From assembly GCA_024679065.1 (NCBI GenBank), contig JAGIQG010000005.1, positions 51,894,001-51,958,000 of the forward strand: a DNA stretch of 64,000 nt, written 5' to 3'. The notes under the pieces are model-generated. The model was not told the origin of the DNA and searched no databases. It saw nothing but the letters and a program-made list of their open reading frames with translations. The DNA is from Sphyrna mokarran. Taxonomy: Eukaryota. The position numbers and the translations under genes were made by a program. Shown piece by piece: positions 1 to 64,000 of the stretch; within the stretch, counting starts at the first letter, position 1; each line of letters starts with the position of its first letter.

Positions 1-509
1 GCAAATACATGTAATCAACAGATAATGGGTTTTTAAACTTCTTCCACAGGAAGCTCCAAGCAGGATTCTATTAATAGAATAGTGTATTTAATAACAACAA
101 CCCAGCAACAATGATGCACATCAGCAACTTCTAATCTCTCTTCTTTTTAATGCCTCATATGCCAATCTCGCTCATGGGTGAGAAGAGTTGCACCTCCATC
201 ATCCCACATAAAATGCAATTCCACGAGTGCTGCAGAGTCAAGTAATTTACACAGACTCACTGCCTGGGTGAGACAAGGGACAGATTTTTGGATCGGTATA
301 AATTACTGCCTTCAAGAAAGGAGGAATAAAGAGCCCCATTTGAGGAGGTTGCATTCACGTGAATCCTCTTTTGGACAAGGGATAGCATGCTAAACAGAAC
401 GAAGAGAAACCTAAGACAGCACAAGGAAAATAAGAAAAAGGGAAAGATAGCAGATAGATTGCACTCAGCATGTAGTTCCAGTGTAAATATAGTTATATGA
501 AGTTTCAAG

Positions 510-640
510 AAAATACTGCAGATGTTGGAAATCCGAAATAAAAACAGAAAATGCTGTTAAAAAAACTCAGCAAGTCTGGCAACAGACTTCAAATATTAAC
601 TCTACACGCTGAATCTTATCAACGTTTTCTATTTTTATTA
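510..640. mobile_element. Short Penelope-like (PLE)-derived repeat with inverted ends
   Basis: AAATACTGCAGATGTTGGAAATCCGAAATAAAAACAGAAAATGCTG...GTTTTCTATTTTTATT. Related pieces at about 37888-37935 and 38185-38280. Resembles, from memory, the palindromic non-autonomous PLE end common in sharks. Confidence 0.6.
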
Positions 641-1880
641 TTGACTTATCTATAGTTAGGTCTAAAGAAAGTAAGTGATACCACTGTACATTCAACGCTA
701 ACATTTAACATTCAATCTCAGCTGCAATATTTAAACAATGACTGACTCTTTTCCCCGTCCATCACGCTTGGAGACCACATGGCTCGAAGTAACCGAGTTT
801 GATTAGAGGCAAAATTACAGTGAAACACACTGAGACTAGCACAGAGGCCTGATAAATTATGGCACCTCCAAGCCAGCTGGTGTCTGTGGACACCAATGAG
901 TGCCTGATAGCTTTGTATTTGCTGACAGGCTCAGAAAGATATTGAGCCTATCAGCAGGCAGCGCAGAGTGACACCAGAATCTGATCATAGAATCATACAA
1001 TGCAGAAGAGAACCTTCAGCCCATTGAGTCCACACTTAGAAACATCTGAACTCCCACCTAATTCCATCTGTCAGCACTTGGCCTATAGCCCTGAGTGTTA
1101 TGATGTGCCAAGTGCTCATCCAGATGCTTTTTAAAGGATATGAGGCAACCCACCTCTACCACCCTCCCAGGTAGCACATTCGAGCCTATCACCACCCTCT
1201 GGGTAAAAAGGATTTTCCTCACATCCCCCTTAAACCTCCTGCCCCTCACCTTGAATGTGTGCCTCTTGTTCCTGACCCTTCAACTAAGAGTAACAGCTGC
1301 TCCTTATCCACTCTGTCCATGTCTTTAACAATCTTACGCACCTCAATCAGGTCGCCTCTCAGTCTTCTCTGCTCCAATGAAAACAACCAAAGCTTACATG
1401 ACTTCTCTTCATCACTTAAATGTTGCATCCCAGGCAGCATACTGGTGAATCTCCTCTGCATCCCTCCAATGCAATCACGCCCTTCCAAAAATGTGATGAC
1501 CAGAGTTGCACACAGTACGCTAGCTGTGGCCTCATCAAAGTTCAATACAACTCCAACATTAATTTCCTGTTTTTGTAATCTATGTCTCGATTGATAAAGG
1601 GAAGGTTCCTATAGTATTTTTCACCGCCTTATGCTGTCAGAGATCTGTGCCAGACACAGGCAAGGTCCTTTTGTTCCACAGAACTTCCTATTATCCTACC
1701 ATTTATTGTGTACCTTCTAGTCAAATTATTCCTTCCAAAGTGTATCATCTCACACTTTTCAGGGTTAAATTCCATTTGCCACTTAGCTGCCAATTTGACT
1801 ATTCCATCCATATCTTCTTATAGCCCAAGACACTCCATCTCACTGTTAACCATCTGTCCGATCTTTGTGTCATCTGCAAA

Positions 1881-2180
1881 AGGTGGCGGCAGGGTAGCAC
1901 AATGAGTTTGAATCCTGGCTTGGGTCATTGTCTGTGTGGAGTTTGCACATTCTCCCACGTCTCCGTGAGTTTCCCCTGGGTGCTCCGTTTTTTTTCCCCA
2001 CAGTCCAAAGATGTATGGGTTAGGTTGATTGGCCATGTTAAATTGCCCCTTAGTGTCAAGTGAACCAGCTGTGATAAGTACATGGTGTTGCAGCAATAGG
2101 GCCTAGATGGGATTATGGTCAGTGCAGACTTGATGGGCCAAATGGCCTCCTTCTGCACTGTACTGATTTTATGATTCTAA
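1881..2180 (+). mobile_element. HE1-like V-SINE with CR1-type tail
   Basis: tRNA-like head; V-core CTGTGTGGAGTTTGCACATTCTCCC...CCACAGTCCAAAGATG; tail GATGGGCCAAATGGCCTCCTTCTGCACTGT...ATGATTCTA; TSD GCAAA at 1876-1880 and 2181-2185. Confidence 0.9.
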
Positions 2181-2432
2181 GCAAACTTACTAATCCTACT
2201 CCCTACATAAGTCATCAATGTCATTGACTTAATAATAGATCCTTTGGTTCGCTTTTGGGCACTGGCTTCCAATCACTAAAGCAGCCTTCTATCATCATCC
2301 TCTTTCCCACAACTGAGCTAATTTTGAATTCACTTTATCAAATGACTCTGCATCCCATGTGAACTTACTTTCTTTACAAGTCTTTTATGTGGGAATTTGT
2401 CAAAGGCTTTGCTGAAATTCATATAAACTACA

Positions 2433-3394
2433 TTGATTTGGCAGAAAATGTAGCTGGTCTGATTAGTAAGTTTGCAGATGACACAAAAATTGGTGGAGTT
2501 GAGGATAGTGAAGAGGATTGGCAGAGGAAACAGCAAGATATAGATCAGTTGGAGACTTGGGCAGAGAAATGGCAGATGGAATTTAATCTGGACAAGTATG
2601 AGGTAATGAATTTTGGAAGGTCCAATGCATGTAGGAATTATAGTGTAAATGGTAGAACCCTTAGAAGTATTGACAGGCAGAGAGATTTGGGTGAACATGT
2701 CCACCGATTACTGAAAGTAGCAACACAGGTGGATAAGGTAGTCAAAAAGGCATACAGCATGCTTGCTTTCATGGCTCGGGGCACTGACTATAAAAATTGG
2801 CAAGTCATGCTGCAGCTGTACAGAACTTTAGTTAGGCCACATTTAGAATATTGCGCACAATTCTGGCCACCACACTACCAGAAGGATGTGGTCATTTTGG
2901 AGAGGATACAGAAGAGGTTTACCAGGATATTGCCTGGTCTGGAGGATATTAGTTGTGAGAAAAGGTTGGATAAATTTGGTTTGCTCTCAATGAACAACAG
3001 AAGTTCAGGCGTGGCCTGATAGAGGTTTACAAAATTATGAGTGACTTGAAGAGAGTGGGTGATCAGATGTTTTTTCCTAGGGTAGAAAAGTCAAGTGCTG
3101 GGGTACACAGTTTCAAGGTGCATGGGGAAAAGTTGAGAGGAGATGCGTGAGGTAAGTTTTTTACACAGAAGGTGGTGAATGTCTGGAATGTGCTGCCCGG
3201 GAAGGTGGTGGGAGCAGGAACAATAGTGGTACTTAAGGGGCAACTCAACAAATGCATGAACAAGATAGGAGTGGAGGGATACAGACTCCGTAAGTGCATA
3301 TGGTTTTAGTTTAGCAGACATTATGATCGGTGTAGGCTTGAAGGGCCAAAAGGCCTAATCCTGTGTTGTACTATTTCTTGTTCTTTGTTCTTTG
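2433..3394 (+). mobile_element. CR1 LINE 3' portion (ORF2 RT C-terminal region) nested in the minus-strand CR1
   Basis: ORF 2387-3019 with [34 protein letters not shown]; tail (TTCTTTG)n; TSD ACTACA at 2427-2432 and 3395-3400. Confidence 0.92.
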
Positions 3395-3639
3395 ACTACA
3401 CGACCCTCGTCTACACACCTGATCATCTCCTCCCTCCGATGAAGATATGTTGACTATCCCTGATCAAGCTTTGCATCATCAAGCGGAGATAGGTACTCCC
3501 CTTCAGAAGTTTCTCTGATTGGTGATTTCTGCACTCTGAGAGCAGGGAAATATTGGTGAACACTGGGAAGAAGAAGAGGGAGAGAGGCAGCAGCCAAGGT
3601 GAAGACTGCCTGTGTTTAGTTAGTTAGCTTTTTTGCAAA

Positions 3640-4040
3640 CTGGCAAACAAATCCATGAGAGAGCCAGTCAATCAGGACTCAGAAGTAAACCTTTGTTGAG
3701 GGCAGCGACATAACCCTGAGGCCAGGGCTGAGGAGAACGGCGCAGGCCATAGCCAGGCAGCCAGTAGGGTGGCAAAGTTGTCAAGGTGAGGTGCAAAGTG
3801 CCACCAGGGTGAGGTGAATTGGCAAAAAGAGCCAGGAGGGAGGGAGAGTGAGTCAGCGAGTCGAGGCTAAGGAGAGAACCATTATTGAGTGGAGCAGGGG
3901 CAACTTGACCCCCAGGCCAAAGCTGGGCAGGCCAAAGCCAGGTAACCAGCAGCAAGGTATGGTCATCAATATGAGGTGCGAGGCACCACTGGGGCCAGAT
4001 GAATCGCTGAAAAAAGCCATGAGAGAGGTGGTGAGTGAGC
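3640..4040. repeat. Degenerate tandem duplication, unit about 185-190 bp, about 2 copies
   Basis: GCAGGCCATAGCCAGGCAGCCAG...GTGAGGTGCAAAGTGCCACC...GTGAATTGGCAAAAAGAGCCAGGAG recurs as GCAGGCCAAAGCCAGGTAACCAG...ATGAGGTGCGAGGCACCACT...ATGAATCGCTGAAAAAAGCCATGAG. Confidence 0.55.
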
Positions 4041-5340
4041 TGCAAAATGGTGATATAACTCAATTGAATGCAATTGTTAGGGTCTGTTAAAAGGTTCATC
4101 ATGGAAGTTCAAAATGACTATAGCTCAATGGAAGCAGAAGCACTGACATTAACAAAAGGTGTTGGTCCTTTTGATGCTGAGAAGCATACAAGATACTGTT
4201 GGTTATTTTTTAATGAAATTAGAGACAAGGAAATCACTTTAAAAGGGAATGAGTAGATCATTGCTGAGACTGTCAGTTATTTGTGACACAACAATAATGG
4301 CGCAATTGAAGAGTAGAAATGAATAAAGAACAAAGAAAAGTATAGCACAGGAACAGGCCCTTCACACAAGCCTGTGTCAATCATGATGTCCTAATTAAAC
4401 TAAAAAAAACCCTCTGTTCTTTCTCTGTCCATATCCATCTATTCCCTTCCTATTCATGTACTCAAACAAATGCCTCTTAAATGTTGCTAAAGTGCCTGCC
4501 TCCATCACTTTCTGGCAGCAATTTCCAGGCATCCACCATTCTCTGCATGAAAAATATACCCTGCACATCTCCTTTAAACTTACCCCTTCTCACCTTGAAC
4601 CTGTGCCTCTTTGTAGTTGAAAAGCCACTGACTATCCATCCTGTCTCTGCCTGTCATAATTTTGTAGATCTCAATCAGGTCTCCCCTCAGCCTCTGTCTT
4701 TCTAGTGAAAACAATCCTGGTTTACTCAAACTTTATTCATAGCCAACACTCTTGAGACCAGGCAACATCCTGATAAGCTTCCTTTGCACTCTCTCCCAAT
4801 CTTCCACATCCTTCTGGTAGTATGGTGACCAGAACTGCACACAATACTCTAAATGTGACTAACTAAGGTTTTGTATAACTGCAAAAATCTCTGAAGCAAA
4901 TTGTTGATTTACTTTACATGCTTTTCAACAGAGGTTGGGATGAGAATGCTAAAAGCCACTGTGGTTAAAAAAAATTAAGTGAATTCTACCAAGAGGACAA
5001 AGACAAATCTTTTTGAAGATGAAGCGAAACAATTAAACAATAATGATGAGTTTTGTGCTTTGAGAACATCAGCTGATTTGTACAGACTTGTCCATGACAG
5101 TTTGCAGTCAACCTTTTCAAATGTTGAGACCATTCTGAAAATATTTTTAATAATATTTGTCACAAATGCTTCCAGTTAACATTCTTTTGCTATATTGAAG
5201 AGTTTAAAAAAATTACTTGTCAAGTATAATGAGTCAGGAACATTTGTGAAGTTCAGCAATATTGATGATTAAAATTGTCTTTACCTACGACGATGTAACT
5301 GATGATTTTGCAAAGAAAAATTGTAGAAGAAATGAAGTGA
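4030..5340 (+). mobile_element. hAT-superfamily (ZMYM1-like/Tip100-type) transposase relic, C-terminal half with dimerisation domain
   Basis: Across stops and frameshifts it reads FSNVETILKIFLIIFVTNASS*HSFAILKSLK/NYLSSIMSQEHL*SSAILMI...YDDVTDDFAKKNCRR. This follows the hATC pattern FPN...T.AS.ERSFS.LK..K.YLRS.M.QERL. Split by a CR1 at about 4324-4885. Confidence 0.8.
4324..4885 (-). mobile_element. CR1 LINE 3' end inserted in the hAT relic
   Basis: Tail AAAGAACAAAGAAAAGTATAGCACAGGAACAGGCCCTTC, followed by the reverse complement of the CR1 ORF2 end. Confidence 0.88.
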
Positions 5341-5932
5341 GAAAATCTTAAAAGTCTTTCTGTCTTCCATATTTTCTTGTTTAAATTCCTCTTTACAAAA
5401 CAGACGATTGTTGGTTTGATATAATAACTCTATCGACCACCACTCTCAAGACTGGCCTTTGATAAATCTCTTCAATACAATATCCTTCAGGCAGAGGCAC
5501 TGACGGTGGATTTGGGCCCACTGGATATTGCAGTCACATGAATTTATGGCAATATCTTCTTTGACTTTGTCACAGGAAGTAAGGAAGTTAAGTCTTGAAA
5601 CTGAATGAGATTCTGAATTATACTGAATGGATGCAAATGCATCTTGCTGATTGGAATATTACAGCTGTCCTGGACTGGCCCATTCAGTCCTGCACTGGCC
5701 TGTGCTGCAATGATGTCATTGGCCCATCAGCAAGTTCCATGTTTGTTCGCCTCAAACAACACATTGCAGTACTGACCATCTTTACCATCATTCTGACAAG
5801 AGGTAAGCTTGGATTTCAATCCAGCAATTATTCATACAGGCAAGCATTTTAAGTTAAAAAGCATTGATCAATTTGTGTATTTTGTGACTTACGGCTTTGA
5901 GTTCTGTGCGGCAAGAGGACTGGAGTCAAAAG

Positions 5933-6107
5933 AGGCATTACATCACTGGGGAAAAGACATGAAATCACTGGGGGAGGGGCATGGCATAACTGGGAGAAGA
6001 GCATGGCATAATTTGGGAAGAGGCATGACATAATTGGGAAAGGGGCATGGCATAATTGGGGGATAGGCATGGCATCATTTGGGGAGATCATGACATCATT
6101 TTGTAGG
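5933..6107. repeat. 22-bp minisatellite, about 8 degenerate copies
   Basis: Units such as AGGCATGACATAATTGGGAAAG, GGGCATGGCATAATTGGGGGAT and AGGCATGGCATCATTTGGGGAG at a 22-nt period. Confidence 0.9.
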
Positions 6108-6116
6108 CCAGAGATG

Positions 6117-6262
6117 AACCATAGAACCATAGAAAGTTACAGCTTAAAAACAGGTCTTTTGGCCCTTCTTGTCTGTGCCGAATCATTTTTTGCCTAGCCC
6201 CACTGACCTGCACTTGAATCATTTCCCTCCACACCCCTCTCACCCATGAACCTATCCAAGTA
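6117..6262 (-). mobile_element. CR1 3' tail fragment
   Basis: AACCATAGAACCATAGAAAGTTACAGC...GGCCC tail. Confidence 0.75.
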
Positions 6263-6479
6263 AAGGTGAGTGCAGGGCTCCACAAGATGCAAGTCTGCCA
6301 CTATGTTTGATTATCCCCATATAATCTGCATGTAGCTGATACCATTTTGTTGGGAAAAGGTCTTGTCTTAAACTAAAACGTTGCTACAATTTCAGTCTTG
6401 AATAGACCCAATAAATAGATCTAATCTGCTCTTTGGTTAGTAAATAGACTTTCTTTGATGTAAAGTCCAATTGTATGTC

Positions 6480-7115
6480 GTAGAAACATAGGAAATAGAA
6501 ACAGAACTTGGCCGTATAACTATTTGAGCCTGCTCCACCATTCATTTTGATCATGGCTGATTATCAAATTCAGTATCCTGATCCTGCCTTCCATCCATAA
6601 TCTTGATCCTTTTAGCCTAAAGAGCTATATCTAATATGTTCTGGAAATCACACAATATTTTGGCCTCAACAACTTTCTGTGGTAGTGAATTCTAAACATT
6701 CACCACCCTCTGGTGAAGAAATTTCTCCTCACCTCAGTCCTAAAAAGTTTACCCCTTATCCTCAAACTATGACTCCCAGCTCTGGACATGCCACCATTGA
6801 GAACATTTTTTTCTGAATCCATCTTCTGATCCTATTAGAATTTTATACGTTTCTATCAGTTCCTCTCTCACTCTTCGAAACCCCAGTGCATATGATCCTA
6901 ACTGACTTAGTTTCTCTTTAGATGGTAGACCTGCCTTCCTGAATTAGCCTGGTAAACCTTTGTTCTACTCCCTCTATTGCATGGACATTCCTCCTCAGAA
7001 AAGGACACCAAAACTACAAACTATACTCCAGGTGGTGGTCCCATCAACGCCTTGTACAGTTGCAATAAAACATCCCTATCCCTATACTCAAATCTTCTCA
7101 CTGTGAAATCACATC
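6480..7115 (-). mobile_element. CR1 LINE 3' portion, older subfamily
   Basis: Tail TAGAAACATAGGAAATAG...GAGCCTGCTCCACCATTC...GATCATGGCTGAT, then ACCCTCTGGTGAAGAAATTTCTCCTC. Confidence 0.85.
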
Positions 7116-7317
7116 CTACCACCAACTTATTGACTGGGACAGTGGTATTAATTGATATTCAATAGATTTTTTAACTGGCTCCATCTCTTCATTTTCCCTC
7201 CAAAAAATATAAATAGGAATGTGAAAGCATTGGACAGAAAATGAGTACAGTACATAACAGCTCAGGCCTGAGAGCACTGTAACTTCAGTTAGAGTAACTG
7301 CTGAAAAGAGAAAACTA

Positions 7318-8390
7318 GGGGCAGAATTCTCTCAAATAAATTCTAAGTGTTGAATTCAAGTGAAAATTGGAGTAATTCATGCTGTTTTTTTCAGTGGACT
7401 CAGAGAAGAATCTCCCAAACTCTGTGTACTGCAGAGGACACCAGCATGAATATCAGTAAATTTCAGGGGTCGGGGCCTATTCCTGGTGGAGAGGTGAAAT
7501 TGGGGTGCTGAGTGACACATGCACAGTGGCCCTGTACTGCCGGCTTCCCAATTGCTGACCAATCCTGTGACCCTGCGTTACTGGTTATCTGTCACTCCAC
7601 TGCTGGATCACTAGCCCCTGGACCATTCCCGGGCCGAGCCCCAATGCCGTTTCCCCCCCCTCAAAAGCCCCACCCCTCCAATCAGCTCACCCTACTGTAG
7701 TGCCGACTATCCCCTCCCAGCAAGCTGACGATCCCTCCTGTCTGATATCCCCGCTGCCCTCCCTCCCTCCTTTCCCATCAATCCCTATTCAGAATGGCAG
7801 CATGACCCCCCCATTCCCAAATATCACCACTAAGCCTTTCCCATTAGACCCTGCCCCCATATGCCCCATCCCTGGCACTGCCCATGTCTAATGGGCAGTG
7901 CCAAAGTGCCCCCTAGGCCCTGGCAATTTTCCCATTGGGCAGTGATGGGGACACAGACTGGCACTGCCCAGGTGCCAATATCAAGGGGGCATCCCTCCCT
8001 TTATCACCTGACCTTCTGTGGGACCCCAACTGCCACCTCCCCCCACCAACTCCAGTGGGGTTGTGCCACTAGTTTCCTGCTGGAGCGAAACACTCTGGTG
8101 GGGGGTAGAGTGTGCAGAGGTAGATGTCAGTGGGCATAAAAAATTCAGTCCGAGACCTGCTAATGCATTTAAATTACATTAAAATTAAGATTTAAGTATT
8201 TACCCGACCTCCCTCCCCTTGATTTCTGGCGCAGAACAGATGCCGCCAGAAATCTGGCACTAGGAGCTGCTATCACTGTAGAAATGAATGCACAAATCCC
8301 ATGCATCATCCAGCATGGAATCTCTCCACCTCCCCCCTCCACCCCCAACCCAATCAAACGTTCTTGGACAGGGAACATCATCCATTGTGC
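7318..8390. mobile_element. Putative non-autonomous Harbinger-like DNA element
   Basis: Starts GGGCAGAATTCTC, the same terminal class as the MITEs with 3-bp TSDs in this window. C-rich interior with GGCANTGCC palindromes. Right end uncertain. Confidence 0.55.
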
Positions 8391-8707
8391 ATGGCATCAT
8401 ATTAGAGGTCAATGGAAACAGGAATAATGAAAGCACAAAGAACTAGTCAGTGATTCCAAAACTGGGAAACATTTCTCAATTTCTAAATAGCATCTGACTG
8501 TATGTGGCACCATTTGGAAATGGTGACGTTGGTGGAAGTGTTAGCAAGGCCAGTAATGTTAATGTGCATCTCAGGCCTCAGCAAATGACTCATATCAATT
8601 GTTTTGTGTTTGCCTGCGTCAGTGTATTTTCATATTTTCAAGTTATAAAAAGACATGGGGAATTGCTGAAAGTCTTAAATAAAACAGGAAACCCATTAAA
8701 CTATATT

Positions 8708-8815
8708 TTCTTTATTTATTTGTTCATCACAAGTAGGCTCACGTTAACACTGGAATGAAGTTACTCCAATGCCGGGTCTGGTACACTGAGGGAGAATTTA
8801 GCATGGCCAGTGCAT
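8708..8815 (-). mobile_element. V-SINE 3' fragment with the alternative (Rex-like) tail
   Basis: Reverse complement reads AGTAACTTCATTCCAGTGTTAACGTGAGCCTACTTGTGATG...AATAAA. Confidence 0.75.
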
Positions 8816-9764
8816 CTATTTAATGGCTTTGTTATGGAAGCACACAGGCTTTGTACATAGTTTCAGGACTGTCTGTGTTCAGAAACTTATAGGGTTGGAT
8901 TTTGCAGTTGTAATGATGATCAAATTGTACGCATAGAGGATAGAGTGAAATTCTGATCTTTATTCCACTCTCTGTAAAATGATTAAAAAGCAGAATAGTT
9001 TCCCAGTTGGATGAAGACAAGTCTAGTGCATGTAGGACAGGGAAATCACCGAAAATGACGTGGGGTCAACTTCCTGGAGCAGTTTCTTAGTCCAGTAGGG
9101 CCCCCCCCCCAGCCCTCACCCCCGCCTGCCCCAAGGTGTGGCAGCAAAGCAATAGAGCTGACTGGGAAGAAAAAATTTAGAGCTTTTTAAATGTGAATTC
9201 CTTCTTTCCTAACAGCATACACTTGCACATTGTGCCTATCAGGGTCACCTAGTCAAGTGAACAGTGGGCAGAGCTTCTTCTGTGAAACTTGCCGGAAAGA
9301 GCTCCAGCCATGACCATGGAGAGACTACTGTTTCAAAGCACTTTGGGTCTCAGAGAGTGCTATCACTGCTTGACAGCTGATTGGCAATTTCTTGGAAAAA
9401 ACGCCCGCCCAGCTCTTTGCTCACCTTGTACTTCTTGGCTGCCAGTCTTCATCACAGAATGGGAGCAACTTTTACAACTCCACCTCCTATGCTGAGAGCT
9501 GTGAACTAATGCCACACTACACCATAAACTCCAGCAACAATAGAAACAATAGCATCAGCTGCTTTCTTCTTGACCACATACCCGTCATGATTCAGATGGG
9601 ATAGGCACTGGGATACCCCAATACACAAAATGGACAGGCAGAGGTTTTAGCTCTCCTGACATACTTAAGCACTACAGCCTCAGGAGACTCAAGCTTTCAT
9701 GATTGATCTTCTGGGGAAAGACCTCCTTCCCAGTAAAACAGGTGGCATGCATTGCTACTATGCC

Positions 9765-10045
9765 ATTAGCACTGCTGCCCCACAGTGTCAGAGACCCTGG
9801 TTCGATTTCAACATTGAGTCGCTGTCTCTGTGTTGAGTTTGCACATTCTTCCAGTGTCTGCATGGGTTTCCTCCAGGTGCTATGGTTTGCTCCCACTGTC
9901 TAAAGATGTGCTGATTAGGTGGATTGGCCATTCTAAATTGTCATTTAGAGTTCCGTGTTAGGGGGTAAATGCCTGCTCTTGTGGGAATAGGGCTCTTTTG
10001 AAGAGTCAGTGCAGATTCAGTGGGCTGTATGGCCTCCTTCTGCAT
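9765..10045 (+). mobile_element. HE1-like V-SINE with CR1-type tail
   Basis: TTAGCACTGCTGCCCCACAG, B-box GGTTCGATT, V-core, tail TGGCCTCCTTCTGCATTGTAGGGTTTCTAT. Confidence 0.88.
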
Positions 10046-10811
10046 TGTAGGGTTTCTATAATTCTAATGGCTGAGAGAGTGCTTGTCAATGACCTCTCAA
10101 TGGCCATGGCTGGAGCTCTTTCCAATGTATCTTCCTGCTGTGCACCACTTTGATGATCGCGATAAAGACCAAAAGCCCCCAACCACCTCATCCACCATTC
10201 AAAATATATGGGTCAGTGGCTTTCCATGGAAATTGCTAATGATGTTTTCTCTCAACTGAAGGGTTTCAATACCACCTGCACTGACACTCATGGGTTAATC
10301 TTTCAAGACGAAGTTGCCGGCAGAGAGCCTCAACTGCAAACAACACACATTAGAAATTTAAATGTACAATGATCGAACCATTCTGGTCAGAGAATCAGGG
10401 ACAGTACACTCCTGAAATCACAAATTGTGCTCCTTATCAGTAAGACTTCCTTTCACAGCACCGACTGCCACAATGACCCCATCAGATACATCTCACTTCA
10501 TTGAATATATTTGGTAAGTTGTTCTCTAATGGGTAAATTGTGTTGTATTTTGTTAGCTTGGGAACGTTTAACACATTTGTCTAAAGTTCTTCTGTTTTAA
10601 CTGAGCATTATCCCATTGATTTTAAATGATGAAGCCATATCACATTAACATGTGAAGTACACATACGATATTGCATGGTTACATTTTATGCCTGGTAGCT
10701 ACGTGCAAGAATGATGTAAAAGCCATTTTGGGACTTCTGCAGGATTTTCTGCTCCTGTTTTTGGAGGGTTTGGGAGCAGAAAATCCTGCCAGAGGATCCC
10801 AAAATAATTCA

Positions 10812-10998
10812 GGTGGATTGGCCATGCTAAATTACTCCTTCATATCCAAAGATGTATCAATTAGGTGGATTAACCATGACAAATGCATGGGACTACAAGG
10901 ACAGGGCAGAGGGGAGAGCCTGGGTGAGGTGCCATTTTGGGGAGTGAGTGCAGACACAATGGGTCAAATGGCCTGTTTCTGCACTGTAGGGATTCTAT
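10812..10998 (+). mobile_element. HE1-like V-SINE, 3' half
   Basis: GGTGGATTGGCCATGCTAAATT...ATGGGTCAAATGGCCTGTTTCTGCACTGTAGGGATTCTAT. Confidence 0.82.
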
Positions 10999-12790
10999 AG
11001 AACATAGAACATAGAACATTACAGCACAGAACAGGCCCTTCGGCCTTCGATGTTGCGCTGACCAATATAAAAAGCAATGCCCCTCCAAACTAAATCATTC
11101 CCTTCTCTTCCATATACTTATAAACTAACCTCTTAAACGCCACCAAACTTGGCGCATCTACAACCGCTGCAGGCAGGGAATTCCACTCCCTAACCACCCT
11201 TTGGGTAAAGAACCTACCTCTGATATCCGTCCTATAACTATCACCCCTTAATTTAAAGCTGTGTCCCCTCGTGCTAGCTTTCTCCATCCTAGGAAAAAGG
11301 CTATCACGGTCCACCCTATCTAAACCTCTAATCATCTTATATGTTTCAATAAGGTCTCCTCTTAGCCGCCTTCTTTCGAACGAAAACAACCTCAAATCTC
11401 TCAGCCTCTCTTCATAAGACCTGCCTTCCATACAGGCAACATCCTGGTAAACCTCCTCTGTACCCTCTCCAATGCCTCCACATCTTTCTTATAATGTGGG
11501 GACCACAACTGCACACAATACTCCAAGTGCGGCCGCACTAGAGTTTTGTCCAGTTGCAACATGACGTTGCGGCTCCGAAATTCAATCCCCCTACCAATAA
11601 AAGCTAACACTCCATATGCCTTCTTAACAACCTTCTCGACATGACTGCCTACTTTCAGGGATCTATGCACATACACACCAAGATCCCTCTGTTCATCTAG
11701 ACTACTAAGAATCCTACCATTTGCCCTATACTCTACACATTTATTATTTCTGCCATAGTGCATTACCTCACACTTTTCCACATTAAACTCCATTTGCCAC
11801 CTCTCGGCCCAGCTCTGCAACTTGTCCAAGTTCCTCTGCAAACTATAACACCCCTCTTCACTATCTACCACTCCACCGACTTTAGTGTCATCTGCAAATT
11901 TACTAATCCATCCTTCATACCCTCATCCAGATCATTTATAAAAATTACAAACAGCAGGGGCCCCAAAACAGACCCCTGAGGTACACCACTTGTCACCGAA
12001 CTCCAAGAGAATATCTCCCATCAACCACCACCCTCTGCCTTCTATCTGCTAGCCAATTCCTAACCCAATTAGCTAAATCACCCTCTATCCCATACAGCTG
12101 CATTTTCTGCAGAAGTCTTCCATGGGCCACCTTATCAAACGCCTTACTAAAGTCCATATATACCACATCAACCGCCTTACCCCATCCACCTCTTTGGTCA
12201 CTTTTTCAAAAAACTCAATGAGGTTAGTAAGGCACGACCTACCCTTCACAAAACCATGATGACTATCTCCAATCAATTCATTTCTCTCTAAATAACTATA
12301 AATCCTATCCCTAATTATTCTCTCCAATACTTTGCCCACAACAGAAGTAAGACTCACTGGCCTATAATTCCCTGGAAGGTCTCTCTTCCCTTCTTGAACA
12401 ACGGGACCACATTCGCTATCCTCCAGTCCTCCGGAACCACACCCGTAACCAACGACGCCCTGAAGATCAGAGCCAGAGGCTCTGCAATCTCCTCTCTTGC
12501 CTCCCAGAGAATCCTAGGGTAAATCCCGTCCGGCCCAGGGGACTTATCCAACTTCAAAACCTCGAGAATTTCTAACACATCCTCCCTATCTACTACAATA
12601 CTCCCCAATTTGCAACCCTGTACCTCAGTGCTCTCCACAGCTACATTTCCAGCACTCTGCGTGAATACCGAATAGAAATATTTATTCAGTGCCTCACCAA
12701 TCTCTTCAGGCTCCACGCACAACTTCCCACTGCTGTCTATGACTGGCCCTAATCTTGCCCTAACCAATCTTCTATTCTTAACATATCTAT
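10998..12790 (-). mobile_element. CR1 LINE, 1.8-kb 5'-truncated copy with frameshifted ORF2 RT
   Basis: ORFs 12354-12767 (DKSPGPDGIYPRILWE, VPEDWRIANVVPLFKKG), 12085-12357 (HHGFVKGRSCLTNLIEFFE), 11401-11871 and 11090-11431; tail (TAGAACA)n. Confidence 0.95.
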
Positions 12791-12889
12791 GTTGCTATGG
12801 ATTTCCTGGATTGGTTGTCTCCACCTACCTGCCAACGATATCATGGGAATCCTAGCTTTGAAAGTAAGGATTCTCATTTGAATAGATTC

Positions 12890-13800
12890 AGATGTTATGA
12901 TAAGGTCCCATGTATGCCTGAGGGCACATTGACATGAAGCACGACAAGTCCTCCATGATGTGTATCCAGTTGGCAGAACCTGCCAAAGTCACATGGGTGT
13001 GTACTTCCCACACCACCCCCCCTCTCACCCTGCAATGGGTTGGTGGGGGGTAGTAGGGAGCAGTCATGCCCAGACAGTAGCATGGTGCTGCCCTTTACCC
13101 TGTCCTGGCACTGCCTCCCTGGAAGTATCCTGGCACAGCCCCTTGGCTGGAGGAGTTCCTTGAGGATTCCATGTTCATGTGAGGGGTTCAGTAGGTGTGG
13201 CGAGGGGTGGAAGCCAGCTCTTTGGAAGACATACAAGGGGAGTCCAAGAGGGATGGGTGAGGGATCAGCTCTAAGGCTCCCTGCCCTCCTGGCAGCCCTG
13301 AATTCCCCAGTAGCCCCAATTCCCTCCCCCTTCACCTTCTGCAGCACCGACCCCACCTCCCCCCAGCCTGGGTGGCCAGCCCCAATTGCCATCCTGTCTC
13401 CCTTGCCAGCATTCCCAAATGTAGAGTGTCACTGAGACCCTCCCCCTCCCAACAATCACCCCCTATAGGCCTCACCCCCATAGGCTGTGTCCCTTGTGGC
13501 CCCAAACCTGGCACTGCCCGGTGCCCAGCAATAGCGTGGCTCTACCAGGCTGATGTAGCCCAAGAGACACACGCTCCCTTACCCCTGACCTCCTAGGGAT
13601 GTCACAATGGTCTTTGTTCCTTCCAGTGGGGTCAGCAGCCTGATCCCCATTCCAGGGGGAGCAGTAGTAAGCAGCACTGGAGTGAATCCGGTGGGGACGG
13701 GGGAGGGGGAAGGGAGGATGGGGCTGTTGGGTGGTGGGAGGGGGGGGAGACTGCTAATGGGCCCAGACACTTCAAATGATGCTAATGGTGGAAATGGGAA
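12890..13800 (-). mobile_element. GC-rich internal fragment, probably of a Harbinger-like element
   Basis: Shares TGGCACTGCC motifs (13106, 13509) with the other Harbinger-like elements. Minus-strand GMGIRLLTPLEG loosely resembles the post-SANT segment of Harbinger Myb-like proteins. Confidence 0.4.
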
Positions 13801-14009
13801 TGGGCCTGATAGGATGTGCAGTTTACGTTCCAGATGCAGAACCTTTGTCGGAACAGAGTTCTCGCAGGACTGTTCATGCCTTTGGTTTTATTGCTTGTGC
13901 AATCGTTGTACCTTCACTTTATTTTGAAATGAAGGCAATGAATTTGAATACATTTTCAACCATCACATACAAATTCTTTTCCAATTTCTCAAATTTTTTT
14001 TTGTATTTG

Positions 14010-14230
14010 CATGGCAATAAGATAATCTTAAGGCCCTTCTCAGGAACAAGCAAGATTAGACATGGAGCCATGTACGTTAGAACAGATGACCAAAGGTTTG
14101 GTGAAAGTGGTATGATTGAAGGAACATGTTAAAGGGAGAAAGGGAGGTCAGACTTAGAGGCTGCGGGAGTGGTGAGGAGAAGGAGAGTGGTGAGTGGGGG
14201 CTGGAATTCTGGATCTGAGGGCCTGAGCCT
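14010..14230 (-). mobile_element. L2 LINE 3' fragment, old
   Basis: AGATGACCAAAGGTTTGGTGAAAG...GGAATTCTGGATCTGAGGGCC resembles the reverse complement of the shark L2 3' end. Similar to 17150-17570. Confidence 0.55.
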
Positions 14231-15334
14231 CAGATCTGTTTTTTCAAGCCTGGGGGCACAAAGCACACCAGCATTGCCTCACCATTCACAAACTAATACT
14301 TTGTGACACAACACATGACACTAAATACCACAATCCTCAACCCATTTTACTGTTCCCTGTATCCCAGCAAATTGTATTTAAATTCATTGCCTTCATTTCA
14401 AATTTTCAGAGATTTTCTCAAGAGGCATTATGTGATGGCAATGCTGGCACAATTGGAGTTGTGCAATGATTGTTACAGTGGTAAAATTAAGTGTTGAGGG
14501 AGTCACTTATTTGAAGTCTCCTTTTGCAGGCTTTGTTCTCCTGGGCTAAGGGAGGGAAGCATTCAAGGCCAGTTAATTCTGCATTGTCAGTACAGATGTT
14601 GCTCCATGATTACACAGGAGTAAATTTCTGTGGATCAAGTGTAGTCCAAGCACTGCAGACATCATTCAAAGCTTTTCTTCTCCCTGTATGCAAGATGAAT
14701 TGTTCATTTTTTGCATATCCTTGTAAGCAATAAAATGCATGCCTCATTCAATACAAATTCATTAATTCAATCAAACTAATGCAACGTTCTTTGACTTCCT
14801 TTTGTTTTAACAATTAAGCTACTTTCTTTTCTAAGTTGAATTCAAGAACATGGCTTCAGAACAAAAAGAAACTGATGGAGCGACTGTGTGAATACAATCT
14901 GAGAAGGTGGGCATAGCGTGCGCGAGCTGTGATAGATTCATAAAAGAAAAGCAGAGAATATGGCCCTATTTCAAAAGCAAAGTCAAATCCAGTACCGTGT
15001 TATATTCCGTGTGTGCGATAGACAGAAAGAACAGTCAGAGTTATCTACAGTGACATTTCAGCTTGGATCCTTTTCTCATCCCGCGGGAACAAACTGCATT
15101 GACAGCAGTCCTGTGTCAATTTCCATCTGACTGTCACTTTCACTTTCCCTCTATTATCTGTAGTAAGCTGGGGCAGTTCCCAGTCTGGATAGGCTGCTGA
15201 TCACTATCTCTCCAGCTCTAAGCTGCCCTACTGTGAACCTGGCCAAGGGAAAGGGACGCTGATTCTCTTTGGATCCTTTTTTTCCCCCTTCTCTTCCTTT
15301 CCTTTTCTCTAGCGCCCAGGCTTTTGTGTCTGCT

Positions 15335-15474
15335 NNNNNNNNNNNNNNNNNNNNNNNNNNNNNNNNNNNNNNNNNNNNNNNNNNNNNNNNNNNNNNNNNN
15401 NNNNNNNNNNNNNNNNNNNNNNNNNNNNNNNNNNNNNNNNNNNNNNNNNNNNNNNNNNNNNNNNNNNNNNNNNN
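15335..15474. other. Assembly gap (140 N)
   Basis: Run of N. Confidence 1.
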
Positions 15475-16618
15475 AAGGAAAGGGTATTAAAGATCTGAGG
15501 CGAACCTAAAAGCGTGAAAGCTCCTTATAGGCTGCAAAATGCAGATGTGACTAAATTTTTAAATATTCTGAGAAGCAGCTATTCATTCAGTCTATGGAGA
15601 AGAGAAAAAAATGTTTCTTTCAAAAAATAAAAAAAAGGTATACGTTCCACTTGAATGAGACTTGGAGTCTCTGGAACAATTCGTTTTGAGAAGCTGTGGT
15701 GAAATGATGCCAAACAAATACTTAAGCTTTATCCTTTTCTAGTGCTGCTAAATCACAAATTGTATTCTTCCTCACTTCATGCAGTGTATCAGCTCTGATT
15801 AAAACAGGCCTTCAAGTGACAGTCTTACTCGGTTGTTTACTGCAGTGAATGGAAACTCTAGTCCTCTTGTTACAACCATACAGAAAGACTGAATTCATAT
15901 TCCACTCATAATCAATAGACAAACTTCAGAACACATTTACTACTATCCATTAAATGTATTTACATTGGAAAATTAGTAATCCGTTCATGCTAATTCATTA
16001 TTAGGATCTCACAACAGTCACTGGATAGCAACAAAACATTTGCATTTAACAAAACAACTGCTTGTGTTCAGTTTTATTAACTAATGTTATTTTCTTCACC
16101 TTCCATTATAATGCCACTGGTTTTCTGAAGAATAATGCAAAGTATCAGCTTTTTCATCATGAGGTCCACATAATTTTTCTCCACATTTACATCCTGTTGC
16201 AGAAGGTACCATTTTAATTACTTTCCAGCCCCTAATAGATCCAACAAAATGGGCACAATCCTATGGATTCATTTTGCACTGACTGGTATTAGGCTAAAGA
16301 TACTTGAAGAGTTTCAAAATCCAACAATCTGTAATTTCAAGATGAAAAACCAGGATGATGTGGTAACATTAGAGAGCTGATTTTTAATAAGTTACACTGA
16401 ACACACATGCCATGGTTTCAGAAGATATGCCCACTGATTAGTGAACCCCCAACAGCATGCTTCTACTTCCTATTACAATAAGATTTGTACTTCTTTTAGC
16501 TTCCACTTCAGGTTGCCCTCCCTGTGACCTGCTTCTCTCTGACAGATGCAGATAATGAATGCTGATTGCATTTGCAGTGCAGACTGTGGGTGTAAACCTA
16601 TATCCTAACACAGATATA

Positions 16619-16925
16619 GGAGTGGCATGGTGATACAGTGGTTAGCATTGCTGCCTCACAATGCCAGGTAACTGAGTTCAATTCCAGCTTGGGTCACTGT
16701 CTGTGCAGAATCCGTATGTTTTCCCTGTATCTGTGTGGGTTTTCTTCGGGTGCTCTCGTTTCCTTCCACAGTCCAAAAGACATGCTGGTTGGGTGCATTG
16801 GCCATACTAAATTCTCTCTCAGTGTACCCAAACAGGTGCCAGAGTGTGGAGACTAGAGGATTTTCACAGTAACTTCACTGCAGTGTTAAAGTAAGCTACT
16901 TCTGGCACTAATAAATAAACTTTAA
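16619..16925 (+). mobile_element. Full-length V-SINE with the alternative (Rex-like) tail
   Basis: HE1-type head and V-core, then ACTAGAGGATTTTCACAGTAACTTCACTGCAGTGTTAAAGTAAGCTACTTCTGGCACTAATAAATAAAC. Confidence 0.88.
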
Positions 16926-17149
16926 CACTTTGTTTGCATGCTAACCATCAGACAAACATGTTTCCATTTATTTATTTTCCTGTCTATAATCACAGCAATG
17001 TATGTTTTCAACCATTCATACCATTTCTTTGCTGGATCCATCGATTTCCCACTTAAGTTACAACAGGAAAGCAGGACAGTTTCTGTGGAATTCTAAAACC
17101 AATGGAAAGATTTTCTCATTTTCTCTTACAACACGTGCTTCTACAAAAC

Positions 17150-17570
17150 CTTTACTGAAGGAAAATGTCCCAAGGCATGTAAAAGTATTATGAAATAAAT
17201 TTTAACACTGGGCAATATAAGTAAATATTGGGCCCGATGGACAAAGCTTGGCCAAAGAGTTATATTTTAAGTGTGCCTAATGGAGATGGGAGAAGTGGAC
17301 AGGCTTAGGTAGAACATTTCAGAGACTAAGGCCTAGGCAATTGATGGCATGGCCTCCAACAGTGGAATGATGGTCAAGATGCCTAAATTTGAAAAGTACA
17401 GAGATAATGCAAAGTTGTGGGATTGAGGTGGAGGGATGGGGTGTGGGAGGTGGAAGTTGGGGGAAAGTGCAATGGCAGCAGGTGATATTACAGAGTTAGG
17501 AAGCTTCAAGATAATGGAGGAATTTGAACACATGGGTGAGAATTATGAGAATTTTAAAATCAGGGTGCAG
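17150..17570 (-). mobile_element. L2 LINE 3' fragment, old
   Basis: ATGTCCCAAGGC...ACAAAGCTTGGCCAAAGAG...AAGGCCTAGGCAATTGATGGCATGGCC is the reverse complement of an L2-type 3' end also seen at 53940-54220. Confidence 0.7.
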
Positions 17571-18441
17571 CCAGACAATGAATCCACTTCACAGCTGTGT
17601 CAAAGAAAGTTCCTTTGAAGCAGGCTGAACAGATGATAATCTGGCCCACCAGATGGCTAACTTCTTTCATTGGCAAGTTATCCATCTGTTCAGATTGCTT
17701 GAAAGATTTTAATATATATTGCTGTAATATGTCAAGCCTTTGCTGACATAGATGTGCAAAGGAATCCTGTTATGAATGCTTGGCTGAAGTCCTAGCATAC
17801 TAATGGATTTAACTCTCCAGGGGGTTGATTACACAGTTGTAACAGCTTATGAAAAGAATGTTTAGCTGTGTTTGATTGACAAGTTTATAGACTTCCAATA
17901 AATTTATCTTTTTGCATTGGTTTTTCAATGCCTAATTCTTTATTTGGATATAGTCAAGAAGTGTTAAGAGGGAGGATTAATACTTTCTCAACTGACATAT
18001 ACATTGCTGTATTAGATTGAATGTTTTATGAGCTTGGAAGAAGAGCAATTTTTTAAGGGGATTCTGAATGACTATTTGCTTAGTTTCCATTTCATAAGCA
18101 TTTTCTGGTGTTATTATAAGGTTCATCAGTTCTGCTCAGAGCAGATAGTGGGATTGTATTTCAAAGGGTTAACAGAACTCTGAACTTTAATTCAGTCTGA
18201 AGATTAGAAAAGTGTCCAGTTGACATATTAAACTAGATTGATTTTGAATGGAAAAAAGCCATTTATCCGCTGGATAACGTGCTCAAATGCATGTGAGTAC
18301 TTATACAATACTGGTAATTTATTTTTAAAGTATAAAGCTCAATGATCAATAACTGCATTAAAAATATCTTTAACTTATCATACAGCCTCTAATTCAAGAA
18401 CTGAAACTGAAAAGAGCCTTTAGACTAATTTATCAAAAGGA

Positions 18442-18700
18442 TGGCGAGGTGGCATAGTGATTAGCACTGCTGCCTCATAGCACCAGGGACCTGGGTTCAA
18501 TTCTGGCCTTAGGTAACTCTCTGTGTGGAGTACTCTCACTGTCTATGTGGGTTTCTTCCAGGAGCTCCAGTCTTTTATTTCCCACAGTCCAAAGACGTGC
18601 ATGTTAAGTGAATTGACTATGCTAAATTGCTCCTTAGTGTCCGAGGACGTGTAGGTTAGGTGGATTAGCCATGATAAATGTATGGGGTTAACAGAGATAA
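18442..18700 (+). mobile_element. HE1-like V-SINE, 3'-truncated
   Basis: GGTGGCATAGTGATTAGCACTGCTGCCTCA...GGTTCAATTC, then the V-core. Confidence 0.85.
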
Positions 18701-18944
18701 AGCAGAGAGGTCTTATTCTATAAAAATAGTCCAAAATCACCACTCCCACAATGAAGTAGGTAATTGTGAAAGTGTTCAGTGTGAGCTGGCCACCTGTATC
18801 CTATACCCCAGGACCATAGAAATCCCACATAACAGAAATGGGGACTATAATTGAAGGATTGGGTCCCAAACACAATTTTTAAATCATGCTTGTCTCCATT
18901 CCAACATGGACAGAGGGATGGAAATCCAGGCCTAAGTCAGTTTC

Positions 18945-19245
18945 ATAAGTAATCACAGCAGGAAATTGTACACAGCAAGATCCAACAATGACTATTTTTT
19001 GTAGATGTTAATGGAGGAAATAATGAGGAATGGAGAACTCCCTGTTCTTTTCAAATAATCTGCTTCAAATAACAAGCTTTTTACATCCATCTAAACAGTG
19101 GGGCAGGTTTTTTGCTTGATATCTTATCCAACAATATAGCAACACCACCATTCTCACCAATAGTGCTGAAATTATGTGCTAGATTATGTGCTCAAACCCT
19201 TGGCCTTCAACTAACAAGGATTACTACCATTGAGCCAAAATGCTA
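18945..19245 (-). mobile_element. DeuSINE (SacSINE1-like), highly diverged
   Basis: CACAGCAAGATCC, GGAGAACTCCCTGTTCTTTTCAAATA and TTTTACATCCATCT match the reverse complement of the Deu domain as I recall it. Confidence 0.6.
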
Positions 19246-19529
19246 TTTCCAAATAGAAATGGAAGTTGTCACGATGCAGGAGGAGGATCTCCTCTGTGTA
19301 CTTGCTGTATTGAAATGATGAGCATGGTATTCAAAATAGATTTGAGATTTTGTTGAATTAAAACAGCTTTGAATAAATGTTCATCTTTGCTGCCTGCTTA
19401 GTAATCTGACAGACCGGAGCAATGGCTCATTCCACAGGTTTTGTAACATGTGATGATCTGTTCCCTCAGGTTATTGCCCATGCACTGGAGATAAAAGTTT
19501 GTCGCTAAATTTCTACACCAGGAGTTTTC

Positions 19530-19840
19530 ATAAAATCTCTACAGTGCAGAAGGAGGCCATTTGGCCCATCAAGTCTGCACTGACCACAATCCTACCCAGA
19601 CTCTATCCCTGTCACTCTATGTATTTACTCTGCTAGTTCCCTTGACACTACAGAGCAATTTAGCATGGTCAATCAACATAACCTACACATCAACATAACC
19701 CATAGGAAACTGGAACACCCAGAGGAAACTCATGCAGCCACAAAGAAGACGTGCAAACTCCACACAGACAGTCACCAAGGCTAAAATTGAACCCAGGTCC
19801 CTGCTGTCTTGAGACAGCAGTGCTAGCCACTATGCCAACA
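19530..19840 (-). mobile_element. HE1-like V-SINE
   Basis: TACAGTGCAGAAGGAGGCCATTTGGCCCATC...GCAAACTCCACACAGACAG...CAGCAGTGCTAGCCAC. Confidence 0.88.
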
Positions 19841-19964
19841 TAATTACCCTTACACTGTTGTCAAGATTCTCTATCAACTAAGTGCACAGCATTACACAAA
19901 CGTTTTAAAAGGAAATTCTTTGAACATGTTGGAAAAACTTTGCATTAGAAGGAATAAAATATCT

Positions 19965-20850
19965 TTCAACAATATATCAGAAGTTTGTGAATGAGACAAA
20001 ACTAGGTAGGAATGTTAATTACGAGGAGGATACAAAGAGGATTTTAAAGGGTTTAGACAGACTAAGTGAGCTGGAAATAACATGTAGGTGGAGTATGAGG
20101 CCATCCATCTTGTTAGAAAGAGCAGAAATACAGAATAGTGTTAAATATGAGGGACTGGGGAAATGTTGATTTCTAAACGGATATGGATGTCCTTGGTCAA
20201 AGGGCATATAAAATTAGTGTGCAGATGCAGCAAACAATTAGGAAAAGACATGGTACTTTGGCCTTCAGTGTAAGAGGACATGAGTACAGAATTAAAGATG
20301 TCTTGTTGCAATTGTACAGAGCCTTGGTGAAACAGCATCTTGAGTGTTATATACAATTTTGTTCACCTTTGCCTAAGGAAGGAAATATTTGTCACAGAAG
20401 GATTTCAGCAAAGGTTCACTCAGGATGGTGCGATTATCCAATGAGGAGAGATTGAGGAGACTATTTCTTCTATTTAAAAGAATAAAAATTGTTCTAATTT
20501 AAAGTACCCGTGTTTCCCCTGGCTGAGAGAGGAAAGAGGCAAGAGACACAGAGTCGATTTTCTGATCCCACCCACAAACCATTAAAAGGTCCGCTGACCT
20601 CAAATTGACATTTCCAGTCTCCAGGAGGGTGGAATCAGAAAATTCCACCCACGGTCTTAGAGTAAAAGATAGGCTATTTAGGACTTTCTTTACTCAGGGT
20701 GGTAGTTCTTTGGAATTTCTACTCCGGACTGTGGTGGAGGCTCAGTTATTGAATATTTTCAAATCAGAGATCAGTAAATTTCTGGATAGTAGAAATACCA
20801 AGGGATATGGGCAGGAAAGGAATGTTGAGGTAGAAGATCAGCCATTACTT
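19965..20850 (+). mobile_element. Old CR1 LINE fragment containing a MITE
   Basis: ORF 20183-20455 DVLLQLYRALVKQHLECYIQFCSP; AAGTTTGTGAATGAGACAAAACTAGG is a decayed KFADDTKLG. Confidence 0.82.
20551..20650. mobile_element. 100-bp Harbinger-type MITE
   Basis: TIRs GAGTCGATTTTCTGATCCCACCC and GGGTGGAATCAGAAAATTCCACCC; 3-bp flanks ACA/ACG; cleanly interrupts the CR1. Confidence 0.75.
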
Positions 20851-22349
20851 GAGTTAAATCATCAGAAACCTAAGCCCGATATATTAAAGTGTTGTCTTAC
20901 AAGATACAGTTTTGAAGTGTATTTATTTATGACATAGTATATTGTACTATTCAGTATTGATAAATTCATTCATCTGTATAATAATCTGCACTTTGAAGAT
21001 ATAATGGCCCAATTTCATTTGTATATATCGTATTTAAGTCTAAATCTACTGTACATTTAATATAACACATATTTAGTTTCAACAAAAAGCTGTTTTATTT
21101 CAATATATTCCAATATACTATTAGCATGTAATGCAATGAGAAATTAATGTTATGATCAACTAACATAATTATAGACTTAATTCCAATGTTATTTATCAGT
21201 GGATTTTATCCCAACTCATTTTAACTTAGGGTACACCTTATTACAAAGTATATATGTAAGATATCATTCTTCCTGGAAGAGTGGTATATATTTTGATACA
21301 AAATAATGTATAAATTAAAACTGAATACATGTGAATTTATCAGCAGCTCATTATTAACGTATGTTAAGATAATGTACTTTGCCATGCCACAATGCTTCAC
21401 ATTTTCTAAAAATGCTATAATGTAATATCTACTTTGCAATATAGATACAGAACCTTATTTTTGTTACATTCTATGATAGTCAGTGTGAATGGCTTAAACT
21501 ATAATCCCTTCAATTGACCAAGTTAAACTACTTCAATAATGCAGTTATTCTGATGGGATAAATGGGTAGCTTGAAATGTACATTTTGAATCATAACTGCA
21601 TCAAGATAAATTACAGAATTATGGCTAAACAGGTGCTAAAAAATGAACTGTCTCCATTAATTTAGAACATATTTTTATGCTGGAATAGTAAAATAAGGAG
21701 AGCTGTTGCAGTAGGAATGTGAATTTTAGGACAGGATGCGAAAAACACACAATGGAACAAAATTTTAAAACTTGTGCCTTAATTCCATGAAAAATGTTCA
21801 ACGCAAATTAATGAGAGATACTTAGTGCGGTGTTTGGGAATAGGATGTGATGACCAAAATGAGACTTTGGTAGAAGAGTCAGCAAAGTTCTTGGAAAACC
21901 TCAACAACACAAAAAAAAATTACAAATCAATAGCTTTGCTGTCCTGATATAATACAGTCAGGACCAATGAGCTGACTCAGTGATGGCCAAATAATTGGTT
22001 GTTCAGTTCTGTCCTTGTCTCACCCTGACAGTTCCACAGATTCCCCGAGCAATGCTCCAAAGACTATGTTCATTGGGGGCAAATCCTCATTAATCATACC
22101 AGGCTGACAGGAGTAAGAGCACCTGCATCTGTTAAACTAACCCATGGTGGTTTCTTCTCAAGGCTCCGCATGCTTGAAGAAGGAAAGAGATCCACATTTG
22201 TGGAGGAGCAGGTAATCAGAGTGAACATGTGAAAGTCATGCTTCAATTATCCATGAACAACTCATACATGTTAACTGTTTAATGGCCGAGATTATTGTAT
22301 TCATTTCAAAAATTGTCCCAACAATCTTTTCACATCTTTTTTTACTATC

Positions 22350-22678
22350 TCAAGAAACACAGGAACAGGAGAAGGCCATTCAAACCCTTGACCGGAATTC
22401 TCCAGCTGTTCACGCCCCACTGCTGCCGATAAGAACGGCTCATCCAGATTTCCATTCATCGCAGCAGGAACAGAGAATACCAGCTGCAGACGTGGTCAGA
22501 GAATCCAGCCCCTTGTGTCTATTCTGCTGCTCAATTACATAATGTTGATCTCTATCTTAAACCATTTTACCCATTTTTAACCTAACATTTACTTACATTT
22601 TACCTGACAAAAACCTATTACTCGTAGCTTCGAAGTTTTCGATGGATAAAGTCTCAATAGCTTATTGGAAGAAAGGTT
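22350..22678 (-). mobile_element. Old CR1 3' end containing a MITE
   Basis: Tail AAGAAACACAGGAACAGGAGAAGGCCATTCAAACCC, which resumes after 22511. Confidence 0.7.
22390..22511. mobile_element. 122-bp Harbinger-type MITE
   Basis: Ends GACCGGAATTCTCC and GAGAATCCAGCCC; exact TSD CTT at 22387-22389 and 22512-22514. Confidence 0.75.
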
Positions 22679-22679
22679 T

Positions 22680-23005
22680 TTCATTCATAGTTGCTAGCAT
22701 CGTTGGCAAGGTCAGCATTTATTGGCCATTTCTAATTGTCAAGGAGAAGGTAACATTGAGCTTCCTTCGTGAATCACGGCAGCCCATGTGATATTTGTAC
22801 ATCCACAAGGAGCAGTCCAGAGGCTAGGAATCCTACAGCGAGTAACTCACCTCCTAAACCCATAATGCCTATCCTCTACAAAGAACAAATCAAGAGTTGA
22901 TCTAGTGTATCATTCAGTTATGGGTGGCTCACCTCAAGCGCAATTAGGGATGGGCAATAAATGCTGACCTTGCTAACAACATTCACACTGCAAAAATAAA
23001 TTTTA
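22680..23005. mobile_element. Two back-to-back 3' fragments (minus, then plus) of the divergent CR1-clade (Zenon-like) LINE
   Basis: Plus-strand tail GCAATTAGGGATGGGCAATAAATGCTG at about 22940; its reverse complement CAGCATTTATTGGCCATTTCTAATTG at about 22713. Confidence 0.7.
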
Positions 23006-23027
23006 AATTCTTCTCTGCAGCCTATTT

Positions 23028-23878
23028 CAGTGGTTCCCCACTGGTGTGTCACGGCACACCGGTGTGCCATGACAACTCCAAATGATTAAAATTCACGTAA
23101 TTAAACGAGAACTAATCTTTGTCTTTTCAGTTCTGCGTTCGACACCTCCAAGGCCCTACAGACCTCAAGCTTCCCGCATATGGGAAAGAGACACAAATGT
23201 GCAGTTTAGATTTTTTATGCTGGTCAAGCCCGTGCACATGACCAACGGGACTTAGGGCTGAAGACAATATGCCCACGCAAAAAGTGAAAACTCAAAAATG
23301 GTTCAATAGTCCCAGGAGGAGCGTAACAACATTGAGATATAAAAAGTGACACACACACACACACCACAGTGACCTGAGGCCAGAATTAAACCCAGGTTCC
23401 TGGCACTGTAAGGCAGCAATACTAATCACTGCATCATGTGCCGTACAGTCCACCATCTTGAGCAGTACTCTTTTAGGGGCTGCTTGCTGCCTGGGAAGGA
23501 AAGGTAGGGAGAGATAGATAGAGAGATAGAGATAGAGAGAGAGAGAGATAGAGAATGCAAGCCAAAGACAGAGAGTGTGTCCGCTATGAAAACAAACAGA
23601 AGCCACTCAAATTCACACAGTCATCTGCTCGTCCAATCAGAGATTGCTTTACTCCCAAGGTTGCTGCTATTAGGCTCACGCGTGAGTTTAGTATCAGCAA
23701 ATATGGGAGAAAAGCAGCCTGTGATTTAAGGAGCAGCGCTTTGCAAAATCTTTCACAAAACTTACCAGGAATTTGAACAGAGAATCTGCAGGCCAGGTAC
23801 AGAGGTTTGCAGTGGGGTGAGGGTGAGATGATGGAGGGGTACTGATAGTGGGCCATGGGCCATGGATTGGACAAGCCT
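23028..23878. mobile_element. hAT-Charlie-like termini (one or two non-autonomous elements) enclosing a V-SINE head fragment and microsatellites
   Basis: Left end CAGTGGTTCCCCACTGGTGTGTCACGGCACACCGGTGTGCC; right end GGGCCATGGATTGGACAAGCCTG. No matching 8-bp TSD seen. Confidence 0.45.
23509..23553. repeat. (GA)n/(GATA)n microsatellite
   Basis: GAGAGATAGATAGAGAGATAGAGATAGAGAGAGAGAGAGATAGAG. Confidence 0.9.
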
Positions 23879-25629
23879 GTTATAAGATGTATTTTGTATG
23901 AACAAGCAATCTGCCTAAAACAGAGTGCATCTAACTGATAATTAATTTCTGAGAAATTAGAGTCAATGATCAGGCTTTGCAGATTGTTCTGGTGTTTTAC
24001 AGATATTTTCTACTCTCCAGGGATGTGCATCTGAAACAAAGGTTCAATCGCATCAGAAAAAGTAAATGTCAAGAAAAAAAAACATATAACCTACTGAGCT
24101 TTTCTTAATAAGTTAAAGAACAAAACAGATAACTTGCATTAAAATATGCCTCAGGGCATTCTCAAATACAACCAAACAGATTGCTTTTGAAACTAATGCA
24201 CTATATATGTACAATAATGTTATACCCTAATATAAGCATGTAGCATTTCTGAGTGTGTTATAAAAGTGCATGCATCATAAATGTGAACTGTGTTACCAAA
24301 ACTGCTTCACTGATGAAAATGCCTAGTGTAACTTGGGTGTAAAATCTTCAGAAGCATACTTAGGCTTGGGTGTGAGGATGTACGATCACACTAGTCTGGC
24401 TTCGCATCCACTGCAGCATAACTGGGTGTTTGTCACAACAGATGGCGCATGACACGAGGAAGAGCAGAAAAGAAAGATGAGGAAGTTTATCAATTTAAAA
24501 AGGGATGGCAGGAAAGCCCCATAAAGTCATATCTTTAAGGCAGGCATAAAGAAAATGTCAGAAATCTGGGATTTTATTGAGTTTGATTCAACATCTGTGA
24601 TGTTGAACAGTTTGCAACGTGGCTGAGGTAATCTATCCAGGTTTGGAATGGAAAAATTATGTTGATTCGCAGGGATAAATCAGTCCTGCAACATGCTCTT
24701 AAAGCTGAATGCTTGTGGGTAACAGCAAGTAGGCACTGAAATGAATATTAGGAGCAGAAAAAGGTGAAAATAGCCAAAAGTAGGCATTATATTTGTTAAA
24801 TAATCACTGATTGAAATAATGTGACAAATTGACAGCGAAATGTAAAATCATTGCACTACTAATAACTACTATAAAACACAATCAGTTGTTTTCCTCATCT
24901 CAAGTCAGGTATCCAGTTCACCTTCTTTGGAAAAGCTGGAGTCTATTCTAGAAATATTCAGTAGTATTATTAACAGCACACTGAGCAGAATGTCACCAGT
25001 AGGTGTAGTTTGAAATGAATATCTACAGAAGTGCATTACAAGGAGTTATGAGTACCAACCCACCAGTGAATCCTCGAGAAGTAATGATCCCAATCTTCAA
25101 GGGTGAAAGATTGTCTCTCCTGCAGTGCCTGAGTAAGTAAGAACTATGCACTGACAAGACATTGTTTAAAGTCCCAACTGAAAACTCTTTGGGCTCCTTC
25201 ACACATATGCTAATCGAACAACTGCCTATGAAGCAAGTCACTATTGTCACATGACTTGTCTTTCTCTACTTGCCAATTTTAGAAAATGTAGCAGGTTACT
25301 GAGTACCTGTGTGTCCAATTGGAATCCTGGTCATTTGTGCTGAGATATTTTTGGCTTACTGAAAAACTACAGCAAAATGGATATAATATTTCTGCTTGCA
25401 TGTATCTTTTCAAGAAATGAATATTTATTACTGATTATTTTGTCATGTAAAATCATTTTATGAAATCATTTGAATTAAGGCTGGAGACCATGGCGCCTCC
25501 TTAATAGATGCTTCTATATTGCCGGAAATATTTCAGAAATATTTTGATGTACTTGGCTCCATTTGGTAATGGTGACCAAAAAGATCCAAATTTCTACCCA
25601 TACTGGCAATTCACTTAACATCTGTTAAC

Positions 25630-27020
25630 TTAAGAAAATACAGCCTGACATGGGCATACTAGGAGAATCACGCCATACAGATATATCACCATCCCTGGGT
25701 ATGTCCTGAGACACAGGCAGGACAGACTTGCCAGAGATGGTGGCACAATGGTATATTGCCAGCAGGGAGTTTTCCGGGGAGTCCTCAAAATCGATTCTGG
25801 ACTCCATGACTCTCGTAGCATCAGGTCAAATATGGGTGAGGAAACCAACTGACTACCATGCACTGCTCTACCCACACCCTACGCCTCTCCCACCCGCACC
25901 AGCCCATCCCAACTCAGCTGATGAATCAGTACTCCTCCATATTGAACACCACTAGGAGGAAATATTGAGGACGGCAAGAGCACAGAATTTACTCTGGATG
26001 GGGGACTTCAACCTCCATCACCAAGAGTGATTCAGCAGCAGCACCACAGATCTAACTGGCCAGGTCCTGAAGGATATAGCTATTGGACTAAGTCTGTGGC
26101 AAGTGGTGAGAGAACCAATGAGAAGGAAAAGCTCACCAACCTGCCTGCAACAGATGCTTCTGTCCAAGACAGTATCCGTAGGAGTGATCATCGCACAGTC
26201 CTTGTGGAGACACAGTCCCATCTGCGCACTAAGGAAAGACTCCATCGTGTTGTGTGGCACTACCTTCATGCTAATCTGGATAGACTTCAAATAGATCTAT
26301 CAACGCAAGATTGGGAATTCATGAGGTGCTGTGACCCACCACCACCAGCAGAATTGTACTCAACCACAATCTGCAACTTCGTGTCCTGGCATATCCCCCA
26401 CTCTACCAGGTATACCTAAAAATGAGGCAGCAGTCTGGTGAAGCTACAACACGGGATTACTTACATGCCAAACAACATAAGCAGCAAATAATAGACTGAG
26501 GTAAGCAATTCCACAGCTAATGGATCAGATCTAAGCTCTGTAGTCCTGCCACCTCCTGTTGTCAATGGTGGTGGACAATTAAACAGCTCACTGGAGGAGG
26601 AGGCTCCACAATCCCCATCCTCAATGATGGAGGAGACCAGCACATCAGTGCAAAAGGAAGACCAAACCATTTGCAAGAATTTTCAACCTGAAGTGGATGA
26701 TCTTTCTCAGCTTTTCACAGATCATCACAGATGCTCATCTTCAGCCAATTCAATTCACACCAAGTGAAATCAAAAAATGGCTGAAGGCATTGGCTGCTGC
26801 AAAGACTATGGGTTTGTGCTCCAGAACTTGCCACTCCTCTAGCCAAGTTCTTCAAAATGCTGGATCACCCTCTCTAACAGCTCTGTGGGTATACCTACAC
26901 CATATGGACTGCAGCAGTTCAAGAAAACAGCTCACCACCATCTTCTTAGGAAATTTGGGATGTGTAATCAATGCTGGCCTAGTCAACGATGCCCACATGG
27001 TGTAACTGATTTTTTTTTAT
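25630..27020 (+). mobile_element. Divergent CR1-clade (Zenon-like) LINE with APE endonuclease region, heavily deleted, ending in the 3' tail
   Basis: IPGYVLRHRQDR, NSADESVLLHIEHH*EEILRTARAQNLLWMGDFNLHHQE, SIRRSDHRTVLVET; 3' end GLQQFKKTAHHHLL, then AATGCTGGCCTAGTCAACGATGCCCACAT. Confidence 0.8.
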
Positions 27021-27149
27021 ATCAATATATTCTTTGCCTGAGTCTTTGCAGACTTTTCTTAAAGAAATAAGAAATACCTAAGATTATACACATTAGCCAT
27101 GAGAAAGGTAATTGTTCAGCTAATTCCAACACCATGAGAGGAGAAATGT

Positions 27150-27792
27150 ACAGCTGCTAAATGGAAATTCAGCACCTTCTTCCTCCACCAAGCATGATGC
27201 AGAGCAGCAGCAGGCCCTCCTCCCCTACTGATGACAGACAGAGCATCAGCAGGAGCCCCTTCCAAACCCTACCAAACTGATGCAGTGCATCCAGTGATTC
27301 CCCCCTCCCCCGCAATCAGGCCACCCCAGCCTGGCCCTGTTTCCTCCAGCCAACGCCTCCATAGGTCCTGCTCTCCGGCACTGCTCACAAGTGGGCATTG
27401 TCTAGTGTCACATTGCCCACTGGGCACACCCTCTTGCCCTCGGCCTTCCCAAGGGGCCTCACTGGCCTCTGGTTCTACCAGCGAGGCCAACACAACTGTT
27501 CTCTGTTCATGAGGAGTTGATGTTTTTCTCGCCAGAGGGAACCTCTCCTGGCAAGGCCTTAAAGGTGATTGAGCACCGGGCTTGCTAGTACCATGTAAAT
27601 CAGCATTATAATAGATTTAAATATTTATTCAGCCTCTCACTGGAAACAGGCTAGAGGTTGATTGCGCCAGAAATCCAGTAAAATCATGACAGCTGTGAAA
27701 GTGGGCACAATCCTGATTTTTCAGTTCTTGCACAATTTTACTGGCTTGCTCTGCCCATTGATGGGAAAGTGGAACTGATAAAATTCTGCCCA
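27150..27792. mobile_element. Right part of a non-autonomous Harbinger-like element
   Basis: Ends AAAATTCTGCCC, the reverse complement of the GGGCAGAATT terminus at 7318. C-rich interior; GCCAGAAATC shared with about 8245. Confidence 0.55.
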
Positions 27793-28564
27793 CAGACTAT
27801 GATGTGAGATGCTTGATATGATCAGGACAGTTGTGGTTCCCGTACCATTACAAAAATTAAGCATATGTTTCTACCAGTTCATTGCAGAGGGACCATTATT
27901 TCTATAAAAACCCAATCTCTCTTTCACCAGACAATGATATTTGTCAACACCAAGGGTCCAAATGGTTCCTGAATGACCAAACAAACTCAAGGATGGTTAA
28001 TTATTTGCAACCTCTTTGAAACCACAGTCTATACACTTTTCGAGTTCCACTGGAATGTTATTGCTAGGTGAGTCTGTCTAAACCAGCTAGATTGTAGGCA
28101 AGCCTTGGCTGAAAATGCATCTGAAGATAATTCATGTCTGTGACTGAGTCATAAAACAAATGGTAATAGAATTCTGAATTGTGGCACTGCGCATGATGTA
28201 GCAGTTGGAAGTAGGCATCTGGAGGCCAAAGATCTTTAGTAAGAGGGAGAAGGTTATGTAATTTACTAAATTTTTCCTTCTCAGGGGTCCAGGCCATTGT
28301 CCAGTCGGGTCCCATCTTCGCCTCTTTCATAGTAAGGTTTTGGATAAGGTTTTTGTATTTTTTTCTTTGGTTTGTCTTGAAATAATTTTCAAAAGGACTG
28401 AATAGAGACTCCAGGAAGCTGAGAAAAATCTTCCAGTGTTTCCATTCATTAAATTGTTACTCCTGCATTTTGGAAAGTTGGGTACATTGCACAATCAATG
28501 CTGGCAGAGTTAGTGCTCTGAGTAAGATTATCACGTTCAAGTTCATGAGTGACTTTTGAAAAAC

Positions 28565-28902
28565 TTATTCATGGAACATCACTGGCTGACCGGTATTCAT
28601 TGCCCATCCCTAATTATGTAAGGGCAGTTGAGAGTCATTGCTGTGGCTCTCAGGTCACATGTAGGCCAGACCAGACAAGGATGGCAGATTTCCTTCCCTA
28701 AAGGGCAATAGTGAACCAAATGTGTTTTTTTGACAATTCACAATGGTTTCATGGTTATCAGTAGATCCGTAATTCCAGATATTTTTTATTGATTCAAATT
28801 TTGCTACCTGCTGTGCCAGGATTCAAACCCGGGTCCCCAGAAATTAGCTGAGTTTGTAGATTAATAGTCTCGTGATAATACCAGAAGGCCATCACTTCCC
28901 CT
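28565..28902 (-). mobile_element. tRNA-headed SINE (third family) with Zenon-like LINE tail
   Basis: GATGGCAGATTTCCTTCCCTAAAGGGCAATAGTGAACC core; B-box reverse complement GGATTCAAACC; homologous copies at 46545, 49455 and 51573. Confidence 0.85.
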
Positions 28903-29214
28903 CTTGAATGATTCTGAACTGGAATTCAGACATTGAGTGTTCTGGGGTTCAGCCAGACTCAGGAAAGTATTATTGATTATCTGTGAAACCAGGATCTAGT
29001 ATCAATGGGATTATTAGAATTTAACAGTTGGAGGATGAATGATAAGGGGAAGCTAATTGAGATGCTGGTAGCAGGATCTGGAAACATGGGTTCCTGGTCT
29101 CAGCTAGCAACAATGTTTTCTGATCCACTGTACCCCAACTCCTCGTAATATTCTGACTGTTCAGTTTCATCCACTAATGTGCTCTTAGCAGCCCACAGAC
29201 ACTACTTCCATAAT

Positions 29215-29565
29215 CAACACCCATGTCTTTCTTGTGGATGCAACATTAAATACTGTCTTCACTTCCAGATGGAAAAGAAGATCACATAAATCTATTTGAC
29301 AAAGAACATGGGAGTTCTAGGGTGGGATTTTATGGCCTCACTTGAGCAGTTCCATGGCAAATGGGCGGTAGAATTCTGGCACTAGTGTTTGCCAACATTC
29401 GTCAACCAACAACACTAAATTAGATTATTTGGTCATTTGTCTCAATGCTGGTTGTAGGATTTGCAGTGCATAAATTGGCTGCTATGTTTTCCTACTTTAA
29501 CACTGGTAAATGCTTTGTTGGCAGTGATGCACTTTGGGCCAAGAAGTTGTCATATAAACGTAAGT
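29215..29565 (+). mobile_element. DeuSINE (SacSINE1-like) interrupted by a mini-MITE
   Basis: TCAACCAACAACACTAAATTAGATTATTTGGTCATT...TAAATTGGCTGCTATGTTTTCCTAC...GCACTTTGGG...TATAAACGTAAGT. Confidence 0.75.
29320..29381. mobile_element. 62-bp Harbinger-type mini-MITE
   Basis: Ends GGGTGGGATTTTATGGCC and GGCGGTAGAATTCTGGCA; exact TSD CTA at 29317-29319 and 29382-29384. Confidence 0.65.
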
Positions 29566-30566
29566 TCCACCTTCAAGTAATCAGACAAAACATTTTAGCT
29601 TCAGAGAATAACTGGATAGACAATCACCTCATGCACACTTTCCTGAAATGGGTTCTTGTCGCATGTGCCAAGATGTGGAAACAGGAAATGTGTCCTTCAG
29701 TGAGTTTGCAAATTTATACAGTCTGTAATGATGATAGAAGTTTATTTTCATCCTTATTGCCTGGACAGTAATCTAATAACAACTCTACATGGGACAGACA
29801 ATGTGATCCATCAGATTACTACCAAAATAGTGGAACTATAAATGTATGATCAAAGCATGCTATAAATAAATAAACATTACCTCATTAAATCCTTATAGAA
29901 GTTGATCATTCAGACAAGTTTTTATATAGGAGAACTTCAGGCTTTAAATGGCTTTAAAGATGATCAATTTTTAAACTGAATTTTCAAAGCAATAAATGAC
30001 AATCCATTTGCCATGTAAAGAACTTTCTTTTTCCCTCTTTTCCAATCATCCACAATAGCAGGTTTTCATTTTCATGGATGCTGTCAGTGAGAAGTTCATA
30101 ACGTAAAAGCATATAATCTTTATCAATGTCATCATATTCCTGAAATAAATGCACTGTGAATTGCATATTCCAATTTCTTTCAAATCCTTTGGTGAAACCT
30201 TAAATCCTCACGAGATTTGAGGGGAGGGGTGGTGGTGGGGTGGGAGTAGGGGTGCGGGGAACACACACTTAAACCACACAATATCCATTGATGCAAAATG
30301 CACATGACCAGAATGGATGGGTGTGATTGAAAGCCCTCCCTATCTTTGTGAAATAACAATATCAAATCAAAACCTACTTTGAGAAAACCAGAGAACACAA
30401 TAGACTATTCAATATGCAAATTTAATCACGGTGTTGTGAAATGTCTGGTTGTTTTTAGTCTTTTGGAAACCTTATTTTAGAAATTAACAATCTTAAGTCT
30501 AAAATAAAAAAAAACTGCATGATTATTTTTCTCTGACATTGCCTTCACTGAGAAAGGATAATACAA

Positions 30567-30651
30567 CACCACCTACTGGTATGACAAATAACAATGGCTC
30601 CTCATTGTTGTCAGTCAACATTGGCATTCCATTATAGTACCATCTAGTGGC
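30567..30651 (-). promoter_or_regulatory. Two co-oriented CTCF-core-like motifs
   Basis: Minus strand CCAGTAGGTGGTG (30567-30579) and GCCACTAGATGGTAC (30637-30651), compared by eye with consensus CCASYAGRKGGCRS. Confidence 0.45.
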
Positions 30652-31032
30652 ATTACATGCAATAGTCACAGCTCAGCAAAAAAAGTAGGCATGGATTTTT
30701 CAACATTGGCATTCCCGTTGCATATGTTGATGGTTGATTGCTTCAGTGGAGAATGCACACCACACAAAAAAAAAATCATAAAATAGCCAGATAGATCTCT
30801 CGGACAAGAGTTTTCAGATAACATCAAAAAAGATGCAAGAGAATTTATTACAAGTTATTTAGATTTTTTTAGATTAATGGGTCAGTGAGTGGCAGATACA
30901 ATATTACGTAGATAAGTTTGAGATAATTAATATGTTAGCAAGAAAGCAAAATGAGAAGCGGATGTTAAATGATGTTACTGGATGCATATTATACATAAGG
31001 TGCTGCCTAAGTGCTTGTACAGAGAAAAACAA

Positions 31033-32176
31033 TGGGTGAAATCTTACAACAAATGGCAGAGAGTTGGTTCTGGCGAGGAAAATAACTTGGTTCTCTCCAG
31101 ATCTTACCACACTGCCACAAAATAAACCAAAACGGAAGTATCATGTCATCAAGTAGGGGAACGTGGCCTCAACACAAAGGCAAAGTTGGGATGCACTGAT
31201 TTATTTATTTAAAAGGTGCCTTATTTAAAGGGTGCCCCAATCAAACCAAAAAATGACCTCCCCCCCAGCCCAATACAGATATCTCAGGAGCTCCCCCCGC
31301 CTTCCCCCACAATTGGAGCCAGCACCCACATGCCTCCCTCATACTCAGTGAATCACAGTTAGTGGTGGTACCTGTCTCCCATTCCTCCCAAACATCAGAT
31401 CCCAACCCCGCACACACACAGTCAATCACAATCAATGCCAGCTCCCAACACTCTGCCAACGCCACCAACTCCATGCAAACAGACTTCACTGGCATCCCAA
31501 GCTCTGATATCTGCTTTTTCCCACCACCATAAATAAATGAATCCCCCGTCTCCCCCATGAGACCCTCACTAGGATACACGACTGGCACTGCTCCCAGCAT
31601 GGGTTGGCATTGCCAGGTGGGCATTGCCAGTTTGGCAAGGTGTCAATCTGGCAGTGCAACCTGAGCCAAGATGCCAAATAAATGAATCCCGCCTCCTCCA
31701 TGAGGCTCCCACTGGGAGTGCTGACACTGTCAACTAGCATTGCTAGTTTGGCATGGTTTCCACCTGGCAGTGCCAATCTATACTAAGGTACAATGCCAGG
31801 AGGCATTGCCAGGTCATTGCCTAGCCATGTCCCTCTTCCCCCATGGCTATACTCATCTTTGTGCCCCCAGAGGTATCCTCACAACAGTTGCATCAGTGGG
31901 TGAACCTGTTATAGCCCTTGCCAACCTGACGTGATGTCAGCACAATTTTAATGTATGGCGGTGTTCAATATACAGCATGAGGAGTGGTTAATTACATGTA
32001 AGTACATTCAAATATACTTAAATTAGTTGCACACCCTTTATAGCGATTGTGTCTCCAGTGAGGGGTGGCAAAAATTGGAAGTTGCAATCTCATGGTGGAA
32101 TCCATGACTCCTGGAGTTTCGCTAAATTTTAAGCCCCCGCCATCATTCACAAAAGCATGGGCTCAAGATTATCCCC
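31033..32176. mobile_element. About 1.14-kb non-autonomous Harbinger-like element
   Basis: Imperfect TIRs GGGTGAAATCTT and AAGATTATCCCC; dense GGCANTGCC palindromes; internal duplication of about 146 bp (AATAAATGAATCCC at 31531 and 31677). Confidence 0.6.
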
Positions 32177-32779
32177 AGTGTTACAAAACAACTTGAGCTT
32201 TAACAAGAAAGTTTCATTATGTAGAGAACCTTAAAAATATGAATTCAGAAAGATAATTATTGGAAAAATATGAATTGATTAGCACAATACTGAGTTAAAG
32301 TAACAGAAGAGAAATGATCTGTATATGGCTAAAGCAAAAATGAAGAGAGATTTAATTTTTGTTACTTCAGGCATTAGTCTGACTCCTCTATGCATATTTG
32401 TGATCGTGGAAAAGATGTTACTGTGCCTGAGAGAATACAGAAAAAGTCAGAAGAATAATTCTGAGCAAAGATTCAGGATGTTGACATTGTCCCTTCACTG
32501 TAAGATAACCTCATTAATGTCTTGCAGGATTGGATGTCCACCATCCCTATCTGGTTTGGCCTATGGTTAACTCAATCTCAAGATGGGACTTTAGCCTGAT
32601 GACGTGAGACTTCTTACTGCGCTTACCACAGTCCACATCATAATTCAATGTCCTAAGGACAACCAGAGCTGGACTATTATTGCCACCTGGCTCCTGTCAG
32701 GCAGATTCTGATACTAAATATTACAAATGGAGTAAGAATGGAAGTTAGAAAGAAAAGGTTTGTCTGATTTGTGAACAAG

Positions 32780-33165
32780 GCGAATGAGGAGAATGTGAGA
32801 ACTCTGCATCTGTACTCAATGGAGTTTAGAAGGATGAGGAGGTATCTCATTGAAACTTACAGAATACTGAAAGACCTGTATAGAGTGGATGTGAGGAAGA
32901 TTAGTCACCGAGACTAGATCCGAAATCCTCAGAATAAACTTTTAGAACCAAGACGAGGAGGAATTTCTTCAACCAGTGGGTGCTGAATCTATGGAATGCA
33001 TTGCACAGAAGGCTGTGGAGACCAGGTCATTGAGTGTATTTAAAACAGAGATAGATAGGGTCTTGATTGGTAAAAGGTTGCGGAGCTTATCAGCCATGAT
33101 TGAATGGCAGACAGACTCAATGGGCCAAACAGCCTAATCCTGCTCCTATATCTTATGGTCTTACA
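32780..33165 (+). mobile_element. CR1 3' end
   Basis: GGAGTTTAGAAGGATGAGGAGGTATCTCATTGAAAC...GCCTAATCCTGCTCCTATATCTTATGGTCTTA. Confidence 0.85.
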
Positions 33166-33869
33166 GTCCTGGAAGGCCACAAAGCAGTTAATATAAATAG
33201 GTTCAAGAGACAATTAAATATCTTTGTTGAAAGGAAGGGATAGATAAAGTGAGTAGGTGGGGTTGGTCTCTGAACATGTGACAGGCTTGTTTTGCATTTA
33301 TTCAGCTTTTTTCGTCCTTAAAATGGTTTATGTTTTCAACAAAATATGCACTTCAGACTGGCTTGCAATTAACTATTCACAATATCCATGTTCATGTAGA
33401 GATTTTGCTAAAAACATTTTGAATGATCATGGAATCAGAGTTTCAAACTGGGCTATTGTGTTCTTATTGCAATGCAATAATCACCATTACATCGTTTCAA
33501 AAATTATAGTTTCTTAAAAATAAATGACCCTACGGATGCCCTTGTCAGTGATTCTTTCAACTGAAAGGAATTTAGGCATATCTGCACAAATGGCAGGGGA
33601 TTTTTGTGTAAAATTGATAAATATTTTATGCATGTTGTTTAACTTCACCATCTTCTTCAGCCATGTGTTCCTATATCACACCATCCCTGAGCACTTCCTG
33701 TGTCAATCATCTGTCTGACTTTATCTGTCATAAAACATGGAATGGGTATTTCATGACACAAGGGATGGAGTCTACATTATAAACTGGATTTCATTTGTTA
33801 CGACATTCCAGATTTAAAATCAACATCGATATCAATCATTCTGATTTCACTTATGAACAATTTTGAGGT

Positions 33870-34003
33870 CACAGAATCATAGACTCCCGACAGTGAAGAA
33901 GAGGCCATTCAGCCCATCCAGTTTGCACTAACTCTCTGACAGAATATCTTACTTAGGCCCTCTCCTCCACCGAATCCCCTGAACCCCATCCATTTCCCAT
34001 GGG
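33870..34003 (-). mobile_element. HE1-like SINE 3' fragment
   Basis: AGAATCATAGACTCCCGACAGTGAAGAAGAGGCCATTCAGCCCATC. Confidence 0.7.
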
Positions 34004-34169
34004 TATAATTAAAATAACAGCTTAAAGCAATTTGTGTCCAATGTTTATGTTTATATTGGATTAACAATTTGTATTTATATAGCACAAAGAGTTTTAAGGA
34101 ACATTTAAAATTATGTCAGGGAGAAGGGAGGCAGGGAAATTTAGAGAGGAAATACAAAGCTCTGGATCT

Positions 34170-34488
34170 TTGTATCAATGGCACGTTTTCTATTCTTTCT
34201 GCCAATGTGGACATGTTCACATTTTCCCTCACTTTACTCCATTTGCCAATGTTTCATCCACACCCTTTACTGACAGCTCTATGTAGACTCTTTACCTCCT
34301 CTTGAGAACTTACTTTCCTACTTATGTAGTTACCATACAATTCAGTCCCTTCATCCAAGCCATTTCCCTAGGGTTTTAGACTGTAAAATTGTTGACGCCG
34401 CAGCACTAATCCCTGTGACACTTCACTAGCTACAACTTATCATCTCAAAAATAACCAATGTATCCCTACTCTCTGCTTCTTGTTAGCT
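34170..34488 (-). mobile_element. Old CR1 RT fragment
   Basis: TTCACATTTTCCCTCACTTTACTCCATTTGCCA (reverse complement of a WQ...V.KCE segment) and CACTAATCCCTGTGACACTTCACTAG (reverse complement of a decayed SGVPQGSV). Confidence 0.65.
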
Positions 34489-34490
34489 AT

Positions 34491-35508
34491 GATATGGAGA
34501 TGTCAGCGTTGGACTGGGGTAAGCACAGTAAGAAATCTCACAAACCCAGATTAAAGTCCAATAGGTTTATGTGGTAGCACAAACCACAAGCTTTCAGAGC
34601 ACTGTTCCTTCACCAGGGTAGTGGGAGTTGTATTCACAAACAGGACATACAAAGACACAAACTCAATTTACAAGATAATAAGAACAAAGAACAATACAGC
34701 GCAGGAAACAGGCCGTTCAGCCCTCCAAGCCTGTGCCGCTCATTGGTCCAACTAGACCATTCTTCTATATCTCTCCATTCCCAGTCTGCTCATGTGACCT
34801 TCCAGATAAGTTTTAAACAATCCCAGCATGTCTGCCTCTGCCGCCCTGCTAGGCAGTGCATTCCAGGCCCCCACCACTCTCTGTGTAAAATACATTCCTC
34901 TGATATCTGAGTTAAACCTCGCCTCACCACCCCCCCTCATCTTGAGCCTGTGACCCCTATGTTTGTCATCTCTGATCTGGGAAAAAACTTCCCACTGTTC
35001 ACCCTATCTATACCCCTCATAATTTTATACACCTCTATTAGGTCTCCCGTCATTCTCCGTCTTTCCAGGGAAAACAACCCCAGTTTACACAGTCTCTCCT
35101 CATAGCTGAGATCTACCATACCAGGCAACATCGTGGTAAACCTTCTCTGTACTCTCTCCAAAGCCTCCACGTCCTTTTGGTGATGCGGCGAGCAGAACAG
35201 GACGCAGTACTCCAAATGTGGCCTAACCAACGTTCTATACAGCTGTAACATCAGACGCCAATTTTTATACTCTATGCCACGTCCTATAAAGGCAAACATG
35301 CCAAATGCCTTTTTCACCACCTTCTTCTCCACCTATGCTGCCATCTTGAAGGGTCTGTGGATTAAGGATAATGGTTGGAATGCGAATTTTTACAGGTAAT
35401 CAAGTCTTAAAGGTACAGACAATGTGAGTGGAAAGAGAGTTAAGCACAGGTTGTAGAGATGTGTATTGTCTCCAGCCAGGACAGTTAGTGAGATTTTGCA
35501 AGCCCATT
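34491..35508 (-). mobile_element. Penelope-like element terminal segment with a decayed hammerhead motif, split by a CR1
   Basis: GGAGATGTCAGCGTTGGACTGGGGTAAGCACAGTAAGAA...AAGTCCAATAGGTTTAT...AGCTTTCAGAGCACTGTTCCTTCACCAGG; resumes at 35367 with GATAATGGTTGGAATGCG. Confidence 0.7.
34680..35362 (-). mobile_element. CR1 3' portion with a short 3' UTR
   Basis: ORFs 34937-35332 and 34752-34940; tail (AAGAACA)n; TSD GATAAT at 34674-34679 and 35367-35372. Confidence 0.92.
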
Positions 35509-35689
35509 AAATATAATATTTTAAGTATGAACAGATGACTGATAACTATCTCGTTTTAGGCAACCCCTTTCTTTCTTAAGAATGACATACTTCCTCTCTG
35601 GTTTGATAGGTCCTAGATGGCTAAAATGTCCAAAGTGACCTGCAGACCCTCCAATATGCAAAGCAGATAATGCTTGAAGGTTCAGGACA

Positions 35690-36197
35690 ATGAACTCTTA
35701 GATTGCACTCTCTGCCATGCCTCAACTCTGCCTCTGAGTGTTCTTGACAAAGTCTCTTGAAGTGTTCACTGTCTTCTCAAAGGGACCATTTCCATTTTGG
35801 TCAGTCACAAGCCAGGGACTCCCATGAGTTGTCAGGGATATTTGACCTTTCCTAGGATGCTTCCATGGCATCCTTAAAACATTTCCACTGTTCTTCTGGA
35901 AATCTTCTGCTGGACCGAGTTCCGAGTAATGTAACTGCTTCAGGAGTTGGTGTCAGCCATATGATCAAGAGGTTGCAAGCATTAGAGCTGGCTTTGAGTG
36001 ATTAGCACCTCGATGTTGGGTATATTGGCTTGGGAGAGGATGCTGTTATTGATCCACCTTTCTTGCTACCAGATTTGAAGGATCTTCCAAAAACACTACT
36101 AATACTACTTATTCAGTGCTTTGACTTGTCTGCTGTAGATTGCCTAAGGTTCCAAAACATAAGGGAGCATAGGGATCATTGCTGTCTTGCACAGTAT
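35690..36197 (-). mobile_element. RTE-clade (BovB-like) LINE 3' fragment
   Basis: Minus strand reads IYSRQVKALN...KILQIW*QERWINNSILSQANIPNIEVLITQSQL...HYSEL...QWKCFKDA...NSWESLACD*PKW, the RTE C-terminal pattern. Confidence 0.8.
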
Positions 36198-36214
36198 AAA
36201 GGGCATCTGCATCT

Positions 36215-36500
36215 TATAGATGATGTATTAAACCAAAGCAATGTCTGCCTCCTCAGATGAACTTAAGTGATCCCATGCACTATGTGAAGGCGAACTAAAC
36301 AAATCCCCTGCATATCTTGATCAATTAAATTCCCTCTAATGCAAACTTAGCTAATCACTTATCTCTGCTGCTTGTTGGATTTCACTGTTTGGAAATTGGT
36401 GCAGTGCTTGCTCACCTAACAACGCTTCACAAACAATTCATTGACTTTGAGCATTTTGGGACATCCTGAACGTGAAAGGCACTATGCAAATGCAAATTAC
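36215..36500 (+). mobile_element. DeuSINE (SacSINE1-like) with L2-type tail
   Basis: GATCCCATGCACTAT...GAAATTGG...TTTGGGACATCCTGAACGTGAAAGGCACTATGCAAATGCAA. Confidence 0.72.
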
Positions 36501-37529
36501 AAGTTCTTTGTTTTTCTGTTTCAAGATTTTATTGGAGCAATTTGTTCCTGCCCATTCCAATCCAAAAATTTCCTACCGTGGAGATAATCAGCCATTTAAC
36601 TTAATGTCAGTTTGTTCACCCTAGTTTCAATCCAACTAACATTGATGTTGCATCAATTAAGCTGATAATCTTTTTTTTGTCTTATGGAAGCAAGACGTTG
36701 ATACCAATATACATGGAGTCACAACTAACAAATTACATTACTTGGTTTTCAAGCAGATCACTATTTTACTTTGCAAATGCATAATTTGTTCTCATTGTAC
36801 CACTTACCCTATGTTCCTGTAACAGTATCATCTTCTTGTACAGTTTTCTTCTTAAATGTCCAGGTTTGTTGCTCCATGTTTCCTATCTGTAATATAAAAT
36901 AGAATTGTAAGAATTATTTAATGAAGAATGAATATTATATTGAAGGAATCAATTGACAGAGTTGCTAGCACAATGGGCTGAATCTTGACAGAGTGACTGC
37001 ATAGGTCAGAAAAGCATTGATGGAAGCGGGATGGGGGAATACAGATTCTGTCAGGAAATGTAAATGTTAGGCTTCCCTATACAACAACTACTTTTATTTT
37101 ACCTTCACTAGACTTCCCTCCTTTTGCTTTGCTCTCTGCTGTGTTTATGCACCCAAATGTTTCTTCAGCTTTTCTCATTCCAGTATGCTACTTCATATAT
37201 AATCTGACTAGTTTCTGGCTTCAGATTATAGACTTATATTGCTGATGCTCTCTAAAGTAATCACGTTACCGTACTAGATAGTTTATCACTCAGAGAGAAA
37301 TTGAGGAGTTCTGTAACTCCTTGTAGGAGTATTATGTGAATGCTGTTCTGAAAAATATGGATAAAGGGATGAGCTACTAGACAGAAAAGCCCAGGCTAAA
37401 TTTAATCCAGAACAGCACCTCTGGTGTGAAGAGATGTGACAGCCCTTCAACACCTGGAAACTAGATAGGATTGAAATTAATCATCAAGGATAAAATCTTT
37501 CATTTTGTTCACACATGAAGGTTACAATT

Positions 37530-37830
37530 AAAGTTTATTTATTAGTCACAAATAGGCTTACATTAACACTGCAATGGAGTCACTGTAAAAAGCCCCCAGT
37601 CGCCACACCTCAGCACTTGTTGGAGTACATTGAGGGAGAATTTAGCATGACCAATGTGCCTAACTATACATCTTTCAGACTATGGGAAGAAACTGGAGTA
37701 CCTGGAGGAAACCCATACAGACACAGGGAGAATGTGCAGACTCCACACTGACAGTGAACTAAGCTGGGAATCAAACCTGGGTTCCTGACACTGTGAGACA
37801 GCAGTGCTAACCATTGCATCAACGTGCCGT
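37530..37830 (-). mobile_element. Full-length V-SINE with the alternative (Rex-like) tail
   Basis: AAGTTTATTTATTAGTCACAAATAGGCTTACATTAACACTGCAATG...CTCCACACTGACAGTG...GCAGTGCTAACCA. Confidence 0.88.
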
Positions 37831-38829
37831 GCACATTATAAACCTGATCATGAATAAACATAATGACAATATAAAACTGAATCTAATGCAAAAGCTACTG
37901 GAAGATACTGGATGGCTAAAATAAAAACAGAAAATTATTAAACATCATTAACTTAAAATGTTAGTTTTGTTTTTCTCTCTCTCACCGCCCGAAAAGCTGA
38001 GTAATTCCTGCATTCTCTGATTCTGAAACTCAATCAAGTTGACAACTTCTTGGAAAGAAATAAAATGAAGATTAGGAAAAATATCTGGTTCAATGAGGCA
38101 ACTTTTCTTAGTTGCATCGGAGTAAATATCCCATCCTATGGGATATCTACTCCTGTGGCTGCAATTATATTTGTTTTTGGGTTGCAACAGAAAATGCTGG
38201 AAAAACTCAGCAGATTCTGGCAACAGCTAAGTTGAGAAACAGAGTTAACATTTCAAATCGGTATGGATCTTCAGAACTCAAAGAAAGAAAGGAGAAAAAT
38301 TTCAACCCCATATCTCTTAATGCAAATGTTGAAGATTAAAAGCTATAGCACTCTCAAGTCTAATGGCAAATGAGGCAAGATGTTGACAAGAAGTAAATGC
38401 AGAGATCTGTCAGTTACTGCCTCTCCCAGTTACTGCTAACCTCTGCAGCTAATGTCCCTCCCACAGCCAGCTACCAAGGGCCTCTGCGGTCAATTCCATC
38501 ACCCCTCCCATTGCATAGCCTATCTGTCTGATCCCCATCTCATACGTCCCCCCATTACTACCATTGGGTTCTGTGGCTGAGCATCCACCCCCCCTCCACC
38601 ACTGCCACCCGCCCCCCCCTCCCCACCCAACACACACACACAGACTGGACAATCGCCAGTTGCAAAGTATGCAGCATCCCACCCCCCAGTTGCTGTTGTC
38701 GAGTGCATTGCATTTCCCCCTCCTGTTTGGCCTACCCTCTGAGGCCCTTGCCCCTTGGTACTGCCTGGTGTCCAGTGGGCATTGTCCGTGTGCCAGTCTG
38801 GCAGTGCCAGGATGCTTCATCAGGGGAAT

Positions 38830-39410
38830 GGTTTGTGGATCAGGGTAGTCAAATACCAATTGAACATATACTACCGTGTACAGCACTGGTCTCATAATTT
38901 AAGGAAAGATGTAAATGCATTGGAAGCAATTCAAAGAAGGTTTATTAGACCAATCCCTGGAATGGGTGGGTGTCAAATGAGGAAAGTCCAGACAGGCCAG
39001 GCTATACCCACTGGAGTTTAGAACAGGAAGGTTTGATTGTAGTATATAAGACTCTGAAAGGTCTTTACATTGTGGATGTGGAAAGATTGTTTCCTCTTGT
39101 GGGAGAATCCAGAATTAAAGTTCACAGTTTAAAATCAGAGGTCACCCATTTAAGACAGAAATGTGAAGGGTTTTTTTTTCTCTTAGAGGGTTATGAGTCT
39201 TCCTCAAAAGGCATGCATGCAGAATCATTGAATACTTTTAAGGAAGTGCTGGATAGATTCTTGATAACCAAGGAAGCGGAAGGTTTCCGGGAAGTAGGCG
39301 GAAATGTAGGGTTGAGGTTACAATCAGATCAGCCATAATCTTATTGAATGGCATAGCAGACTTAAGGGGGTGAATGGCCTACCCCTGCTCCTAATTTGTA
39401 AGCTTTTGTT
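38830..39410 (+). mobile_element. Old CR1 3' portion
   Basis: YRVQHWSHNLRKDVNALEAIQRRFIRPIPGM, DVERLFPLVGESR; tail GAATGGCCTACCCCTGCTCCTAATT. Confidence 0.85.
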
Positions 39411-42400
39411 CATGCAGTCATAATCAATTAAACCAGATATACGGGCTGCAATTATGCAGGAAACTCTTCAAGTCTTGGGGACTATACCGAATTTTACTTC
39501 CCACACCTATAAGAATTAGAGAATTCTCAATTGTGCATATTTTGCCATTATTAGCCTATCCTTGCCTGTATTTCTTAAAAAAAATGATATATATTTCTTT
39601 TGACAGCAGTTTCCCCCAATGGAGTCCATCCACATTAACAAATATATATTAATTTGCATATGGTGAATTTAGATGGGATATTGTACAGAATAAGAGAGTC
39701 ATATAAATGATGATTTACCTCAACATAAGAGAGATAGGCGGAATGCAGATATGCTAACCTTCCCAGATTTGATATCACATTAAATGCAAAAATCAACAAG
39801 ATTAATCAATTTCTGTGTTGAAACCCATCACCTATACATCTAAACAGGCCATTTCGGACCATGCATCTCAACTTAAAAATAGCTGGATGAGAATAGGATT
39901 GGGTTCACTCTCCATGCTCAAAAATATCACTAAAATATCGGTCTTAGGTTTAGTGACCTCAGAACTTTCAGCTGCAATCCACCATTCTGAAGGAGCGGAT
40001 CAAATATGATCCATGATCAACACCATGGTAGTAATCATCATATCTTCAGTAGAAACACTTTGCCTGAACAGGGTTTAATCAAGGTGTTTGCAATAAACAC
40101 TTCCAAACATTAGCCTACACAATGAAAAAGATTTGCAATATTCAGGGTTTCTTTTACATAGCCCTCCTTCCTTCCATTCCCAAAACACTTTCCTCCTGTA
40201 GCTGCAATCAGGCTTTCATTGTAATCTCATAGCTTTTCATTTGTAACTTATAGAAGAAGAACCATATTGATTGAGGCTGATTTTTCTCAGTGAAACCTAT
40301 TGTTTGGAGATTATATACAAGCTAGGTGATTTTATCAAGTTCCCTTTGGTTTCATTTTCTTCCTTATCCTCCTGGGAGATCAAAACCTGGCTCGCACAGC
40401 AAATTGTCCTAAATTAAAGTTCCTTCTCCAACAGCATCACCCAAGCTTAGGTTTATGAGTGCAATTTTTTTTCATATAAACTTCATGTATTCTTTCCCTT
40501 TCCTTTTTACGAAACCCCTCACCAATTAAACAGAATGAAGCACGCACCAATACCTGCTCCCAATTAAGGGAAATCTGTATTCTTGCCACAGCCTGCAGAT
40601 TTTTTTTCTCACTCTCCCTTCATTAGCCCTATTCCTCTGAGGCTGGCTGGCTGGCTGCCAGGAATTGAAAATCCTAATACACAAGAACATCTCTCTTCCT
40701 CAGTCTCAGTGTTCCCCTCCACCCTTTCACCAAACACACAAATACAACAATTACAGGATTACATTTGCCTTCCAGTATTCTGGACTACGTTGGAATGAGA
40801 TAATACATTTGGCTCAGAATAAAAACCGTGTAATGTTTAAGGTTAATCAAAAAAAACTGAATGGTTTATTTAATTCTGCTTAGCTTCATTCAATCCACAT
40901 GATATTTTAGAAATTTACTTTTAACATTTCCATGCGAAAGTCCAGCATGACAGCAAGTTTGATAAAAGTAGGATGAAGTATGTCAGGAAGCTGTGATTAA
41001 TTTGAATTTTCTTTAAAGAACATTTAACAGATTAAAGCAATTGACATGATGCCAAAAGGTTAATAAACAAGGTATATCTCAAAACATTAATAAAAACACA
41101 ATTTTTTATTCAAATGTATTGTCTCCAAAGAACACGTTACGAAATATTGCCAGAGGGTGACAGGCAACACAAAGCAGGACTGATAGCTTCCTCAGTGGAG
41201 TGCAGGGCTCAGCGTAGTTTGTGAAAAAGTGACCAAGACAGGCAAGTGTAATTTTTCCATGTTAAGTAAAATAATTTACATGTTGCATGCATCTTACTTC
41301 TGAAAAAAAGGTGTCAGTTGTTAAGACATGTCAAAATGAAACAAGGTCTTTTTCAAATAAAAGACCAGTTCAGGTCTTCAGCTTTTGTGTGCAAATTTCT
41401 CACCAGTGCTGAGCAGCTCCACCAAGACAGTTAATGAGATGCAAACATAAGAGAACCTTTAACAAGCTGAGACTTGTGAATAAGGGACTTATCCCCTGAA
41501 GAGCAGACAAAGACCACAAAGCTGTCCGCAGCACTTAGGAGGCAACCACAAGACCTCCCAACCTGGTGACAGCCATGCTACTAAAGGCCAATGTTATCAG
41601 CACATGCATGAACTAGGAAGTTTACAAAAAAAAGTTGACTGTCCTTCTATGCATCTAAGAACCTTCAATGCATTTACTGAATAACTTTGTCCTTTAAAAC
41701 AGAACCCATTTGGTGTTTTAAAAACACCCACACATCTTTGCAGATTCAACTGGTAACAGGAAACCCAGACTTTTAATATGATTTTTTTTAAGTGCACCAA
41801 TAATGTTTTAGCCTCATTGAATTAAGCAAGCAGATTTAATGATGTTTGTATTCTAAGAAATTTAGAAGTAATAAGTCAACAATGGATGCATGTGTGTACT
41901 GAATGGTCAACCTGACTGGGTAATTTGATTGAAAAATAAAACTCAAGCTCGTCAATTCTTGAAATGTCTTCAGTTCAGGAATGTGGCAATAAACAGAAAT
42001 TTACAATTGCTTTCCAATCACATATTGAAAATGATTATAAAACCACCTATGTTGACACCAATTCTTTTCTCCAAACATTTCTTCAGTTGCTTTTCTCCTC
42101 ACTTCATATCCCTTTGTACTATTCACAGGCCCAAGAAGGTGCTAGATGACATGTACACATATTGATACCAATGACATTTAGTATTATACTTTTAGGAGAT
42201 CCACAAATGCATTCCAGCTTTATGCATTCACCAGTTTTTCCTTCTTTCCGGATGTGACCTCCTGCTCCCCCATTCTGCAACACTGATGTTCTATACAATT
42301 AGATGGAGACTTTGTTGATTACCAATCCTCCATCACTACAATGGCATCAAGCTGCAATTTCTCAAATGAAGCTTGTTTATGCACTGTTTATAAACGTTGA

Positions 42401-42597
42401 ATATAGTAGAGTTAGAAAACCAAATCATTAAAGCATAAAATTGTCAAACAAGCCCACAGGCACCTCACTAATTACATCTGCCATTATCTGACTTCCCTAA
42501 AGCAAGCTCTGCAATGTTTCTCGCTCCTTGTCCAAAGACAAATCAAACAAAATTTCAGAACAAATCTTACATTATTCATCCTAACACAAATGCACTC

Positions 42598-43840
42598 TGA
42601 TTGGATTTATTATTGTTACATGTATTAACATACAGTGAAAAGTATCTTTTTTGTGCTATGCAGACAAAACACACCATTCATAGAGAAGGAAATGAGAGAG
42701 CACAGAACGTAGTGTTACAGGCATAGCAAGGATGTAGAGAAAGATCAACTTATTCAAAAGTCTGATGGCAGCAGAGAAGAAGCTGTTCTTGAGTTGATTG
42801 GTAAATGGCCTCAGACGTTTGTATCTTTTTCCCGAAGGAAAAGGGTGGAAGAGAGAATGTCCAGAGTGCATAAGGCCTTAATTATGCTGGCTGCTTTGCC
42901 GAGCCAGAGGTAACTATAGACAGAGTCAATGGATGGGAGGCTGGTTTGTGTGGTGGTCTGAGCTTCATTCATGATTTTTTGTACTTTCTTGGGAGCTTGG
43001 GCAGAGCAGAAGCCATACCAAGCTGTGATACAACCAGAAAGAATGCTTTCTATAGTGCATCTATAAATGTTGGTGGAAGTTATAGCAGACATGCTAAATT
43101 CCCTTAGTCTTTTGAGAAAGTCGAGGCATTGGTGAGTTTTCTTAATTATAGTGTTGGCAGGGGGGGCCAGTACAAGTTGTTGGTGATCCAAACACCTAAA
43201 AACCTGAAGTTCTCAACCATTTCTAGTTCATCTTCATTGATGTTTTTATGATGCTTTGGGAAATTGATGACAATCTCCTTCACTTTTCTGATATAGGGGG
43301 AGAGATTATTGCACTAATTTACCAGATTCTCTATCTCATTCTTATACTCTGACGCATTATTGTTTGAGATCCGATCCACTATAGTGGAGTTGAAGGGGAA
43401 TTTAGCCACACAGTCATAGGTGTATAAGGAATATGGTAGGGAGCTGAGAACAGAGCCTTGTAGAACACCAGTGTTAAGGATAATCGTGGAACAGGTGCTA
43501 TTGCCTATCCTTACTGATTGTGGTCTGTGGGTTAGGAAGTTCGACATCCAGTCACAGAGAGAGCAGCCAAGCCCAAGGAGTTTGGAGATGAGTTTCGTAA
43601 GAATAATGGTGCTGAAGGTTGAGCTGTAGTCGATAAATGGGAACATCATATAGGTGTCCTTGTTATGTAGTTGTTCCAGTGTTGAGTGTAGGGCCAGGGA
43701 GATGGCATTTGCTGTGGATCTGTTGCAACAGTAGGTGAACTCTACTGGATCCAGGCAATCCAGAAAGCTGGAATTGATTCATGCCATGACTAATCTTTTT
43801 ACGCACTTTATGATGATGGATGTCAGAGCCACCAAATGAT
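42598..43840 (-). mobile_element. Rex1/Babar-clade LINE, 5'-truncated
   Basis: [79 protein letters not shown]...LKNSFF. Confidence 0.9.
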
Positions 43841-44021
43841 TCTTATGGCAAATCAGGAGCAAACACAATTCATTATAGTACTTCCTCTCACTCTGAATCC
43901 CATTTCCTGCCGGATGTTGATCACTGTCCAATGAAGCCATAAACCATGAGTAATCTCAAAGTTCCACTCCACAGGGCTGAAATTTTCAGCATAGGTTTAG
44001 CTCAAGGTACCTCACCAACTG

Positions 44022-46309
44022 GCATATGAAATGGTTTTGGCTGACAGGATTAAGGAAAATCCAAAGGCTTTTTACTCCTATGTTAGGAATAAAAGGGTGG
44101 TTCGAGGAAAAATCGGACTTCTTAGGGACAGAGGAGGGGAACAGTGCTTAGAGCCGGAGGGAATGGAGAGATCCTGAATGAATACTTTGCGTCAGTATTC
44201 ATGAAGGAGAGGGGCTTGTTGACCGGCCCTGTCTCTGAGGGAGCTGTGGACCAGTTGAGGGAAATATCCATACCGAGGGAGGCAGTGTTAGAGCTTCTAA
44301 GTAGCATTAAAACTGATAAATCTCGGGGGCCTGATGGTATTTATCCCGGGCTACTTAGGGAGGCACAAGGTGAAATTGCTGGGCCTCTGACGCAAATCTT
44401 TGTCTCTTCTTTGGACACAGGTAAAGTCCCAGAGGACTGGAGAATAGCTAATGTTATACCCTTGTTTAAAAAGGATAGTAGGGATAAACCTGGAAATTAT
44501 AGGCTGGTGAGTTTGACATCAGTGGTAGGGAAGCTATTGGAGGGGATTCTTAGAGATAGGATGTACAGGCAGTTAGAGTGTTGCGATCTGATTAGGGATA
44601 CGCAGCATGGCTTTGTTAAAGGGAGGTCGTGCCTTACAAATCTGGTAGAATTTTTTGAGGAGATGACGAAAACGGTGGACGAAGGGTGAGCCGTTGATGT
44701 CGACTATATTGATTTCAGTAAGGCGTTTGACAAAGTCCCTCATGGGAGGTTAGTTGAAAAGGTCAAGGCTAATGGGATACAAGGACAGGTAGCTAGATGG
44801 ATAAGTAACTGGCTTGGTAATAGGAGACAGAGAGTAATAGTGGAAGGGTGTTTTTCTAGCTGGAGGTCAGTCACTAGTGGTGTGCCAGAGGGCTCAGTAC
44901 TGGGACCTCTTCTATTTGTAATATATATAAATGACTTGGAAGAGGGGGTAGTGGAGCAAGTTTGCAGATGATATAAAGATGGCTGGACGTGCGGATAATG
45001 AGAAGCATAGTCAGGTGATGCAGCAGGACATAGATAGGCTGGTAGTTGTGCAGATAGATGGCAGATGGAATTCAATCCTGATAAATGTGAGGTGATGCAT
45101 TTCAGGACAGAGAATGTAGGGGGGAGGTATATGATAAAAGGAAGACCTATTAAGAGTATAGAAATGCAGAGGGACCTGGGAGTGCAGGTGCATAAGTCTC
45201 TGAAGGTGGCAGAGCAGGTGCAGAAGGTTGTGAAGAAAGCATATGGTAAGCTAGCCTTTATAGGAAGGGATGTAGAGTACAAGAACTGGCCTTTAATGTT
45301 GCAGTTGTATAAAACGTTAGCTAGACCTCATGTGGAATACTGTGTCCAGTTCTGGTCGTCTTACTACCGAAAGGACGTGGAGACTGTGGAGAGAGTGCAG
45401 AGGAGGTTTACCAGGATGCTGCCTGGTATGGAAGGTCTGAGTTACGAAGAGAGGTTAGGCAAATTGGAACTGTTTTCCTTAGAAAGATGTAGACTTAGAG
45501 AAGATCTAATAGAGGTGTACAAGATTATGAGGGGTATAGATCGAGTAAGATTTTTCAAGGATGGACTCAAATAGCACGAGGGGTCACGGGCTTAGGGTGA
45601 GGGGAGTAATGTATAATTTGGATGCTAGAGGGAGTTTTTTCACACAGAGAGTGGTGAGGGTATGGAACGCACTGCCAGGTAAAGTGGTGAAGGCAGGCAC
45701 TCTGGAGTTATTTAAGAGGTACTTAGATGGGCACATGAACAGAATGGGAATGGAGGGATGTAGAAAACTGATTTAAAATAGGCATTATGAGCCTTGGGAG
45801 TCCCTGGAAAGTGTGTAAATAGTCAATGATATTGATGTATTTGTTTTTATCCTACAGCTATTTTGGTCCACCTTGTCGTCTAACAAAGGGCGTACACATG
45901 ATGGGTCGTGGGAGGGCTGCTCTTGGATTTTTTTTCGAGAGTATCCTAGTGTTCATGTCATTAGTGTATGCTTGACCTGGACCATTTGATGGGCAACAAT
46001 GACAGCTCGGTGACTATCGCTGTGCTGTGCAGATACGTGGATTTGGGCCCGTCTGTGGGAGTTTGCGCATTCTCCCCATGCTTGCTTGGGTTTTCTCCAG
46101 GTGCTCCGGTTTCCTCCCACATCCCAAAGATGTGCTCTTAGGCTGACTGGCAGAACAAATTCTCCCTAAATTGTCTGAAATTTTGTTTCAATCCATAGAC
46201 CTATAAACACAGACAGGGATCATGGGCAGAAGTGGGAACATCGAGGTGACAGCGCGGGCTCATTGGGCCGAAGGGCCTGTTTCCTGTGCTGTTTTGTTCT
46301 TTGTTCTTT
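44022..46309 (+). mobile_element. CR1 LINE, about 2.3 kb, with an unusually long 3' UTR containing a diverged V-SINE segment
   Basis: ORFs 44144-44689, 45065-45574 and 45561-45776 (RT motifs, a few stops and frameshifts). V-core at about 46050-46130. CR1 tail GGGCCGAAGGGCCTGTTTCCTGTGCTGT(TTCTTTG)n at 46265-46309. Confidence 0.88.
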
Positions 46310-46544
46310 ATGTGGGGAATCAGGAGACCATCAGACCCAACCGTACACACCCTGGACAATGGATGTGGCACAGTGAGGACTGCACAGGCTGCCACCAGCA
46401 GCTGGTCACTCAATATCAGTGGAAATGTACAGAGGATGTGTAGTACACTCTCCGTCCATTTCTACCTCAAATTATGAGGAAGGTCATCAAAATCCAACTT
46501 GCAACTAAAAAATGGCCTCCATGCTAAACCAAGTAGTTTACAGG

Positions 46545-46905
46545 GTTCTGGTGGCATAGTGGTAGTTTCACTGGACTAGTCATCCAGAAACCCAGGGTAA
46601 TGCTCTGGGCACAAGCAGATGATGAAATCCTGAATTCAATAATAATCTGGAGTTAAAAGCCTTATGATGACCAAGAAAAGATTGCTAATTGCTGTAAAAA
46701 CCCATCTAATTCATTAATGATCTTTAGGGAAGGAAATTTACCATCCTTCGCTGCTCCGGCCTGTGCATGACTCCAGACCCACAGCAGTGTAGTTGACTGT
46801 TAAATGCTTTCTTACATGACCTAGCAAGCCACTTAGTTCAAGAGTAATTTAGGATGGACAATAAATGTTGGCGCAGTCAGTGGCACTCACATCCCAAGAA
46901 TGATT
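46545..46905 (+). mobile_element. tRNA-headed SINE (third family)
   Basis: GGTGGCATAGTGGTAG head; TTTAGGGAAGGAAAT core; tail TAGGATGGACAATAAATGTTGGC...CACATCCCAAGAATGA. Confidence 0.85.
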
Positions 46906-49454
46906 TTCTTTTTAAAAACTGGACCCTTAGTTTGCCCTTCTCAGGATCCAGCCTAGCTGAGATGGCAGCAGCTGGAGCACCAGGGTAAGCCAATAAAAGT
47001 ATTAAAAATAGAGCCTTGCTAGTCAATAAAATTGTAGCTCAATCAAGTATCCTGAGAATACCTTCCAATCAAACAGGCATAAGAGCAATTAAGTCAAATT
47101 CTATTCCATGAGATATCATTTAGGCAGTAATCTACACTCTAAATATGGACATTATTAAATCAATTTTATTTTGCAATTTGACTGTAATGATGTATAATTA
47201 TTTACAACTTAAAGCACTTTCCGATGTCTAAAGCTTTAAGCTACATTTATTTTAGCACGTTGGACTAAATGCCAGAGTTCATTTAAATATGTTCCTTTTA
47301 CACCCCCAGGATCACAGTTCATGCCATAGTCAATACAAGGTATAATCTTTTCCAGTTCAATAACTTTGAAATTGGAAACCTCTATCCTGTAGACGTGACT
47401 CCACACCAAATGTGCTCCCTCAGTTTGTGCAAGTATTGTGCAATGGAGAAAGGTTATAAGGACAGACAGTAGGAAATAAAACCATTGCAAGGGTGCAGAT
47501 GGGTAGTTTGATCCATGAAGACTATGTTAACCATCATTGTTATTGATTATTGTTTGGAAACCATGGCTTTAATTTTAATTCCACTCATCTCCGTTGAAAA
47601 CCCAATGGAGGAACCTCTTGAAATTGAATGAAAAGCTGACTCACTCCTTTCCCCCCCCCACCCCAATCTGTTTAACTCCAATTGTGACAAGGGCACTTCT
47701 TTTAAGCTGGTCATGTACTTTCTAAATATTCAGGTCTGAGTGCAGCATACTCATTAAGGCCTATTCTATGACTTAAAATTGAGACTGAAGTATGAAGCAA
47801 TGATGGCTTTCCCACCAGGACAAGCCTGCCTGGGGTGATGGTCCAAGACAAAGGAGGACAAAATTTCTTTTTAATTATTTTAATTTTCTGAAGTACACCT
47901 TTTTGGCTATATTCCTAGCCTGACTTGTACCTTTCCCCACTCACTTTACCTGACCTGGCAGGGAATTCCTTCCCTGAACTCTCAGACAGACTTTCCCTAT
48001 CAAATTATTCCCTGGCAGCAGCCTCCTGTCATACAAATTCCCATTAGAGTGATTCCGATTAGAGTTGGACAGAAACTAGTGTTTGCATACGTAAATGAAA
48101 TCTGGGAGCTAAAATCTTTAGTTGAGTCTTCCTCGCAAAAGAAGGGGGTATCTACGGTTTAAAAATATAGGGAACAGATTTGAAGTGTTTTTTAATCGAC
48201 GTATATGAGTCGATTCAGGACTCTATTACAACATCACTGTATTACCATGATGTAACAAGTGAGGGATCCACACAATCCACATCAGAACACTTCAGCATTC
48301 ACGGAGAAATGTCAGAGTGCCACAAATAATCAAAAAAGTATAACTGCTTACGAATCCCAAATAGCCCAATCCAGCACGAAATTAATTTCACTTTCTGCTC
48401 CTGCAAACCTTCCATGTGCATACATTTCCTTAATGATCGGAATATCTAATGACATTCATTTCCAGGCCAGGAAAGCAAAGCTGACTGAGAGCAAATCAGT
48501 AATATTAACTACTATTTACCACTGATGACAACAGTTGAGAGATAATTCATACATTTACGACATTTTGAGGTATTTATCTCTTTACACTGTGGTATTTTCT
48601 TAAAATCACAATTGTATGTCATTCTCTAAAGTGGCGGTTCCCAAATCATGGTACCTGTATATCTCTAGGAGTATACAGGAGAAATTGTCTAATGGCAGAT
48701 TCTCTCACACATCCCCACTGCTTATGCTCTCTCTCACATGCTCCCTTATTTGTTTTCTCTCATTTTGCTGTACCATGGTGCGATTTGCATTATATTATGA
48801 GCTGCAGACTGTCAGTCACCAGCATTGGTGGCAGGATGGGCAGTTAAATAAGAGTCGGTGGTGTTGGTTGGCAACATTTGATCCACTTTAAACCTTTTGG
48901 TAAATTGAGCTGCTGCTTGCCTTATTAATTCAGTTTAGAATTAAAAGGAAGACTTGCAATTAAGAATATTACCCAAGCTGACCACTGACCAAACATTACA
49001 AGAAGTGCTGGAGATGCATCACAAACATCATAGAATCATCGAAATCAGAATCATAGAATCATAGAAACATGATGGAATAATCTTTGGTTTATTTAGCTTG
49101 CAACTGTCTAAGATTTTCTTCTCCTCCTCCTAGTGCCCTCCCCCTACAGATTTAGTTTTGACTTTTATGTTACTATTTTGGGGAGGAATTCAAATTACTT
49201 CATGTTTTGCAAACAGTTATTTTATTTCAAAAATGTTAACTTATTTTCACCTTATTCATACGCTGAATAAGACCGATCTGATCTCTTTGTAAGATTGATC
49301 ATTTTTATTACACCAATTTCAAATTAAATTTCAAATGCATTAAGTCAACAAAATATGAACTACTTTAATCAACAATGTAATACTTAGAGAAAATAAAATA
49401 CTCAAAGCAACATATCTAAGCTTTTACATATATTTAAAGCATATCTAAAGTAGA

Positions 49455-49770
49455 CAATGGCCTTATGGTATCATCATTTGATTACTAATCCAAAAACTCA
49501 GCTAATGTTGTGGGGACTCATGGCAGATGTGGAATTTGAATTCAATGAAAAAAATCTAAAATTAAGAATTTCCTGATGACCATGAAACCTTTGTGGATTG
49601 CCAAAAAATCCCATCCAGTTCACTAATGTTCTTTAGTGAAGGAAATCTGTCATCCTTACGTGGTCTGACCTACATGTGCCTCCAGAGCCACAGCAATGTA
49701 ATTGACTCCCAAGAGCATTGAGTGCTGGCCAACCAGTGATGCCCATGTACCATGAGTGAATAAAAAATGC
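49455..49770 (+). mobile_element. tRNA-headed SINE (third family)
   Basis: ATGGCCTTATGGTATCATC...AACTCAGCTAATGTT...GAAGGAAATCTG...GATGCCCATGTACCATGAGTGAATAAAAAA. Confidence 0.85.
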
Positions 49771-51572
49771 TATTGTTAGATGTGGTTTATAGTAACTACA
49801 ATTGGACGCATTATAGAAATTATACATCTGGAAGAATAGAAAAATTCATTTAAAAAAGCAGTGGTTGCAACATCAGATAACACCCAGTGTGAAGAGGTAC
49901 AGCACAGGAAAAATAACCTTTTGTGTTTTTGAACTTTGTAGTATCTAAAAACGCTTCTGGAAAATGTCAGATTGGAAATATTGATCATAATTGGCAGAGT
50001 ACTTTAGTTTTTTACTCAATTTAGGTTAAACTGAGGGGTCTATCACCCTAGATTTAGGTGAAACTGGAGGGAGGAGTCCTCTCTGTACCCATGAATTGCC
50101 CAGTGAATCCCAAAGCAGCTCCAGCTAATGCTCCAGCTCCAGCCAATACTCTACAATTTTGTTGCTGCACACAGCCATAAATGCAGCATTTAAATGGAAC
50201 AAGGCCTGGACAATATCTTCCAGGCTGCCACACTGCTGAGCACACATGCACCTTGGCAGGCACATAGGTTCCAACAAAAGCAATGAGCTAAGTTTGGATC
50301 CAAATGCAAGCAGTTTCCTGAAGTATTACTGTCTGGATACTATTTGCTACACCTTAACCTTGTGTGAAAGTGATTTTCATCACTGAGAGCAATGAAATCA
50401 GGAGTATCATTCATGCCTTATAATGCAACACTCAAGAATGACAGAACCTCCACTTTAATCCTAAATTGACTTAAAAACTAAGACACTCTGCTATCATTCT
50501 AGACATGCATACACTCAAAAAACTCACCTGATGTATTCATGGTGAAGCGATTGTTTAAATTTTGCATGTATATTGTTTAGAATGTGTGCGTTTTGACAAT
50601 GCTTGGGTATTAATGAGATTGCAGTTTTAAATCTGTATGCTGGGAGGGAAAGTCAGGCAGCTGATGGCTCTGGAAGGCATTTTGAACGTGTAATGCATTT
50701 GAACCTCTGTTCTACTAATTGTTTTTAATTTTTTAAAAACAGGAAACAATTACAATACACATCAGGTTGTTCACTAATTAAAAGAGAAAAACAGATTTGC
50801 TGGACATTTTGGCACTTGCACATTTCCAATAAGTAGGTATGCGTATAGGGACTGCAGGTCAGAGAATTAGGTGACAATGCTTCAGGTACATCTTTCACCC
50901 AATATCCTCTGGGTACAACTCATTGTTAGAGAGTAGGATTAATCCTGTTGTTTCAGTGCAGTCGTTCATTAGAATTCAATTTTAGGATTTTGTTTTAATG
51001 ATATCCATCCTGAAGCAACATAACAAAATAATTATTTAAAACAGTTAAATCATTTTAACTTTAATCCAAATAATCTCTCACCTGCCTCTGGGCAGAGGGT
51101 CCAGGACCGAGATGAGTGTAACTCTGAACAGGTTCTGTCTTGCAGAAGGAGAATCTATGCATTTTTGAATTTATGTTTGAGTTCACAAACAAGCAGAATG
51201 TACCTGGGACTGGGCAGTCATATGCGGGAAATTGACATTGGTATAAAACTATTTTTTATATCTATTTATATATTTATATTTAAAATATTTGTAAAAAATA
51301 TCTTTAAAAACTTGTGAGTTCAGGATTTGCAACCTGAGAAGCAGGATTATGATGGACACTAGAATAATGAAATGCAATCTATTAAAAAATCTGAGTGGTG
51401 TGGAGGAGAGGGTGAGGGGGGCAACAGTAGATTTAAGGGCAAGATGAATGACAATGAAGAGATGCTAAGCTGCAGAATACACAGTTGACCAGGTAGCTCA
51501 AAGGCAAAGAGTTTGGAATAACTATAGAAATGAGAAATTGGCAAGGCAAAGAAATAGGTGATTGTAATTATT

Positions 51573-51882
51573 ATTCATTTGTGGGATATGGGCATTGCTG
51601 CCTGGCCAGCATTTGTTGCTCATCTCAAATAGCCCGAGGCAGTTGTAAGTCAACCACATTTCTGTGGTGCTAGAGTCACATGTTGGCCAGACCGGATAAT
51701 GAGGCAGATTTCTTTCCCTCAAGGACATTAGTGAACCAGATGAGTTTTTCCTGCAATCAACGATGGTTTCATGGTCATCAGTAGATTCTTAACTCCAGAT
51801 TTTTTTTATTCAATTCAAATACCACCATCTGACGTGAAGAATTTTTAACCTGGTCCCCAGAACATTAGCTGAGTTTCTTCCC
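51573..51882 (-). mobile_element. tRNA-headed SINE (third family), head partly deleted
   Basis: GGCAGATTTCTTTCCCTCAAGGACATTAGTGAACCAGATG...GTCCCCAGAACATTAGCTGAGTTTCT. Confidence 0.85.
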
Positions 51883-51953
51883 ATGTGACGGGAATGAAAA
51901 AAAAACATGTGACAAAAAGAAGAAATGGGAAGCATTGAACCATAGAATAATGC

Positions 51954-52060
51954 AGACTCGCTTCAGCAGCACATATACTAAAACTGGAACGATACAGGGA
52001 AGATTGGCATGGCCCTTGTACAAGGCTGACATGCAAACTGATGAAGTGATCCATATCTTT
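51954..52060 (+). pseudogene. RNU6: U6 snRNA pseudogene, full length
   Basis: Aligns without gaps to vertebrate U6 (CTCGCTTC-GCAGCACATATACTAAAA-TGGAACGATACAG-GAAGATT-GCATGGCCC...), about 18 mismatches in 107 nt by hand count. ACAGAGA box is ACAGGGA and the AGC triad is GGC. No TATA near -30. Confidence 0.95.
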
Positions 52061-52404
52061 TCAAGCTGGAGATCCACCACGGGGCAAGTTCCTGTCTGTC
52101 CAGCCTTTGCCTTTCGGCATTCCCGCATGTCCCAGCCCTTGTTTTTCAGAGCTCCCTTGGTGTTCTTAGCTGAGTGTCCTAGGGTTTGAAGTATTTTACT
52201 TCGAAAAAATCAGAATGATGCAGAATGAATGAAGGTGATTTTGCTGGATTTTTGAAAAAATTATCAAGAGGGGCTCCCTTCCTTGCTCTTTCTTATAGCC
52301 CTGCAACATTTCCTCTCCACCCCATTCAAGTACTTACGCACTTTACTGTCGAAAGTTATTCTTGTATCTGCTACCACCATCCTTTCACGCAATTCATTAC
52401 AGCT

Positions 52405-52660
52405 AGCACAGTAATTAGCAGTGCCGTGGACCTGGGTTCAATTCCCAGTTTGGGTCACTGTCTGTGTGGAGTTTGCACATTCTCCCCGTGTCAACGTGGG
52501 TTTCCTCCAGGTGCTCAGATTACTTCACACACTCTGAGAGACATGCTGGTTTGGTGCATTGACCCGAACAGGCGCCGGAGTGTGGCAACTAGGGGAAATG
52601 TCACAGTAATGTCATTGCAGTGTTAATGAAAGACTTACTTGTGAATAATAAATAAACTTT
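52405..52660 (+). mobile_element. V-SINE with the alternative (Rex-like) tail
   Basis: V-core, then CCCGAACAGGCGCCGGAGTGTGGCAACTAGGGGAAATGTCACAGTAATG...TTACTTGTGAATAATAAATAAAC. Confidence 0.88.
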
Positions 52661-53064
52661 ACTTTTTCTAACAGCCTGTTGCATGGAAAATTCTAATTCT
52701 GTCATGTCTATTTTTTTTAACCACTTATTTTACATCTCTGCCTTTAATTGCTGACCCTCTGCCACTGAAAAACATTTCTTATTTACTCTGTTAAAGCCCC
52801 TCATCATTTTGAATACTGTATTAAGCTCCTTCCTATTCAAAATCTTTGACTTCTTGTTGAGCAAACCATTTTTGAGAATTTGAAGCTAATTTATTTTGAT
52901 TAATTCTGAGAAATGTAAACAAAGAATACCTGATAAAACCTTTTCTGTTTAGAATTGACAGAATTACCACCAAGATGATTATGACCAACAGCAATTCACT
53001 GAGGAATATGTGTGTGGACCCAACATAAGTCAATTCTTATTTCTACATGGCTCAACCTGATAAT

Positions 53065-53880
53065 GGCAACACAGTGGCATAGTGGTTATAGAGTCATACT
53101 CATAGAAGTTTACAGCATGGAAACAGGCCCTTCAGCCCAACTCGTCCATGCTGATGTTTTTTTTAAAAAACCCATAATTTAATCCCAATTGCCTGCATTT
53201 GGTCCATATTCCTCTATACCCATCATACCCATGTAATTGTCTAAATGCTTTTTAAAAGGCAAAATTGTATCCGCTTCTACTACTATCTCTGACAACTTGT
53301 TCCAGACACTGATCACCCTCTGTGTGAAAAAATTGCCCCTCTGGACACTGTTCTATCACTCGCCTCTCACCTTAAACCTCTGCCCTCTAGTTTTAGACTC
53401 CCCTATCTTTGGGAAAAGATATTGACTATCTATCTGATCTTTGCCCCTCTATAAGATCACTCCTCAGCTTCCTATGCTCCAGAGAGAAAAGTCCCAGTCT
53501 ATCCAGCCTCTCCTTATAACTCAATCTATGAAGAGCCAGTAGCACAAGAGGTTAGCACTGCTGCCTCACAGTGTGAGAGAGCCAGGTTCAATTCCAACCT
53601 CAAGTCACTATCTGTGTGGCGTTTGTACATTTCTCCTCGTGTCAGCGTGGGTTTCCTCCAAGTGCTGCAGTTTCTCCTTCGCAGTTCAAAGATTTGCTGG
53701 TTAGTTTTGATTGGCCACGTTAAAATATTCCCTTAATGTCCCAAGGTGTGCAGGTTAAAAGGGATTAAATACGTGCAGTTACAAGGATAGGGTCTGGGTA
53801 AGATGTTCAACTGGAGAGTCGGTGCAGACTTGATGAGCAGAATGACCTGCTTCTTCGTGATAGATCTTCTATGATTTTAT
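53065..53880 (+). mobile_element. HE1-like V-SINE whose head is split by a CR1
   Basis: Head GGCAACACAGTGGCATAGTGGTTA at 53065-53088 resumes at 53548 as GAGGTTAGCACTGCTGCCTCACAG. Confidence 0.85.
53089..53545 (-). mobile_element. CR1 3' end, same subfamily as 54780-56020
   Basis: TAGAGTCATA...TACAGCATGGAAACAGGCCCTTCAGCCCAAC; flanking duplication GTGGTTA/GAGGTTA. Confidence 0.88.
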
Positions 53881-53939
53881 GTTAATTGTACAGTATCTAT
53901 CCTGACTAATGGAAGAGCAATTGGTACAGTTAATCCTCA

Positions 53940-54220
53940 TTTCCAAATCCCTCTTTGGCATTCTAATCTGTGCAATGATCTCCAGTTCCTGAACTCTTCC
54001 CCAGTTCTAATCATGCCATTAATGTCTTCAGCTGTTTAAATATTAAAGTCTGCAATTCCCTTGCAAAATGGCTCTTCCTGTTTGTTCTTCTCTCCTCTTT
54101 TATGATATTCTTTAAAATATCTTACCATCTTTCTTATTTATCTCCTTACGTGGCTCAATGTCATGTTATGTTTGATAATATTCCAATGAAGCACTTTGGA
54201 ATGCTCTATTATGTTAAATT
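53940..54220 (+). mobile_element. L2 LINE 3' end, old
   Basis: TCTCCTTACGTGGCTCAATGTC...TTTGATAATATTCCAATGAAGCACTTTGGAATG...TATGTTAAA. Confidence 0.7.
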
Positions 54221-54779
54221 CGGTATCGAATCATACAAGTTGTTTTTATTGTGGTCTGTAATTTATACTCCAAAATAGACGAGAGCATCTGAATATAAGG
54301 GAGGGGCAGTGGAAAGGAGAGTGACTTCCATCTGGTGGTAGGATGGTTGGCTATGCGTGATCCTGTGCGGTTCTGCTTATTACACAAGATAAACTGGGAA
54401 CTTGGCAAATACTACAGTGGGGGGAGGAAGTGACCCCACTTTTAACTCATGGGATCAAAAGTGCTGGTACCATACTTACAGCACACCCAAACAACCATTC
54501 ACCCATTCACTGCAAGCAAGGAACATCAGACTAGCTTATACGTCGAGACACCTAACGTGGATCCTAACATACTTAGAGCAGTCTGGCTACCTACCCTGGA
54601 TACCCTCCCTCACTTCCCCACCTTAGCAGGCCTTCCTTTTCCAGCCTCTGCACAGCTTCCAGAACCCAATCTCAACCAGAAGGCTGACATTTCTGAGCAA
54701 TCCTCGAGGTGGTTGAAATAGCAGCTATTTGCTTCAAAATCCAGGAAGAATTTAATCTCACCAGCTACATGCCACTTAT

Positions 54780-56020
54780 AGAGTCATAGAGACTTACAGC
54801 ATGGAAACAGATCTTGTGGCCCAACTTGTCCATGCTGCCCCTTTTTTTTTTAAAACCGTAAGCTAATCCCAATTGCCTGTATTTGGCCTGAATCCCTCTA
54901 TACCCATGGTACCCATGTAACTATCTAAATGTTTTTTAAAAGACAAAATTGTATCCGCCTCTACTACTATCTCTGGCAGCTTATTTCTGACACTCACCAT
55001 CCTCTGTGTGAAAAAGTTGCCCTCTTAATACTTTTGTATCTCTCCCTTCTCATCTTAAACCTATACCCTCTAGTTTTAGATTCCCCGACCTTTGGGATAA
55101 GATGTCGAGTATCTAGCTGATCAGTGCCCCTCATCATTTTTTAGACCTCTATAAGATCACTCCTCAGCCTCCTGCGTTCCAGAGAAAAAAAGCCCCAGTC
55201 TATCCAGCTTCTCCTCATAATTCAGTCCATCAAGTCTGGGGAGCATCCTGCACTCTTTCTAGTTTAATAATTTCCTTTCTACAATAGGGTGATCAGAATT
55301 GCACACAGTATTCCAAGTGTGGCCTTACCAATGTTTTGTACACCTTCAACAAGACATCCCAACTCTTGTATCTAATGTTGTGACCAATGAAACCAAGCAT
55401 GCCGAATGCCTTCTTTACCACTCTGTCCATCTGTGACTCCACTTTCAAGTAACTATGAACATGTACCCCTAGATCCCTTTGTTCTGTAACTCTCCCCAAC
55501 ACCCTACCAATAACTAAGTAAGTCCTACCCTGGTTCAATCTACCAAAATGCATCACCTCGCATTTGTCTAAATTAAACTCCATTTGCCATTTGTTAGCCC
55601 ACTGGCCCAATTGAACAAGACCCTGTTGCAATTGGACATAACTTTCTTCACTGTCCACCATGCCACCAATCTTAGTGTCATCTGAAAACTTACCAACCTT
55701 ACTTGCTATATTCTCATCCAAATCATTAATATAAATCACAAATAACAGTGGACCTAGCACTGATCTCTGAGACACACCGCTGGTCACAGGCCTTCAGTTT
55801 GAAAAACAACTCTCTACAACCACCCTCTGGCTCTGTCAAGAAGCCAATTTTGTCTCCATTTAGATACTTCACTCTGGATCCTGTGAGATTTAACCTTATG
55901 CAACAAGCTACCATGTGGTACCTTGTCAAAGGCCTTGCTAAAGTCCATGTAGACAACATCAACTGCATTGTCCTCATCTACCTTCTTGGTTACTCCTTCA
56001 AAAAACTCAATCAAATTTAT
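54780..56020 (-). mobile_element. CR1 LINE, 1.2-kb 3' portion
   Basis: ORFs 55293-55787 ([27 protein letters not shown]) and 55814-56107 ([17 protein letters not shown]). Confidence 0.93.
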
Positions 56021-56189
56021 GTGCAGTTTCAAATGTGAACATTCTAATTTTTTGTTGGCCTTTTCATGAACATGTACAAAATACAAATGCGTGAAAAGGG
56101 TTTCCAAACACTGATCACCAGGAATCTCAACCTGTCATTAAAGTCCAGAGGACATATTTGCAATATTCATCCTTCTGTTAGAAAACTGA

Positions 56190-56340
56190 CTTTGATTTAA
56201 TTTGATTTATTATTGTCACATGTCTTCGCATACAATGAAAAGTATTGTTTCTTGCACGCTATATAAACAAAACATACCATTCATGAAAAAGGAAACAAGA
56301 AAGTGCAGAATGTAGCGAACAAGAGTAAAAGATAGAATTA
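56190..56340 (-). mobile_element. Rex1/Babar 3' tail fragment
   Basis: GATTTATTATTGTCACATG...TGAAAAGTATTG...AAAACATACCATTCAT, homologous to 42598-42720. Confidence 0.8.
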
Positions 56341-56664
56341 GAAGGTATGCGAGGCACAGCTTGCAAGAAGTTGCCTCACCCCGGCGCCATCTTGAAAAAA
56401 AAACATTTTGGCCTTCTTCCACATTAAGCTCCCTAACAGTGTAGCGACAATTGTACCCTTTGGCAATTACACTGTTTAGCCATTGGCACCGTCAAACACA
56501 GGTCATGATGACATAGGCTGAACTTCCAAAAGATGATAAATGGACACAGCTGAAACAGTTTGGTATGGGAAAGCAGGTGGTCACAATGTTGAGCTTTCTG
56601 AGAATAAACTTGTTTAATGTAAAAGATAAGCTTCAGACTTATTCCTTCACTATATTCTTTTTTT

Positions 56665-57400
56665 AATTCATATATGGGATATGAGTGTTGCTTGCTAAGA
56701 CAGCAAGCTCATTCCTAGTTGCCCTTGAGAAGGTGTCCCCGAGGTGTAGGTACACCCACAATTCTGTTAGGGAGGACATTCCAGGATTTTGATCTAAGGA
56801 CAGTGAAACAATGATAATATATTTCCAAGTCAGGATGGTGAATGATTTGGAGAGGAATTTCCAGGTTATGGTCTTCCCAGGTATCTGCTGTCTTGTCCTC
56901 ATATATGGCAGTGGTTGTGGGCTGGGAAGGTGCTGTCTAAGGAATCTCATTGAATTCCTGCAGTGCATCAAGTAGATGGTATATACCACTTTTCTGCTCA
57001 CTGGGTGGTGGAGAGACTGAATATTTGTAGAAGGGGTAGCAATCAAGTGGTTTGCAGTGGCCAGGATGCTGTCAAGCTTCTTGAGTACTGTTGAAACTGC
57101 ACTCATCCAGGCAAGTGGAGACTATTCTATCATATACCTGACTTGTGCCTTGTAGGTGGTGGACAGATTTTGGGAAGTCAGGAGGTCAGTTACTCACCAC
57201 ATGTTTCCTAGCCTCTGACCTGTTCTTGTAGCCATTATATTCATTTGGCAAGTCCAGTTCAGTTTCTGATCAATGGTAACCTCCAGGGTATTGATAGGTG
57301 GGATTCAGAGATGGTAATGCCATAAATGTCAAGGGGTGATGGTTAGACCCTGTTTTGTTGGAGATGGTCATTTCCTTGCACGTCTATGGTGTAAATTATT
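56665..57400 (-). mobile_element. Divergent CR1-clade (Zenon-like) LINE 3' portion
   Basis: ORF 56663-57106 MSAVSTVLKKLDSIL...IATPSTNIQSLHH...YTIYLMHCRNSMRFLRQHLP; tail matches the 26900-27020 region. Confidence 0.82.
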
Positions 57401-59269
57401 GTGCATTCAGATTAGACCTGATGCCAGCTATAATGTGTTGGAGTTTAGGAATGCCTGTTCTAAGAAATTGTTAAATGTATTAGCAGAGTGGTGTCTTATG
57501 TTGTAATGGAAAATTACATCTTTTTGTGATTATGTCTATATATAAATGCAGGAACTGTAATATTAAAGCATATATATTTTATTTTCTTTTTAAATGTGCT
57601 CTTGAATTTCTTTTTCTTTCTGAATCTTTAATTTGAAAGAAAGAGAGGGGAATCTGTCAATGTATCAGCAATTGTATCTTCAGCAATTACACTGTTAAGC
57701 CAATTGCATTGTTAATGACAGGTGATGATCTTTGGCTCAACCCTCAAAAGGGTATAAATGGACACAGCTGGGACAGTTGACTTTAAAAGAGAAAAACAGT
57801 AATTTACTAACAATTCTTTCTTAACCTTGGCACTCTATCCTAGTCCCATCCTCATTCACAAATCTGTCCTGCTTAATTCAAGCAAATGGTTCTGGTTTTG
57901 TTTAAAATAAAAGACTTATTCTTGCATCATATACTATTTCTGGAATGAACATTCCATTGCTTGTCAAGATTCTTACTGCTGATAGGACTGGAAGATTCTA
58001 ACTCTTATACAGCTGGAGGTCAACTGTATGAAATTTCTTTTACATTCTGCAACCTGAAATATTGCAGGTGTAATAAAATATGAACGTTTTACTGCATGAA
58101 GTAAGTCACAATCTATTCAGCACTATTGATGTGTTGTTAATCACAAGTAAAACATTTGACTAAGCTAGTTCAATTAAGTAATTAGCAGTTACTAAAATTG
58201 TGCTCTATAAATTTTCAGCAAATTCTGCAATTAATTTAACTAGGACACAAACATTCTTATCGACAGGGAATCGGAGTTCTTTCTATTGCTCACCATGCCA
58301 TTTCAGGAGCATCTTCAGTAATTGCAATGATTAACCTTTGCGTTTGACCTATCAAGGCAATTTATCAAGCTCCCGTTGCAAAGAATCTGTGTCATTATAA
58401 TTTAAAATACAAAAATACAGCACCAATATGGATTGGCATGTGGGTTATTTACACATTGACAATTTTGCTGCTTATTGCCGTGACACGCTAATGGAGCTTT
58501 TCACTAAAACATTTCTTGTCATTTATAAATTGGTATAATAAGATGGTTAACAGTATTACTATGACTAATTTCAACAAGTGTTTTTGTATATACTTACAGA
58601 AGGTAGCACACAGAAGCAAAAGATAGTCGAAGGAGGATCAAAGAAGGGCTACCATTCCAAGATGACAGTTTAAAAAAAACCTGTCCAACAGGATTTTTGA
58701 TTTTTGAAAATAAATCTCTCCATCAAGGTAACATACACAAGGGAGAGAATGATGTAGAGAAAAGTTGGAGATCAATCCCAATTTAATAATCATTACCACC
58801 ATTGCTCCTTTGCTTTTAGTCTTTGTTTATCCACTCACTTATTCCATGAAAGCAGATGTTGATTGGAAGAAAGATTGCCTGTTTCAGCAGGGGGTTAGGA
58901 GGTCCTCCAAAAACACACTCAGAAGGAAATGAGAGTTTGCAGCCAGAGGGGCCAAGTCTAGCCCCACGGACCTGACAGAAGTGTGACAAGAAATCTCATA
59001 ATCTCACCAGGCTGGTCAAAGTCAGTAAGTGTATTTTCAAAAGACATTTTTTGCCAACAGCACCACCAGTTTTTTAGGCTGTTCAAGGCACCATATCCCA
59101 TCATCCAACCATCAGCAATCTCCAGCAATAAGGATTCACATCTAATATTCAGATATGCCAACTCATTCTCACATGACCACCAAAGATGCCAGCTTCTCAT
59201 TACCTTCAGCTATTTAGCTGTCGCAGGCATATTACTCAAACACAGTGCCATCCACTTATAATTCAGTTA

Positions 59270-59640
59270 AAGGCTCAAGAGCAAAGGAGATAGAAGAACC
59301 CAGAGAGAGGCAGAAATATTTTAGGAAATCACAAGATGGTTGCCAGATATATTAGTGCAATGAAATGCACACGCTGAAGTACAATGATGTAGATTTACTG
59401 GAAAATGCTCACATCAGAGCTGAACTTGAAGATTTGAATTGCAAAATTAAAACTGAATATAGATCTGCGAAAATGCATGATAAACTGTAGTTAGTCAAGA
59501 CACAAACCTTTGTTGATTGTCAACTGACATGGAAATTTGGGAAAGGCATAGAGAAATTGTCACCTCAATCATATGCAGTGGAAGTGAACAATTGAACTTC
59601 AGGTAGGCATATCCAAGCAACTAAAAAAAGCCCCTGCCAC
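59270..59640 (+). mobile_element. Gypsy/Ty3 LTR-retrotransposon pol relic (integrase C-terminal segment)
   Basis: 59521-59634 reads QLTWKFGKGIEKLSPQSYAVEVNN*TSGRHIQATKKSP, matching the W..G....K..PRSY.V.......RNRRH pattern. Confidence 0.55.
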
Positions 59641-59869
59641 ATTCTCACTCCGTGATCATTTATTAAAAACTGAGGTAAAATATTTATCATCCCTGATATT
59701 TCATTTTCCACAATTCAATTTCCCCCTTTCAATTATGGTATGTCTTAACTCCCTTTTTGATTATTCCTTTATTTGTAATATGTTTTTAATAACTAGTATT
59801 AAATTAGTATTTCCATTTATTGTCTGCTGTCTATTTTCATATTTCTTACTTTCTTTCTTAATCTTCCTC

Positions 59870-60010
59870 CTAGAGTCCAAGAGACGTGCTGGGTAGATGC
59901 TAAATTCTCCCTCAATGTATCCAAACAGGCGCTGGTGACTCAGAGATTTTTACAATAACCACACTGCACATTAAGGTAAGTCTACTTGTGAAACTAATAA
60001 ATAAATTTAA
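59870..60010 (+). mobile_element. V-SINE 3' half with the alternative tail
   Basis: GTCCAAGAGACGTGCTGG...TGCTAAATTCTCCCTCA...CTACTTGTGAAACTAATAAATAAA. Confidence 0.8.
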
Positions 60011-61967
60011 CTTCATTAACTTTAAACTTAAAATTTCTGTTCCATCTCTCAACTGCACCTTTTGACCCCATGATTTTTTTTATTCATTCAAGAAATGTGA
60101 GCATCACTGGCTAAGGCAGCATTTATATTCTTTCGTATTGGTGTATTGCATTTTATTATGCATCTCCCATTCAAATTTAAGTTTAGTTTTAATCTGCCTG
60201 TTTATCCATGGGAGTACGCCTTTACCTCCTGCCCCTTTTCCATTTGAGGAATATTTTAATTTTGTAATCAATCCATGGCATATTTAAAGATTCCCACTTC
60301 TGATCTGGCATTCTCATCACAAAATTTCCCTATGTCTTTTTCAATTCAGAAAGATTATCTTTGACTCTTTGCTTTCCTTCTCTATTTTCACATTGGTTGC
60401 CATCATAGCCCTAGGGTGCTCTTCAATCTCAGTCAAAAAATGGTCCCGAACATCCCAACGGCGATAAATGACTTGCTAGACACTTGTTTCACTAAGATAG
60501 CAATCATCCTAAATATCACTGCTTCATTCTGCTTCCCAAGTGCTCCAACCATCTTTTTCTCAGGAAAATTAAGAATTATTGGATCAAAAGCGTGCAAGCA
60601 CCAATTGCACAGGAGCGTCATAATACAGACTTATGTATATTTTAATTTAGCCAATGTTCATTTCCGGAAGCACCAAAAACAGCTAAGCAGTGACATAGCC
60701 ATGTTGGCATTCACTATATGTGAACTTGTGGCATGGGATATCCTAACTCAAAAATAGTAAGCGTAATGCTAATTCCACATCCAAAAACTGGAGAGCCGAG
60801 AATTCAATTTCTACGCTAGCGTAAATACTTATTCAAAATTCATTTTTAAAGTAATTTAAATCATCAAATCTACACCTTTTTATAACTAAATAGCTTGCAA
60901 TGGTCATAATACTGTTATATATCTGTTTGATAACATGATAGTTACGTGGCATAAATAAACCCATGAAAATTATGGTCTGATAACAGTTTTAAATATATTC
61001 TAAGACTTCTGTGCATTGCCAAACAGGTTAAATTGTTGACTGTTTTGATGGTATAAGGAAAGTTATCTAGTATAAATTTATCAAAAATCCCTTCACTGCA
61101 CAAATAATTATTTGAGTGACAGACAGACAGAGTCAGTTCCTCTAATCCCTATATGTAGCTTAGAGGAACCACAAGGAACTCAGTAATCCCCTTCTTTATG
61201 ACTTTCAACTGTTAAAGGGTTCAGAAACTATTAATCTTTGCTTGTCATTATCTTTCTGATATCAACTGTATGTAACATAGAGGCCAATTTCTTTATAAAA
61301 ACGTGAATGTGTAATTTTCTTTACACCCTGAACAAAAGAAGCACATTCTGGGCTCTATGAATTAAAGTAAATGCAATACAAATTAATATTCCAGTACAAT
61401 ATCTGCAATGTTGTTCAATGGAAAACTCTTGACAGACTCAGTATAATAACTCATCCATAAATGAAAAATGCTGTGTATTTAAACTTACACTACTTTTCAT
61501 CCTGTTGTCCTGCTTCTCTATCAATGTGCTCCACCATATAAATTCTTCTTTCTAACAGGAATTGCGTGTGGGCTCTCGAGCCGCTTTTGGAACTTTACAT
61601 TACCGTTCCACCACTGTACTGTTTGTCCCTCAGCTCTTTTTTAGTGAAATATGTATAGATGTTATCCTTTCATTTTAAATTATTTGCAATAATCACCAAT
61701 AAATCCAGTAGCAAATTCAGGAAAAACATCTTTTCTGAGAAAGTGTGAAAACATAGAGCCAGCCGCCACAAGGAATAGTTGAAGTAAACAGATGCCTTAA
61801 CGGGAAACCTTGATAGACATTGAAACATAGAACTTGAACCAGAACTTGGCCATTCAGCCCTTTGAGCCTTCGCTGCCACTCATTTCTTCTTGAAATCAGA
61901 CAACTTGAAATCAGACAATATACAAGAGTAAAGGAACAGAAGGATATTTTAATTGTATGAGGTAAAA

Positions 61968-62233
61968 TGAAGCGGTGCATAGGGTTTCTCAAAATGTGGT
62001 TCAGGTGCTTGGACCACTTCAATATAGCCCCCTCATACCATTCCGCACTGTGATGGTATGCTATGCCCTACACAACCTGGTGCAGCAGCGAGGAAGCCAC
62101 CCAGTAGGAGGAGGAGGAAGAGAATGACGACAAAGGCCAACACTACCCAGGCACTGGAAGGCTGACGGCAGCAAGGATCAGGCCCCTGAGGGCGGCAAGA
62201 GGGGCCTTGATCACGACACACTTTGATCACTAG
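61968..62233 (+). pseudogene. Harbinger (HARBI1-like DDE) transposase C-terminal relic
   Basis: KRCIGFLKMWFRCLD/LQYSP...VMVCYALHNLVQQRG...acidic tract...AARGALITTHFDH*, matching ER.IG.LK.RFRCL...LQYSP...CC.LHN. Confidence 0.85.
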
Positions 62234-62849
62234 AGGCCTGTGCTGTCGCACGTGGGTTACATTCCATCCTCCATGGAGTACTACAATCTCCTGCAACATT
62301 GGAGCACCAGAGTGGTAGGCTTGGGTACACTATGTTAGTGAGTTTCTGTGGCAGGCAGGAGGGTGATGATGACTCGCTATGTGCCATTGTGAGGCCCTGG
62401 TGCAAGCTGGTCTGACTCCTACCAGATCTCAACATGTATGTTGGTACCTGGGCTTATGTCAAGGTGGTGCTAAGTAAGAGAACACTAAACCCCCAAGCAG
62501 GGCCCTGGGATGGATGGAGGGCAGGCAATATCTTATGGATTCTGAGATGCCATGGCAGATGCTGTAAGTTGCTGCCAATGCATGCCATCCGCTGCAGCCA
62601 GTGAATTATTTGAGTGCCTTGATTTTCTCAGTAGCAATGTGTTTAGGGGCCTTCTCCACTGACATCAATATTGAGGGTCCCTCTGGTGAACGTCAGTGTA
62701 AGTACATTCCTGTTAGAGGATAATTAGAGATAACTTAGTCATGATGTGGGGTGAAATAACATTTATTGTTGCCAATAATAGTGCTTTCAAAATAAGTGAT
62801 GATGTAAAAACATGTGAATTTGAGACTTTAAAGTGCCTAAATATTCTAA

Positions 62850-64000
62850 CTATCTAGTGTTGCCTTTACCCATGCCATCTTAGTCTCCCCAGGGTGTACA
62901 TCGGAGGTGGAGATGACTAGCTGCCTAGTGCACTCCATGGCCTATGTGCCCTTGGCAAATGTCCTGTGGAAGGCCTGGATTTGAGGATCCAGGCTGGCTT
63001 CCAGGGGTCAGGGATGCACCTATGACATCCTCTTCACCCTGATGCTGTTGTCAGGAAGGGTGGAGCCAGAAAATGTAGCCACAGCCATAGTCTCCTGGCT
63101 GGAAGGCCCCGGCATGGGCTTGAGTCCTTCCTCCTCCCTGACATTCCTGTAGGCCCTTGGGTCACTCGATGGGATGATGGTGTTTCTGCAATGAGCTTCA
63201 GAAGCTCCGGTGTCATCTGGCCCTGTCAGTCCTTTTTGCCACGGTGGTCAAGCCCTCTGTGATGTCCCTGTGAGTTGGAGGCCACCTGTCAATAGCAACA
63301 GCAGGTGCCCTCTGACACTGGGCCATGCTCTGCAGCCCCTTAGTCATAACCCTCTGGGCCATGTTCTCAAAGGCTGCTGCCATAGCCTACTATGTCTCAG
63401 CATGTCTCGCTTTATCTCCCGCAAGTCCTTGAGCCTCTCAGCCATGGGTTTCAGAATCTTGAGAAGCCTATTGAGACCTTCAGCTGTGGCCCACAGTGAC
63501 TCCCCATAGCCCTCTAGGATTCATCCATGGCCTGCTGTGTCTCGGCCATCACTTAGAACCTGCCACCTATGGTGAGGGTTTCCTGCCCCAGACTTTCTAC
63601 AACAGACACCACCCTTGCAGTGTTGGCCTGGGAACCATGCAAGACAGGCAATGGCTGTTCTGCTTGAAAGCTTTGGGACTCCTTCCAACAGCCTCATAGT
63701 CGATCCAGTGTGGCCGTCAGTCCTTCCTCCATTCTCTGGCTCTGTTGCTGCATCTCCAGCTGCTGAGGGAGAAGTGATCTCAGAGGCTCGAGTCATATAG
63801 GATTTCATGGGTGTGACCATCAGAGGGCAAGGGTTGTGATATTCTTGGGTGGGCAAAAGGAGATGCTTGGTGTCAGGGGCTGGAAACATGTAGAGTGCTG
63901 AGGGTGGGGGAACCGGGAGTCATTTAGGGGGAAGATGCTGAATGAGGTTAAACGCTCACCCTTACTGCCTGGATTAGGTCATTCAGTTTATTTTTCGCGG
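62850..64000 (-). pseudogene. Harbinger Myb/SANT-like accessory gene relic, convergent with the transposase and running off the window
   Basis: Minus strand 63998-63960 reads AKNKLNDLIQAVR (the SANT helix CRKK.NDL pattern), followed by donor AGG|GTGAG. A minus-strand AATAAA lies near 62762. Confidence 0.65.

Follow-up and report, generated by a model that had tools for sequence, protein, structure and literature searches.

A 64,000-nt stretch of the Sphyrna mokarran genome (GCA_024679065.1, contig JAGIQG010000005.1, positions 51,894,001 to 51,958,000; hereafter the window) was found to contain V-SINEs with two different 3' tails, together with Rex1/Babar LINE sequences (Table 1). The first-pass annotation of the window had assigned a Rex-type tail to five V-SINE copies. 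This tail, which marks the form here called SINE-R, was present in 5/5, with the copies at 8711 and 59863 being 5'-truncated. The CR1-type tail assigned to four other copies was recovered for those at 1903, 9765, and 19524, whereas "53065" corresponded to a head fragment only, the CR1-type tail sitting at 53538-53886. The two Rex ends reported for the minus strand were confirmed at 42597 and 56196. Another dispersed repeat of ~250 bp, unrelated to the V-SINEs, occurred in four copies (28636-28892, 46552-46798, 49457-49707, and 51648-51876).

Table 1. V-SINE and Rex1 features of the window, with the parts of the focal SINE-R copy.
Feature	Position	Strand	Basis or remark
SINE-R, focal copy, full-length, long subfamily A	16621..16931	+	profile match E 2.6e-96, model positions 4-316
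tRNA-like head of focal copy	16621..16700	+	sequence; A-box-like motif 16639-16647, B-box-like motif 16676-16685
V domain (limits approximate) and linker common with CR1-tailed sister	16700..16825	+	consensus alignment of both forms
20-nt piece resembling nt 8-27 of Rex1 5' end	16835..16854	+	18/20 at family level with decayed CpG counted
Short G-rich spacer	16855..16862	+	resembles linker after common region in CR1-tailed form
Rex1-type 3' hairpin, outer 8-bp bulged stem and inner predicted second helix	16861..16908	+	3' arm mutated in focal copy
AATAAA and short terminal repeat	16910..16931	+	repeat unit unlike Rex1 unit
SINE-R, 5'-truncated	8711..8818	-	sequence profile
SINE-R, full-length	37521..37829	-	sequence profile
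SINE-R subfamily B, 25-nt deletion at V domain end	52402..52670	+	sequence profile
SINE-R, 5'-truncated	59863..60011	+	sequence profile
CR1-tailed V-SINE, HE1-like	1903..2186	+	sequence profile
CR1-tailed V-SINE	9765..10070	+	sequence profile
CR1-tailed V-SINE	19524..19840	-	sequence profile
CR1-tailed V-SINE	53538..53886	+	reversed CR1 piece separates head fragment near 53066-53090
Rex1/Babar LINE, 5'-truncated, broken	42597..43830	-	RT, PF09004 region, 3' UTR hairpin; upstream limit approximate
Internally deleted Rex1, ~200 bp	56196..56396	-	~85 nt 5' end joined to ~110 nt 3' end

The A-box-like and B-box-like motifs of the focal head were assigned by comparison with the consensus of these boxes, and an Rfam search with the SINE-R head gave no match at E≤1. 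In the passages of the PMC6887750 supplement that were consulted, frog V-SINE heads resembled the SINE-R head, and the frog V-SINE consensus was nearly letter-for-letter like the SINE-R core in an unscored comparison by eye. With a V domain of ~80 bp following its head, SINE-R is by sequence a V-SINE. Both SINE forms aligned over ~205 nt (head, V domain, and short linker) and then diverged, with the breakpoint of the focal copy at 16825; beyond it, the SINE-R and CR1-type tails were without similarity (1798/5000 shuffles scored as high). Nine core columns differed between the two forms, thus indicating separate lineages rather than one-off chimeras. Subfamily B, which lacks the last part of the V domain through the 25-nt deletion and has small changes in its tail, accounted for 7/40 near-full SINE-R copies.

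The CR1-tailed sister ends like the CR1-type LINEs of the window, whose CR1 label we presume from their motifs. This form fits the HE1 V-SINE/HER1 LINE pair of sharks and rays, a tRNA head plus V domain, as given in the part of PMC3747384 that was available. A shark or relative as host agrees with this HE1-like SINE and with a 67% match to a Mustelus protein. The SINE-R tail did not share the CR1-type HER1 3' end by which HE1 is recognized. Abundance was estimated from a sample of large contigs, 60 pieces of 10 kb placed at round coordinates, in which we counted 53 Rex-type SINE tails, 76 SINEs with core and CR1-type tail, 25 Rex1 3' ends, and one complete short Rex1. Scaled to the genome of 2.77 Gb, these counts correspond to ~245,000 copies of SINE-R (183,000-320,000), ~351,000 copies of the CR1-tailed V-SINE (277,000-440,000), and ~116,000 Rex1 3' ends (75,000-171,000).

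The LINE from which the SINE-R tail appears to derive was assigned, on its RT sequence, to the Rex1 clade. Its translations follow REX-11_DR and REX-14/15_XT in the portion of the RTclass1 set consulted (PMC3708506 supplement), as judged by eye without a tree. RVT_1 was detected in the window copy (E 1.5e-7); PF09004 exceeded the cut-off elsewhere in the genome and fell below it in the window copy (E 0.008). An endonuclease-like translation was also found in Rex1, with homologues that carry PF00078, PF09004, and in some cases PF03372. As read from these sequences, APE endonuclease, RT, and PF09004 region are combined in one ORF2, the arrangement characteristic of Rex1/Babar. A genome search for PF09004 yielded 38,224 candidates, of which 150 were scored and 30 loci taken. 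Every visible end but one among these loci had the same 3' tail. The exception, L071:1500-2100, belongs to another Rex1 family, less common, whose 3' tail and terminal repeat are different. Walking up the ORF reached the true LINE start in 4/30 loci, which shared the same 85 nt, followed by a 5' UTR toward the ORF, and had unrelated flanks. At L159, L164, L165, and L175, a Rex1 5' region ~850 nt long precedes the endonuclease and starts with a YY1-like motif.

The Rex1 copy at 56196-56396, initially regarded as a 5'-truncated LINE, instead proved to have a 5' end of Rex1 fused to a 3' end, and many such copies of ~200 bp occur in the genome. That the short copies consist of the two Rex1 ends follows from the four LINE loci, whose first 85 nt are the same. 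Searching for the Rex1 start with a 25-nt pattern gave 161 exact matches (reversed control, 0). Among the first 30 of these matches, 27 were joined to a 3' end within ~700 bp, giving elements of ~150-680 bp; the other three were 5' scraps, and none ran on into the ORF. The 27 joined copies fell into 18 junction classes (6-nt tolerance), the largest with three members, and the lengths of their 5' and 3' arms were correlated (Spearman 0.58, p 0.0014, and still 0.58 once the two longest 3' arms were dropped). Elements with only the two ends far outnumbered full-length copies in the sample (window 56196-56396; L031-L060; L272-L300). By its sequence, the short Rex1 is a bipartite non-autonomous LINE, to which one LINE contributes both its 5' and its 3' end but no ORF. 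That junctions mostly differ from copy to copy points to recurrent de novo formation or to a large number of masters. Bases just upstream of Rex1 5' ends were often T-rich at L272-L301, which may belong to the element start or reflect a target preference.

Comparison of the SINE-R tail with the Rex1 3' end gave a score reached by 1/5000 shuffles, as opposed to 370/5000 for the CR1-type tail used as control. Across 17 stem positions, the SINE-R and Rex1 families differ at two, which pair with each other; this is the only compensated stem pair, with a chance of ~0.02-0.03. The proposed compensatory change from T-A to A-T holds at the family level, with T-A in 120/146 Rex ends and A-T outside the six commonest states. 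In 146 distinct Rex1 ends, loop columns were conserved at 50, 50, and 79%, and stem columns at 79-94%. Since three loop columns vary at family level while stem columns hold, we infer that loop variation is tolerated in the Rex1 hairpin.

Details of the hairpin described by the first-pass annotation required revision. The Rex string quoted as window sequence is the family majority, and not the literal letters of either window copy. Folding into an 8-bp bulged stem applies to the family consensus but not to the individual window Rex copies or the focal SINE, which carry stem-breaking mutations and form no hairpin alone (folding z +1.2, +0.3, and +1.05). The supposedly longer SINE loop is a 26-nt insert, predicted to form a second helix rather than a loop. 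Consensus folding against shuffles gave weak signals for both the SINE hairpin (z -0.6, 119/500) and the Rex hairpin (z -2.0, 19/500), and outer-stem pair probabilities in longer context were 0.26-0.55. Covariation across genomic copies was left unused because dead copies decay neutrally.

The insert, the compensated pair, and the terminal repeat unit of SINE-R are all unlike the dominant Rex1 family, and the L071 family demonstrates that a Rex1 with another tail exists. These features could be explained if a sister Rex1 family with the long hairpin and the terminal repeat of the SINE, which has since become rare or died out, had been both donor and mobilizer. A LINE with the long hairpin was, however, absent from 141 partly redundant Rex1 ORF ends, 116 of which had the canonical tail; four SINE-profile matches downstream of these ORF ends were neighboring SINEs or cross-matches to the canonical hairpin. 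Nor was such a LINE present among 58 tail matches in 664 kb, of which eight lacked a core directly upstream and had unrelated flanks, or among the best 30 tail matches, where 28 had the core and the other two began late in it. Moreover, ~245,000 copies call for a partner that was abundant and equally old, a role for which the dominant family is suited. We consider a sister family quite unlikely. A LINE clade fitting the tail better than Rex1 was likewise not encountered, in that no other LINE with the SINE-R tail was found in the sampled ends. A SINE subfamily with the canonical Rex1 hairpin was considered and rejected: 14 of 18 matches were ordinary mutated SINE-R, the remainder comprising one chimera (L252), one plain Rex1 end, and one unrelated sequence, with L257 left out.

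Six nucleotides before the hairpin, the SINE-R tail matches Rex1 nt 8-27 at 17/20 positions by plain majority, or 18/20 if CpG with typical TG/CA decay is counted. This match was noticed before being tested. When the SINE-R tail was compared with a two-strand Rex1 target of 7.4 kb that lacked the 3' end, its best match lay at nt 8-27 on the sense strand; shuffles of the whole tail reached this score in 11/1500 cases and those of the 47-nt linker in 1/1500. Both stretches of Rex1 similarity in the tail keep the order and orientation that they have in Rex1. The 20-nt piece begins just inside the Rex1 start motif, which is not intact in the SINE. An ordinary tail swap, in which only the 3' hairpin is Rex1-derived and the 20-nt match is due to chance, would agree with the shortness of the match, its weaker standing without CpG restoration (24/1500), the likeness of the following spacer to the old SINE linker, and the lack of a head-less mini family. 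It is nevertheless unlikely, given that the best match in 7.4 kb falls in the first 30 nt, in sense and directly before the hairpin, that the CR1-type tail has no such match to the Rex1 5' end (354/5000), and that Rex1 makes 5'+3' joins routinely. The SINE-R tail is therefore likely to be bipartite, combining a Rex1 5' end and 3' end; its place among SINEs with a 5' LINE piece upstream of the 3' end is proposed with moderate confidence because the 5' piece is short (20 nt).

A head-less mini-element was also sought as a missing link. Of three pattern matches, two were whole SINEs. The one copy left, L237:1500-1595 (same place as L239), has an intact Rex1 start motif running into a SINE-R tail and may be a truncated SINE whose flank looks like Rex1 by chance; with ~1 such copy expected by chance (rough estimate), it does not count as support. 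At L252:1285-1565, a chimera was observed in which SINE-R head, core, and 20-mer are joined to a canonical Rex1 3' tail. It was not matched by a second among 13 further matches and is thus a singleton, without genome-wide control; its structure fits the use of SINE-R RNA during Rex1 priming.

Ages were estimated as K2P divergence from consensus, with CpG left out. Median K2P was 0.112 for the SINE-R tail (n=54) and 0.106 for the Rex1 3' UTR (n=25; p 0.36), and for the cores it was 0.132 in SINE-R (n=40) and 0.138 in the CR1-tailed form (n=67; p 0.47). An automatic scan detected SINE-R inside the Rex1 endonuclease region at L175; conversely, short Rex1 elements inside SINE-R were spotted by eye at L041 and L045 and checked with profiles. 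Matching divergences and nesting in both directions bear out the presumed overlap of SINE and Rex activity and indicate joint activity of Rex1 and the two SINE forms. Rex1 pieces were also seen inserted within CR1-tailed V-SINEs (L008, L044, and L201). Target-site duplications of at least 7 nt were found in 0/10 short Rex1, 1/15 SINE-R, and 0/17 CR1-tailed copies and did not separate the forms. Together with the common age profile of the two SINE forms, this lack of separation would be expected if SINE-R were copied by CR1 or L2 machinery and its Rex1 likeness were a relic or convergence. Such copying is very unlikely in view of the unrelated tails and of the Rex1 stem register, which was kept through a double change.

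A Rex1 origin of the SINE-R tail is well supported at the level of sequence. In our view, SINE-R is a V-SINE subfamily whose tail probably came from a template switch to Rex1 RNA, with the Rex1 protein as the likely agent of its later copying. The earlier proposal of a LINE switch from CR1 to Rex1/Babar stands as regards the tail match, the compensated pair, and the overlap in activity. It does not stand as a replacement: activity of the CR1-tailed form was contemporaneous, and the change is therefore a branching. Nor did that proposal include the Rex1 5' piece of the tail. Its direction is inferred, the CR1 tail being taken as ancestral because HE1/HER1 is given for sharks and rays in the available part of PMC3747384. 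In the proposed mechanism, the Rex1 RT would often quit the 3' UTR early to continue close to the 5' end of the Rex1 RNA, and by switching to V-SINE RNA it would yield a chimera with both Rex1 ends. SINE-R would have captured an extreme 5'+3' product, in one step or two. Because the spacer resembles the old SINE linker, the tail is compatible with either number of captures; the resemblance itself would fit two separate ones. Rex1 ORF2 would read the stem and tolerate loop changes, whereby the SINE could carry its insert. In zebrafish L2, the loop is read specifically, according to the consulted part of PMC4176376, and if Rex1 behaves likewise, the loop insert could block recognition.

For the short-element consensus, a 5'-3' duplex was predicted with pair probabilities near 0.99 (74/2000 shuffles), starting at nt 27, where the Rex1 piece of SINE-R ends. 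Such a duplex of Rex1 RNA is considered hypothetical because two controls gave no support: in a sliding-window control on nine copies, the 3' UTR did not stand out as duplex partner, and the helix was retained in 1/21 decayed copies. We tentatively raise, as a possibility that we do not favor, a panhandle in which the ends of Rex1 RNA are zipped and the RT jumps at matching distances, the SINE-R tail being the shortest product, frozen, with its join where the predicted duplex has its base.

RSg-1, the partner LINE of salmonid SINEs, belongs to the Rex1 clade. In the sections of PMC3747384 that were consulted, the salmonid SINEs SlmI, HpaI, and OS-SINE1 have a 3' end in common with RSg-1, and the sea anemone SINE2-5_NV has one in common with the Rex1-clade LINE Rex1-24_NV, as does SINE-R with Rex1. 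These SINEs are not V-SINEs and no 5' piece is given for them there. The V-SINE partners named in the same source are HER1, CR1/ZfL3, LfR1, and L2, and its table has no V-SINE with a Rex1 partner, unlike SINE-R. In structure, SINE-R is closest to the arrangement of bipartite RTE/Vingi-tailed SINEs (Bov-tA, AfroSINE, CoeSINE4/5, WALLSI2, and hagfish SINE1-1_EBu; excerpts of PMC5786205 and PMC7245038), in which the head and body, likewise derived from RNA, precede a 5' piece and the 3' end of a LINE. It differs from them in its Rex1 donor, a 5' piece of only 20 nt, and a V-domain body. The short Rex1 resembles the short 5'+3' elements known as bipartite LINEs or SIDEs, from RTE, Ingi, Vingi, and R2 (PMC5786205, in part) and the CR1-derived Persaeus (PMC6740152, in part), but belongs to the Rex1 clade, and most of its copies have their own junction.

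As far as the available text of PMC5786205 goes, LINE 5' regions in the middle of SINEs come only from RTE and Vingi, and ORF-less bipartite LINEs only from RTE, Ingi, Vingi, and R2; the term "Rex" was absent from it. The consulted part of PMC6740152 adds CR1 to the clades with bipartite LINEs. SINE-R tail motifs were absent from the PMC6887750 supplement passages, and a search of the accessible PMC4824008 supplement gave no match. In the literature searched, mostly titles and beginnings of abstracts and including PMC5499810, PMC3531059, and PMC11203168, neither a Rex1-tailed V-SINE nor a bipartite Rex1 was encountered. The SINE-R family may already be contained in the original HE1/V-SINE papers, Repbase, Dfam, or SINEBase.

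Tail swaps as such are known; here, both states are present in one genome, in ~245,000 and ~350,000 copies and with a mapped breakpoint, so that the two-tailed V-SINE lends itself as a natural test of LINE partner change in a SINE. With the Rex1 5' piece, the hypothesis of Kojima (2018) that internally deleted LINEs feed SINE bodies reaches beyond RTE and Vingi. The many junctions and correlated arms bear on why, as Kojima asked, bipartite elements arise in some LINE clades only, and the 5'+3' junctions offer a testable handle on Rex1 RNA recognition, for which no mechanistic study was found in the literature searched. If the panhandle reading were true, Rex1 would be a third LINE clade with its 5' end built into a SINE, and bipartite elements would form afresh at insertion.
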